Shown here: one piece after another, positions 1-4,848 of the stretch | Numbering within the stretch: the first letter of the stretch is position 1 | Layout of the letters: each line of letters begins with the position of its first letter | Virus record (IMG/VR): IMGVR_UViG_2617270960_000012 | Source of the DNA: a virus | Taxonomy: Duplodnaviria; Heunggongvirae; Uroviricota; Caudoviricetes | Reading direction: 5' to 3' (one strand) | Length of the DNA: 4,848 bases | Notes under the pieces: generated by a model | Databases searched by the model: none | What the model was told of the DNA's origin: nothing | The model's input: the letters and a program-made list of their open reading frames with translations, nothing else | Program-made: the position numbers and the translations under genes

Positions 1-504
1 TTATTGATAGTGTTTTATGTTCAGATAATGCCCGATGATTTTGTCATGCAGCTCCACCGATTTTGAGAACGACAGCGACTTCCGTCCCAGCCGTGCCAGG
101 TGCTGCCTCAGATTCAGGTTATGCCGCTCAATTCGCTGCGTATATCGCTTGCTGATTACGTGCAGCTTTCCCTTCAGGCGGGATTCATACAGCGGCCAGC
201 CATCCGTCATCCATATCACCACGTCAAAGGGTGACAGCAGGCTCATAAGACGCCCCAGCGTCGCCATAGTGCGTTCACCGAATACGTGCGCAACAACCGT
301 CTTCCGGAGCCTGTCATACGCGTAAAACAGCCAGCGCTGGCGCGATTTAGCCCCGACATAGCCCCACTGTTCGTCCATTTCCGCGCAGACGATGACGTCA
401 CTGCCCGGCTGTATGCGCGAGGTTACCGACTGCGGCCTGAGTTTTTTAAGTGACGTAAAATCATGTTGAGGCCAACGCCCATAATGCGGGCTGTTGCCCG
501 GCAT
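1..504 (-). CDS. insB: IS1 transposase InsB frame; normally expressed as an InsAB' fusion by -1 ribosomal frameshift
   Basis: The 167-aa ORF from the track matches IS1 InsB along its length (…[18 protein letters not shown]…[39 protein letters not shown]…). The stop codon is at the window edge (1-3 reverse complement). Confidence 0.9.
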
Positions 505-696
505 CCAACGCCATTCATGGCCATATCAATGATTTTCTGGTGCGTACCGGGTTGAGAAGCGGTGTAAGAACTGCAGTTGCCATGTTTTACGGCAGTGAGA
601 GCAGAGATAGCGCTGATGTCCGGCGATGCTTTTGCCGTTACGCACCACCCCGTCAGTAGCTGAACAGGAGGGACAGCTGATAGAAACAGAAGCCAC
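423..696 (-). pseudogene. insA: IS1 insA with an internal frameshift; the N-terminal zinc-finger part and the C-terminal HTH part are in different frames
   Basis: Translated from GTG at 696 (minus), the frame reads [43 protein letters not shown], then shifts and stops at 526-528. The InsA C-terminus ([33 protein letters not shown]…LKNSGRSR) appears only in another frame, fused to unrelated upstream sequence in the 423..725 track ORF. Compared with canonical IS1 as I recall it, this is a 2-bp deletion between window positions 568 and 569. The IS1 length in the window (751 + ~15) is also 2 bp short of 768. Confidence 0.6.
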
Positions 697-751
697 TGGA
701 GCACCTCAAAAACACCATCATACACTAAATCAGTAAGTTGGCAGCATCACC

Positions 752-967
752 CGCCTCTGCAAACGCTGCGACCCAATAAGCGAAATGCTTCGCTCATATA
801 AACCAGATGAACACACTAAGGACGCTATCGACTGGCTGGAAGATGATGACTGTGACTATCAGGAAAAAGCCGCTGAATGGTTCTGGGATGCAATAACCAA
901 AAGAGTTAAGGCTGAATATGCCTTCGCAATATTCAAACGCAGACACATTTTTGGAGAAGCAGCATGA
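752..967 (+). pseudogene. 3' remnant of a phage early gene truncated by the IS1 insertion; product unknown, possibly the partner of recT
   Basis: The frame of the 785..967 track ORF stays open with no stop back to the IS1 boundary at 752. There is no Shine-Dalgarno before the ATG at 785. Its TGA stop overlaps the recT ATG (ATGA at 964-967). Confidence 0.35.
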
Positions 968-1866
968 GCAATATCGTTGAATTCGTTAAACAGCAAGAGC
1001 AGTTATTCTGCGGAGCATTGACTGAACAGACGGTGACATGGGCTAAGGAAAGCCAGTTTGCAATTCAGTATTTCCAGAAAAATGATTACCTGGCTAAAAC
1101 GGCACTGGCAAATCCAACCAGCGCACAGAACGCCATCATCAATGTTGCGGCGATCGGCATCACCTTAAACCCGGCCAGCAAACTTGCTTATCTAGTTCCG
1201 CGCGACGGCATGGTTTGCCTTGATATCAGCTATATGGGATTACTTCACCTTGCACAGTCGACAGGATCAATTAAGTGGGGGCAATGCAAACTGGTGTACT
1301 CAAACGACACCTATGAATCAAACGGCCTTGATTCAGCACCAACCCACAAATACAACGCATTTGGTGAGCGAGGCTCTATTGTTGGTGGTTATTGCACGGT
1401 TAAAACAGCAGATGGTGACTACCTGACTGAAGAAATGAGTCTGGCAGAAATTAAAGCTGTGGAAGCAACGAGCAAGGCAAAGAATGGACCGTGGAAAACA
1501 TTCTGGGAAGAGATGGCGCGTAAAACAATAGTTAAACGCGCCAGCAAATACTGGCCTAAAGCCCAGCGACTGGATAATGCCATTCACCTGCTTAACGAAG
1601 ATGAAGGTATGCATCAGGAACCAGTTATGCCGCACAAATCAGAGGAAGATATACGCGAAGATGAACGGAAACGCCAGCAGGAAATAATGGATAAAGCACA
1701 ACTTCTTTGTGATGAAATGGCTCAAGCAGAAAACATGGATGATTTGAAGCGATATTTTGCAGAAGCATATCGCCTGACATCTGGAATGAAATTGCAGCAG
1801 AACGTACAAGCCATTTACGCAGAATGCAAAGCGAAACTGGAGGTTGCCAGTGAGCAAACTGTATGA
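964..1866 (+). CDS. recT: RecT-family single-strand annealing recombinase
   Basis: 300-aa ORF with GGAGA 6 nt upstream of ATG 964. The motif NGPWKTFWEEMARKTIVKRASKYWP matches the conserved core of E. coli RecT (NGPW..HWEEMAKKTAIRRLFKYLP). It carries a long charged C-terminal tail. Confidence 0.88.
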   Translation: MSNIVEFVKQQEQLFCGALTEQTVTWAKESQFAIQYFQKNDYLAKTALANPTSAQNAIINVAAIGITLNPASKLAYLVPRDGMVCLDISYMGLLHLAQSTGSIKWGQCKLVYSNDTYESNGLDSAPTHKYNAFGERGSIVGGYCTVKTADGDYLTEEMSLAEIKAVEATSKAKNGPWKTFWEEMARKTIVKRASKYWPKAQRLDNAIHLLNEDEGMHQEPVMPHKSEEDIREDERKRQQEIMDKAQLLCDEMAQAENMDDLKRYFAEAYRLTSGMKLQQNVQAIYAECKAKLEVASEQTV

Positions 1867-2332
1867 AATTGCCAATGAATACGCAAAATTGATGGATTCA
1901 GATTTAGAACCAGAGATGATTGCTGACACAATAGAAGGCATGGAAGGAGAATTTACCGATAAAATAGAGCAACTTCTTTCCGTCATTAAAAATGAATCTG
2001 GTTATGCCGAACGCCTCAAGGAAGAGGCAAAGTCACTGAATGAGCGAGCCACAGTAATTCAAAATAAGATTGACAGCATTATGGCGTATATAGCGTCATC
2101 GCTTGAAATGGTTGGCAAGAAAAAGATTCGAGCAGGTATTCACCAGGTAACAATCCGCAAACCGTCAGAAACTGTAGAAATCATCGACTCAAGCGCCCTT
2201 CCTCCTGAATACGTTGAGTTTGAAACGACAATTAAAGCCGACAAACTGGCAATCAAACACCAACTAAAAGCAGGAATAAATATCCCCGGCGCTCAACTCA
2301 AAGTTGGGAAACCTTCACTTCTTATCAAATAA
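1850..2332 (+). CDS. Siphovirus Gp157-family protein, commonly found next to phage recombinases
   Basis: The N-terminus (SKLYEIANEYAKLMDSDLEPEMIADTIEGMEGEFTDKIEQLLSVIKNE…) and the …VTIRKPSETVEIIDSSALPPEYVEFETTIKADKLAIKHQLKAG… region fit the Gp157 family pattern. Start is placed at GTG 1850 (GGAGG at 1839-1843, 6-nt spacer) rather than the track's TTG 1844. It overlaps the recT stop by 17 nt. Confidence 0.72.
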   Translation: MSKLYEIANEYAKLMDSDLEPEMIADTIEGMEGEFTDKIEQLLSVIKNESGYAERLKEEAKSLNERATVIQNKIDSIMAYIASSLEMVGKKKIRAGIHQVTIRKPSETVEIIDSSALPPEYVEFETTIKADKLAIKHQLKAGINIPGAQLKVGKPSLLIK

Positions 2333-2343
2333 CGGTATCGACT

Positions 2344-2658
2344 ATGAAAAAGACTCCATGGGAGAAATGGGAAGTCGATTTCTTGCGCGAAGTAGCGGCG
2401 ACAATGCCAGTTGAAGTTATCGCTGAAAAACTGGAAAGGACTGAAAAAGCAGTAATAGCAAAAGCAACAAGGATTGGCGCTGACATTGTTAGCCGACTTC
2501 GTGGAAGACGCTGGACAAGAGCCGAAGTATCACTTTTCGGTAAGTTCTCCGCAGAAGAAATAGCAATTGCAACCTGCCGCTCAATTTATTCAGTGAGAGC
2601 TATGCGATACAAGCTAAAAAAACTCGATGAAGAGAGAACAGGCATACGAATAAATTAA
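2344..2658 (+). CDS. Small protein with two tandem helix-turn-helix-like repeats (sigma-70 region 4 / Myb-like pattern); putative DNA-binding regulator
   Basis: 104-aa ORF with an internal duplication: [12 protein letters not shown]…[24 protein letters not shown] and [39 protein letters not shown]. No obvious Shine-Dalgarno before ATG 2344. Confidence 0.55.
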
Positions 2659-2674
2659 CAAAGAGGAATTTACC

Positions 2675-2842
2675 ATGAGAGGACTTGCATACAATCCCGG
2701 CATTCTTCCGGCAGAAATGATTATTCGCCAACGCGTAAAGCCAATGCCATCGAGAGAAGAATTGCTTAAGAGAAAGAGTTTCGGTTCTGTTAATGACAAC
2801 AAATATCTGAATGCGATGTGGCGCAAAGGAGGCAACCAGTGA
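2675..2842 (+). CDS. Small basic hypothetical protein (55 aa), not in the supplied ORF track
   Basis: ATG 2675 follows AAGAGGAA (2661-2668). Translation is [55 protein letters not shown]. Its TGA stop (2840-2842) overlaps the GTG start of the next gene (GTGA). Confidence 0.5.
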
Positions 2843-2843
2843 G
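2827..2843 (+). repeat. Copy 1 of an exact 17-bp direct repeat aggaggcaaccagtgag (Shine-Dalgarno plus GTG start module)
   Basis: Identical 17-mer at 2827-2843 and 3068-3084. It extends to 20 bp with one mismatch (t/c at 2844/3085). Confidence 0.85.
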
Positions 2844-3093
2844 TAATTCAGCACGACTACAGCTTGGTTTTTCACCGCTATCAAAAACTATCATGCTGGC
2901 AAAAATGCGCGATGTTGAAGGTGGACGTATGCGCGTTGGCAATGATCCAGGTCGTGATGTTACCAATGAGGCTGCTCAATTGGTGTGGCGACTGGTCATG
3001 GCTGAAGGTGGTGAGATCGCGTGGGAGCTGGATGATGGTTCTCGCATGGTGTTGAAGGCAGAAAAGCAGGAGGCAACCAGTGAGCAAGATTGA
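2839..3093 (+). CDS. Hypothetical small protein (84 aa)
   Basis: GTG 2839 follows AGGAGG (2827-2832, 6-nt spacer). Same frame as the track ORF 2818..3093. The gene body is flanked by two copies of an exact 17-bp repeat. It overlaps the next gene's start by 14 nt. Confidence 0.55.
3068..3084 (+). repeat. Copy 2 of the exact 17-bp direct repeat aggaggcaaccagtgag
   Basis: See copy 1. Spacing between copies is 241 bp. Each copy contains the ribosome-binding site and GTG start of the gene that follows it. Confidence 0.85.
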
Positions 3094-3793
3094 TTATCAG
3101 GCACTGCGTGCTAAGGCAGAAAAAGCAACGTGTGGTGTATGGTCGCTCGAATATGGAGAGAGCCGATTTGATGGTGATGATGCGCTAATTCATCGTGAAG
3201 TTGCTGGATATATTCCCATTTGCAGAATTGAAGGAGCGCATCCAGAAAGCGGTTTCGATGAAGATTTCCAAATGGAACAGCAGGCCAATGCTGAATTCAT
3301 CGCAGCAGCCAGTCCAGCTACCGTGCTGGCACTACTGGATGAACGGGAAAGAAACCAGCAATACATCAAACGCCGCGACCAGGAGAACGAGGATATTGCG
3401 CTTACGGTTGGGAGGCTGCGCGTTGAGCTGGAAGCAGCAAAAAAGCGCATAGCAGAACTGAAAGCCGAACCTGTAAGCCAAACTTACAAGTTGAACCAGC
3501 TATCGGGCAATTCTCCGGTAACTCCGGATGGTTGGATAAGCTGTAGTGAGCGGATGCCTGTAATTGGCGAGCTAAATTGGAGAACTAGTTTTCCTTTACT
3601 GGTTACGTGTGAGATCGGCGTTATACCTGCTTATTACGGCTTTGTGAGAGTTAATGGGAATAAGCATTATGGTTTTATGGAGAGTCTTAAATATGGAGAT
3701 GATAGCGGCAACCATCCTCAAACTAATGAATATGACCTGATTAGCAATGTAACCCACTGGAGCCGCTGCCAGAACCGCCGAGCAGGATGGTGA
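3080..3793 (+). CDS. Ea22-like prophage protein with a C-terminal DUF551-like domain
   Basis: 237-aa ORF starting at GTG 3080 after AGGAGG. The N-terminus [16 protein letters not shown] resembles Ead/Ea22-like proteins of enterobacterial prophages. A central coiled-coil-like stretch (RLRVELEAAKKRIAELKA) is followed by a C-terminus (GWISCSERMPV…NVTHW…) resembling DUF551. Confidence 0.65.
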   Translation: MSKIDYQALRAKAEKATCGVWSLEYGESRFDGDDALIHREVAGYIPICRIEGAHPESGFDEDFQMEQQANAEFIAAASPATVLALLDERERNQQYIKRRDQENEDIALTVGRLRVELEAAKKRIAELKAEPVSQTYKLNQLSGNSPVTPDGWISCSERMPVIGELNWRTSFPLLVTCEIGVIPAYYGFVRVNGNKHYGFMESLKYGDDSGNHPQTNEYDLISNVTHWSRCQNRRAGW

Positions 3794-3796
3794 ATA

Positions 3797-3883
3797 ATGC
3801 CGCCAGTTAAAGTTGTGATTATCACTTTGGTGATGATAGTGATTGCGAGAATCATGTCTGGTGAAATTGGGTGGATATGGTAA
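3797..3883 (+). CDS. Possible 28-aa hydrophobic micro-peptide with a single predicted transmembrane helix
   Basis: ATG 3797, translation MPPVKVVIITLVMIVIARIMSGEIGWIW, stop TAA 3881-3883. Only a weak AGGA lies 9 nt upstream. It sits directly after the Ea22-like stop codon. Confidence 0.25.
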   Translation: MPPVKVVIITLVMIVIARIMSGEIGWIW

Positions 3884-3946
3884 TGACCAAGGCAGCAGCA
3901 GAGCGCAACTAACAATCCTCGCACTGACGGGGATTTCTTTTATCTG

Positions 3947-3971
3947 AACTCGCTACGGCGAGTTTTGTTTT
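3947..3971 (+). terminator. Intrinsic (Rho-independent) terminator-like hairpin
   Basis: Perfect 7-bp stem aactcgc / gcgagtt with loop tacg, followed by the T-rich run ttgtttt. Confidence 0.5.
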
Positions 3972-3984
3972 ATGGAGATGATAA

Positions 3985-4152
3985 ATGCACTTCCGAGTCA
4001 CAGGTGAATGGAATGGAGAACCATTCAACAGAGTTATCGAAGCAGAGAACATCAACGACTGCTATGACCACTGGATGATATGGGCGCAGATAGCACATGC
4101 AGACGTAACCAATATTCGAATTGAAGAACTGAAAGAACACCAAGCCGCCTGA
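3985..4152 (+). CDS. Small acidic hypothetical protein (55 aa)
   Basis: ATG 3985 follows GGAGA (3974-3978, 6-nt spacer). Translation is MHFRVTGEWNGEPFNRVIEAENINDCYDHWMIWAQIAHADVTNIRIEELKEHQAA. Terminator-like hairpins lie on both sides. Confidence 0.55.
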   Translation: MHFRVTGEWNGEPFNRVIEAENINDCYDHWMIWAQIAHADVTNIRIEELKEHQAA

Positions 4153-4167
4153 TGGCGGTTTTTTATT
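4142..4167 (+). terminator. Intrinsic terminator-like hairpin overlapping the stop codon of the 55-aa gene
   Basis: Stem aagccgcc / ggcggttt (8 bp with one G-U pair), loop tgat, followed by ttttatt. Confidence 0.45.
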
Positions 4168-4178
4168 GGAGACAAGAA

Positions 4179-4523
4179 ATGTCAGATTTGGCTATGAAGG
4201 TTTTGAAATGGCAATCGACTGGCGATGTCGGCATCAGTAGCGCAACTCTTGCCTCAATCGCATGTGGCCTGAAAAAGAATATCTATGGTCATCACTTCGG
4301 CGCTCCGCATGACGCAGCCGATTTCCGACGATGCGTTGCACTTGTTGAGCAGATTCCAGAAATCAGAGATTCATTCGACAAGGTTGCAAAGCGCGTTCCG
4401 GCATTCAAAGGCATCCTCAACGAATGGGATTCCCTCGTCGCTCTGTTGAAGTCTGAAATGAAGATACACGGAAACAAAGCACCAGAGACTTACAGAAGAA
4501 TAAGCGAGTTACGCAATGACTAA
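4179..4523 (+). CDS. Hypothetical prophage protein (114 aa)
   Basis: ATG 4179 follows GGAGA (4166-4170). It is in the same frame as the track ORF 4152..4523, whose upstream ATG lies inside the terminator hairpin and is therefore less likely. No family recognised. Confidence 0.55.
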   Translation: MSDLAMKVLKWQSTGDVGISSATLASIACGLKKNIYGHHFGAPHDAADFRRCVALVEQIPEIRDSFDKVAKRVPAFKGILNEWDSLVALLKSEMKIHGNKAPETYRRISELRND

Positions 4524-4647
4524 CCACAGCCTCACACTCGATGAGGCCTGTTCATTTCTCAAGATATCCAGACCTACCATTGCTGCATCAATGCGGCTTT
4601 TTATTGCCTGATTTGCAGGTTCGATTCCATATTCGGAGATAGCACTC

Positions 4648-4848
4648 ATGCAACACGAACTACAACCTGATTCACTGGTTGATTTGAAATTCATCATGGC
4701 TGATACTGGCTTCGGTAAGACCTTCATCTATGACCGGATTAAGTCCGGCGACCTGCCTAAAGCCAAAGTTATCCACGGACGAGCAAGATGGTTATATCGT
4801 GACCATTGTGAATTCAAAAATAAGCTCTTAAGCCGCGCCAATGGGTAA
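4648..4848 (+). CDS. AlpA/Xis-family small helix-turn-helix protein; excisionase or transcriptional regulator
   Basis: 66-aa ORF with GGAGA 9 nt upstream. The core …FIMADTGFGKTFIYDRIKSGDLPKAKVIHGRARWLYRDHCEF… fits the AlpA/excisionase pattern (…TG.S.STIYR.I..G.FP.P..LG.R...W…). The stop codon is the last 3 bases of the window. Confidence 0.78.
   Translation: MQHELQPDSLVDLKFIMADTGFGKTFIYDRIKSGDLPKAKVIHGRARWLYRDHCEFKNKLLSRANG

Follow-up and report, generated by a model that had tools for sequence, protein, structure and literature searches.

The window, meaning the whole stretch of 4,848 nucleotides that was analysed, carries an IS1 element at its left end and next to it a block of phage genes on the + strand running from a gene remnant and recT to torI (Table 1). 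The gene at its right end, called xis in a preliminary description of this DNA, is torI, and the published torI primers (PMC3509656) match positions 4632-4655 and 4825-4848. RecT scores 115.8 bits against PF03837, for which the gathering cut-off is 24. Terminator-like hairpins at 3914-3965 and 4142-4161 flank the phrog_676 and phrog_1229 genes, and another one, at 4582-4597, lies at the ypdJ-like remnant.

Table 1. Features located in the window, with their positions and strands.
Feature	Position	Strand	Remarks
IS1 (IS1A-like)	1..751	-	Aligned with the complete 768-bp IS1 of 1297KP (L001 5233-6000)
insB reading frame	1..504	-	167-aa ORF; homologous copy annotated by PGAP
insA	526..696	-	Frame shifted where 2 bp are deleted near base 567; InsA truncated after codon 43
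CGCCTCTGC	752..760	.	9 bp adjoining IRL, without a repeat at the other IS1 flank
3' remnant of phrog_3486 gene	752..967	+	Codons 32-102 plus stop; probably Gam-like
recT	964..1866	+	300 aa, intact; PF03837 E 2.5e-33; phrog_148; PGAP 'RecT family recombinase'
Siphovirus Gp157 / Mu Gam-like end-protection family gene	1850..2332	+	160 aa; PF05565 E 4.6e-37; phrog_253
Early-left accessory genes	2344..3793	+	Pfam and PHROG matches; series also in L018
104-aa protein gene	within 2344..3793	+	Early-left accessory
DUF2737	2675-2842	+	Early-left accessory
DUF7446	2839-3093	+	Early-left accessory
Ead/Ea22+DUF551 protein	3080-3793	+	237 aa; early-left accessory
55-aa gene, phrog_676	3985-4152	+	Function not assigned
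114-aa gene, phrog_1229	4179-4523	+	Function not assigned
ypdJ-like excisionase remnant	4516..4611	+	SLTLDEAC.FLKIS common to K-12 YpdJ
torI	4648..4848	+	Recombination directionality factor (excisionase) of the KplE1-type module; 66/66 identical to K-12 TorI

The first base of the window lies 15 bp inside the IRR end of IS1, and the IRL is found at 729-751, where the terminal inverted repeat (...atcagtaagttggcagcatcacc) stops at base 751. IS1 is an element of 768 bp with imperfect terminal inverted repeats of approximately 23 bp (GGTGATGCTGCCAACTTACTGAT / GGTAATGACTCCAACTTATTGAT). Its transposase is made from the insA and insB' frames by a programmed -1 frameshift, and a simple insertion is flanked by a 9-bp target-site duplication (occasionally 8–11 bp). 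Both ends are present in the full 768-bp copy of E. coli 1297KP (L001, 5233-6000), which served as the blastn alignment reference for the IS1 of the window. PGAP annotates this copy as 'IS1-like element IS1A family transposase' with the programmed frameshift, and both the insA and insB frames are found in the window. The window is 99.9% identical to 1297KP overall, and the differences, which amount to 3 SNPs and one 2-bp gap, are confined to IS1. Either a true defect or an error of sequencing may lie behind the 2-bp deletion in insA; among about 69,000 IS1 places, no copy identical to that of the window was found.

To the right of IS1, the + strand frame that contains base 752 is open from 737 to a stop codon at 965-967, which overlaps the start codon of recT (ATGA, 964-967). 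The IS1 terminus at 751, the frame open to the junction and the overlap with the recT start had all been noticed in the preliminary description and are confirmed in the window, except that the remnant, given there as 72 residues, counts 71 codons. An intact form of this gene is known from a prophage in GCA_043181895.1 (L018), which is 100.000% identical to positions 752-4848 of the window (4,097 bp, no mismatch) and has a complete 102-codon gene upstream of the matching stretch; more than 260 other E. coli genomes possess an intact 102-codon gene at this place. IS1 therefore does interrupt a gene upstream of recT, as had been claimed, and has taken codons 1-31 of it. This is a real truncation of the 102-codon gene and not chance, because the identical prophage retains the gene and because the homology of 265 genome records starts exactly at base 752. 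The 102-aa protein matches the phrog_3486 profile (102 positions) end to end, and the family, with approximately 30 diverged members of 97–107 aa, is conserved in its N-terminal third. In the AlphaFold model, which consists of five helices (mean pLDDT 90.9), the missing part corresponds to helices 1-2. The small gene would thus be dead, with two helices of the five gone and with its start codon and ribosome-binding site missing.

It might still be argued that nothing was truncated, and that the first in-frame ATG of the remnant, at 785, opens a real gene of 60 aa (785-967) translationally coupled to recT, with IS1 sitting in the spacer. The ORF has a start codon and the ATGA overlap with recT that such coupling calls for, but no Shine-Dalgarno sequence stands at ATG 785, and GGAG-type sites are found at recT and at the intact 102-codon upstream gene. 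Moreover, the full 102 codons exist in L018, no family of 60 aa was found where the known members measure 97–107 aa, and the missing part forms helices 1-2 of the five-helix model. We regard this reading as extremely improbable.

The window itself begins within IS1, and the left flank of the element was therefore read in 1297KP. The arrangement there is CGCCATGTT, IS1, CGCCTCTGC; the two 9-mers differ, and a target-site duplication is lacking. On its left, IS1 adjoins the interior of a P22-like tailspike gene (658 aa in VTB96777v), whose frame runs for 261 codons without a stop as far as the IS1 junction, and the overall order is yfdC, argW, intS, EpsG, tailspike remnant, IS1, gene remnant, recT and so on to torI and dsdC. 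The element between the att cores measures 8.4 kb. In Kapi1 the two breakpoints are about 31.7 kb apart, and the deleted length of ~32 kb is an estimate from the relatives Kapi1 and VTB96777v, not from the true parent. Since the 9-bp flanks differ, we are dealing with an IS1-associated deletion and not a simple insertion. Non-matching flanks are no argument against the identity of the element as IS1; they mean that one simple insertion did not produce its present junctions. The preliminary description had suggested a defective prophage or an IS1-mediated deletion and had named the other IS1 flank as the place where a duplication should be sought. The flank in 1297KP, CGCCATGTT and not CGCCTCTGC, lacks the duplication and lies inside the tailspike gene, which agrees with that suggestion. 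A simple insertion into an otherwise complete prophage, in which only the small gene was disrupted, is compatible with the window alone, which ends inside IS1. It is highly improbable in view of 1297KP, where the tailspike interior is followed outward by EpsG, intS and argW, where the 9-bp duplication is lacking, and where only 8.4 kb separate the att cores.

The whole is, with high confidence, a defective P22-like argW prophage with a single IS1 at the junction of a ~32-kb IS1-associated deletion. The IS1 would link the last 261 tailspike codons to codon 32 of the 102-codon early gene, and the deletion would have removed the 5' part of the tailspike gene, the virion and lysis genes, Q, nin, the replication genes, cro/cI, pL/N, cIII, kil and codons 1-31 of the small gene. 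Two routes to this product may be envisaged, an adjacent deletion by intramolecular transposition of IS1 or a recombination between two IS1 copies. Deletions promoted by IS1 at its own border and deletions by recombination between IS copies likewise leave one IS1 exactly at the deletion junction, with mismatched flanking 9-mers and flanks collinear with the parental map. Compared with such known cases nothing is unusual here; the mechanism is read from its product, and the IS1 of the window appears to be insA-defective. The event is ordinary prophage decay. It illustrates in textbook fashion how prophages are pared down to cryptic remnants by insertion sequences, and the finding in itself matters very little.

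In the second route, the tailspike gene and the 102-codon gene would each have received an IS1 by a separate insertion, and the two copies, oriented alike, would then have undergone homologous recombination. This route differs from the one-step adjacent deletion in mechanism only, and we hold it to be possible though the less likely of the two. The end product would be identical, a single IS1 whose flanks do not match and represent one half each of two different target duplications. The median number of IS1 places per E. coli genome is 10, so that double hits are plausible, and breaks in the small gene have recurred in other lineages. Against this, a genome with either of the single insertions was not found. 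The IS1/gene junction on the right occurs in 1 of 5,426 complete E. coli genomes, and in exact-pattern scans it was absent from GTDB species genomes and JGI metagenomes; the left-flank sequence is present in only two genomes, one of them without IS1, and intermediates in which a target-site duplication accompanies IS1 were not found either. Two insertions followed by a recombination are also needed, whereas the adjacent deletion is a single event, and IS1 is a classical promoter of adjacent deletions, as reportedly described by Reif and Saedler in 1975.

The multicopy nature of IS1 brings up an assembly artefact, that is, a chimeric junction at the repeat. The differences of the window's copy from that of 1297KP, with a 2-bp deletion seen in no other copy, could reflect consensus errors. 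However, an identical right junction outside IS1 is found in an independent chromosome-level assembly, that of 1297KP, where both flanks keep the order of the prophage map, between argW/intS on one side and torI/dsdC on the other, and this explanation is accordingly very unlikely.

In the argW tRNA gene resides a P22-like (Lederbergvirus-type) prophage that has become defective, and the window covers its right arm. The published 16-nt att core CTGCAGGGGACACCAT (PMC2951348) lies outside the window at both ends of the element in 1297KP, at L001 1766 within tRNA-Arg and at 10171 downstream of torI; in the K-12 record (L010) it is found at 2370 and 12585. In prophages of this type intS lies by attL and the RDF gene torI by attR, at opposite prophage ends (PMC2951348), and the remnant in 1297KP has the same organisation, with intS adjoining attL and torI adjoining attR. 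Its TorI and IntS are identical to the K-12 proteins at 66 of 66 and 383 of 386 (99%) positions, respectively. Since attL, attR, intS and torI have all been preserved, production of TorI would be expected to allow excision of the 8.4-kb remnant, as it does for KplE1.

KplE1/CPS-53, the cryptic prophage of K-12, shares with the present element the site between yfdC-argW and dsdC, the 16-nt att core at both ends and a ypdJ-like excisionase remnant upstream of torI, and it likewise is without the immunity region and the lytic genes (PMC2951348, PMC3509656). Its internal content, however, is unrelated, and only positions 4526-4848 of the window align to K-12 (92.9%). KplE1 retains gtr-type genes, tail-fibre remnants and yfdM-T and carries no IS1, whereas the present element retains an EpsG-family gene, the 3' remnant of the tailspike gene and the early-left block with recT, with IS1 at the deletion junction. 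The element goes back to another P22-like phage, which decayed at the KplE1 site independently of KplE1. Intact P22-like phages that integrate at argW are also known, among them vB_EcoP_Kapi1 (Lederbergvirus), an Escherichia phage (PMC8787464) that is 91-97% identical to the element over recT, intS and torI. Kapi1 and L018 have a gene order in common with the element, from xis/torI through Ea22, DUF2737, the 104-aa gene, Gp157 and RecT to the 102-aa gene, and continue with Kil and CIII as far as cI. They hold the full genome of ~39 kb, of which the element is without ~32 kb, having IS1 instead.

The loss should also have consequences for expression. In L018 the 102-codon gene is preceded by Kil, CIII, early genes and cI/cro/O/DnaB/nin, and hence pL lies there; the earlier claim that IS1 separates the + strand block from an upstream promoter region is in line with this. 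The block from recT to torI would be without pL and the N antiterminator and would not respond to cI/SOS induction. A promoter scan placed the insA promoter-like site inside the IRL (744-717, - strand), so directed that the transposase promoter would point away from the recT-to-torI block. The same scan gave no + strand promoter reading outward from the end of IS1, and the TTGGCA in the IRL has no usable -10 at 16–18 bp. Several terminator-like hairpins would further stand between the recT block and torI. We infer that the recT-torI block may be silent. Promoter-like sites on the + strand are present in the AT-rich tailspike remnant. As a promoter of torI itself, TTGCCT-17-CATATT at 4604-4632 was considered and rejected, being below the scan threshold and too near the start codon. 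With this element, the KplE1/argW site has a second occupant that decayed independently; IntS, TorI and att are intact in it, and repressor, pL and N are gone. Remnants of this sort could offer a natural point of comparison for the control of TorI expression and of prophage maintenance after loss of the lytic promoter.

What the interrupted gene encoded is the remaining question. RecT genes usually have an adjacent nuclease gene, and the preliminary description proposed that the lost gene could be the nuclease partner of RecT. In Salmonella phage SEN22 a small gene of this kind even adjoins exonuclease VIII. However, 102 aa is too small for a nuclease, and no match to RecE, YqaJ, lambda Exo or PD-(D/E)xK nucleases was found in Pfam, PHROGs, PDB sequences or fold searches. 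The modelled fold is all-helical and most like GamS. In SEN22 the exonuclease is encoded separately from the small gene, and in L006 the small gene is followed by RecT and then by YqaJ, the nuclease thus having a gene of its own on the downstream side of recT. The interrupted gene is not a nuclease, and there is hardly any likelihood left for an exonuclease partner of the RecE, YqaJ or lambda-Exo type.

We lean modestly towards the view that the interrupted gene encodes a lambda-Gam-like inhibitor of RecBCD. The best structural match of the 102-aa protein is lambda GamS, a nuclease inhibitor, the chains of which gave the top TM-scores for the model (0.53-0.62; Foldseek against PDB) at a level that is not significant; no significant Foldseek match was found in PDB or BFVD. 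Sequence searches of the 102-aa protein against Pfam and PDB, GamS included, likewise gave nothing significant, and none of 30 family members matched PF06064 (Gam) at E up to 10. In a profile-profile comparison, residues 53-77 match residues 58-82 of GamS collinearly around the motif DDDxx[YF]QE; the hhalign probability of this match is only 26.6%, with a pairwise E of 6.9e-4 over 25 collinear columns. Its score of 24.2 compares with 11.2 ± 2.1 (maximum 17.3) in 200 column shuffles and approximately 11.3–11.4 in reversed controls. Ribosomal protein S15 and MntR also appeared as weak PDB profile matches (E 0.05-0.5), which were judged to be noise. Small helical bundles are prone to convergent similarity, a caveat for any likeness to GamS.

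Gene order points in the same direction. In lambda the order is cIII-kil-gam-bet-exo, and in L017-L019 and Kapi1 it is CIII-Kil-(102 aa)-RecT, which places the 102-aa gene in the position of gam in the pL operon, between kil and the annealase. Some lambda-type Gam entries have Gam and Lambda_Kil Pfam domains within one called protein, suggesting that kil and gam are adjacent there. The 102-aa protein and Gam are both acidic and of similar size (pI 4.7 versus 5.0), and the acidic composition would be consistent with a dimeric DNA mimic that binds and inhibits RecBCD. The partners differ, those of lambda Gam being Bet plus Exo and those of the 102-aa protein being RecT plus Gp157 (Mu-Gam-like). 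For the family as a whole, we give an even chance to the proposal that the phrog_3486 proteins are distant relatives of lambda Gam, recognisable by structure, and act as the RecBCD inhibitor of RecT-based lambdoid/P22-like recombination modules, including those of RecT plus Gp157 in which no exonuclease is recognisable. They are labelled 'hypothetical protein' in the PGAP, Kapi1, mEpX1 and HK140 records. If true, this would assign a function to a family of approximately 100 aa that is labelled 'unknown function' and lies beside RecT in many enterobacterial phages, and it would bear on recombination in phages and perhaps also on recombineering with RecT. That this unannotated family is probably Gam-like is the only mildly new point of the analysis.

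Finally, the breaks that the same gene has suffered in other lineages deserve a remark. The breakpoints in L007 and in L008/9 both lie exactly 9 bp inside the IS1 junction, and neither junction type occurs in the complete E. coli genomes. In L007 the break results from an illegitimate deletion reaching from the nutL/N region, at a 2-bp microhomology. A link between the 9-bp offset and the target duplication of IS1 was considered, and no mechanism was found to fit. Three independent rearrangements within 9 bp might mark a recombination-prone spot.

The IS1 copy stands in reverse orientation and its left-end inverted repeat ends at base 751 (...ATCAGTAAGTTGGCAGCATCACC), to the right of which a + strand frame is open up to a stop codon overlapping the recT start codon (ATGA). 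Both features had been read directly from the sequence in the preliminary description, which gave the remnant 72 aa where there are 71 codons. Over its full length the window is 99.9% identical to the genome of E. coli 1297KP (locus L001), and all differences fall inside IS1, as three SNPs (39, 463 and 492) and one 2-bp gap. The 1297KP copy is complete (768 bp) and annotated as an IS1A-family transposase; the window leaves out the outermost 15 bp of the other IS1 end. Relative to that copy, a 2-bp deletion near 567 frameshifts insA after codon 43, and no copy identical to the window IS1 was found among ~69,000 IS1 places in 5,426 genomes, and the deletion is either an inactivating mutation private to this copy or an error of assembly. 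The promoter of IS1 itself, in the IRL, is directed into IS1 and away from recT.

In the intact relatives A11 and VTB97448v recT is immediately preceded by a 309-bp gene, whose product reads MILTLNDKREISQIIASFTDEDHERINSEVD and then RLCKRC...; the IS1 junction corresponds precisely to the boundary of codons 31 and 32. The best comparator is an undeleted prophage in GCA_043181895.1 (L018), located at the same chromosomal position adjoining dsdC, which matches window 752-4848 at 100.000% identity (4,097 bp, 0 mismatches) and carries upstream the intact 102-codon gene, Kil, CIII, further early genes, cI/cro/cII, O, DnaB and nin genes. Of 5,426 complete E. coli genomes, 300 gave a megablast match to 752-2000, with 301 records in all; 265 of these records cover 80% or more of the query, and among the matches listed the full-length ones start at the first base past IS1. 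The IS1/gene junction is rare, occurring in one of the 5,426 genomes. The full-length protein aligns end to end with phrog_3486 ("unknown function"; 1-102 of 102, E 3.7e-58), and an exhaustive HMMER search gave ~30 diverged representatives, all of 97-107 aa and with the N-terminal third conserved. A self-standing 60-aa protein starting at ATG 785 would be the alternative; a Shine-Dalgarno sequence is absent before this codon and present for recT (GGAGAAG) and the intact 102-codon gene (AGGAGAAAG). Because the family measures 97-107 aa, the L018 gene is intact and the 60-aa ORF is without a Shine-Dalgarno sequence, the truncation by IS1, with loss of codons 1-31, is real.

The ATGA overlap with the next gene is kept across diverged members of the family, in which the C-terminal E-(A/V)-A is also conserved, and the recT ribosome-binding site sits within the coding end of the upstream gene. 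These features suggest translational coupling of the 102-codon gene to recT, which the truncated gene would no longer be able to supply.

IS-mediated prophage erosion is well known, and IS1 is classically able to promote adjacent deletions. The left flank of the 1297KP element ends ...CCCGCCATGTT and its right flank begins CGCCTCTGC..., with no 9-bp duplication. Simple insertion is therefore excluded, provided that the source of the window shares the 1297KP left flank, and the pairing of a target-site duplication with an intact homologue ending at 752, expected if nothing had been truncated, is not seen there. The left flank recurs in a single other complete genome, where it falls within a 658-aa P22-like tailspike gene adjoining an EpsG-family gene; in 1297KP the tailspike frame stays open through 261 codons as far as the IS1 boundary. 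These non-matching flanks, the left one inside the tailspike gene, bear out the IS1-associated deletion suspected earlier. Both are collinear with the map of intact argW phages such as Kapi1, whose order is xis ... recT, 102-aa gene, Kil, CIII ... cI, cro ... Q, lysis, virion, tailspike, int (PMC8787464). Scaled to the 39.4 kb of Kapi1, the lost stretch is ~31.7 kb; the att core CTGCAGGGGACACCAT (core sequence from PMC2951348) occurs at two places in the 1297KP locus, and therefore the whole remnant measures 8.4 kb, IS1 included. An IS1-promoted adjacent deletion would leave a single IS1 at a collinear junction with non-matching flanks, and recombination between two co-oriented IS1 copies should give the same product. 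The end product does not tell the two routes apart, and deletion intermediates were found in none of the complete E. coli genomes, GTDB species genomes and JGI metagenomes. Left of IS1 the locus retains an EpsG-family (O-antigen polymerase-like) gene adjoining intS, together with the receptor-binding end of the tailspike (261 codons); a putative lysogenic-conversion-type gene has outlived the deletion.

By sequence, the site, att cores, intS and torI define a recombination module of KplE1/CPS-53 type (PMC2951348, PMC3509656): identity to K-12 is 66/66 for TorI and 383/386 for IntS, and published torI primers match the window (PMC3509656). Alignment with K-12 CPS-53 is limited to a ypdJ-like remnant and torI, and K-12 CPS-53 is without IS1 at the corresponding place. 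The element has therefore decayed independently, from another P22-like phage integrated at the same argW site. The 31-codon ORF immediately before torI has an HTH motif of excisionase type (LTLDEACSFLKISRPTI); its K-12 CPS-53 counterpart is the ypdJ pseudogene remnant, and it appears to be the relic of a second excisionase gene. A 237-aa ORF with an Ead/Ea22 N-terminal and a DUF551 C-terminal domain is flagged by PGAP in 1297KP as a partial pseudogene; as the intact prophages L018 and L020 have the same 237-aa product called, it probably represents a true gene of fusion type.

Coordinates of the features and gene order of the 1297KP locus (L001)
Feature	Record	Position	Remark
IS1, reverse orientation	window	1-751	insB, insA on - strand
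IS1, complete	L001	5233-6000	
Match to whole window	L001	5248-10097	
IS1 promoter in IRL	window	744-717	- strand
insA 2-bp deletion	window	near 567, within 520-615	
Open frame	window	737 to stop 965-967	+ strand
ATGA overlap	window	964-967	
C-terminal E-(A/V)-A	window	955-967	alignment A2
att cores	L001	1766; 10171	
EpsG-family gene, tailspike remnant	L001	3275-5232	left of IS1
Promoter-like sites	L001	4789-4818; 5008-5035	+ strand
Terminator-like hairpins	window	3914-3965; 4142-4161; 4529-4547; 4582-4597	+ strand
237-aa ORF	window	3080-3793	
31-codon ORF	window	4516-4611	
Alignment with K-12 CPS-53	window	4526-4848	
torI primer matches	window	4632-4655; 4825-4848	
Break in 102-codon gene	window	752-761	
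Break in 102-codon gene	L007	4066/4067	
Break in 102-codon gene	L008	681/682	
Break in 102-codon gene	L009	743/744	
P0015 comparison	L003 (VTB97448v)	5822-6110	
Family with RecT+Gp157	window	752-2332	
Family with RecT+Gp157	Kapi1		
Family with RecT+YqaJ	L006	4001-5912	
Family with exonuclease VIII	SEN22 (KT630648.2)	26492-26707	
Map, left	L001		mlaA, yfdC, tRNA-Arg (argW), intS, EpsG
Map, middle	L001		tailspike 3' remnant (- strand), IS1 (- strand)
Map, right, first part	L001		102-codon gene 3' remnant, recT, Gp157, 104-aa gene, DUF2737, DUF7446
Map, right, second part	L001		Ea22/DUF551, 55-aa gene, 114-aa gene, torI, then dsdC

Judged from what lies upstream in L018, the deletion would have removed cI, pL, N, cIII and kil, and a loss of this extent, with cI, pL and N included, agrees with the severed operon and defective prophage of the preliminary description. 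The promoter scan of the window found no + strand promoter-like site at the IS1 junction. The + strand carries more terminator-like hairpins than expected (13 window-wide vs 5.1 +/- 2.5), and they cluster between the recT block/Ea22 gene and torI; in the intact phage they presumably require N antitermination, and without N, read-in transcription should halt at them before torI. Strong promoter-like sites are predicted antisense in the AT-rich tailspike remnant. Excision of KplE1 is governed by RDF expression, plasmid-borne torI being enough for it (PMC2951348, PMC3509656), and the copy number of CPS-53 is raised by Rho inhibition (PMC11551753). Given the lost cI, pL and N, the hairpins and the torI-driven excision of KplE1, the remnant is probably locked in and SOS-non-inducible, yet still excisable.

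The suggestion that the cut gene was the nuclease partner of RecT did not hold. Pfam, PHROG and PDB sequence searches gave the 102-aa protein no nuclease-family match; the order small gene, RecT, YqaJ in locus L006 places the nuclease downstream of recT, and in Salmonella phage SEN22 a gene of this family precedes a separate exonuclease VIII gene. The truncated gene, severed operon, defective prophage and IS1-associated deletion all stand. The family moves independently of the nuclease, its partners being RecT with Gp157, RecT with YqaJ, or exonuclease VIII, and the RecT+Gp157 modules of the window and Kapi1 hold no recognisable exonuclease.

A confident AlphaFold2 model from a 30-sequence alignment (mean pLDDT 90.9, pTM 0.77) predicts five helices (5-16, 20-34, 40-46, 53-63 and 65-101), of which IS1 takes away the first and most of the second. 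Profile-profile comparison with the Gam family alignment places residues 53-77 on GamS 58-82 with the motif DDDxx[YF]QE (probability 26.6%, pairwise E-value 6.9e-4), and the hhalign score, 24.2, is higher than that of any of the 200 column-shuffled controls (mean 11.2, sd 2.1, max 17.3) or of the reversed controls. The order CIII-Kil-X-annealase in L017-L019 and Kapi1 puts the 102-aa gene in the position of lambda gam, and the protein and Gam are both acidic and of similar size. Pfam returned no Gam match, and Foldseek against PDB and BFVD nothing significant, the best TM-scores there being those of GamS chains (0.53-0.62). We slightly favour a Gam-like RecBCD inhibitor, as a lead and not as a membership. 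In 1297KP both IS1 and the partial gene already have a PGAP annotation; the sole modestly novel by-product is that phrog_3486 is probably Gam-like, which is annotated in none of the records compared and for which literature searches, one of them full-text, turned up no description.

Two further unrelated rearrangements break the 102-codon gene at one identical base, 9 bp inside the IS1 junction, an offset equal to the IS1 target-duplication length. In L007 the gene is broken by a deletion that extends from the nutL/N region and shows 2-bp microhomology, and in L008 and L009 the gene is joined to a nin-region flank. Protein P0015, compared with VTB97448v, carries a deletion between two GATGATGA repeats by which an overlapping ORF upstream is joined to the 102-aa gene at codon 62, and this variant is a further example of the frequent small deletions in the early-left region.

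Follow-up and report, generated by a model that had tools for sequence, protein, structure and literature searches.

An IS1 copy at the edge of a prophage remnant in Escherichia coli appears in the database with two bases missing from its first gene, and it raises the question whether this copy has lost the capability to express its own transposase or whether the gap was assigned to it in the course of assembling a repeated sequence. The stretch of DNA on which our analysis is based comprises 4,848 nucleotides (the window) and is contained exactly in contig JNRP01000033.1 of a draft genome of E. coli 3-020-07 (GCA_000704745.1). An earlier note, prepared from the letters of the window, had described a 2-bp deletion that frameshifts insA and had proposed that the copy is likely non-autonomous.

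A 2-bp gap in the insA frame of an IS1A-type element

The window starts with an IS1A-type insertion sequence on the minus strand (1–751, corresponding to IS1 positions 753 to 1 in an alignment to IS1A of E. coli K-12, NC_000913.3 19796–20563, insA1/insB1). Both elements share the left terminal inverted repeat (IRL, 729..751, minus), which overlaps the IS1 promoter and is identical in the two, the start of insA, the A6C motif, the insB reading frame and the domains described by PF03811, PF12759 and PF03400, in an architecture that has been summarised together with the roles of InsA, InsAB' and A6C (PMC12903888). Since the window begins at the stop codon of insB, the right inverted repeat (IRR) is short of its final 15 bp; the source contig contains the complete 766-bp element including an intact IRR, and its end coincides with the outer end of IS1 (position 768). 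Over this full length (JNRP01000033.1 9754–10519 against IS1A 1–768), we find four mismatches and the 2-bp gap, equivalent to an identity of about 99.2%, and the best IS1 copies in complete genomes are 99.5% identical to the element in the window. Positions 1–125 show no differences to K-12 IS1A. Besides the absence of positions 184–185, the window copy is distinguished from the latter by 126 C>T, 291 C>T, 444 T>G and 715 G>A. The first two of these substitutions account for the deviating residues that had been pointed out before (KSIAG for position 126 and LNMILRHL for position 291), and the last is the common V>I allele of insB. The insB frame (1..504, minus, 167 aa) is undisrupted and encodes the DDE catalytic domain (PF03400, DDE_Tnp_IS1, E=5.6e-78), and the exact protein is present in 32 collection blocks (24 contigs read) from several assemblies. 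A size of about 768 bp with imperfect terminal inverted repeats of about 23 bp (with IRR taken from the source contig), an insA with zinc ribbon and HTH, an overlapping insB' DDE frame in –1 and the A6C motif together assign the element, as judged by its sequence, to the thoroughly characterised IS1 family.

A single two-column gap is observed in the alignment of the window with K-12 IS1A and equally in that with the IS1 residing at the same locus in the finished genome of strain 1297KP. The gap corresponds to IS1 positions 184–185 and is located between window bases 569 and 568 (568..569, minus), where the loss can be written equally as CA or AC. At this site the reference reads CAGTTCACTTACACC and the window CAGTTCTTACACC, with GTTCACTTAC of K-12 IS1A being converted into GTTCTTAC, and the allele strings that define the two states at 184–185 are CAGTTCACTTAC for the undeleted and CAGTTCTTAC for the deleted sequence. 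The gap is thus present in the deposited sequence, precisely at the junction 568/569 where it had been proposed.

The loss follows codon 43 of insA and parts the zinc ribbon from the HTH domain. From the native GTG at 696, the list of open reading frames contains a 56-aa ORF (526..696, minus) in which 43 native zinc-ribbon codons ending in WQLQF are followed by 13 out-of-frame codons and a TGA at 526–528, in agreement with the stop reported previously. The split of the two domains between frames, also part of the initial description, is reflected in the assignments by Pfam, which locate Zn_ribbon_InsA (PF03811, E=3.5e-21) to residues 1–36 of this ORF and HTH_Tnp_IS1 (PF12759, E=1.6e-28) to the 3' part of insA (423..567, minus), which is off-frame with respect to the native start. 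The latter is enclosed by a 100-aa ORF (423–725, minus) that extends without a stop to a GTG at 725 and contains the HTH domain as residues 53–97. In K-12 InsA, by contrast, both domains are part of one 91-aa protein. Past the lesion, the N-terminal frame coincides with that of insB' and is closed by the TGA bounding this frame, which precedes the insB ATG (window 504) by 22 nt. The A6C motif of programmed –1 frameshifting (AAAAAAC, 441..447, minus; gttttttaag at 441–450, reverse complement CTTAAAAAAC) is intact, but ribosomes initiating at the native start would not arrive there in the insA frame and, on paper, neither InsA nor InsAB' would thus originate from this start. With IRL intact in the window and IRR intact in the source contig, mobilisation in trans would be plausible.

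The same locus in related sequences and the reliability of IS1 interiors

We have compared the assemblies of three sister colonies (JNRO, JNRP and JNRQ), and the locus in the first of them differs from that of the window at the site of the gap. In contig JNRO01000027.1, IS1 is found at the same junction with a flank that is identical to the window in 1716 of 1716 bases, and it shares the copy-specific 126T and 291T, yet it is undeleted at 184–185 and a full 91-aa InsA has been called. A similar relationship is found for 1297KP (NZ_CM173856.1), which in our comparison of complete genomes is the only one with an IS1 at this site. Its sequence is 100% identical over window 752–4848 (4,097/4,097 bp), and its IS1, which has the same insertion point, is intact, encodes full-length InsA and is annotated by PGAP as an IS1A-family transposase with programmed frameshift. 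A continuous 91-codon insA frame reaching A6C, which we have used as the mark of an autonomous copy, is therefore broken in the deposited sequence of the window and present at the same locus in JNRO and 1297KP. In part, this is the kind of observation that the earlier note had itself named as speaking against its proposal. The proposed non-autonomy consequently holds on paper, where no InsA or InsAB' is encoded from the native start, whereas the deletion underlying it cannot be assigned with confidence to this copy. Between the IS1 of 1297KP and that of the window there are four differences, at 184–185 (the gap), 262, 291 and 715, while 126T is common to both. All four are located within the 751 bp of IS1 and none in the adjoining 4,097 bp, a distribution with a chance probability of (751/4848)^4 or about 6e-4, which points to either assembly noise that is specific to the repeat or exchange between IS1 copies.

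The origin of the data bears on this choice. The source strain appears to belong to the isolates of a study of Tanzanian children, for which HiSeq 2000 reads of 100 bp were assembled using MaSuRCA 2.3.2 (PMC6222053), a connection that we have drawn from the naming scheme and the protein names at NCBI, as the name 3-020-07 is absent from the main text of that paper. The cluster of a frameshifted 40-aa product (P0002) names the isolates 3-020-07_S1_C2 and S1_C3. In the three sister assemblies, the interior of IS1 is demonstrably unreliable. This is evident in JNRP for the creC insertion, where two contigs flank one IS1 with a 9-bp target duplication (CATTAACTC), one of them (L010) being undeleted at 184–185 and carrying 127T, the other (L004) showing a 1-bp deletion at 185 and 127C. 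It is equally evident for the DUF3829 insertion, where the two flanking contigs of one IS1 (L017 and L021, duplication TACGGCATT) differ at position 127 (T against C) and at 262 (A against a gap). Inconsistencies are also found between assemblies. The IS1 at the nhaR locus reads 262A/291T in JNRQ01000011.1 (L015), where it is spanned within a 149-kb contig, and 262-gap/291C in JNRP (L022), and an IS1 with the right flank CGATGGCCATTACAG carries the 2-bp deletion in JNRP (L023) but lacks it in JNRO (L007). At position 184, contigs on the right flank are the least trustworthy. The single-base gaps at 185 and 262 coincide exactly with positions that vary among copies, and we infer that they could be the product of a consensus built from mixed alleles. 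Since the interiors of IS1 contradict each other across these assemblies, the assignment of an allele to a locus is not trustworthy. A homopolymer-type sequencing error was considered as a separate cause of the 2-bp gap and rejected, since the gap lies outside any homopolymer and the data are from Illumina.

The practical lesson concerns data quality. With one physical IS1 being represented by different sequences in two contigs of the same assembly, indels and single-nucleotide differences inside multi-copy insertion sequences at the contig ends of short-read drafts should not be taken as biology of the specific copy.

Origin and distribution of the deletion allele

Beyond the 3-020-07 isolates, the exact allele was seen in none of the collections searched. 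An 80-bp probe spanning the gap was compared with about 63,600 IS1 places from 5,426 complete E. coli genomes, none of which matched it exactly over its full length; the best match was a plasmid-borne IS1 copy, noisy and frameshifted, that has lost 1 bp (TTCCTTAC). There was likewise no exact match of the allele among the best 5,000 PLSDB records, and an exact 32-mer had 0 matches in GTDB representative genomes and 0 in JGI metagenome contigs. An exact look-up of the 56-aa product returned no record, the gene callers having used a 40-aa zinc-ribbon version, and frameshifted product is on record from 3-020-07 isolates only (17 + 2 contigs), apart from one decayed copy with a different change in its DNA. 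In the sister assemblies, in which the assignment of alleles to loci is unreliable, the deletion has been placed at at least six loci and, in JNRP, at seven of the IS1 contig ends, next to one undeleted end and one with a 1-bp deletion. Three of these loci are old insertion sites for which finished genomes have an undeleted orthologue, namely nhaR (K-12 IS1A), bcsE (RM10740) and the locus investigated here (1297KP). At bcsE, a junction probe identified an undeleted IS1 of RM10740 at that very junction; 1297KP was not among the matches listed for this probe, which reports on the sharing of IS1 sites with the source strain.

Collectively, we consider it somewhat probable that the gap is a misplaced or collapsed-repeat call and that the copy at this locus is intact. 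The 2-bp gap would then reflect the consensus that was assembled for a multi-copy repeat, and most likely it was not resolved for this particular copy. The deletion allele may stem from another IS1 copy of the strain or have been born during the building of the consensus, and the assembler would have placed it at most IS1 contig ends. The intact state of the physical locus, which we infer from the sister-colony assembly and the closest finished genome, is suggested by several features: the source is the end of a contig in a 100-bp-read MaSuRCA draft, one physical IS1 has been given two sequences within one assembly (creC and DUF3829), sister assemblies are in conflict at the same loci (nhaR and the pair L023 and L007), JNRO01000027.1 and 1297KP are undeleted at this very locus, the deletion has been put at old sites that are undeleted elsewhere (nhaR and bcsE) and the exact allele is absent from the other collections searched. 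An intact copy would be expected to act as any IS1, with InsA, comprising zinc ribbon and HTH, repressing the promoter in IRL and rare –1 frameshifting at A6C giving rise to the InsAB' transposase.

Several observations oppose an intact copy. Two of the three sister colonies (S1_C2 and S1_C3), each sequenced independently, show the combination of 126T and the deletion at this locus, and the two features are separated by only 58 bp and thus fit into one 100-bp read. At the iutA locus, the left-flank contigs of all three assemblies carry the deletion, and a deletion-bearing IS1 is spanned within the 149-kb contig JNRQ01000011.1. Error-corrected Illumina data seldom create a 2-bp deletion outside of a homopolymer and it is for this reason that reads carrying the deletion probably exist in the 3-020-07 clone.

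The same observations form the basis of the closest alternative, a genuine deletion in this copy, which we regard as possible although somewhat doubtful. The element would in this case be a pseudogenised, non-autonomous IS1, whose allele might have spread by gene conversion or IS1–IS1 recombination. It would encode only the 56-aa zinc-ribbon peptide and perhaps free InsB, would neither repress itself nor produce InsAB' and, its ends being intact, would move only with InsAB' supplied in trans from an intact copy such as the creC copy. Besides the presence of the gap in the deposited sequence, the reproduction of its haplotype with 126T in two sister assemblies and the consistent or spanned calls at other loci, this possibility is favoured by the dominance of the allele at the IS1 contig ends of JNRP and by the location of all differences to 1297KP to the right of position 127, as expected for a single tract of conversion or recombination. 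It is also in line with published data in which InsAB' acts in trans on immobile copies of IS1 as well as on a mini-IS1, less efficiently than in cis but measurably (PMC12903888). What speaks against a genuine deletion is the intact insA at this locus in both the sister colony with identical flank and in 1297KP, the absence of the allele from every other collection searched and the fact that the same assemblies demonstrably miscall the 184–185 site in other copies. Moreover, the deletion is found on three different backgrounds at positions 126/127 and at ancestral sites where other strains lack it, and a genuine deletion would thus require several conversion events, each of which ended within one interval of 58 bp.

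A more far-reaching version of this proposal, in which the deleted insA allele is real and has been homogenised over most IS1 loci of the gut E. coli clone 3-020-07, including the ancient site at nhaR, by repeated gene conversion or mobilisation in trans, leaving one or two intact copies as sole source of transposase, appears unlikely to us. Confirmation of the deletion at many loci would make it a modest case of concerted evolution of a defective allele of an insertion sequence within one genome. Finally, the earlier suggestion that ribosomes could reach the C-terminal frame by another route has found no support, and it is highly improbable that the deleted copy remains functional in this way. 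Such a route could be, for example, a compensating +1/–2 shift near the lesion or a start at GTG 725 leading to the 100-aa HTH protein, and the HTH frame is indeed open from 725 down to 423 and reaches the intact A6C motif in the insA frame. However, the lesion is devoid of a slippery motif, the GTG lies within IRL, ahead of the native start, with no evidence of its use found, its product would be without zinc ribbon and the gene callers have chosen the 40-aa zinc-ribbon ORF instead of any such product.

With respect to known systems, the state of the window copy in case of a genuine deletion would correspond to that of the immobile IS1 and mini-IS1 elements described in PMC12903888, which contain intact IRL and IRR but no transposase of their own. 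These elements were either non-consensus copies of K-12 (IS1B, C, D and F) or engineered cassettes whose behaviour was shown experimentally, whereas the window copy is known from its sequence and its lesion is doubtful. A dead IS1 that moves only with InsAB' supplied in trans would thus be an instance of known biology. IS1 is among the best-studied insertion sequences and inactivated copies are routine, so the biological weight of the case is small and there is no novelty under either reading.

Indels within the same TTCACTTAC stretch of insA were encountered in two unrelated assemblies, in GCA_040012095.1 (5894–6650, TTCCTGCACC) and in NZ_JBWLLW010000003.1 (759–1524, TTCCTTAC), in both cases in IS1 copies with many further mismatches and gaps, and the stretch could be a local hotspot for either mutation or sequencing and assembly error. 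The copy in NZ_JBWLLW010000003.1, which is the plasmid p02A16CRGN003_D, is annotated by PGAP as 'IS1 family transposase, frameshifted' and resembles the window in the position of its indel, but it differs from it by the loss of a single base, 15 mismatches, 5 gap openings and the frameshifts also found in its neighbouring genes, and it represents a different allele in either a noisy assembly or a decayed copy. The protein WP_432419016.1 (P0003) ends in the same frameshifted tail and was considered as an independent occurrence of the deletion, but this was rejected, as its DNA reads TTCCTGCACC instead of TTCTTACACC and the IS1 encoding it shows 10 mismatches and 8 gap openings.

The adjoining prophage remnant

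The remainder of the window (752–4848) consists of a KplE1/CPS-53-like prophage remnant next to argW, containing a truncated ORF, RecT, Gp157, small ORFs, an Ead/Ea22-like protein and torI. Its junction with IS1 (window 729–967; 5965–6775 in the 1297KP stretch L002) adjoins a prophage ORF that is annotated as missing its N-terminus, of which 60 aa remain (window 785–967). The right flank of the element being absent from the window and its contig, we have compared the flanks of the orthologous copy in 1297KP, which differ (GCAGAGGCG and AACATGGCG) and thus do not form a target-site duplication of 8–9 bp. Other IS1 copies of the source assembly do have 9-bp duplications. Combined with the N-terminal truncation of the neighbouring ORF, this absence suggests a later deletion associated with IS1 or a recombination between two IS1 copies, rather than an element outside the family, and the element seems to mark the place between intS/EpsG and recT where the KplE1-like prophage has lost a segment.

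Different insertion sequences gather at the edge of the prophage near recT. In another strain (JAULIM010000006.1, GCA_030509325.1, 1–180), a divergent IS1 isoform, of which 179 bp are present with an identity to IS1A of only about 82%, shares the exact same junction with the prophage flank, which suggests that the IS1 found here was replaced or that a second, site-specific insertion took place. In a third strain (JAKWKA010000032.1, GCA_024164725.1, 231–1444), the gene of an IS3-family transposase (404 aa) is located immediately upstream of the same 60-aa ORF and recT.

Within the remnant, a 17-nt string (AGGAGGCAACCAGTGAG) is found at two overlapping stop/start gene junctions (window 2826–2842 and 3067–3083), with a similar sequence (GGAGGTTGCCAGTGAGCAA) at a third (1846–1862), and it looks like a module of ribosome-binding site and start codon that is reused between small prophage genes. 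The Ead/Ea22-like ORF (window 3080–3793) constitutes a continuous frame of 237 aa, for which PGAP lists in 1297KP only a partial pseudogene (L002 9064–9459) despite identical DNA, and the mismatch is thus a discrepancy in annotation and not in sequence. Finally, at the end of a 55-aa ORF (3985–4152), a hairpin with a subsequent run of T (AAGCCGCCTGATGGCGGTTTTTTATT, window 4143–4166) has the appearance of an intrinsic terminator and extends into the beginning of the next ORF.

Follow-up and report, generated by a model that had tools for sequence, protein, structure and literature searches.

A two-domain RecT from an Escherichia coli prophage remnant, with a predicted C-terminal domain whose sequence type tracks the downstream gene and a Gp157-family protein as its candidate partner

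In phage lambda, the C-terminal domain (CTD) of the annealing protein Beta is a three-helix bundle that binds both lambda Exo and the tail of SSB (PMC6393309), and a small helical partner- or SSB-binding domain has likewise been proposed for the C-terminus of LiRecT, the RecT of Listeria phage A118 (PMC9772228). The HK140 module has been described as SAP-4 with MuGam, lacking a nuclease and an SSB, and a "shuffling of partner interaction domains" was suggested, and left unanalysed, in the same work (PMC12315714). Here we describe a recT gene followed by a Gp157-family gene in a 4,848-nt stretch of DNA (hereafter the window), the setting of both genes being an IS1-truncated lambdoid prophage remnant of about 8 kb at the argW-dsdC site of E. 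coli.

Among described systems, the HK140/mEpX1 module (the same three genes recur in Kapi1 and Gally) is built from the genes seen here, namely the small gene, RecT, Gp157 and the gp9-like gene, at ~92% nucleotide identity, with CTDs 96-99% and Gp157 proteins ~96% identical to those of the window. The window differs from it in a divergent patch of the recT core (~1190-1610, 67-80% nucleotide identity) and in being a truncated remnant of 8 kb rather than a complete phage. The likeness to lambda Beta/Exo (PDB 6M9K, "SynExo") is one of architecture, comprising an annealing core, a flexible linker, a CTD of ~70 aa that is predicted here to form three helices, and a translationally coupled gene immediately downstream; however, the CTD belongs to another sequence family (hhalign probability 0.2%), and the downstream partner is Gp157/Mu-Gam-like and not a nuclease. 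Rac RecT, encoded downstream of recE, belongs to the same Pfam family and is 30% identical over the core, but ends just 40 residues past the core motif and lacks the window CTD. The RecT of A118 (7UB2) matches the core fold (Foldseek E 3.8e-7), although it is 20% identical and ~47 of its C-terminal residues are unmodelled in the structure. The features of the window are as follows.

1 to 751, minus strand: IS1 element, annotated as IS1A-family transposase, with the open reading frames insB (1-504) and insA (526-696)
785 to 967, plus strand: remaining 3' part of a conserved small early gene (phrog_3486, E 9.8e-31, profile positions 43-102 only)
964 to 1605, plus strand: annealing core of recT, aa 1-214 (PF03837 match; Foldseek match to 7UB2; AF2 pLDDT >90)
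1546 to 1557, plus strand: KYWP motif of recT, aa 195-198
1606 to 1641, plus strand: flexible linker of recT, aa 215-226 (pLDDT 68-72; secondary structure not predicted)
1642 to 1866, plus strand: CTD of recT, aa 227-300 and stop codon, a predicted three-helix bundle of what we call the window-type CTD family
1839 to 1843, plus strand: Shine-Dalgarno sequence GGAGG for gp157, within the recT coding sequence and 6 nt upstream of GTG 1850
1850 to 2332, plus strand: Gp157-family gene, 160 aa (PF05565 and phrog_253; labelled as Mu-Gam-like end protection)
2344 to 2658, plus strand: 104-aa gene similar to Mu gp9 (matches to phrog_11492 and to phrog_323, "D5-like regulator")

The early-left operon is cut upstream of recT by IS1, phage sequence resuming at ~752, and this IS1/phage junction was found in only 1 of 5426 E. 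coli genomes. Since IS1 has cut off the promoter region, the module may be silent here. The stop codon of the phrog_3486 remnant, which PGAP calls a partial pseudogene and which has an intact 103-aa version in mEpX1, overlaps the ATG of recT by 4 nt. At the other end of the module, the 104-aa gene shows weak similarity to Mu gp9, the neighbour of Mu gam, and is a frequent, not obligatory, third gene (61 of 80 close loci); its label in phage Gally, "Anti-RecBCD protein 1 (Abc1)", is unsupported, with none of the 16 phage records matched by tblastn being of P22 type.

The RecT assignment of the open reading frame at 964-1866 (300 aa), made in a preliminary description from the DNA letters, was borne out by PF03837 (115.8 bits against a cutoff of 24, E 2.5e-33, aa 31-214) and by phrog_148 (E 9e-92 over aa 3-299). 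The full-length AF2 model (mean pLDDT 93.9) has a RecT/RAD52-like core fold, with LiRecT 7UB2 as the Foldseek match (E 3.8e-7, probability 1.0) and weak RAD52 matches next. After a helix at aa 201-214, the linker (aa 215-226) is modelled at a pLDDT of about 70, and three further helices (aa 227-253, 258-271 and 277-299) at 94-98; conserved positions of the CTD are L43/K44/F47/A50/T54/G56/Q64/Y67/K71 (numbering of alignment A3). Taken together, profile matches and model show a predicted two-domain single-strand annealing protein, consisting of a RecT core (aa 1-214), a linker of ~12 residues and a compact CTD.

The following gene was confirmed as a member of the Gp157 family starting inside the 3' end of recT, with a full-length match to PF05565 (128 bits against a cutoff of 28.6, E 4.6e-37, profile positions 1-162) and a match to phrog_253 (E 3.7e-54). 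The two genes overlap by 17 nt. A start at TTG 1844 was rejected in favour of GTG 1850, which has GGAGG 6 nt upstream, is also the PGAP call, and agrees with homologues that are almost all 160 aa long. From this arrangement, gp157 is predicted to be translationally coupled to recT.

Regarding the tail, the preliminary description had counted ~110 residues after KYWP, given ~45 for E. coli RecT, and called the tail unusually long. The count is 102, against 40 after the aligned KYLP of Rac RecT (269 aa), and this length is ordinary among the relatives of the window RecT. In 145 representatives of 50%-identity clusters, those closest to the window RecT, the median length after K-x-W-P was 111 aa (IQR 97-128), with at least 90 aa in 87% and at least 102 aa in 67%; across 263 modules the median was 102 aa, and every close homologue, whether from Salmonella, Klebsiella, Enterobacter, Citrobacter or Cronobacter, is 296-301 aa long. 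Most homologues of the subfamily thus have the same tail, which the preliminary description had itself named as half of what would speak against its proposal, and the long tail was rejected on this distribution as a feature that distinguishes the window RecT from its relatives. Sequence comparison shows instead that a long C-terminal extension is the rule in this RecT subfamily, and that what varies is the sequence family of the attached CTD. No Pfam domain was found in the tails of the 145 subfamily members, a PDB sequence search with the CTD profile returned nothing meaningful, and a homology search with the tail alone returned just 29 fragments of the same RecTs, other architectures being absent.

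On a conserved core, the tails sort into 53 BLAST clusters. One of them is a true Beta CTD, with an hhalign probability of 96.8% (E 3e-10), and of 99.5% (E 4e-23) in a later comparison; by the same method, homology between the window-type CTD and the Beta CTD was not detectable (0.2%, compared with 96.8-99.5% for sister clusters), and a Foldseek search with full-length RecT, dominated by the core, did not retrieve 6M9K. The two kinds of CTD differ in the gene that follows them. Among 145 modules, 126 combine the window-type CTD with Gp157 and 16 the Beta-type CTD with Exo, leaving three apparent exceptions: an HNH insertion, a start-site artefact, and one module (L113) with Exo downstream and a CTD that the profile models did not classify. 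In a set of 263 non-identical related modules, Gp157 lies downstream of every window-type CTD (171 of 171), and no Exo-linked RecT has that CTD (0 of 63). CTD type also matches the downstream gene in eight of eight named phages, with Beta-type CTD and Exo in TL-2011c, phi80, Vibrio 242E40-1, Yersinia YenM_22 and Erwinia Midgardsormr38, and window-type CTD and Gp157 in HK639, Aeromonas phiA005 and mEpX1. No homologue of lambda Exo or RecE was found in the open reading frames flanking recT at window-type loci, and neither the window nor its intact relatives, mEpX1 and Gally, were found to encode a nuclease; the adjacent exonuclease gene that defines a SynExo is absent from the window locus. These comparisons show that, as classified from sequence, CTD type tracks the immediate downstream gene, window-type predicting Gp157 and Beta-type a lambda Exo homologue.

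The cores do not split into two lineages along with the CTDs, since the ranges of core identity to the window RecT overlap: RecTs with a window-type CTD lie at 72-100% and those with a Beta-type CTD at 60-87%. Close relatives of the window RecT, namely those of phi80, TL-2011c and the L104 module, bear a true Beta-type CTD and an Exo homologue, and the core of L104 is 87% identical to that of the window, yet its CTD and downstream gene are of the Beta/Exo kind. Nucleotide similarity to L104 drops away at ~1550-1610, and the divergent patch relative to mEpX1 ends at ~1610-1670. Mosaic breakpoints therefore lie inside recT, at the core/CTD junction, and the linker is the boundary at which CTD type switches.

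The same CTD occurs, as an independent fusion, on an unrelated type of core in Pantoea phage PdC23. Its gp43 joins an ERF core (PF04404, E 6e-44) to a CTD of the window family (59% identity over 46 aa, E 2e-15), and the Gp157 encoded downstream is 62% identical to that of the window. Thus, the PdC23 Erf and the window RecT share a CTD family and a downstream Gp157, but differ in the family of the annealing core, and in PdC23 erf and gp157 are separated by a gene for an HNH homing endonuclease.

The preliminary description had proposed that the tail might mediate a partner interaction, for example with Gp157. Its premise of an exceptional tail was wrong; the proposal itself gains real, if indirect, support from the folded domain predicted by AF2, the co-segregation of CTD and downstream gene, the breakpoints at the domain junction and the Erf fusion. 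On sequence and model evidence, we infer that, most likely, the tail serves as an exchangeable domain for partner specificity, with Gp157 as its probable partner, to which it would bind directly. By analogy with the solved complex of Beta CTD and Exo, the window-type CTD would be a docking domain for Gp157 and may also bind the C-terminal tip of host SSB; Gp157 would be a dimeric DNA-end-binding protein like Mu Gam, which would keep double-strand ends from RecBCD and bring RecT to them. As the intact relatives mEpX1, HK140 and Gally encode no exonuclease here, host nucleases would have to carry out the resection. We consider this whole explanation, a two-domain RecT whose CTD would dock a Mu-Gam-like end binder, to be probable, with some reserve. 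Its wider form is put forward more tentatively, as a possibility towards which we lean less than away: window-type CTD and Gp157 would be a specific physical pair and would define a second class of phage recombinases with two components, whose annealing protein docks a Ku/Mu-Gam-like end binder, in place of an exonuclease, through a dedicated three-helix adaptor. The cassette would be portable between RecT and Erf cores, and the CTDs of single-strand annealing proteins (SSAPs) would act as a general partner code that reveals the cognate partner of a recombinase.

An alternative is that the docking target of the CTD is supplied by the host, the SSB C-terminal tip being the likeliest, and is not Gp157, which would then be an independent end-protection or anti-RecBCD protein whose gene is co-inherited by adjacency alone. 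The Beta CTD binds SSB besides Exo (PMC6393309), RecT is reported to need the tail of host SSB for its function (PMC13490951), and the modules of Aeromonas phiA005 and TL-2011c have an ssb gene of their own. In addition, covariation within the window-type class is not specific to CTD and Gp157: in a mirror-tree style comparison of all-pairs identities, the correlation between them (0.84) was not singled out over that between core and CTD (0.86). The SSB tip is, however, conserved across Enterobacterales, Vibrio and Aeromonas, and yet CTD families differ sharply among phages that share a host range and match the downstream gene perfectly; moreover, breakpoints fall at the domain junction of recT and not at the gene boundary, and the CTD on the Erf core has kept Gp157 despite the intervening HNH gene. 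We therefore regard docking to SSB instead of Gp157 as unlikely, while noting that docking to SSB and docking to Gp157 are compatible and not mutually exclusive. As an observation on gene order, the CTD-coding segment lies next to gp157, and plain linkage could yield co-segregation.

The function of Gp157 had been given as unknown in the preliminary description, which is slightly out of date, as both PHROGs and a 2025 survey label the family as Mu-Gam-like DNA-end protection. Gp157 (160 aa) and Mu Gam (174 aa) are of similar length, share a predicted arrangement of a long N-terminal helix and a C-terminal beta domain (helix 21-87 and beta domain 92-159 in the Gp157 AF2 model, mean pLDDT 78.6), show a sub-threshold Pfam match in register, and have a gp9-like neighbour gene. 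Gam is a Ku-like DNA end-binding protein, but the match of Gp157 to its profile (PF07352) stays below threshold (16.6 bits against a cutoff of 28.3, E 0.0078) and recurs at E <0.1 in just four of 59 aligned Gp157 homologues, all 59 of which match PF05565. Likewise, the Gp157 alignment gave a weak hhalign result with Mu Gam (probability 1.4%), structural searches with Gp157 returned neither Ku nor Gam, and a PDB sequence search gave nothing meaningful. The Mu Gam link is thus a putative one, a database and survey label for which our own comparisons are weak. HK639 encodes GamL in addition to Gp157, and therefore Gp157 is not simply "the" anti-RecBCD function.

It is quite improbable, in our view, that Gp157 is unrelated to recombination, for example a phage-resistance or superinfection-exclusion protein that merely shares the early-left operon with recT. 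Some records do bear the label "resistance protein", the old Pfam text implies the same, and a literature search for biochemical data found none; against this, Gp157 genes adjoin SSAP genes of different families (RecT, Erf and Sak4) in both Proteobacteria and Firmicutes, fill the exact slot of exo in lambda-type modules, are translationally coupled to recT as judged here, and encode a protein with the length and architecture common to Mu Gam.

Finally, the tail had been described as rich in charged residues, and it is not distinctively so: over the stretch starting 20 residues past the motif it has 22% D+E and 15% K+R, against subfamily medians of 19% and 13% for the same stretch. The notion of a low-complexity, intrinsically disordered acidic tail, a DNA mimic or autoinhibitory segment like the tails of SSB or T7 gp2.5, is what that description would suggest and could appeal to the net charge of -8 and the 22% D+E of the whole 102-aa tail (K+R 14%), but is rejected as highly implausible given the three long helices predicted by AF2 at pLDDT 94-98, a linker of just 12 residues, conserved hydrophobic and aromatic positions (L, F, A, Y) with helical periodicity, and a composition typical of the subfamily.

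The window itself represents ordinary biology, a common module in a decayed prophage, and the HK140/mEpX1 module type is already catalogued; the mapping of CTD to partner is the new, comparative result. The specificity of phage annealing proteins for their partners sets limits on recombineering and shapes the mosaicism of phage genomes, and so far lambda Beta/Exo alone has provided a structural account of it. One RecT core lineage with interchangeable C-terminal adaptors that predict the neighbouring gene, Exo or Gp157, offers a testable rule for cognate pairs, and a nuclease-free RecT-Gp157 pair might permit dsDNA recombineering by end protection and not resection. The poorly characterised Gp157 family, in turn, gains a concrete candidate binding partner.

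The whole window occurs unchanged in the chromosome of E. coli 1297KP, as part of a prophage remnant of ~8 kb that lies at the KplE1/CPS-53 attachment region, flanked by argW-intS and torI-dsdC. Every gene from position 785 on is on the plus strand, and together these genes correspond to the early-left (pL) operon of the lambdoid phages mEpX1, HK140, Kapi1, and Gally (~92% nucleotide identity), in the order small gene, recT, gp157, 104-aa Mu gp9-like gene, DUF2737, DUF7446, Ead/Ea22-like gene, and TorI-type excisionase. The features discussed here are:

1-751, minus strand, IS1 element interrupting the phrog_3486 gene
785-967, plus strand, remnant of the small conserved early gene phrog_3486, truncated by IS1
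964-1866, plus strand, recT, 300 aa (PF03837, E 2.5e-33, aa 31-214; phrog_148, aa 3-299)
1850-2332, plus strand, gp157, GTG start, full-length Sipho_Gp157 (PF05565, E 4.6e-37)
2344-2658, plus strand, 104-aa gene weakly similar to Mu gp9
3080-3793, plus strand, ORF with an Ead/Ea22-like N-terminal part and a DUF551-like C-terminal part
4648-4848 (window end), plus strand, excisionase gene annotated torI (response-regulator inhibitor TorI)

A match to this stretch was found in 1027 of 5426 complete E. coli genomes, with most of it present in 267, and the module of recT and gp157 is common and has been catalogued before. The junction between IS1 and phrog_3486 occurs in 1/5426 genomes; with the insertion, the upstream part of the operon (N, cIII, and the promoter) is gone. 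At 3080-3793 PGAP calls only a partial ead/Ea22 pseudogene, so what lies here may be a gene that has decayed or been fused. The intS cognate to the torI excisionase is located at the other end of the remnant, beside an EpsG-family gene.

The coordinates and gene calls of the preliminary description, a RecT followed by a Gp157-family gene, were right. The most plausible gp157 start is GTG 1850, also chosen by PGAP, with GGAGG at 1839-1843, 6 bases upstream, and nearly all Enterobacterales homologues have a length of 160 aa; this start therefore gives a 17-nt overlap with recT, a classic translational-coupling arrangement. The stated length gap to E. coli RecT was also real, since 102 residues follow the KYWP motif (aa 195-198), against 40 beyond the equivalent KYLP in the Rac RecT of K-12 (269 aa, 30% identity). 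The tail was nonetheless wrongly called unusually long. A search of 1.84 billion cluster representatives returned 11,758 relatives at E <= 0.001, and among the best 150 of these aligned to the query, the 145 with an aligned K-x-W-P motif had a median tail of 111 aa (IQR 97-128), at least 90 aa in 87% and at least 102 aa in 67%. Moreover, RecT measured 296-301 aa throughout the 120 closest 90%-identity clusters (Salmonella, Klebsiella, Enterobacter, Citrobacter, Cronobacter, and others), so that a long tail is the norm in this subfamily. Its charge is likewise ordinary: the whole window tail contains 22% D+E and 14% K+R (net charge -8), and over the like-for-like stretch starting 20 residues past the motif the values are 22%/15%, the subfamily medians being 19%/13%.

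The Pfam RecT model ends at the core while the PHROG profile spans the tail, and a Pfam scan of the 145 subfamily tails recognised no domain in any of them. The AlphaFold2 model of the window RecT (145-sequence alignment, mean pLDDT 93.9) places the last core helix at 201-214, followed by 12 residues without secondary structure (pLDDT ~70) and three helices at 227-253, 258-271, and 277-299 (pLDDT 94-98). According to this prediction, what had been described as a charged tail consists of a linker and, behind it, a compact helical C-terminal domain (CTD), giving the protein a two-domain architecture; the modelled core matches LiRecT (7UB2) in Foldseek (E 3.8e-7). The conserved CTD positions (L43, K44, F47, A50, T54, G56, Q64, Y67, and K71, numbered on the CTD alignment A3) are grouped in helices 2 and 3. 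The same layout is known from lambda Beta, whose CTD is a three-helix bundle of ~67 residues after a disordered linker and has lambda Exo and the SSB C-terminal peptide as partners (PMC6393309), and the same kind of domain and role was proposed for the unmodelled C-terminus of LiRecT by the authors of that structure (PMC9772228). By sequence, the window CTD and the Beta CTD are not detectably related (hhalign probability 0.2%), and no sequence relatives of the window CTD were found in Pfam or PDB.

By BLAST, the tails of 143 subfamily representatives, attached to a well-conserved core, formed 53 clusters, and one of these clusters is a true Beta CTD (hhalign 96.8%, E 3e-10; 99.5%, E 4e-23 with more sequences). 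We collected related loci from IMG/VR, typed their RecT tails by HMMs or de novo clustering, and identified the downstream gene at each locus. Among 145 non-identical modules, the window-type CTD preceded Gp157 in 126 and the Beta-type CTD preceded a lambda Exo homologue in 16. The three apparent exceptions comprised an HNH endonuclease gene inserted ahead of Gp157 (L084), a start-site artefact (L090), and a locus with Exo downstream whose CTD was left unclassified by the CTD models (L113). In a set of 263 non-identical modules, Gp157 lay downstream of 171/171 window-type CTDs (in three of them past an HNH insertion), and each of the 63 RecTs encoded upstream of an Exo/YqaJ-type nuclease had a CTD from a cluster other than the window type. 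Eight named phages agree, with window-type CTD and Gp157 in HK639, Aeromonas phiA005, and mEpX1, and Beta-type CTD and Exo in TL-2011c, phi80, Vibrio 242E40-1, Yersinia vB_YenM_22, and Erwinia Midgardsormr38. CTD type thus co-segregates strictly with the downstream gene. In one divergent environmental pair (L202), the tail coupled to a divergent Gp157 has only SMDELK in common with the window (there NMDDLK), a stretch too short for us to accept it as a relative. Separately, environmental loci between L175 and L257 carry a further tail cluster (22 members, HMM type cl4) with heterogeneous downstream genes, including a 564-aa helicase-like protein, which are neither Exo nor Gp157; further CTD-partner pairings probably exist.

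Nor do the two groups represent separate core lineages: the window-type group has cores 72-100% identical to that of the window RecT and the Beta-type group 60-87%, and L104, with an 87% identical core, has a Beta-type CTD and Exo. Nucleotide similarity between the window and L104 is 66-79% through the core and drops to background at ~1550-1610, just past KYWP. Against mEpX1, identity is 96-99% in the CTD, in gp157, and on both flanks, whereas a divergent patch (67-80%) limited to ~1190-1610 looks like a gene-conversion replacement within the core domain. Exchange points therefore lie at the domain junction inside recT, and the CTD stays with the downstream gene and not with its own core. It is a swappable module that tracks its neighbour, and also the fastest-evolving piece (mean pairwise identity 64%, against 74% for Gp157 and 81% for the core).

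The same adaptor accompanies Gp157 on a second annealase family. With the CTD alone as query, tblastn matched a protein of Pantoea phage PdC23 annotated "essential recombination function". Its core is of the ERF family (PF04404, E 6e-44, aa 5-147), and its last ~46 residues are 59% identical to window CTD helices 1-3 (E 2e-15); a Gp157 62% identical to that of the window follows downstream, past an HNH homing-endonuclease gene. This independent fusion parallels the published sharing of Beta-like CTDs among single-strand annealing protein families (PMC8093625). In PdC23 (L174, 2515-4090) and L084 (4896-5363), as well as in L287-type loci and phage Louie, an HNH gene is inserted precisely where the annealase gene meets gp157, apparently a recurrent homing site.

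Regarding Gp157 itself, the family carries the PHROGs label "Mu Gam-like end protection". A 2025 survey of lambdoid Rec modules assigned to that of HK140, which is the same as the window module, a type 4 SAP and a MuGam-type anti-RecBCD protein but neither nuclease nor SSB (PMC12315714). In our own tests the Mu Gam link was weak: Gp157 scored 16.6 bits against PF07352, below the 28.3 threshold albeit in register over nearly the whole profile, and hhalign gave a probability of 1.4% against Mu Gam. The AlphaFold2 model (pLDDT 78.6) pairs a 67-residue helix with a beta domain at the C-terminus and is compatible with the Gam architecture. Gene context lends the link slight further support. The 104-aa protein, with two internal HTH-like repeats (W-x3-E motif) and a phrog_323 ("D5-like regulator") match, recalls the neighbourhood in Mu, where gp9 directly adjoins gam; its annotation in phage Gally as "Anti-RecBCD protein 1 (Abc1)" is unsupported, as tblastn gave no P22-type match. 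In Firmicutes as well as Proteobacteria, Gp157 family members neighbour Erf, Sak4, and RecT genes. In HK639 (L169, 2198-3885) a GamL-type RecBCD inhibitor lies upstream of recT and Gp157 downstream, so Gp157 holds the exo slot even beside another RecBCD inhibitor and is therefore not simply a substitute for Gam. Against BFVD, the Gp157 model also gave weak structural matches with low TM-scores (rank 9 with probability 0.98, but ranks 21 and 36 with 0.44). These are 300-400-aa PD-(D/E)XK or RecB-like exonucleases encoded by actinophages such as Tsukamurella TIN4 and Arthrobacter KellEzio, a hint that other phages may have nucleases with a fused Gp157-like module.

In the mechanism we propose, RecT would dock onto Gp157 through its CTD, in the way that Beta engages Exo through its own, and the CTD may bind the SSB tail as well; a Gp157 dimer would bind DNA ends, keep RecBCD off, and pass the ends to RecT, with resection supplied by host nucleases. 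The main rival is that the CTD binds a host factor only and that genetic linkage accounts for its pattern with Gp157. When identity to the window is compared within the window-type class, Gp157 follows the CTD (rho 0.91) more closely than the core (0.58), but all-pairs identity correlations do not discriminate (0.84 vs 0.86 and 0.76). We consider docking, end binding, and host resection as an overall picture moderately likely, and direct CTD-Gp157 contact somewhat less so. The partner-interaction role suggested for the tail in the preliminary description gains comparative support, short of proof. The increment over earlier work is a distinct CTD family marking annealases partnered with Gp157, together with the finding that the type of partner can be predicted from that of the CTD.

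Follow-up and report, generated by a model that had tools for sequence, protein, structure and literature searches.

The exo-xis region of λ (orf60a, orf63, orf61, orf73, ea22, ea8.5 and orf55) and the 'ea' region of P22 (orf56, eaE, eaF, eaD, eaI, eaA, eaG and eaC, with the Rec module upstream and xis downstream) are the closest described systems to the interval studied here. [quoted passage not shown] The effects documented for the region concern the lysis-lysogeny decision and shifts in host transcription, not defence (PMC7093339, PMC3824215, PMC8614690). HK140-type phages carry a Rec module of SAP-4 plus MuGam (PMC12315714), and the recombination module of KplE1-type elements has attP between torI and intS (PMC3509656, PMC2951348). 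[quoted passage not shown] It is probably the promoter-distal accessory segment of a lambdoid or P22-like early-left (pL) operon, retained in an IS1-truncated argW prophage remnant.

The window (the whole 4,848-nt stretch of DNA analysed) is 100% identical throughout to the argW–dsdC locus of E. coli 1297KP, where the RefSeq gene order is tRNA-Arg, intS ... torI, dsdC. It represents a KplE1/CPS-53-type prophage remnant of ~8 kb, broken by IS1 and integrated at argW, with IntS and TorI at opposite ends and dsdC next to TorI. The same argW ... dsdC site and IntS/TorI module are found in KplE1 (CPS-53) of E. coli K-12 and in the HK620/Sf6 argW phages. The cargo here is probably a different mosaic from that of KplE1, an HK140/Gally-type early-left segment, in an element that IS1 has reduced to ~8 kb. 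According to RefSeq annotation, the remnant contains intS, two cargo genes, IS1, the exo–xis gene train and torI, and nothing else. Immunity, replication and structural genes are absent, as are pL and N, whose loss was caused by the IS1 truncation. The features flanking the interval are as follows.

1 to 751, minus strand: IS1A element (RefSeq IS1-like IS1A transposase); the window begins about 19 nt inside it.
785 to 967, plus strand: the last 60 codons of a phrog_3486 gene (PHROG positions 43-102 of 102 matched).
964 to 1866, plus strand: RecT-family single-strand annealing protein (PF03837, E 2.5e-33; phrog_148).
1850 to 2332, plus strand: Gp157, a MuGam-type end-protection protein (PF05565, E 4.6e-37; phrog_253 'Mu Gam-like end protection'); the start coordinate is the PGAP GTG.
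4516 to 4611, plus strand: P22/Gally-type xis relic (first ~29 codons), 93% identical to the N-terminus of the Gally excisionase and 70% to P22 Xis.
4648 to 4848, plus strand: TorI, excisionase (RDF) of KplE1-type phages and right limit of the interval (RefSeq torI, phrog_66; PMC3509656, PMC2951348).

The IS1A element forms the left break of the remnant. Homology to intact relatives starts at 752, the early-left operon upstream of the break is gone, and the phrog_3486 gene is IS1-truncated and called by PGAP as a partial pseudogene. From its family matches, Gp157 is a predicted anti-RecBCD protein.

The original prediction described six small co-directional genes (104, 55, 84, 237, 55 and 114 aa) and a possible 28-aa peptide in the interval. 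All were confirmed, the 28-aa ORF being conserved.

2344 to 2658, plus strand: p104, tandem helix-turn-helix protein (AF2 model pLDDT 84.7; phrog_323 'D5-like regulator').
2675 to 2842, plus strand: p55a, DUF2737 protein (PF10930, E 1.8e-29), homologue of P22 Orf56 and HK97 gp38.
2839 to 3093, plus strand: p84, DUF7446 protein with a GTG start (PF24233, E 1.3e-18).
3080 to 3793, plus strand: p237, in-frame EaD/Ea22–EaA/DUF551 fusion with a GTG start (PF13935 at residues 2-126, PF04448 at residues 151-227).
3797 to 3883, plus strand: 28-aa hydrophobic ORF; 7 loci conserve it with 0-1 nt changes, whereas the sequence downstream has 4-6 per 100 nt.
3985 to 4152, plus strand: p55b, λ Orf55 (lambdap35; 100% aa identity to λ 29121-29285; phrog_676).
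4179 to 4523, plus strand: p114, member of a phage early-protein family, with an all-helical model.

All interval ORFs lie on the plus strand, as do RecT and Gp157 upstream and TorI downstream, and the ORFs agree with RefSeq gene calls wherever RefSeq has calls. Across alleles, dN/dS was 0.10 for p104, 0.30 for p55a, 0.22 for p55b and 0.14 for p114; p84 gave 0.61, from six alleles only. The interval genes are real coding genes, with purifying selection on most of them.

As in described lambdoid accessory regions, the interval sits between the recombination module and xis, co-directional with both, and it contains homologues of λ Orf55, λ Ea22, P22 Orf56 and segments of P22 EaD and EaA. The λ Orf55 protein is identical to p55b, the cassette of tandem hairpin, orf55 and terminator is nearly base-identical in the two, and over 76 aa the core of p237 shares 59% identity with λ Ea22. 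The window differs from λ in lacking homologues of orf60a, orf61, orf63, orf73 and ea8.5, in carrying RecT plus MuGam where λ has Exo-Bet-Gam, and in having TorI rather than λ Xis as its excisionase. The lysis-lysogeny phenotypes of the region come from orf60a, orf61, orf63, orf73 and ea22 of λ and Φ24B, most of which have no homologue in the window.

With P22, p55a shares 73% identity to orf56, the p237 coiled coil corresponds to EaD (76% over 46 aa) and the DUF551 start motif to EaA (85% over 20 aa). Similarity of p55b to eaG is limited to a 25-aa C-terminal stretch (68%), and the window has no homologues of eaC, eaE, eaF or eaI and no Erf, Abc1 or Abc2. Gene order is also shared with HK140, Gally, mEpX1 and Kapi1, in which RecT, Gp157, p104 and DUF2737 occur in the same order at 87-98% aa identity; Gally also has orf55, p114 and a P22-type xis in the order of the window. 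These four phages differ from the window in having separate EaD-like and EaA-like genes and extra cassettes (DUF5405, ASCH, DUF4752), and in lacking DUF7446. All four are complete, having pL, N and an integrase adjoining xis, whereas the window is a remnant. By analogy with these systems, the interval would be a non-essential early accessory region, in support of the original prediction.

Variability of the recT-xis interval across relatives, proposed as the test of that prediction, was high. Among 58 related loci there were 53 ORF architectures and 88 ORF clusters, with intervals of 2075-5422 bp (2.1-5.4 kb). Of 5426 complete E. coli genomes, 3567 carry pieces and one has the exact full arrangement. 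Gene content is thus mosaic and differs among close relatives, as in lambdoid accessory regions. The near-constant genes are p104, DUF2737 (97% of the Gp157-type intervals) and an Ea22-like gene (90%). All others are present in 69% or fewer, mostly in 36% or fewer, and p84 is a sporadic cassette found in 14%. An accessory and mosaic interval is supported and already known, the region having been described in λ and P22 decades ago. As found, the locus matters little, being one more mosaic version in a dead prophage.

Homology breakpoints coincide with gene junctions, with a short junction motif and with hairpins.

2827 to 2843, plus strand: junction motif copy 1, a Shine-Dalgarno GGAGG followed after 6 nt by an overlapping GTG start and TGA stop.
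3068 to 3084, plus strand: junction motif copy 2, an exact repeat confirmed by direct reading of the sequence.
3914 to 3965, plus strand: tandem hairpin with stems at 3914-3935 and 3946-3965 (MFE -21.4 kcal/mol, z -4.6).
4142 to 4161, plus strand: intrinsic-terminator-like hairpin after orf55, a stem plus T-tract (z -2.9).

The duplicated boundary repeat noted earlier is real: AGGAGGCAACCAGTGAG occurs exactly twice, at 2827 and 3068, against 0.01 copies expected by chance, and none of 200 shuffles reached two matches. At copy 2 the upstream gene uses a different frame from that used at copy 1, and a 75% copy lies at the recT/gp157 junction. In the 58 related intervals the 17-nt motif occurs 52 times, each time opening an ORF, and it precedes at least four unrelated gene families.

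Equally real is the terminator-insulated gene, p55b, which has the tandem hairpin upstream and a hairpin with T-tract downstream. The second stem of the tandem hairpin is followed by a T-tract and resembles an intrinsic terminator, and the HK140 counterpart of the hairpin after orf55 is annotated as a rho-independent terminator. As a mosaic joint the tandem hairpin is conserved: 122 of 161 loci have it, and λ shows the same stems. The p55b gene itself is a present/absent cassette, missing from 39 loci that retain the upstream hairpin. Prevalence of orf55 and p114 was taken from tblastn and flank analysis. The clustering of breakpoints at the repeat and the hairpins bears out the suggestion of module turnover, and the two elements provide clean, quantified examples of cassette exchange at a portable junction motif and at terminator hairpins. 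Cassettes would be swapped between co-resident phages or prophages by recombination at such short shared sequences, and the phage's own RecT probably helps. We also considered whether the tandem hairpin is the λ early-left sRNA LPR1/PreS and rejected this, as LPR1/PreS sits at tL2a, between ea10 and ral.

The 237-aa gene is present as an ORF as first described, but it is not a simple gene. Its N half (EaD/Ea22-like, with a coiled coil) reaches ~3447 and its EaA/DUF551-like C half starts at ~3506. The Ead_Ea22 match (PF13935, E 1.9e-30) spans the N-terminal region and coiled coil, placing this half in the Ead/Ea22-like family. The halves match separate genes in HK140 (035 and 032) and in Gally (EaD and EaA), and there are also two genes in SCU-109. 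PGAP calls only 3062-3457 here, as a pseudogene fragment. In 90% clustering the exact protein is a singleton, found on 19 contigs, and its full-length architecture is not widely shared. Hence p237 is a rare in-frame deletion fusion of two genes. Where λ Ea22 has its own C-terminal domain, p237 instead carries a DUF551 C-terminus. That p237 shares only an N-terminal and coiled-coil part with Ea22 counts against the interval being a lambdoid early-left accessory segment. Just downstream, a module boundary coincides with the start of the 28-aa ORF. The exact sequence of this ORF is absent from the protein collection searched; its hydrophobic translation makes it a possible small membrane peptide of uncertain status.

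Expression signals in the window also fit an operon. No interval gene has a promoter of its own upstream (four promoter-like sites were found against 7.6 expected), and terminators inside a gene train without own promoters fit operon read-through. No Rfam family was found in the whole window at E≤1. The early-left strand is repressed in a lysogen. In an intact phage, the genes would be transcribed delayed-early from pL by antiterminated RNA polymerase passing the internal hairpins, and their products would act as small modulators of phage and host regulation, each dispensable by itself. In the remnant, transcription from pL with antitermination cannot occur. With promoter and antiterminator both gone from the operon, the genes here most likely persist as relics that are silent or weakly expressed, although all ORFs apart from p237 and the xis relic are still intact. 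Whatever their role in a phage, the accessory genes are unlikely to perform it here, where IS1 has truncated the element and pL and N are missing.

An alternative reading is that the interval is a counter-defence island, in which one or more small proteins such as p114, Orf55, DUF2737 or DUF7446 inhibit an anti-phage system (restriction, CBASS, Thoeris, Gabija or others) and mosaicism reflects an arms race. We consider this improbable. Counter-defence neighbours do occur in the same operon (the MuGam-type anti-RecBCD protein here, Ral and Abc2 in relatives), cassette turnover is high, and the small early proteins have no homology to anything known. A published report likens Orf55 to two small inhibitor proteins, φ29 p56 and T7 Gp2, but the modelled fold and the idea of an RNAP modulator are speculative (PMC8614690). 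The p114 family is large and uncharacterised, with more than 2000 diverged representatives across phages, one of them on a non-lambdoid contig among early genes.

Against this, Pfam matched the six proteins only to DUFs, Ead_Ea22 and, weakly, one HTH family, and PHROG best matches were 'unknown function' or 'transcription regulation', with no anti-defence family in either. No interval protein matched a PADLOC defence model at E≤0.1, TorI alone matching 'mad1', an AlpA-type HTH. None exceeded the NCBIfam cut-off, and no PDB sequence relative was found for p237, p104, p55b, p84, p55a or the p114 profile. The confident models of p104 and p114 had no significant match among solved structures, solved inhibitors included; p104 has the appearance of a protein that binds DNA rather than of a mimic or an enzyme. 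The 'Abc1' label of p104 in Gally has no sequence support. The literature found for the exo–xis region describes developmental phenotypes only, and nothing specific on an anti-defence role. The earlier suggestion of anti-defence or superinfection exclusion is thus not supported, and an anti-defence role for the interval proteins is speculation.

A narrower possibility, that at least one conserved early protein represents a novel kind of factor for host takeover or counter-defence, or alternatively that the hairpin yields an sRNA, is likewise unlikely. The best candidate would be p114, in which P43, D45, D48, R51 and C52 are invariant within a P-x-D-P-x-D-F-x-R-C consensus and look like a binding or active site. 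By analogy with λ tL2a (LPR1/PreS), the tandem hairpin upstream of orf55 may yield a terminator-derived regulatory sRNA. A counter-defence or host-takeover role for one of the orphan families, should it prove true, would concern thousands of enterobacterial prophages, Stx phages among them.

The role of the Rec module bears on another alternative, in which the whole interval extends this module and aids RecT/MuGam or the switch to rolling-circle replication. The behaviour of p104 fits this idea. Its AF2 model has two three-helix units, and a fold search gave weak matches to bipartite HTH DNA-binding domains and nothing else, none significant in the PDB. It was found in 58 of 58 related intervals, together with Gp157 in 13 of 13 independent loci and in none of 53 loci without Gp157. 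The offset between the two is fixed at 15 nt in coordinates (an 11-nt gap in the window). Thus p104, predicted to bind DNA, is inherited with RecT–Gp157; it is strictly linked to this pair and fits the Rec block better than the variable island in which it was first placed. DUF2737, near-constant in Gp157-type intervals, also follows abc2 in P22. The remaining genes apart from the Ea22-like one are however sporadic and pair with different Rec modules: in λ, Orf55 comes after Red, and 53 loci have p114 but lack Gp157. Lambdoid Rec modules have been treated as contiguous clusters without extraneous genes, that of HK140 being RecT plus MuGam only (PMC12315714). An extended Rec module is thus very unlikely as an account of the whole interval. 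The possibility that p104 is P22 Abc1, from the Gally record label 'anti-RecBCD protein 1 / Abc1', was rejected, as BLASTP gave no alignment at E≤100; tblastn of p104 against all phages reached only 16 close relatives and did not reach P22.

It is extremely unlikely that the interval holds prophage-expressed morons, superinfection-exclusion or defence genes guarding the lysogen, with terminator-flanked orf55 as an autonomous unit. In favour of this reading, orf55 does have terminator-like hairpins on both sides and the behaviour of an insertable cassette, and cryptic prophage genes can benefit the host (PMC3105296). Against it, all interval genes lie on the early-left strand with orf55 oriented with the operon, no promoter-like site precedes orf55 or any other interval gene, the stretch from the upstream hairpin to the orf55 ATG holds only a GGAG Shine-Dalgarno and no σ70-like promoter, and no PADLOC defence model is matched.

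The interval ends at the gene first described as 'AlpA/Xis'. This gene does encode an excisionase, but its identity is corrected to TorI (dN/dS 0.009), with dsdC adjoining in RefSeq. Annotation of the locus is further corrected by grouping p104 with RecT-MuGam, by reading p237 as a fusion and by discarding the unsupported Gally label. The second, P22-type xis is a relic of about 29-31 codons that ends at a weak hairpin (4582-4597) and forms the joint to the TorI module, whose boundary is at 4593. Damage unique to this remnant was rejected as the origin of the joint, which is common to 32 loci including long prophage contigs. TorI at 100% identity closes the interval in 40 of 80 Gp157-anchored contigs.

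The small-gene block at 2344-4523, between the recombination genes recT and gp157 and the excisionase gene, was found to contain every predicted ORF at its predicted size, in agreement with RefSeq wherever RefSeq calls one. The excisionase itself, called AlpA/Xis in the original prediction, is TorI. Interval proteins are named by their length in amino acids, p55b being λ Orf55, and the features of the window are as follows.

Features of the window
1-751, IS1A, truncating the next gene; the rest of the prophage is removed
785-967, phrog_3486 gene, truncated
964-1866 (+), RecT
1838-1857, weaker junction-motif copy at the recT/gp157 junction
1850-2332 (+), Gp157
2344-2658, p104
2675-2842, p55a, DUF2737
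2827-2843, 17-nt junction motif (GGAGG, N6, GTGA)
2839-3093, p84, DUF7446
3068-3084, junction motif, second exact copy
3080-3793, p237, Ead/Ea22-like plus DUF551
3797-3883, 28-aa ORF, MPPVKVVIITLVMIVIARIMSGEIGWIW, strongly hydrophobic (GRAVY 1.59)
3985-4152, p55b, phrog_676
4179-4523, p114, phrog_1229
4516-4611, xis relic, a 31-codon ORF whose first ~29 codons are P22/Gally-type xis
4648-4848 (+), TorI

The interval ORFs are real genes. Each ORF begins either behind a plausible Shine-Dalgarno sequence or at a start codon that overlaps a stop, and alleles from 161 related loci gave dN/dS values of 0.10 for p104, 0.30 for p55a, 0.22 for p55b and 0.14 for p114, compared with 0.07 for both RecT and Gp157. 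The value for p84 was 0.61, from six alleles only. The proteins fall in known but function-less phage families (Pfam, PHROGs). A scan of the window placed no σ70-like promoter upstream of any interval gene (4 sites vs 7.6 expected). Together with the terminators inside the gene train, the lack of own promoters fits an antiterminated polymerase reading through from pL, whilst autonomous 'moron' expression does not.

Variability was assessed in 58 loci having both Gp157 and a right-hand excisionase. Invariance among relatives, which had been named as evidence against an accessory island, was clearly not found: interval length ranged from 2075 to 5422 bp, with 54 distinct sequences, 53 ORF architectures and 88 ORF clusters. 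Only p104 (100%), the DUF2737 gene (97%) and the Ea22-like gene (90%) were near-universal; each remaining cluster occurred in at most 69% of loci, most in at most 36%. Among 5426 complete E. coli genomes, 3567 carry pieces of the interval, only three reach a coverage of 80% or more and a single one has the whole arrangement; pieces also turn up in 533 phage records. Homology breakpoints were concentrated where genes begin or end, around the junction motif (2823/2846, 3068/3081) and at the hairpins (3910, 4161-4168, 4593-4601). The prediction of a non-essential, rapidly reshuffled early accessory region thus stands, such regions being well established for lambdoid phages. The interval is a new mosaic version of this known region, with one gene that is λ to the residue.

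The repeat earlier noted as duplicated at gene boundaries, AGGAGGCAACCAGTGAG, occurs exactly twice in the window, against 0.01 expected by chance. Within the 58 related intervals we found 52 occurrences with at most two mismatches. The GTG of the motif is in every case the first codon of an ORF of 40 codons or more, the overlapping TGA ends the upstream ORF in 37 cases, and at least four unrelated families are represented among the genes downstream. The genes upstream of the two exact copies use different frames (…KGGNQ* and …QEATSEQD*), and conservation is therefore at the DNA level. The junction motif is a DNA-level conserved translational-coupling and recombination joint.

A second kind of joint surrounds p55b, which is identical to λ Orf55 (lambdap35; 100% amino-acid identity). 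In λ, Orf55 is the last gene ahead of xis, and the entire hairpin-orf55-terminator cassette is nearly base-identical to that of the window. The gene had been described as terminator-insulated, and terminator-like hairpins do lie on both sides: a tandem pair upstream (3914-3965, z = -4.6 vs shuffles) and a hairpin with T-tract downstream (4142-4161, z = -2.9). The tandem hairpin was present in 122 of 161 loci, so its conservation is wider than that of the genes on either side. In 39 of the 122, p114 follows directly and orf55 is absent; both alternative joints share the layout 'hairpin, T-tract, GGAGA, N5, ATG'. The orf55 gene behaves as a discrete cassette. Two pairs of terminator-like elements are alike, 4144-4168 with 4582-4606 and 3946-3987 with 4142-4181 (repeat D6 76% identical, both with the same layout). 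Orf55 and p114 are bracketed by these elements as direct repeats, which would allow precise cassette loss or gain. In 39 loci orf55 is missing at exactly the direct-repeat joint.

The tandem hairpin could be merely a pL-operon terminator and recombination joint. As shown for tL2a/LPR1 in λ, it could also be the 3' terminus of a terminator-derived sRNA. In λ it lies at about 29,290-29,345 of NC_001416, and across λ, HK140, Gally and the window its stems are kept and its loops vary. Published modelling gave Orf55 a small α/β fold resembling φ29 p56 and T7 Gp2, with a role as RNA polymerase modulator offered as speculation (PMC8614690). λ orf55 is also found at 100% identity and λ-like coordinates in GenBank MW057783.1, 'Campylobacter phage CJLB-4' (48,361 bp), which looks like a λ genome under another name. 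The other small protein, p55a, is the homologue of P22 Orf56 (73% identity).

The p237 gene is a fusion of two adjacent genes through an in-frame deletion, since its halves match separate HK140 genes. In DNA comparisons, HK140 gene 035/Gally EaD aligns with 3068-3447 over its N-terminal half, and HK140 gene 032, ~1.4 kb further along, aligns with 3506-3787 over its C-terminal part. The coiled-coil core is 59% identical to λ Ea22 over 76 aa and 76% to P22 EaD over 46 aa, and a P22 EaA-like DUF551 motif opens the C-terminal half. The fusion explains why PGAP labels p237 a pseudogene and why the exact protein is a singleton 90% cluster (19 contigs only), in contrast to clusters of 297 to 1623 members for all other interval proteins.

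By contrast with its reshuffled neighbours, p104 belongs with the recombination genes and is always inherited with RecT-Gp157. In loci gathered independently via p114, it was present in exactly the 13 with RecT and Gp157 and absent from all 53 without Gp157; all 58 Gp157-type intervals carry it. Its coordinate offset is a constant 15 nt, corresponding in the window to a gap of 11 nt, though RecT alleles differ (87% vs 99% identity). p104 matches phrog_11492 and phrog_323 ('D5-like regulator'), and its AlphaFold model (pLDDT 84.7) contains two three-helix HTH units; longer relatives have a third, some with a σ70 region-4 Pfam match. Foldseek returned weak matches only (E > 0.09). Most are DNA-binding HTH domains, and several of these are bipartite, namely paired domains, Tc3 transposase, AraC and tandem homeodomains. 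The Gally GenBank record names a p104 homologue 'anti-RecBCD protein 1, similar to P22 Abc1', a similarity undetectable in sequence. The recombination module is of the 'HK140 type', defined by a RecT-type annealing protein and a MuGam-type anti-RecBCD protein (PMC12315714).

The most interesting single item of the interval is p114, which belongs to a large family of phage proteins that carries no annotation. It matches no Pfam family and first appeared narrow; an exhaustive profile search recovered 2255 cluster representatives at E <= 1e-3, of which 315 remained at E <= 1e-10. One homologue lies among early genes of an unrelated phage contig encoding a family-A DNA polymerase, and one family member has a CCA-adding/poly(A) polymerase-HD protein as its fusion partner. 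G18, S20, P43, D45, D48, R51 and C52 are invariant, the last five within the consensus P-x-D-P-x-D-F-x-R-C, and W11 and W83 nearly so. No solved structural neighbour was found despite a model with pLDDT 95. The 28-aa ORF may encode a small membrane peptide. It is kept in 7/7 loci carrying its segment, with 0-1 nt changes per 87 nt compared with 4-6 per 100 nt downstream; upstream sequence is unrelated, and its start codon is the exact mosaic boundary.

Counter-defence genes had also been proposed for the interval, and this part of the original prediction fared less well. Plasmid-borne λ exo-xis, the accessory early-left region and a recognised block that has been studied in part, impairs lysogenization and alters induction, with orf60a, orf61 and orf63 pro-lytic, ea22 and orf73 pro-lysogenic, and Orf73 a TraR-like RNA-polymerase binder (PMC3824215, PMC7093339, PMC8614690, PMC9239242). 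Literature reports of counter-defence activity were found for none of the region's genes. No interval protein matched PADLOC models or PHROG or Pfam families annotated as anti-defence, and no sequence relatives were found in the PDB. The anti-defence reading was a reasonable guess with no positive evidence, and it is unlikely that even one interval gene has such a role.

At the right-hand end, the 31-codon ORF encodes the N-terminal part of a P22/Gally-type Xis, with 93% identity to the Gally excisionase and 70% to P22 Xis. TorI-module homology starts at 4593, within a weak hairpin (4582-4597). Local damage is ruled out, as 32 related loci carry the same joint, which is thus an inherited mosaic joint. 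The relic records an old swap of a P22-type xis-int module for IntS/TorI.

E. coli strain 1297KP carries the window in its chromosome at 100% identity, and RefSeq gives the order there as tRNA-Arg (argW), intS, an EpsG-family gene, a hypothetical gene, IS1A, a truncated ORF, RecT, Gp157, the interval genes, torI and the host gene dsdC. The attachment site and the IntS/TorI recombination module are those of the KplE1 (CPS-53) prophage family, which also takes in HK620 and many argW-integrating phages (PMC3509656, PMC2951348). The element measures only ~8 kb. Position 751 is the last of IS1 and intact relatives become homologous from 752 onward, so the pL promoter, N, immunity region and replication, lysis and virion genes are missing. 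The interval in 1297KP thus sits in a prophage remnant that lacks the promoter, and this reduces its biological weight further. Between intS and IS1 only the EpsG-family gene and one hypothetical gene are left; these may be O-antigen-modification cargo.

Follow-up and report, generated by a model that had tools for sequence, protein, structure and literature searches.

A tandem helix-turn-helix phage protein, Abc1-like by position and by one homologous unit, as a candidate DNA-binding accessory factor

What does a small basic protein contribute when its gene lies directly behind the recombination genes of a lambdoid prophage? The question is raised by a 4,848-nucleotide stretch of DNA from a virus of the Caudoviricetes (IMG/VR record IMGVR_UViG_2617270960_000012), referred to here as the window, in which an open reading frame (ORF) encoding 104 amino acids had been read, from the letters alone, as a double helix-turn-helix (HTH) protein and a possible transcription factor or modulator of sigma factor or RNA polymerase. 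The frame begins and ends exactly where this sequence-only reading placed it, in the following arrangement.

1 to about 770, minus strand: IS1
785 to 967: truncated phage gene
964 to 1866, plus strand: RecT single-strand annealing protein (Pfam RecT, E = 2.5e-33; PHROG 148, E = 9e-92)
1844 to 2332, plus strand: Sipho_Gp157/Mu Gam-like protein, putative DNA-end protector (PF05565, E = 4.6e-37; PHROG 253 "Mu Gam-like end protection," E = 3.7e-54); the RefSeq start corresponds to window position 1850
2344 to 2658, plus strand, stop included: coding sequence of the 104-aa tandem-HTH protein (ATG at 2344, TAA at 2656 to 2658)
2675 to 2842, plus strand: DUF2737, P22 orf56 homologue (PF10930, E = 1.8e-29)
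Downstream of DUF2737: DUF7446, then Ead/Ea22+DUF551, then two small genes
4648 onward: excisionase

The ORF at 2344 to 2658 is shown to be a real, expressed-looking gene under purifying selection. Its orthologue in the Salmonella phage SEN22 is 84% identical in nucleotide and 90% identical in protein sequence, with a dN/dS of 0.07. Out of 5,426 complete Escherichia coli genomes, 299 carry the gene and 298 carry it intact, at 95 to 100% nucleotide identity and on the chromosome every time, and it is present in 16 phage records, including HK140, mEpX1, Kapi1, Gally, Louie, Dewey, and SEN22. Frameshifts in the second half of some database entries (P0050, P0068, and P0088) show that the gene has decayed in places; that in the window is intact. 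Phage RefSeq records label the orthologues "transcriptional regulator, D5-like," E. coli records label them "hypothetical protein," and the Gally record uses "Anti-RecBCD protein 1." A literature search for experiments on the 104-aa protein or a close homologue found none, and the protein is not among the genes included in the accessory-gene screen of Silas et al. The "phage DNA-binding protein" of the DRT4 paper is a different one, ORF55.

The protein is therefore best introduced as what it is, an uncharacterized member of an already catalogued family. The fold assignment is correct but neither new nor surprising, and phage databases already list orthologues as a putative regulator. Added here are statistical proof of the internal repeat, a structural match to the DNA-binding domain (DBD) of GcrA, a link at the level of single units between Abc1, D5, and the window protein, and a gene slot kept behind five or more types of recombination module.

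The window copy itself sits in damaged surroundings. In a 100%-identical E. coli chromosome, the region is a prophage remnant by tRNA-Arg (argW), between intS and torI/dsdC, in which the whole region upstream of RecT, with the early-left promoter pL, has been lost to IS1. Cut off from pL in this cryptic prophage, the window copy may be silent. Phage Gally, which is intact, has the same gene block in its early-left operon, after the c2 repressor and N genes. The early-region placement made in the sequence-only reading is correct, the region being the pL early-left operon. A promoter and terminator scan from 1800 to 3200 found sites no more frequently than in shuffled sequence, and the gene is read as part of an operon.

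The proposal that the protein arose by internal duplication was based on a motif that is found twice. Copy 1 reads W6-x3-E10-V11 ... E24-V-I26-A27 ... R32-T33-x2-A36-V37-x-A39-x3-R43-I44, and copy 2 reads W57-x3-E61-V62 ... E72-I73-A74 ... R79-S80-x2-S83-V84-x-A86-x3-K90-L91. Copy 1 departs from the pattern as originally written in having E-V-I-A instead of E-(I/V)-A and a stretch from W to R that is 4 residues longer. In the single sequence, a Smith-Waterman alignment of the N-terminal half against the C-terminal half scored 21, indistinguishable from the mean of 21.3 for 5,000 shuffles. Because self-alignment of one sequence gave no signal, the repeat needed a profile test, and in an hhalign comparison of N-half and C-half profiles built from 14 diverse two-repeat homologues, the halves aligned with a probability of 90.7% (E = 1.3e-6, score 29.7), compared to a mean of 8.6, a standard deviation of 2.0, and a maximum of 19.2 in 200 column shuffles. 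The register of this alignment is the one originally proposed.

Longer relatives supply a further copy. Homologues of 150 to 155 aa in Salmonella and Citrobacter prophages contain a third unit, REWTTEELAxLMRxxNAEVAEITGRSIEEVGDKRL, that matches unit 2 in a profile comparison with a probability of 97% (E = 6e-11). Within the gene, no in-register repeat can be found at the DNA level, which indicates that the duplication is old; a 21-nt DNA pair at 2448 and 2553 is spaced by 35 codons, out of the protein-repeat register, and was taken as chance. Judged from these profile comparisons, the internal duplication is confirmed as real and ancient.

Structure prediction assigned each half of the protein to a separate three-helix HTH, consistent with the HTH-like repeats originally proposed. 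Together with the linker, the two units make up nearly all of the 104-aa protein.

2356 to 2481, plus strand: repeat 1, residues 5 to 46, neutral three-helix HTH (model helices, net charge 0 to +1)
2482 to 2508, plus strand: basic linker, residues 47 to 55, DIVSRLRGR (lowest-confidence interdomain region, no helix predicted)
2509 to 2640, plus strand: repeat 2, residues 56 to 99, strongly basic three-helix HTH (long recognition helix, net charge +7 to +8)

The AlphaFold2 model, run on an 11-sequence alignment (mean pLDDT 82.7, pTM 0.46), contains two three-helix bundles, with helices at residues 8 to 17, 23 to 30, and 34 to 43 and at residues 59 to 66, 70 to 77, and 81 to 99. In each, the HTH is formed by helices 2 and 3, as in Myb/SANT domains. 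Values of pLDDT drop to 71 to 78 over residues 41 to 60, around the linker, and the pTM of 0.46 arises because the model does not define how the two domains are oriented relative to each other. The two-domain fold is shown at the level of this predicted structure. Foldseek found no significant match in the PDB for the whole two-domain model, leaving the arrangement without a solved precedent; the highest-ranking nonsignificant entries were other bipartite HTH proteins (Cbp1, Pax5, DUX4, and Tc3). In a viral structure library, 15 small phage proteins, most of them uncharacterized, matched at an E value of ≤1e-3.

Charge is distributed unevenly along the protein. The overall pI is 10.0, with the excess positive charge in repeat 2, a pattern common to most homologues, of which 12 of 14 are basic. 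Helix 3 of repeat 2, with a 14-residue recognition sequence, is rich in Arg, Lys, and Tyr, and the corresponding helix of repeat 1 is covered by a 13-residue sequence from T33 to residue 45. Repeat 1 also carries a conserved acidic/basic surface motif, IAEKLER, that is invariant across the homologues compared. The whole protein has one Cys and no His.

Profile searches place this protein in a large family built from the same unit. It matches PHROG 11492, a three-repeat profile of unknown function, with an E value of 5.6e-23, and because residues 4 to 93 align with profile positions 4 to 93 of 154, the protein corresponds to the first two of the three units; the homologue P0030 matches the full profile (E = 8.5e-69). 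It also matches PHROG 323, "transcriptional regulator, D5-like" (E = 2.1e-19), as do T5 D5 (E = 1.2e-71) and P22 Abc1 (E = 1.3e-23). An exhaustive profile search of 1.84 billion representatives returned 3,273 proteins at an E value of ≤1e-3, many of them 300 to 900 residues long with 4 to 10 tandem units, and one with an N-terminal helicase. The long multiunit relatives are called Myb_DNA-binding, Sigma70_r4_2, and GcrA by Pfam. By sequence comparison, the unit is a widespread Myb/GcrA-like HTH of bacteria and phages, and the window protein is its two-unit form.

The resemblance to sigma-70 region 4, LuxR-type, or Myb-like helices that was originally suggested proved to hold in part, since these longer relatives pass the Myb_DNA-binding, Sigma70_r4_2, and GcrA models and the window protein itself passes no Myb or sigma model. 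Pfam gave it a subthreshold match to HTH_12, no match to Myb/SANT (PF00249 and PF13921) at an E value of ≤1, and none to sigma-70 region 4 (PF08281). The multirepeat relatives P0053, P0058, P0075, and P0155 pass the Myb/SANT models; against PF08281, P0030, P0032, and P0034 score 21.2 to 25.1 bits (cutoff, 25.7), and the C-terminal unit of Abc1 passes with 27.0 bits. A LuxR-type comparison of the family profile with PDB sequences gave weak hits below significance to NarL (E = 0.012) and RcsB (E = 0.066), and phmmer searches of PDB sequences with the protein returned only noise. Sigma region 2, which serves core binding and −10 recognition, is not detected by Pfam, and a sigma factor or anti-sigma reading was rejected, with this region and the sigma-binding domain of GcrA both absent. 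Searches of NCBIfam, PADLOC, and Rfam gave nothing relevant and thus no link to a known defense system or RNA element.

The top structural match, and the closest solved fold, is the DBD of Caulobacter GcrA (PDB 5yiu), whose N-terminal DBD fold is present in the window protein. By hhalign, repeat 1 aligns with this domain at a probability of 49.6% (E = 1.7e-4), and its helix 3 shares 7 of 13 residues with GcrA T32 to G44. GcrA, a monomer when bound to DNA, contacts the backbone through T32, K39, and R42, the last of which also contacts bases (PMC5887438). These three residues correspond to the conserved S/T33, K40, and R43 of repeat 1. The base-reading positions of GcrA (R33, N34, I37, G38, and H41) are Glu or variable in the family; at the first four of these, the window protein has E34, K35, I38, and A39, and positions 35, 38, and 39 vary among its relatives.

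Of special interest is the position of the gene, which persists as the genes around it change. In 80 loci on viral contigs carrying near-identical copies, Gp157 comes directly before the gene in all 80, and DUF2737 comes directly after it in 79; RecT is found in 79 and the gene before RecT (orf60) in 76 of these often truncated loci, and genes further downstream vary. DUF2737 also follows the homologue in the SEN22 and P0044 loci, where the upstream module consists of an exonuclease VIII/DUF3799 gene and a gene for a 189-aa protein. Nucleotide identity between SEN22 and the window falls to 24% immediately upstream of the start codon, placing a mosaic junction exactly there. Because an orthologue with 90% identity follows an unrelated module, the gene is not tied to one recombinase.

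More distant relatives extend this pattern. The module upstream of P0030 and P0186 is Gam, a 167-aa protein, and YqaJ, and the gene upstream of P0164 encodes AAA_24 (Sak4-type). Across 79 loci from the three-unit clade, a YqaJ exonuclease is the most frequent product of the gene immediately upstream, and the gene before that encodes RecT, Rad52, or ERF. A further homologue lies in a remnant that lacks upstream recombination genes, where the only gene ahead of it encodes 88 aa. The slot is shown to be kept behind five or more types of recombination module, and where the operon is intact the family is a separate mosaic unit just downstream of recombination genes of any type. This position may reflect lambdoid synteny instead of function.

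The gene order in P22 is kil-arf-erf-abc1-abc2-orf56-eaE, and the sequence of P22 orf56 visibly resembles that of the DUF2737 gene in the window. From this order and similarity, the window gene occupies the Abc1/Abc2 slot. Repeat 2 aligns with the C-terminal unit of Abc1 by hhalign at a probability of 92.4% (E = 5.2e-7), and repeat 1 aligns with that unit at 72.6%. BLASTP gave no alignment between the window protein and Abc1, and the whole family aligned with Abc1 at a probability of 14.7% (E = 1.8e-3), so that similarity over the full length is not detectable. In 69 of 71 loci, abc2 lies directly after abc1; no abc2-like gene occurs among the annotated ORFs of the window, where the neighbors are Gp157 and DUF2737. 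Abc1 is a nonessential aid to P22 recombination that acts by an unknown mechanism (PMC12315714, PMC9836394). An HTH is predicted in Abc1, expressing the protein causes cell death in a manner dependent on a P4 satellite prophage (bioRxiv 10.1101/2023.04.06.535777), and it sensitizes several wild hosts to phage (bioRxiv 10.1101/2023.04.06.535777; PMC12373910). The slot downstream of recombination genes and the PHROG 323 family common to Abc1, the most telling part of the context, had escaped the sequence-only reading.

We slightly favor a role as an early accessory factor that binds duplex DNA. A DNA-binding role is plausible from the pI of 10, the basic repeat 2, the GcrA backbone-contacting residues kept in repeat 1, and the match to PHROG 323, to which the double-stranded-DNA-binding D5 also belongs, and this part of the original functional proposal stands; nothing supports the other part, modulation of sigma factor or RNA polymerase. 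In intact phages, the gene is transcribed from the early-left operon, directly after the recombination genes, and its product would bind duplex DNA as a monomer. The recognition helices (residues 34 to 43 and 81 to 99) could sit in neighboring major grooves, as in Myb R2R3, bipartite Tc3, and paired domains, with most of the affinity expected from basic repeat 2 and the flexible linker. Bound in this way, it might modulate what happens to phage DNA during recombination, replication, or the passage from early to late gene expression, and it would not be a repressor of the classical dimeric kind. It would be a remote relative of Abc1 in the equivalent position and an abbreviated member of the T5 D5 family. 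Both DNA binding and an Abc1-like role are put forward on this combined analysis as probable properties of the protein.

Duplex binding could instead serve sequence-specific transcriptional control, with the two HTHs reading a bipartite operator in the phage, a co-resident prophage or satellite, or the host and switching promoters such as those for delayed-early or late genes, along the lines proposed for T5 D5 and for Abc1 on satellite P4. The regulator labels in RefSeq and PHROG point this way, as do GcrA, a transcription activator with the closest solved fold, the T5 D5 annotation covering late transcription and shutoff of early expression, and the suggestion that Abc1-triggered, P4-dependent death results from disturbed P4 transcriptional regulation (bioRxiv 10.1101/2023.04.06.535777). 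However, the labels come from homology and not from experiment, neither an operator nor a repeated DNA motif was found, and the predicted base-contacting positions vary across the family. The protein also lacks a dimerization or effector domain, and its gene lies among recombination and accessory genes rather than at a regulatory hub. We consider a transcription factor of this kind unlikely. An adaptor function of the SANT type, in which one or both repeats bind a host or phage protein such as RecBCD, the Gp157/Mu Gam-like protein, the annealase, or RNA polymerase/sigma, and which takes in the modulator of the sequence-only reading, draws on different features. Repeat 1 is neutral, has the invariant I-A-E-K-L-E-R surface, and does not keep the base-reading positions, and by these sequence traits it may bind protein instead of DNA; genes of the anti-RecBCD type adjoin in both settings (Gp157 here and abc2 in P22), and binding of Abc1 to RecBCD was never put to the test (PMC9836394). 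Against this stand AP-MS experiments on Abc1 that gave no clear partner (PMC12373910), the missing sigma-binding domain of GcrA, the high pI of repeat 2, which favors nucleic acid, and the occurrence of the same orthologue beside unrelated recombination modules, which argues against a specific phage partner. We regard an adaptor as improbable.

The GcrA match also raises the idea that a repeat senses N6-methyladenine (m6A) or guides or regulates a phage adenine methyltransferase, as the GcrA DBD reads m6A and repeat 1 has I38 and A39 in helix 3 where GcrA has the methyl-pocket residues I37 and G38 (PMC5887438). In the three-unit clade, an adenine methyltransferase gene belonging to one of three types comes next in 55 of about 69 loci, and the two-repeat relative P0097 is also followed by Dam and a C5 methylase. 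The window clade has DUF2737 downstream instead, with a methyltransferase in 0 of 80 loci; E34 and K35 stand in place of R33 and N34 of GcrA, and the family does not conserve the pocket positions. The Dam link goes mainly with the third unit, which the window protein lacks, and a control census of 79 Dam loci found a 55-aa single-unit gene before Dam in 21 and no upstream HTH gene in 37. An m6A reader was rejected for the window clade on residue conservation and this census, and a methylation-linked function of any kind is very improbable. A broader scheme, which we offer as a long shot, would make the Myb/GcrA-like unit a modular phage reader of DNA state. Arrays containing one, two, or three such units, lying after the recombination module and before an adenine methyltransferase, would detect or guide N6-adenine methylation, or some other mark separating phage from host DNA, and so steer recombination or evasion of RecBCD. 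In such a scheme, the window protein would be the methyltransferase-independent core, and P22 Abc1 would be another version.

Abc1, T5 D5, and a widespread prophage protein share one repeated HTH unit, and Abc1, named decades ago, is still without a mechanism. If the favored reading of a duplex-binding accessory factor is true, the window protein offers a testable handle on the role of an "accessory" gene in lambdoid recombination modules. Possible roles would then include marking of DNA ends or substrates, control of replication or late genes, and interference with satellites such as P4.

Among known systems, Abc1 (94 aa, pI 10.3) is similar in size and pI, and both genes follow an annealase gene and precede orf56/DUF2737 in the early-left operon. 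The W-x3-E signature is missing from the N-terminal unit of Abc1, which is not recognizably the same as that of the window protein, and while P22 pairs abc1 with abc2, the window gene is preceded by a Gp157/Mu Gam-like gene and has no abc2. From sequence and position, the window protein is best described as Abc1-like by slot and by one homologous unit, and not as an Abc1 orthologue. T5 D5, a 255-aa protein binding double-stranded DNA after which PHROG 323 is named, contains the same HTH unit; hhalign aligns the family with two consecutive units at D5 residues 141 to 229 (probability 88.7%, E = 2.5e-6). In the T5 record, D5 is listed as a DNA-binding protein that replication and late transcription require, and its annotation also covers shutoff of early expression. 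Unlike the window protein, D5 has about four units by sequence inspection plus Ala/Lys-rich tails, and it belongs to the replication gene cluster of a virulent phage rather than to a prophage.

GcrA and repeat 1 have in common the recognition-helix motif T-x-x-A-V-I-x-K-x-x-R-(L/I)-G. GcrA consists of one DBD, a linker, and a C-terminal zinc finger (CCCH) domain that touches sigma-70 (PMC5887438), binding its region 2, whereas the window protein has two DBD-like units and ends at residue 104 without such a domain; by its domain content, it is not a GcrA (PF07750). Myb R2R3/SANT, Tc3, paired, and DUX4 proteins share with it tandem three-helix units, a short linker, and the W...E...L pattern of the hydrophobic core, although the three regularly spaced tryptophans of Myb are absent and no Pfam Myb model is reached. 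Judged from the predicted structure, the closest parallel to how the window protein probably works is a short protein of the Myb R2R3 or bipartite HTH type.

Among viral contigs carrying three-unit relatives of the two-repeat helix-turn-helix (HTH) protein (L095 to L173), an adenine methyltransferase gene lay directly downstream in 55 of about 69 loci. These methyltransferases were of three kinds: Pfam Dam (PF05869) in 32, a 656-aa C5-methylase::Dam fusion in 13, and MT-A70 in 10. The gene immediately before the three-unit gene usually encoded a YqaJ exonuclease, and before that came an annealase gene of the RecT, Rad52, or ERF type. A converse census covered 79 near-identical Dam genes in viral contigs with close Dam homologues (L246 to L325). 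The gene upstream of Dam encoded a lone 55-aa HTH unit that equals the third repeat in 21 cases, the complete three-unit protein in 14, and tandem-HTH proteins of other kinds (154 and 179 aa) in 7; in the remaining 37 it was unrelated. The third repeat seems to move together with Dam, suggesting that the three-unit proteins arose when a two-unit gene fused with a Dam-linked one-unit gene.

Longer relatives also exist: P0053, P0058, P0067, and other database homologues are 300 to 900 aa long and carry 4 to 10 tandem copies of the HTH unit, and in P0053 a ResIII/Helicase_C helicase domain is followed by nine such copies. Some database homologues (P0050, P0068, and P0088) retain repeat 1 but have repeat 2 out of frame, and are frameshifted copies, presumably in decay, in some genomes. 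Within the window gene itself, a 21-nt direct repeat (2448 to 2468 and 2553 to 2573; 81% identity, 105-nt spacing) pairs the third helix of repeat 1 with the second helix of repeat 2; its register therefore differs from that of the protein repeat, and it is probably due to chance.

Neighboring genes in the window overlap by 14 to 25 nt, the size varying with the start codons chosen:

1844-1866, overlap of RecT and Gp157
2818-2842, overlap of DUF2737 and DUF7446
3080-3093, overlap of DUF7446 and Ea22

The two-repeat gene is flanked by spacers of 11 nt upstream and 16 nt downstream, and a Shine-Dalgarno sequence, AGAGGA, precedes DUF2737. In the identical E. coli chromosome, this region is what remains of a prophage at tRNA-Arg, with intS on one side and torI/dsdC on the other, and for this reason the operon in the window is without its pL promoter side. 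The features at the two ends are as follows:

about 1-770, minus strand, IS1 element with InsA/InsB-like ORFs
785-967, truncated phage gene abutting IS1, matching PHROG 3486 at positions 43 to 102 only
4648-4848, excisionase, the last ORF of the window, annotated by RefSeq in the matching genome as TorI (response regulator inhibitor)

The TorI-annotated excisionase marks this end of the window as a KplE1/CPS-53-type prophage end.

In Salmonella phage SEN22 (L174, 2800 to 3315), a 90% identical orthologue sits behind an unrelated recombination module consisting of exonuclease VIII and a 189-aa protein. Nucleotide identity between the window and SEN22 falls from 84% within the gene to 24% over the 200 nt upstream, which places a mosaic junction exactly at the start codon. 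The 98% identical orthologue in phage Gally (L001, 6001 to 6315) was labeled by its depositors "Anti-RecBCD protein 1, similar to P22gp35_Abc1." Similarity to Abc1 over the full length of the protein was not detectable; the two agree only in their slot downstream of the recombination genes, in the PHROG family that they match, and in the C-terminal unit.

Follow-up and report, generated by a model that had tools for sequence, protein, structure and literature searches.

We report that a 17-nt sequence found twice in a prophage-derived stretch of 4,848 nucleotides (IMG/VR record IMGVR_UViG_2617270960_000012, here called the window) is, with a probability that we put at roughly 78%, the core of a junction of about 22 nt, a patch of identity at which recombination joins genes in register. 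The two copies enclose an 84-aa gene of the DUF7446 family. As judged by comparison with its relatives, this gene is a 241-bp promoterless single-gene cassette with the junction at both ends, and the window would show in its "filled" form a slot that related prophages have empty or occupied by other genes. The original prediction, made from the letters of the window, had read the arrangement as a modular gene insertion or deletion at a conserved boundary of a mosaic lambdoid phage, and the empty site, the 23 contexts of the cassette and the 252 junctions described below support it.

The window has a 100% match in the chromosome of E. coli strain 1297KP (NZ_CM173856), where it belongs to a prophage remnant at the argW tRNA gene, flanked by intS and torI. 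This prophage of about 8 kb comprises intS, an EpsG-family gene, a hypothetical gene, IS1, the early-left array and torI, and as structural and lysis genes are absent, we regard it as a KplE1/CPS-53-like remnant. IS1 (insA/insB, positions 1-768, minus strand) adjoins the phage array and cuts off the start of the first phage gene (746-967, a fragment according to PGAP), which lacks its N-terminus and whose remaining 60 residues match the C-terminal part of PHROG 3486. The plus-strand array after IS1 is of the type of the early-left operon in lambdoid and P22-like phages. It encodes, all on this strand, RecT (964-1866), Gp157 (1850-2332), a 104-aa protein (2344-2658), a 55-aa DUF2737 protein (2675-2842; Pfam PF10930, E = 1.8e-29), the 84-aa DUF7446 protein (2839-3093; Pfam PF24233) and a 237-aa Ead/Ea22-DUF551 fusion (3080-3793; Pfam PF13935 over residues 2-126, E = 1.9e-30, and PF04448 over residues 151-227). 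Two small plus-strand genes, of 55 aa (3985-4152; PHROG 676) and 114 aa (4179-4523; PHROG 1229), come after the fusion gene, set apart by terminator-like hairpins, and are followed by torI.

The 17-mer, AGGAGGCAACCAGTGAG, lies on the plus strand at 2827-2843 and, in an exact second copy 241 bp further on, at 3068-3084. The copies are as exact as predicted, and the extended match holds at 19 of 20 positions (2827-2846 against 3068-3087; repeat family D1). A chance repeat is ruled out by the expectation of 0.01 matches with up to three mismatches allowed, and by the finding of two copies in none of 200 shuffles. The 17-mer had also been proposed to form the initiation region of two consecutive genes, and this is what we find, with GTG 2839 as the start of the 84-aa ORF and GTG 3080 as that of the 237-aa ORF: each copy contains AGGAGG and, after a spacer of 6 nt, the GTG with which the following gene begins. 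At the left boundary (CGCAAAGGAGGCAACCAGTGAGTAA, 2822-2846, plus strand, holding the exact 17-mer 2827-2843), the Shine-Dalgarno (SD) sequence AAGGAGG lies inside the upstream gene and is followed by the spacer CAACCA and by the DUF7446 start codon, fused to the DUF2737 stop codon as GTGA (2839-2842); the last six codons of DUF2737 are thereby the module itself (CGC AAA GGA GGC AAC CAG TGA, read as R-K-G-G-N-Q-stop). An overlap of stop and start codons had been claimed for both junctions, and it stands for the first and falls for the second. There, the right copy (3068-3084, plus strand) provides the Ead/Ea22-like gene with its SD and GTG start, and DUF7446 reads this copy in the other frame, as Q-E-A-T-S-E-Q-D-stop (E-A-T-S-E being the 17-mer itself), ending with a stop codon at 3091-3093, and the overlap of the two genes is thus 14 nt long. 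At 3081-3111 on the plus strand, the conserved 5' end of the Ead/Ea22-like gene matches the feature "bsq3; boundary sequence" of Shigella phage Sf6 (AF547987) at 29 of 31 positions, and this stretch shares the last 4 nt of the right 17-mer. No promoter- or terminator-like site was found on the plus strand between 2600 and 3200, and a search of the window for RNA families found none.

A third, degenerate copy (TGGAGGTTGCCAGTGAGCAA, 1838-1857, plus strand, 15 of 20 positions, repeats D1 and D8) had been missed in the original prediction. It lies at the RecT/Gp157 junction, where RecT overlaps Gp157 by 17 nt and reads the copy in the frame used by DUF7446 (..E-V-A-S-E-Q..); the RecT tail ..EVASEQTV-stop resembles the DUF7446 tail ..EATSEQD-stop. 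The layout of the module recurs at the start of RecT (953-969, GGAGAAGCAGCATGAGCAA), as GGAG-N7-ATGAGCAA, and at the RecT/Gp157 junction (GGAGGTTGCCAGTGAGCAA), as GGAG-N7-RTGAGCAA, and the sequence of the latter junction is found again in 41 related loci. One could therefore ask whether convergent optimisation of translation gave the two genes, each on its own, a strong SD, an optimal spacer and GTGAG. GGAG-N7-RTGAGC/T is present at 4 of the 10 gene starts of the window, and stop/start overlaps are usual in lambdoid early operons, as with the ATGA overlaps of the nin region (PMC8022706, which cites Kroger & Hobom 1982 and Cheng et al. 1995). The module shares with these nin overlaps the tight packing and the fusion of the upstream stop to the downstream start, but differs from them in that the 17-22 nt around are also identical between junctions and in that the second junction is a 14-nt overlap. 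An SD and a start codon fix only about 9 nt, whereas the identity, spacer included, spans 17-22 nt. Moreover, cassette and flanking modules travel as one unit of at least 99.5% identity, and the 17-mer is at chance level in genomes at large, all of which makes convergence highly improbable.

This chance level was established in one genome each of 185,579 species (596 Gb), which hold 65 copies of the exact 17-mer, 2 of them in Escherichia, against about 69 expected by chance (2 x 596e9 / 4^17). A generic ribosome-binding site or start context is thus ruled out, and the 17-mer is not the widespread generic start context that the original prediction had named as one finding that would refute it. 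Many different gene starts do carry the module, only within this phage region and in constant orientation and register.

An unbiased scan of viral contigs for the exact 17-mer returned at least 120 stretches. Among the matches listed, all 125 copies (at 117 loci) lie at gene junctions and in the same orientation relative to the genes, and most often the upstream gene ends in ..LRKGGNQ-stop or ..RKGGNQ-stop and an Ead/Ea22-like gene comes next. The C-terminus ..RKGGNQ-stop is also seen in full-length Ead/Ea22 proteins, one of which starts after a module and ends in ..IRKGGNQ-stop. As the module is the native 3' end of both DUF2737 and full-length Ead/Ea22, it can be regarded as the native joint of tandem ead/ea22 arrays. 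When one mismatch was allowed and duplicates were removed, the pool of junctions amounted to 252 distinct contexts. They join 12 upstream to 13 downstream protein clusters, family counts that are biased and redundant, as is the breakpoint histogram given below, because DUF2737, DUF7446 or the 17-mer itself served to find the relatives. In the upstream genes the module is read either as ..KGGNQ-stop, with a 4-nt GTGA overlap, or as ..EATSE.., with an overlap of 8 or 14 nt. This use of two reading frames, together with the retention of the spacer, places the conservation at the nucleotide level and not at that of the peptide.

The module followed by an Ead/Ea22-like start (window 3064/3068-3099) is also present in phages D6 and P1, with an exact match of 32 nt in Punavirus P1, and its presence in P1-type plasmid prophages extends the junction beyond the lambdoid and P22-like phages. 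Relatives of the Salmonella/Citrobacter type have a second junction variant, GGAG(G)CCGCCCAATGAGCAAC, which occurs upstream of DUF7446 in some phages and downstream of it in others. As this variant is found on both sides of DUF7446, junction sequences seem to be homogenised within phage lineages.

The most direct evidence for a slot comes from a near-isogenic relative in which it is empty. We constructed in silico the deletion product of the window (2675-2843 joined to 3085-3330, with 2844-3084 removed) and searched for it in 5,426 complete E. coli genomes. Strain VG38-53E1 gave a single uninterrupted alignment with 412 of 415 positions identical: its DUF2737 gene is joined directly to Ea22 via one module copy, and the 241-bp gene is absent. 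The coupling of the 55-aa ORF to the Ea22-like gene, which had been put forward as the product of excision, therefore exists in nature. The order annotated in this strain is RecT-Gp157-hypothetical-DUF2737-Ead/Ea22, and its DUF2737 protein is identical to that of the window. In the BLAST comparison with the window, the first segment stops at 2846 and the second starts at 3068, the two overlapping on the same 20-nt module; as both segments share the same 20 nt of VG38-53E1, the difference is a clean indel between direct repeats. Apart from the missing 241 bp, identity between about 1644 and 3385 is 96-100% in most bins of 100 nt, with a single bin at 93%.

The filled form (at least 80% of the query) was found in 56 genomes. 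One genome has two more genes ahead of DUF7446 in the slot, and some genomes have there an HK97 gp37-like gene, as in HK620. In 80 viral contigs sampled via DUF2737, the gene that starts at the module is Ead/Ea22-like in 40, DUF7446 in 15 and DUF7739 (like gene 22 of Sf6) in 5, and at least 6 other genes occupy the slot in the remaining contigs. A search for relatives with a single copy of the 17-mer, or with other cargo between copies, had been suggested at the outset, and both kinds turned up. Nucleotide variability among 62 distinct relatives rises sharply directly after the GTGAG at the end of DUF2737, and DUF2737 is the conserved anchor gene upstream of a variable slot.

The cassette itself behaves as a moving unit. 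Its 224-nt interior is at least 99.5% identical to that of the window in 23 distinct contexts, six of which have unrelated DNA upstream while others have unrelated DNA downstream, and all four combinations occur. Where the module and cassette are identical at this level, the flanking 200 nt aligns at 54-62%, which is the background level. On the left, homology starts at CGCAAAGGAGG (2822) if the upstream gene is Ead/Ea22-like, and at GCAAAGGAGG (2823) in a locus (L281) where it follows an unrelated gene. On the right, it breaks off just past GTGAGC when the downstream gene is unrelated (locus L049), and at about 3110, the end of bsq3, when the downstream gene is a divergent Ea22 allele. In the breakpoint histogram, which comes from a biased sample, segment ends concentrate at 2820-2849 and 3060-3069. 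Named carriers of the cassette include the P22-like podovirus vB_EcoP-683R2, Lambdavirus PDP110P1, Salmonella phage 29485 and a pair of phages with genomes of ~108 kb. For PDP110P1 and this pair, the match to the window has its exact ends at 2822 and 3110 (query 23-311). The 241-bp cassette occurs unchanged in siphovirus-, podovirus- and plasmid-type prophages.

A direct repeat around a small insert, in a region that also contains IS1 and a prophage integrase gene, might be taken for the footprint of a mobile element, inserted by a transposase or a site-specific recombinase, with the 17-mer as its target-site duplication or attachment site. IS1, however, makes short duplications and is situated 2 kb away. 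The 241-bp unit has no recombinase gene, nor did a repeat search find any inverted repeat pairing its ends. The module is single at empty sites and, among the matches listed, it also brackets many other genes, with two exact copies 584-1058 bp apart. We therefore reject such an insertion as extremely unlikely. A transposon or an integron cassette was excluded on the same observations, as no inverted repeat pairs the ends, DUF7446 is the sole ORF and empty sites have single copies.

We propose that the junction CGCAAAGGAGGCAACCA-GTGAG is how genes are normally joined in the ead/ea22 ("ea") accessory array, a part of the early-left operon in E. coli lambdoid, P22-like and some plasmid-type prophages. 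At the level of mRNA, it would provide a strong SD, AAGGAGG, 6 nt ahead of a GTG that overlaps or just precedes the upstream stop codon. Because of this position of the GTG, the promoterless genes of the array could be translated from the common pL transcript by coupling or re-initiation, and we infer that the module drives translation in this manner. At the level of DNA, the module ends many unrelated genes and, at Ea22 genes, runs on into the conserved bsq3 5' end, and the partners in an exchange may be co-resident phages or prophages, or two copies within one genome. The exchanges themselves would proceed by homology-guided recombination at the module, via RecA or an annealing recombinase of the phage, for example RecT, whose gene lies 1 kb upstream. 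As a counterpoint, the copies in the window share only 17-20 nt, which is less than the ~30 bp given as a lower limit for recombination by Red-beta (PMC3945230). Many exchanges probably use longer homology, provided by DUF2737 on one side and by the module and bsq3 on the other; if this is so, the module may mark only the point where homology ends.

The shortness of this identity, for Red-beta as for RecA, would also fit an account in which joints are made at random by illegitimate recombination, the survivors being those at gene ends that leave translation intact, and the module is passively inherited. Consistent with such a filter by selection, the module belongs to the coding part of the upstream gene and shows no higher conservation than the remainder of DUF2737: extra purifying selection was not seen on the left copy, whose third-position entropy is 0.30 against 0.22 in the rest of the gene. 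The 3' end of the E. coli DUF7446 gene, too, resembles a microhomology join within AGGAGGC. Random joints are nevertheless expected to give differing junctions, yet the same ~22 nt, including the unconstrained CAACCA, join 12 to 13 families in exact register and in two frames, and the empty site is a single copy free of any scar. On balance we find the passive account unlikely. The locus is an unusually clean and countable case for the debate on lambdoid mosaicism, in which short conserved linkers are opposed to selection-filtered random joints. This debate becomes experimentally approachable here, through a defined junction of 17-22 nt, a near-identical pair of filled and empty forms, an unchanged 241-bp cassette and at least 12 alternative cargo genes.

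One might speculate, beyond the recombination at an identity patch that we favour, that the module (17-22 nt) and bsq3 together constitute a recombination linker that has itself been selected, and that the ea region is an integrase-free cassette array, although we hold this stronger proposal to be rather doubtful. The bracketed genes would then be excised, captured and swapped in register by a phage annealing recombinase (RecT here, Erf or Sak4 in relatives) encoded just upstream in the same operon. Small circles might be formed, as has been shown for the PeSL cassettes of T4-type phages, and the tolerance of two frames and the disordered, dispensable protein tails would be adaptations.

Recombination at short conserved patches is a familiar notion for lambdoid phages. 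Clark et al. (2001) proposed, for HK620, that boundary sequences are foci of recombination by which modules are assorted (summarised in PMC3029335). Like them, as described there, the module is short, conserved and placed at early-region boundaries amid unrelated flanking DNA. In our comparison it is conserved between phages whose adjoining DNA is unrelated, and it lies in the early region, with RecT/Erf/anti-RecBCD genes upstream of it in the window, in Sf6, in HK620 and in the prophages. Mosaic breakpoints coincide with it, as seen in the histogram, although this derives from a biased sample, and in the exact breakpoints in relatives. It differs from the lambdoid boundary sequences in serving also as the SD/start signal and as the C-terminal codons of the upstream genes in two frames. 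The Sf6 record annotates boundary sequences bsq1-3, of which bsq3 covers the 31 nt of the Ea22-like gene that directly follow the A of its start codon; the 17-mer, by contrast, is located upstream of bsq3 and carries no annotation of its own in Sf6. The DUF2737 homolog of Sf6 ends with the module (one mismatch) and is followed by a different gene, and the Ea22-like gene has another leader. The boundary-sequence principle of lambdoid mosaicism is already known, and the present locus appears to be a particularly clean instance of it, not a new kind of system.

The PeSL cassettes, which were described in T4-type phages, that is, in lytic myoviruses (Arbiol et al. 2010, PMC2839356), consist of a promoter and terminator stem-loops, and their mini-circles have been demonstrated. 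They share with the module a repeated expression signal around non-essential ORFs of variable regions, and recombination between copies explains insertions, deletions and replacements among close relatives (PMC2839356). The signal of the module is, however, translational (SD/start), without promoter or terminator, and circles are known for PeSLs. A PeSL-type cassette was accordingly rejected, as the repeat found here is an SD/start signal without a sigma-70 promoter or a terminator stem-loop.

The DUF7446 cassette has in common with a moron that it is an extra gene between genes that are adjacent in relatives. Morons of lambdoid phages were reportedly described by Juhala and colleagues in 2000. 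A moron is an ORF flanked by a promoter and a terminator, in the wording of PMC3029335. The DUF7446 cassette is not one, because it has no promoter or terminator of its own within 2600-3200 and depends on the operon transcript. PMC3029335 also gives, for the Cluster I mycobacteriophages Island3 and Brujita, an indel bounded by repeats of ~50 bp and ascribed to general recombination. There, as here, close relatives differ by an indel bounded by a short direct repeat, but that case is a single instance with ~50 bp, whereas the module has 17-22 nt and is reused at hundreds of junctions.

The cargo belongs to DUF7446 (Pfam PF24233) with 67.1 bits against a gathering threshold of 24.1, over profile positions 2-70 of 70. 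The original prediction had called the 84-aa product uncharacterised, and its function is indeed given as "unknown" in both Pfam and PHROG (PHROG 1578). The family is a narrow one of enterobacterial phages, with 38 representatives at 50% identity. PADLOC gave no match to a defence system among the six proteins encoded at 2344-3793, 3985-4152 and 4179-4523, and no solved structure was matched by DUF7446 by sequence or profile. A weak lead for the protein is PC4-like, which would point to binding of single-stranded DNA. An AF2 model from a diverse alignment reached a pLDDT of 87.9 (57 for the last residues) and has three strands, a short bridge, a helix and two strands; the model from a shallow alignment, at 54.7, was unusable.

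The 3' end of the cargo gene bears on the origin of the right copy. The conserved DUF7446 domain ends near ...VLKAEKQE, and the tail ATSEQD comes from the right module and the first Ea22 codons, read in the other frame. In Salmonella, Citrobacter, Enterobacter and Klebsiella the homologs have, for the most part, 81 aa; they end in ..KAEKQEAAQ-stop, with CAGGAGGCCGCCCAATGA and an ATGA overlap. In the 84-aa form of E. coli (CAGGAGGCAACCAGTGAGCAAGATTGA), the native end runs through AGGAGGC and is followed by the Ea22 leader, one base shorter, which causes the frame shift and the ATSEQD tail. The E. coli end of the gene thus has the look of a join made within AGGAGGC. The tail varies among members of the family and has little order in the model, which fits a by-product of the joint. 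The last ~35 residues of the domain are also found as the C-terminus of larger proteins, of 240-338 aa. In one homolog (P0142) the middle of DUF7446 is read in an alternative frame, corresponding to the window ORF 2864-3055, and this is probably a frameshifted copy.

The two genes at the end of the window look more like separately terminated units, unlike the module-linked genes upstream. Plus-strand hairpins with T-runs, similar to terminators, lie at 3914-3965, 4142-4161 and 4582-4597, so placed that two of them flank the 55-aa gene and another comes after the 114-aa gene. In all, 12 terminator-like sites were observed against 3.7 expected, and two of them have a GC-stem plus TTTTTATTG in common (repeat D7). 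At 3080-3793, PGAP annotates just a pseudogene fragment, the Ead part. Homology of the Ead/Ea22-DUF551 gene to the near-isogenic VG38-53E1 extends to about 3440, and breaks at 3440-3450 and 3500-3560 are seen in many alignments, which suggests additional mosaic joints within this gene.

Follow-up and report, generated by a model that had tools for sequence, protein, structure and literature searches.

A 55-codon reading frame in an IS1-truncated Escherichia coli prophage remnant is, by its sequence, a conserved small phage gene of the DUF2737 family

The open reading frame (ORF) at positions 2675–2842 of the window, by which we mean the whole stretch of 4,848 nucleotides of phage DNA analysed here, is on sequence grounds a real and conserved small phage gene of the DUF2737 family that has already been annotated in public records. 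Taken as a whole, the observations are in our judgement best explained, and with good confidence, by a genuine protein-coding gene of the family that comprises P22 ORF-56, Sf6 gene 23 and ES18 gp44, and we are close to certain that it is a real translated gene in intact phages. What the protein does can be addressed more tentatively, and we compare below a role in binding a host protein with a role in nucleic-acid binding and with the reading that the conserved stretch serves mainly at the nucleotide level. The ORF and its immediate surroundings contain the following features.

2344..2658, plus strand: upstream gene of 104 aa, PHROG 11492; one of four alternative upstream families
2661..2668, plus strand: Shine-Dalgarno-like AAGAGGAA of moderate strength (sequence reading; duplex energy −6.0 kcal/mol)
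2675..2842, plus strand: 55-aa CDS of the DUF2737 family, homologue of P22 ORF-56 and Sf6 gp23 (Pfam PF10930, PHROG 1117, RefSeq WP_001214442.1, dN/dS 0.24)
2839..3093, plus strand: downstream gene, DUF7446 (Pfam PF24233, E 1.3e-18; RefSeq CDS); one of at least nine families

An in-frame stop codon lies at 2651–2653 and the ATG at 2675 is the first start codon 3′ of it; from there the frame stays open for 55 codons and closes with the TGA at 2840–2842. A spacer of six nucleotides, TTTACC, separates AAGAGGAA from the ATG, the encoded protein is basic (pI 10.66, net charge +6.5), and the stop codon overlaps the GTG of the next gene (2839–2841) as GTGA at 2839–2842. The 55-aa basic ORF with its ATG, its six-nucleotide spacer and its GTGA overlap, as put forward in a preliminary description of this DNA, is thus present in every part on sequence reading, and the ORF also fills the otherwise empty gap separating the genes at 2344–2658 and 2839–3093, as had been stated there. 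The same description had attributed the absence of the ORF from its list of reading frames to a length cutoff, which is probably correct because the default minimum for listing an ORF, 60 aa, is longer than 55 aa; in the present analysis reading frames were listed from a minimum of 30 aa. It had also counted the Shine-Dalgarno (SD) sequence among the best ribosome-binding sites of the window, and in this point it was mistaken. The best pairing of the ORF's SD with the 16S 3′ end amounts to −6.0 kcal/mol and ranks only eighth among the ten gene starts in the window, whereas the three SD sites that lie within the junction motifs described below reach −10.0 to −11.6 kcal/mol. Since the SD is only moderate and about 12% of the start-like codons on the plus strand have an upstream pairing that is equal or better, it does not on its own constitute convincing evidence for a gene. 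Among the related loci, GAGGAATTTACC-ATG is common to two different upstream gene contexts; the ORF's own SD and ATG travel with the gene.

The assignment to DUF2737 is carried by profile matches that cover nearly the entire protein. The ORF matches Pfam PF10930 (DUF2737) at E 1.8e-29 with 101.8 bits, the gathering cut-off being 25 bits, in a near full-length alignment of residues 1–51 to model positions 1–51 of 53. PHROG 1117, a profile of 54 positions, is matched by residues 1–53 at E 1.4e-37, and PHROG 4684, the virulent-phage branch, by residues 18–51 at E 5.5e-17; a search of the ORF against NCBIfam returned no match. RefSeq holds a CDS at identical coordinates under the name ‘DUF2737 family protein’ (WP_001214442.1). 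In a protein-level search of phage genomes, homologues were found in 643 phage records, and P22, Sf6, ES18, Oslo (gp39) and mEp213 annotate them at the same position: the erf/abc record J02471 of P22, the phage in which the family was originally noticed, lists the homologue as ‘ORF-56; putative’ straight after abc-2, the ES18 record describes gp44 as ‘similar to phage P22 orf 56’ and the Sf6 record describes gene 23 as ‘similar to phage HK620 gene HKaI protein’. Protein identity to the ORF is 98% for mEp213, 93% for Sf6 gene 23, 92% for HK022, where the gene is unannotated, 91% for CP-1639, 73% for P22 and 69% for ES18 gp44, and many Stx-converting phages also match. When compared to P22 ORF-56, Sf6 gene 23, ES18 gp44 and Oslo gp39, the gene in the window shares the full-length profile match, the stand-alone size (55 aa in a family of 53–58 aa), the invariant core, the position beyond the recombination/anti-RecBCD genes in the early-left operon and the overlap of four nucleotides with the following gene. 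Nothing essential differs from these relatives. The upstream neighbour is here a 104-aa protein after RecT–Gp157 and elsewhere Abc2, and the host element is here a decayed E. coli prophage remnant of the KplE1 type, whereas theirs is a functional phage.

The conservation of the ORF was examined in 88 related loci, made up of 80 IMG/VR contigs, annotated phages and the window itself. The first 52 codons are open in 87 of these 88 loci. Across 51 close unique sequences, 12, 11 and 31 variable sites fall on codon positions 1, 2 and 3, respectively, and the pooled Nei-Gojobori dN/dS is 0.24 in the frame of the ORF and 0.39 to 2.6 in the other five frames; comparison of the ORF with its P22 homologue gives a dS of 1.19 and a dN of 0.24. 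These substitutions show the protein sequence to be under purifying selection. The preliminary description had taken the ORF for a real small protein-coding gene, had proposed conservation and dN/dS across relatives as a check, and had named as contrary outcomes that relatives preserve no homologous ORF or tolerate frame-disrupting indels. Its view is borne out: a homologous ORF is preserved in 87 of the 88 loci, dN/dS is the lowest of the six frames, the Pfam match stands at E 1.8e-29 and the indel variants seen are in-frame duplications. The sole disrupted copy among the 88 carries a nonsense change at codon 3 (GGA to TGA; L046:3001–3009). Three homologues from outside the window (P0004, P0010 and P0169) contain tandem duplications of 12–30 residues that span the PMPSR segment, and as these are in-frame, the length changes seen preserve the reading frame.

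Within the protein, conservation concentrates in one segment.

2738..2818, plus strand: codons 22–48, a core of 27 aa conserved family-wide, virulent phages included (alignments A1–A3)

The N-terminal third of DUF2737 is variable, the invariant core extends roughly from K22 to M47 and the tail beyond residue 50 varies again. In alignment A3 the residues P23, R27, E28, E29, R33, S35, F36, S38, N42 and L45 are invariant, and the window protein has all of them; at position 34 it has a lysine in place of an asparagine that is conserved in at least 90% of the sequences, though not invariant. Homologues from Guernseyvirinae align to residues 23–51 only, and those from Cronobacter also end in KGG-type tails. 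The net charge of the family has a median of +5.6 and goes down to about −1. AlphaFold2, supplied with an alignment of 21 sequences, predicts three short helices (residues 12–20, 27–32 and 43–52) and no long hydrophobic segment, with a low model confidence (pLDDT 66.8, pTM 0.27) that may simply reflect the shallow alignment. Short helices in a low-confidence model would fit a peptide that folds on binding, and we expect the product to be a small soluble protein of about 6 kDa that would by itself adopt hardly any stable fold. When the DUF2737 profile was compared with solved structures, the sole match was to the C-terminal segment of the P22 tail protein gp4 (PDB 5gai_K / 4v4k_k), not significant at E 0.66 and treated as chance; there, PMPSR...NSFPSVNE from residues 11–43 (window 2705–2803) is set against PYPSR...NSFPNLNE, a likeness that is probably coincidental.

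The family is narrowly distributed. An exhaustive HMMER scan of 1.84 billion cluster representatives returned only 59 clusters (50% identity) at E ≤ 0.001, and the named members come from genomes of E. coli, Salmonella, Shigella and Cronobacter and from phages of E. coli, Salmonella, Shigella, Serratia and Enterobacter. Among viral contigs, matches number more than 500; the ORF is encoded at 95% protein identity or above in the 80 loci retrieved from these. The query also matched 1460 of 5426 complete E. coli genomes, most of them over the ORF's part, so that DNA matching the ORF is present in roughly a quarter of complete E. coli genomes.

In the lambdoid loci, the DUF2737 gene is always the first gene beyond the recombination/anti-RecBCD module of the early-left (pL) operon, whichever recombinase this module contains. 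It follows abc2 in P22, mEp213 and Oslo, it follows a P2-Orf83-like gene that is itself located 3′ of abc2 in Sf6 and ES18, and it comes after RecT, Gp157 and a short gene in the window and in Cronobacter prophages. The flanks are mosaic: across the related loci, the upstream gene belongs to one of four families and the downstream gene to one of at least nine unrelated families, DUF7446 being the downstream gene in 16 loci including the window. In the virulent Guernseyvirinae, the DUF2737 gene is one of a series of small genes that overlap one another and are located between the lysis genes and the terminase, and in a third phage type (L094/L095) it takes the second place in an operon that extends into a helicase. 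In all three of these mutually unrelated phage types it occurs in early or small-gene clusters, and its behaviour is that of a small and self-contained accessory gene which enterobacterial phages carry and which is not tied to lysogeny. As to the 104-aa protein encoded upstream at 2344–2658, it resembles the middle part of PHROG 323 (‘transcriptional regulator, D5-like’), and its match to a Pfam winged-helix family is below threshold.

The literature retrieved for DUF2737, PF10930, PHROG 1117, hkaI and P22 ORF-56 consisted of annotation tables only, with no paper on function. Two phage accessory-gene screens give no functional report of the family, one of them listing it in a supplementary table under ‘no known function’ only, and the anti-defence and defence models of PADLOC-DB gave no family match at E ≤ 0.01. 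Some guidance comes from the operon itself. Kil, cIII and Abc2, which are neighbours in the pL operon, act by binding a host protein, according to phage record notes and established knowledge. The DUF2737 protein may do likewise and would then bind a conserved enterobacterial host factor through its invariant core. We place such a host-protein-binding mechanism, within which anti-defence is one possibility, a little short of an even chance. The reading draws on the analogy with Kil, cIII and Abc2, on the small size, the weak predicted fold and the invariant core of the protein, and on the restriction of the family to phages of one bacterial family. Lambda Kil, cIII and Gam and P22 Abc2 resemble it in occupying the same operon, in their small size, in belonging to accessory early-gene clusters and in occurring in enterobacterial phages only, but they have no sequence or family relationship with DUF2737, so that the likeness would be one of context and working principle. 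Two observations speak against host binding, namely that the basic charge (median +5.6) fits nucleic-acid binding equally and that a gene which in lambdoid phages is always found next to recombination genes could have its role in recombination. A more specific proposal, in which DUF2737 is a host-takeover or counter-defence peptide whose core of about 27 aa docks on one conserved enterobacterial protein, seems possible and rather doubtful. Were this target a protein of DNA repair, recombination or immunity, as it could be, the retention of the gene beside an anti-RecBCD module would be accounted for.

The main rival is a nucleic-acid-binding or recombination-accessory role, in which a small basic protein would aid the adjacent recombination module (RecT/Erf, Gp157, Abc2), for instance by binding single-stranded DNA or DNA ends. 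The pI of 10.7 of the window protein and the median net charge of +5.6 in the family would suit such a role, as would the position of the gene, which directly follows recombination/anti-RecBCD genes in every lambdoid locus examined. However, the net charge of some members of the family is close to zero or weakly negative (−0.4 to +0.6), and the residues under the strongest conservation, among them the acidic or polar E28, E29, S35 and N42, are not those of the basic tail. In addition, no recombinase is found among the adjacent genes in Guernseyvirinae or in the L094/L095 phage type, and the protein has no match to any known DNA-binding family. We regard this role as unlikely, and the binding of a host protein by the invariant core as the preferred, if tentative, reading of what the protein does.

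The 3′ end of the ORF lies in a sequence that recurs at other gene junctions of the window.

1838..1857, plus strand: second copy of the junction motif, at the RecT/Gp157 junction (GTG 1850)
2827..2846, plus strand: junction motif AGGAGGCAACCAGTGAGTAA (repeat family D1), comprising the SD and GTG of the next gene and the KGGNQ tail and stop codon of the ORF
3068..3087, plus strand: third copy of the junction motif, at the DUF7446/Ead-Ea22 junction (GTG 3080)

Within these copies, GGAGGnnnCCAGTGAG occurs three times in the window (1839–1854, 2828–2843 and 3069–3084) and in none of 200 shuffles, and the last five codons of the ORF, AAA GGA GGC AAC CAG, encode their KGGNQ from within the motif. 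In 549 kb of related loci, GGAGGnnnCCAGTGA has 83 copies on the coding strand and none on the other strand, and for 81 of these copies the GTG is the start codon of an ORF of 40 codons or more. The genes upstream read the motif in different frames, as KGGNQ followed by the stop codon in the ORF and as QEATSEQD followed by the stop codon at the end of DUF7446, and therefore it is conserved at the nucleotide level. The 3′ end of the ORF doubles as the SD and the start codon of whichever gene follows. ‘Boundary sequences’ have been invoked to account for lambdoid mosaicism (PMC3233612). The junction motif resembles these in that it is a short conserved junction with three copies in the window and at least nine unrelated families beyond it, and it may promote recombination or may simply be a good translation start. 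The GGAGGnnnCCAGTGAG junction is not among the bsq features annotated in Sf6; there, bsq3 corresponds to the beginning of the Ead/Ea22 coding sequence, just 3′ of a junction of this kind, and matches window positions 3081–3111 at 29 of 31 bases.

GTG 2839 is also where RefSeq starts the next gene (locus 6540 = window 2839), and the match to the PHROG 1578 profile sets in four residues later. The overlap of stop and start codon by four nucleotides, sometimes as ATGA in place of GTGA, is kept in 78 of 82 loci. The ORF had previously been described as translationally coupled to this gene. The overlap geometry speaks for such a coupling; a dependence on translation of the ORF does not follow from it, since the DUF7446 gene possesses its own AGGAGG site, with −11.6 kcal/mol the strongest SD of the window, and the junction RNA is predicted to be less structured than shuffled sequences (z +1.76), the SD being unpaired in both the minimum-energy and the centroid structure. 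With a strong SD of its own and an open junction RNA, initiation on the DUF7446 gene could equally be independent of upstream translation. Because the downstream partner is interchangeable between at least nine families, the overlap implies no functional pairing of DUF2737 with DUF7446, and the coupling is best taken as generic operon architecture and not as a partnership with DUF7446. An Rfam search of the window gave no match at E ≤ 1, and the RNA around the start and the stop of the ORF folds no better than shuffled sequence.

These features of the junction could also be read as a nucleotide-level device, that is, a homology patch for the exchange of modules combined with a translated leader that feeds the next gene, the peptide itself being of little function. 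This would account for four upstream and at least nine downstream families around a nearly identical ORF, for a 3′ end that is a recurrent junction motif, for the overlap kept in 78 of 82 loci and for the more than 500 matching viral contigs with 80 fetched loci at or above 95% protein identity. We nevertheless consider it highly improbable. The variable sites are spread 12/11/31 over the codon positions with a dN/dS of 0.24, and relative to P22 the synonymous sites are near saturation and yet the protein is 73% identical. Furthermore, the core is kept in virulent phages whose DNA has diverged too far to act as such a patch, and the next gene has its own strong and unstructured SD. The pattern of substitution thus makes a role purely as a nucleotide-level linker or leader unlikely. 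That the ORF is not a gene at all, and is either a chance reading frame or opposite a true coding sequence in the antisense ORFs at 2600–2884 (94 aa) or 2614–2835 (73 aa), can practically be dismissed, because even though both antisense ORFs exceed 55 aa and the SD of the ORF by itself is statistically unremarkable, it is the plus frame that matches Pfam and PHROG at E 1e-29 and 1e-37 and has the lowest dN/dS, and the antisense ORFs have no Pfam or PHROG match and are interrupted in 18 of 59 unique relatives.

The window represents a defective remnant of the KplE1/CPS-53 type, in which the early-left operon is cut by an insertion element.

1..751, minus strand: IS1 with insA/insB, terminal repeat ending at 751 (sequence reading, RefSeq region)

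Over the 851 bases around the ORF, the window and the chromosome of E. coli strain 1297KP show 100% identity, and the annotated region of that chromosome is a short prophage remnant that occupies the argW tRNA-Arg site and is flanked by yfdC and dsdC. The order of its genes is intS, an EpsG-family gene, a hypothetical gene, IS1, a truncated gene, RecT, siphovirus Gp157, the 104-aa hypothetical gene, DUF2737, DUF7446, an Ead/Ea22-like gene, two hypothetical genes and torI. Since the remnant is defective and cut by IS1, there is no lysogen to induce in this element. As IS1 has removed the upstream part of the operon and a consensus promoter scan found none immediately upstream of the DUF2737 gene, the copy in the window may be silent.

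Several further observations concern this remnant. The ORF at 785–967 matches only positions 43–102 of PHROG 3486, and RefSeq marks its N-terminus as missing. At 3080–3793 the window contains an intact ORF of 237 aa that consists of an Ead/Ea22 N-terminal domain and a C-terminal DUF551; at this locus RefSeq has only a partial Ead/Ea22 pseudogene, corresponding to window 3062–3457. Terminator-like hairpins with T runs are located in the distal operon at 3914–3965, 4142–4168 and 4582–4606, two of them following the Ead/Ea22 gene in tandem, another the 55-aa gene at 3985–4152 and a further one preceding torI; the scan found 12 terminator-like sites where 4.5 were expected. The last gene, at 4648–4848, is torI, which codes for the KplE1 excisionase and inhibitor of TorR, and the window ends exactly at its stop codon. 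The gene intS occupies the opposite end of the remnant, which is the arrangement that an integrated prophage of the KplE1 type should show.

The case of this ORF illustrates that reasoning from the nucleotide sequence, based on SD, spacing and overlap, can bring to light a real gene that a 60-aa cut-off would miss. The gene is already catalogued. The interest that remains attaches less to this locus than to the DUF2737 family, which occurs in phages as well studied as P22, Sf6 and HK022. A target for its invariant core, if found, would add a host-modulating protein to the classical pL operon.

Follow-up and report, generated by a model that had tools for sequence, protein, structure and literature searches.

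The window, the whole stretch of 4,848 nucleotides analysed here, runs from an IS1 element to the excisionase gene torI (Table 1). The plus-strand genes 3′ of IS1 form a co-directional set of the lambdoid early-left type. A locus identical to the window is present in Escherichia coli 1297KP, where the RefSeq annotation gives the order argW, intS, an EpsG-family gene, a hypothetical gene, IS1, the truncated ORF, recT through orf55, ORF114, torI, and dsdC. The prophage carrying the window is a remnant of approximately 8 kb at argW, the KplE1/CPS-53 site, truncated by IS1. The pL promoter, nutL, N, and the repressor gene are all absent from this KplE1/CPS-53-type remnant. Because pL, nutL, and N are missing, antitermination cannot operate at the window copy, and the general antitermination reading in the preliminary description, in which such terminators of a lambdoid operon are read through only with an active antiterminator, is not supported for this locus. 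The region corresponds to that end of a lambdoid early-left (pL-type) operon which lies nearest xis, and it carries the lambda orf55 cassette; the module in the window is a fossil in a cryptic E. coli prophage. A scan of the whole window against Rfam (E ≤ 1) returned zero RNA families; therefore, no known sRNA or riboswitch lies in the hairpin region.

Table 1 Genes, hairpins, and bounding repeats in the window.
Feature	Position	Strand	Remarks
IS1 element	about 1-770	minus	
5′-truncated ORF	785-967	plus	
RecT	964-1866	plus	
Gp157	1844-2332	plus	
104-aa protein	2344-2658	plus	
DUF2737 protein	2675-2842	plus	
DUF7446 protein	2839-3093	plus	
Ead/Ea22 + DUF551 protein	3080-3793	plus	
Hairpin 1 + T-rich tail	3914-3945 (stem 3914-3935)	plus	terminator scan; tail TCTTTTATCT
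Hairpin 2 + tail TTTTGTTTTAT	3946-3975 (stem 3946-3965)	plus	lambda t4; tail start TGTTTTATGG
Left bounding repeat TTTTATGGAGA	3968-3978	plus	holds the orf55 Shine-Dalgarno GGAG (3974-3977)
orf55 (lambdap35/NP_597778; 434 ORF55; phrog_676)	3985-4152	plus	55-aa acidic protein
Hairpin 3 + T6	4142-4167 (stem 4142-4161)	plus	overlaps the orf55 stop; lambda t5
Right bounding repeat TTTTATTGGAGA	4161-4172	plus	ORF114 Shine-Dalgarno at 4168-4171, 7 nt before the ATG
ORF114 (434 name; phrog_1229, function unassigned)	4179-4523	plus	next cassette
Weaker hairpin 3′ of ORF114	4529-4547	plus	inside the excisionase-like remnant; -10.3 kcal/mol, z = -2.8
Hairpin + TTTTTATT	4582-4606 (stem 4582-4597)	plus	equivalent to 434 t′I; directly 5′ of the excisionase gene
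torI, KplE1-type excisionase	4648-4848	plus	RefSeq annotation of the identical 1297KP locus; phrog_66; prophage end, beside dsdC

The small gene orf55 starts with ATG, has a GGAG Shine-Dalgarno (SD) sequence 7 nt upstream, and ends with a TGA stop codon at 4150-4152. Its product has a mass of 6.5 kDa, a pI of 4.9, and a net charge of -6, in agreement with the small acidic protein of the preliminary description, which had recognised the 55-codon ORF and its good SD from the letters alone. No family had been recognised for it at that point. We found that Orf55 is 100% identical (55/55 residues) to lambda lambdap35 (NP_597778, complement of 29118-29285) and matches phrog_676, a family with no assigned function, over its full length (E = 6.6e-40). 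It is also 92-100% identical to homologues in 434, HK022, HK140, HK630, the mEp phages, CUS-3, and many Stx phages. In lambda, the orf55-orf60a block is deletable and dispensable for plaque formation (PMC12318184).

Homology at the nucleotide level to lambda, 434, and HK022 sets in exactly at hairpin 1 (window position ~3913) and spans hairpin 2, orf55, and hairpin 3; this alignment places orf55 between tL4 and the excisionase gene, at the distal end of the early-left operon. The three hairpins of lambda are identical to those of the window in order and spacing. However, lambda lacks ORF114, and its hairpin 3 runs straight into the pI/cII box and xis, whereas the window has ORF114 and a pseudo-excisionase remnant in between, its excisionase is of the TorI type, and the prophage is decayed. 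Phage 434 (M60848) has tL4, ORF55, ORF114, and t′I arranged as in the window at approximately 96% nucleotide identity, but it continues into a lambda-type pI-xis-int region, whereas torI and then dsdC, a host gene, come next in the window. ORF114 also follows the orf55 region in HK022. KplE1/CPS-53 of E. coli K-12 shares with the window its integration site (argW), the TorI excisionase, and a ypdJ-like pseudo-excisionase remnant with a hairpin 5′ of torI; it differs in having yfdP-yfdT 5′ of torI and in lacking both orf55 and ORF114.

Hairpins 1-3 are built like intrinsic terminators, and this anatomy is conserved in relatives, as judged from the sequences. All three have 8-bp GC-rich stems, loops of 4-6 nt, and at least six U residues in their 9-nt tails. 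Folded as RNA, they have predicted energies of -9.5 to -13 kcal/mol, with z-scores of -3.6 to -4.8 against dinucleotide shuffles. Hairpin 1 gave -9.5 kcal/mol (z = -4.7), hairpin 2, with an 8-bp stem and a tetraloop, -11.9 kcal/mol (z = -4.2), and hairpin 3 about -13 kcal/mol (z = -3.6). A consensus scan of the window found 13 terminator-like sites, as compared with 5.1 ± 2.5 in shuffles, and five of the six on the plus strand fall within 3914-4597. The hairpin and T-run upstream of orf55 and the second hairpin over its stop codon, both noticed in the preliminary description, are thus present. Their portrayal as a bracket around a single small gene needs amendment: hairpins do lie on both sides, but hairpin 1 had been missed, and neighbouring genes are bracketed as well. 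Since hairpin 1 lies directly 5′ of hairpin 2, the upstream block is a tandem pair.

The hairpins are not new to the record. By position, hairpin 1 is the feature labelled tL4 in the GenBank entries M60848 (phage 434) and X51962 (HK022), and hairpin 3 is annotated as a rho-independent terminator in the HK140 record. Hairpins 1, 2, and 3 correspond to lambda t3, t4, and t5, which are ARNold predictions (Bloch 2014, Table 4; PMC4195576). Since these labels and predictions together cover the hairpins, the arrangement is already in the literature and databases: the terminator-flanked orf55 is real but already known, and the finding as stated re-discovers a catalogued piece of lambda, namely orf55 and its predicted flanking terminators. 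Literature searches for tL4 and for NP_597778 found nothing relevant. Termination and antitermination at the hairpins are predicted from their sequence anatomy and the database labels.

Comparison among relatives points to conservation of structure. Stem sequence variation is low, and the support from covariation is limited to a handful of changes on one side of a stem and to the replacement of entire stems. The one-sided changes preserve pairing across relatives (U-G to U-A); hairpin 2 of the window, for example, has an A where lambda has a G, so that a U-A pair replaces a U-G pair. Hairpin 1 is kept in most relatives, and in some of them another stem, AACCCGC-CGAGT-GCGGGTT or CCGC-TTAAT-GCGG, stands before the same T-tail. 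Because these unrelated stems keep the same U-tail, selection appears to act on the structure plus the tail. Hairpin 2 was found in 95% of the relatives selected by protein identity. Hairpins 2 and 3 vary little, with weakened stems in a minority of loci; hairpin 3 is recognisable 3′ of every intact orf55 examined, with its stem weakened in about a dozen loci. Hairpin 3 of lambda aligns to the position of 434 t′I, directly before the pI/xis region. We also considered hairpin 3 as a bidirectional terminator and rejected this because its minus-strand tail is too T-poor and the window has no convergent gene.

The gene 3′ of orf55 is ORF114, which starts at the ATG at 4179 and not at the ATG at 4152. 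As two hairpins follow ORF114, all genes of this region are bracketed by hairpins, not the 55-aa gene alone. The segment 4604-4616 was considered as a lambda pI-like cII box and rejected because its spacing is TTGC-N5-TTGC, not the N6 consensus. A pI promoter is not expected before torI, since intS lies at the opposite end of the prophage.

To compare loci independently of the protein, we collected 75 IMG/VR loci that match hairpin 2 exactly; a first IMG/VR sample had been picked by protein identity and is biased to low dN. The gene 3′ of hairpin 2 is orf55 in 47 of the 75 loci and ORF114 directly in 14, and the remainder have at least six other genes at this place. In all, at least eight different genes follow the hairpin-2 unit, including a Zn-finger-like gene (MACSTF...) and an excisionase-like gene (MQPINI...), and approximately 20 unrelated contexts lie 5′ of the tandem-hairpin unit. 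Homology among relatives ends right after TTTTATGGAG(A), which comprises the terminator tail and the SD. In the 47 loci with orf55, hairpin 3 is followed by the lambda xis gene (20), a torI-type xis gene (14), ORF114 (10), or others (3).

The cassette is bounded on both sides by the repeat TTTTAT(T)GGAGA, a T-run plus SD of 11-12 bp, and phages without orf55 read from hairpin 2 through TTTTATGGAGA to CAAGAAATG(ORF114). Because the repeat bounds the cassette and the phages without orf55 are joined at TTTTATGGAGA, the mobile unit is orf55 together with hairpin 3. Hairpins 1 and 2 belong to the junction rather than to orf55, since they are kept where orf55 is absent. The arrays hold any subset of the Zn-finger-like gene, orf55, and ORF114, in that order; an own hairpin is usual for orf55 and ORF114 and accompanies the Zn-finger-like gene in some loci. 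Sequence comparison among these loci shows that the presence of orf55 with hairpin 3 does not depend on that of at least two adjacent cassettes, and that the tandem-hairpin unit serves many upstream and downstream genes as a shared junction. The junction repeat may be conserved simply as a terminator tail and SD, not for promoting exchange.

More distant Orf55 homologues of the same length, with 35-51% identity, occur in Proteus phages, Morganella phages, and a bat-gut siphovirus. The early-left operons of these phages carry the gene between N and kil/exo rather than beside xis. Plus-strand terminators flank the distant homologue in one of three cases and are absent in the Proteus and Morganella phages; hence, the terminator bracket belongs to the E. 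coli xis-proximal locus and not to the family.

In complete lambdoid phages, pL-operon terminators of this kind are overridden by N-type antitermination. The best explanation of the locus, which we regard as very probable, is that it holds the lambda orf55 cassette between putative terminators, preserved in the window as a fossil. In this arrangement, the tandem hairpins (tL4/t3 and t4) end in a T-run fused to the SD, followed by orf55; hairpin 3 (lambda t5) lies over the orf55 stop, followed by ORF114 with its own hairpins and then by the excisionase gene. Judging from lambda biology, the hairpins of a complete phage would stop unmodified RNA polymerase (RNAP), and antitermination-modified RNAP from pL alone would pass them. 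On this view, orf55 would belong to the delayed-early genes and be expressed together with Xis, and unmodified or stray upstream transcription would be halted by the hairpins before it reaches the excisionase gene. This antitermination logic applies to the complete relatives and not to the window copy, because the remnant is without the repressor, pL, nutL, and N.

The alternatives to this explanation concern the gene, the hairpins, and the mode of expression. That the ORF is spurious and represents a non-coding spacer between terminators is scarcely credible. It is very short, its annotation in lambda is just 'Predicted by GeneMark', HK022 has a 1-nt deletion in codon 2, and lambdap35 lies outside the coverage of the lambda CRISPRi essentiality map. 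Against these points stands the pattern of variation. The intact orf55 copies in the 47 loci comprise 34 distinct alleles with pS = 0.104 and pN = 0.024 (pN/pS = 0.23), and third codon positions account for 18 of the 35 polymorphic sites; in the protein-selected sample, polymorphic sites are distributed 16:3:1 over codon positions 3:1:2. The diverged homologues of the same length in other genera, the confident predicted fold (see below), and the conservation of the SD at a fixed spacing also speak for a protein. The coding conservation asked about in the preliminary description is thus borne out in a sample chosen independently of the protein, and the pattern indicates that orf55 is a real, conserved coding gene under purifying selection. 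The hairpins, for their part, might be primarily recombination linkers or mRNA-stabilising stem-loops instead of working terminators. This is unlikely, although it would fit such a role that so many upstream and downstream contexts share the tandem unit and that homology breaks off sharply on either side of it, and lambda mRNA 3′ of the predicted exo-xis terminators is reduced, not abolished (PMC4195576). The canonical anatomy of all three hairpins (8-bp GC-rich stem, loop of 4-6 nt, and at least six U residues in a tract of nine) argues for terminators, and the swapping of hairpin 1 for unrelated stems that keep the U-tail is a terminator signature. Linker and terminator roles are not mutually exclusive.

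The preliminary description had seen in this gene the classic moron arrangement. The moron concept is that of Hendrix and Juhala for lambdoid phages; like orf55, morons are small accessory genes with their own terminator that are absent in some collinear relatives. The likeness is substantial, since orf55 is either present or absent between the same flanks (47 versus 14 of the 75 loci) in otherwise collinear phages and has its own predicted downstream terminator (hairpin 3 with T6). An insertable or deletable cassette is the part of the claim that stands. A classic moron would, in addition, be expressed autonomously from the repressed prophage by its own promoter and terminator and benefit the lysogen, and for orf55 we consider this very improbable. 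The promoter sought in plus-strand positions 3884-3984 was not found: a consensus scan, which weak or activator-dependent sites could escape, detected no sigma-70-like promoter there. Base composition is ordinary, with a GC content of 45.8% for orf55 and 40-50% for all neighbouring prophage genes. The gene is co-directional within the early-left and not a late operon, and two terminators lie immediately 5′ of it and persist in its absence. The distant homologues, between N and kil/exo, are in a typical early-lytic context. Unlike that of morons, the expression of orf55 is probably tied to antiterminated pL transcription, as its setting suggests. "Moron-like cassette without a promoter" is therefore a fair description, whereas "classic moron" is not.

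A structural model of Orf55 from AlphaFold2, based on a 13-sequence alignment, has a pLDDT of 89.5 and shows a beta-beta-alpha-beta fold, consisting of strands at residues 2-9 and 12-19, a helix at 23-36, and a strand at 41-49. The residues conserved in the family (F3, T6, G7, W9, N10, F14, E19, E21, D25, H29, W33, and A34) correspond to an aromatic core and an acidic EAED..D patch at the helix start. Orf55 had zero matches in Pfam (E ≤ 0.01), PADLOC, and the PDB sequences. Structural matches were to generic folds only, and generic cellular folds outscored small phage inhibitors. These results speak neither for nor against the anti-defence role suggested in the preliminary description. T7 Gp2 (PF16857), phi29 p56, AcrIE2, and T4 Dmd have no significant sequence or profile similarity to Orf55, and their functional residues are not conserved in it.

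The sole published functional idea for Orf55 comes from Donaldson and co-workers (2021), who modelled the protein with AlphaFold and RoseTTAFold and speculatively proposed a T7 Gp2-like modulator of RNAP (PMC8614690). Orf55 would accordingly inhibit host RNAP through binding to its beta-prime jaw and to sigma-70 region 1.1, which on the present comparison is decidedly unlikely. hhalign gave a probability of 2% for the Orf55 family against the single T7 Gp2 sequence and 0.7% against an 18-member Gp2 profile; at these probabilities, both alignments follow the structural register with 28% identity. PF16857 has no match in Orf55 at E ≤ 0.01, whereas every Gp2 homologue carries it. The jaw-binding arginines R56 and R58 and the AGF...RVRP motif are invariant in the 18 Gp2 sequences, while Gp2-invariant R56, R58, and P59 are not conserved in the Orf55 family, where only R45 aligns. 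This residue of the lambda-type Orf55 is replaced by E, V, H, N, or D in distant relatives. Gp2 homology is thus unsupported by the single-sequence and family-profile comparisons and by residue conservation. By a loose analogy with other phage proteins that are small, acidic, and similarly folded, Orf55 would most likely be a small protein that binds or inhibits a host macromolecule stoichiometrically at an early stage of infection.

A wider proposal is possible but doubtful. It combines two statements: that the approximately 75-bp unit of tandem terminators, T-run, and SD, together with the T-run/SD tails of the cassettes, serves as a dedicated exchange junction at which lambdoid phages would shuffle small early accessory genes in the xis-proximal part of the pL operon, and that Orf55 inhibits a host target such as RNAP, a repair enzyme, or a defence protein. 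The delimitation of at least three independently present or absent cassettes by terminators and a T-run/SD repeat may aid studies of lambdoid mosaicism and of small inhibitors. This cassette picture elaborates on principles already known and does not describe a system of a new kind.

Orf55 is among the last lambda ORFs without an assigned function; it is extremely widespread and under purifying selection. When 1.84 billion representative proteins were searched exhaustively with HMMER, just 53 Orf55 clusters (50% identity) were found, so the family is narrow. A genome-contig scan returned almost solely lambda spike-in contamination (Shewanella, Streptomyces, and others) and was of no use for diversity. 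Among complete E. coli genomes, the module of three hairpins and orf55 is present with at least 80% coverage in 2181 of 5426 (~40%), in up to five copies per genome.

The recT-torI block is separated from the remaining prophage by an IS1 element, which also removed the 5' end of the adjoining phrog_3486 gene, leaving profile positions 43-102 of 102. The same phrog_3486 gene is flagged as incomplete by RefSeq in strain 1297KP.

Other features of the window.
Feature	Position	Strand	Description
IS1 element	1-770		insA/insB on the minus strand
phrog_3486 gene	785-967		truncated by IS1
237-aa ORF	3080-3793	+	GTG start; N-terminal Ead/Ea22 domain and C-terminal DUF551 domain
28-codon ORF MPPVKVVIITLVMIVIARIMSGEIGWIW	3797-3883	+	unannotated; strongly hydrophobic product
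31-codon ORF MTNHSLTLDEACSFLKISRPTIAASMRLFIA	4516-4611	+	resembles the N-terminal helix-turn-helix of an AlpA/excisionase-type protein
Hairpin	4529-4547		inside the 31-codon ORF
TTGC-N5-TTGC	4604-4616	+	downstream of the t'I-like hairpin

The Ead/Ea22 and DUF551 domains are carried by a single ORF, which may be a fusion produced by mosaic recombination; RefSeq records only a partial Ea22-like pseudogene at this position. The ATG of the 28-codon ORF overlaps the stop codon of this gene (ATGGTGAATAATG), and hairpin 1, the first of the tandem terminator-like pair upstream of the 55-aa gene orf55, begins approximately 30 nt past its end. No PHROG match was obtained for the 28-codon ORF, and it is without annotation in phage E212, which has the same stretch in common with the window. 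Its product could be a small membrane peptide.

The 31-codon ORF, which precedes the excisionase gene torI, is probably a pseudo-excisionase remnant. It aligns with K-12 KplE1 in the ypdJ region, which lies upstream of torI there, and the phage 434 stretch from ORF114, the gene following orf55, to the hairpin labeled t'I also aligns with it. At the position of the TTGC repeat, before xis, lambda has a cII box (TTGC-N6-TTGC); the repeat in the window is similar, but its N5 spacing does not fit. The repeat may be what remains of a pI-type promoter, with the integrase gene of the module no longer downstream.

In HK022 (X51962, at about 340-345; window equivalent 3988), the second codon of orf55 has a 1-nt deletion (ATGC-CTTCC). 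The lambda-type start is not in frame there, and the tblastn match is limited to residues 3-55. Either the gene has truly been inactivated in HK022, or an old sequencing mistake was passed on to the later genome records. Among the genome-contig matches, exact lambda orf55 was present in Shewanella, Pseudomonas, Streptomyces-like, Bacillus-like, Bradyrhizobium, and other assemblies. The contigs carrying it in these unrelated genomes have low coverage and are about 48.5 kb long or fragments of that length; such occurrences in public assemblies are almost certainly contamination with lambda control DNA.

A further optional cassette is a cysteine-rich, Zn-finger-like gene of approximately 100 aa (MACSTFNPLTLQKYQ...CSLCGG...CLNC), located 28-340 nt downstream of hairpin 2, the second of the tandem pair, in three IMG/VR loci (L110, L118, and L153). 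The tandem hairpins lie on one side of it and orf55, ORF114, or torI on the other, and in some of these loci (L118 and L153) it is followed by a hairpin of its own.
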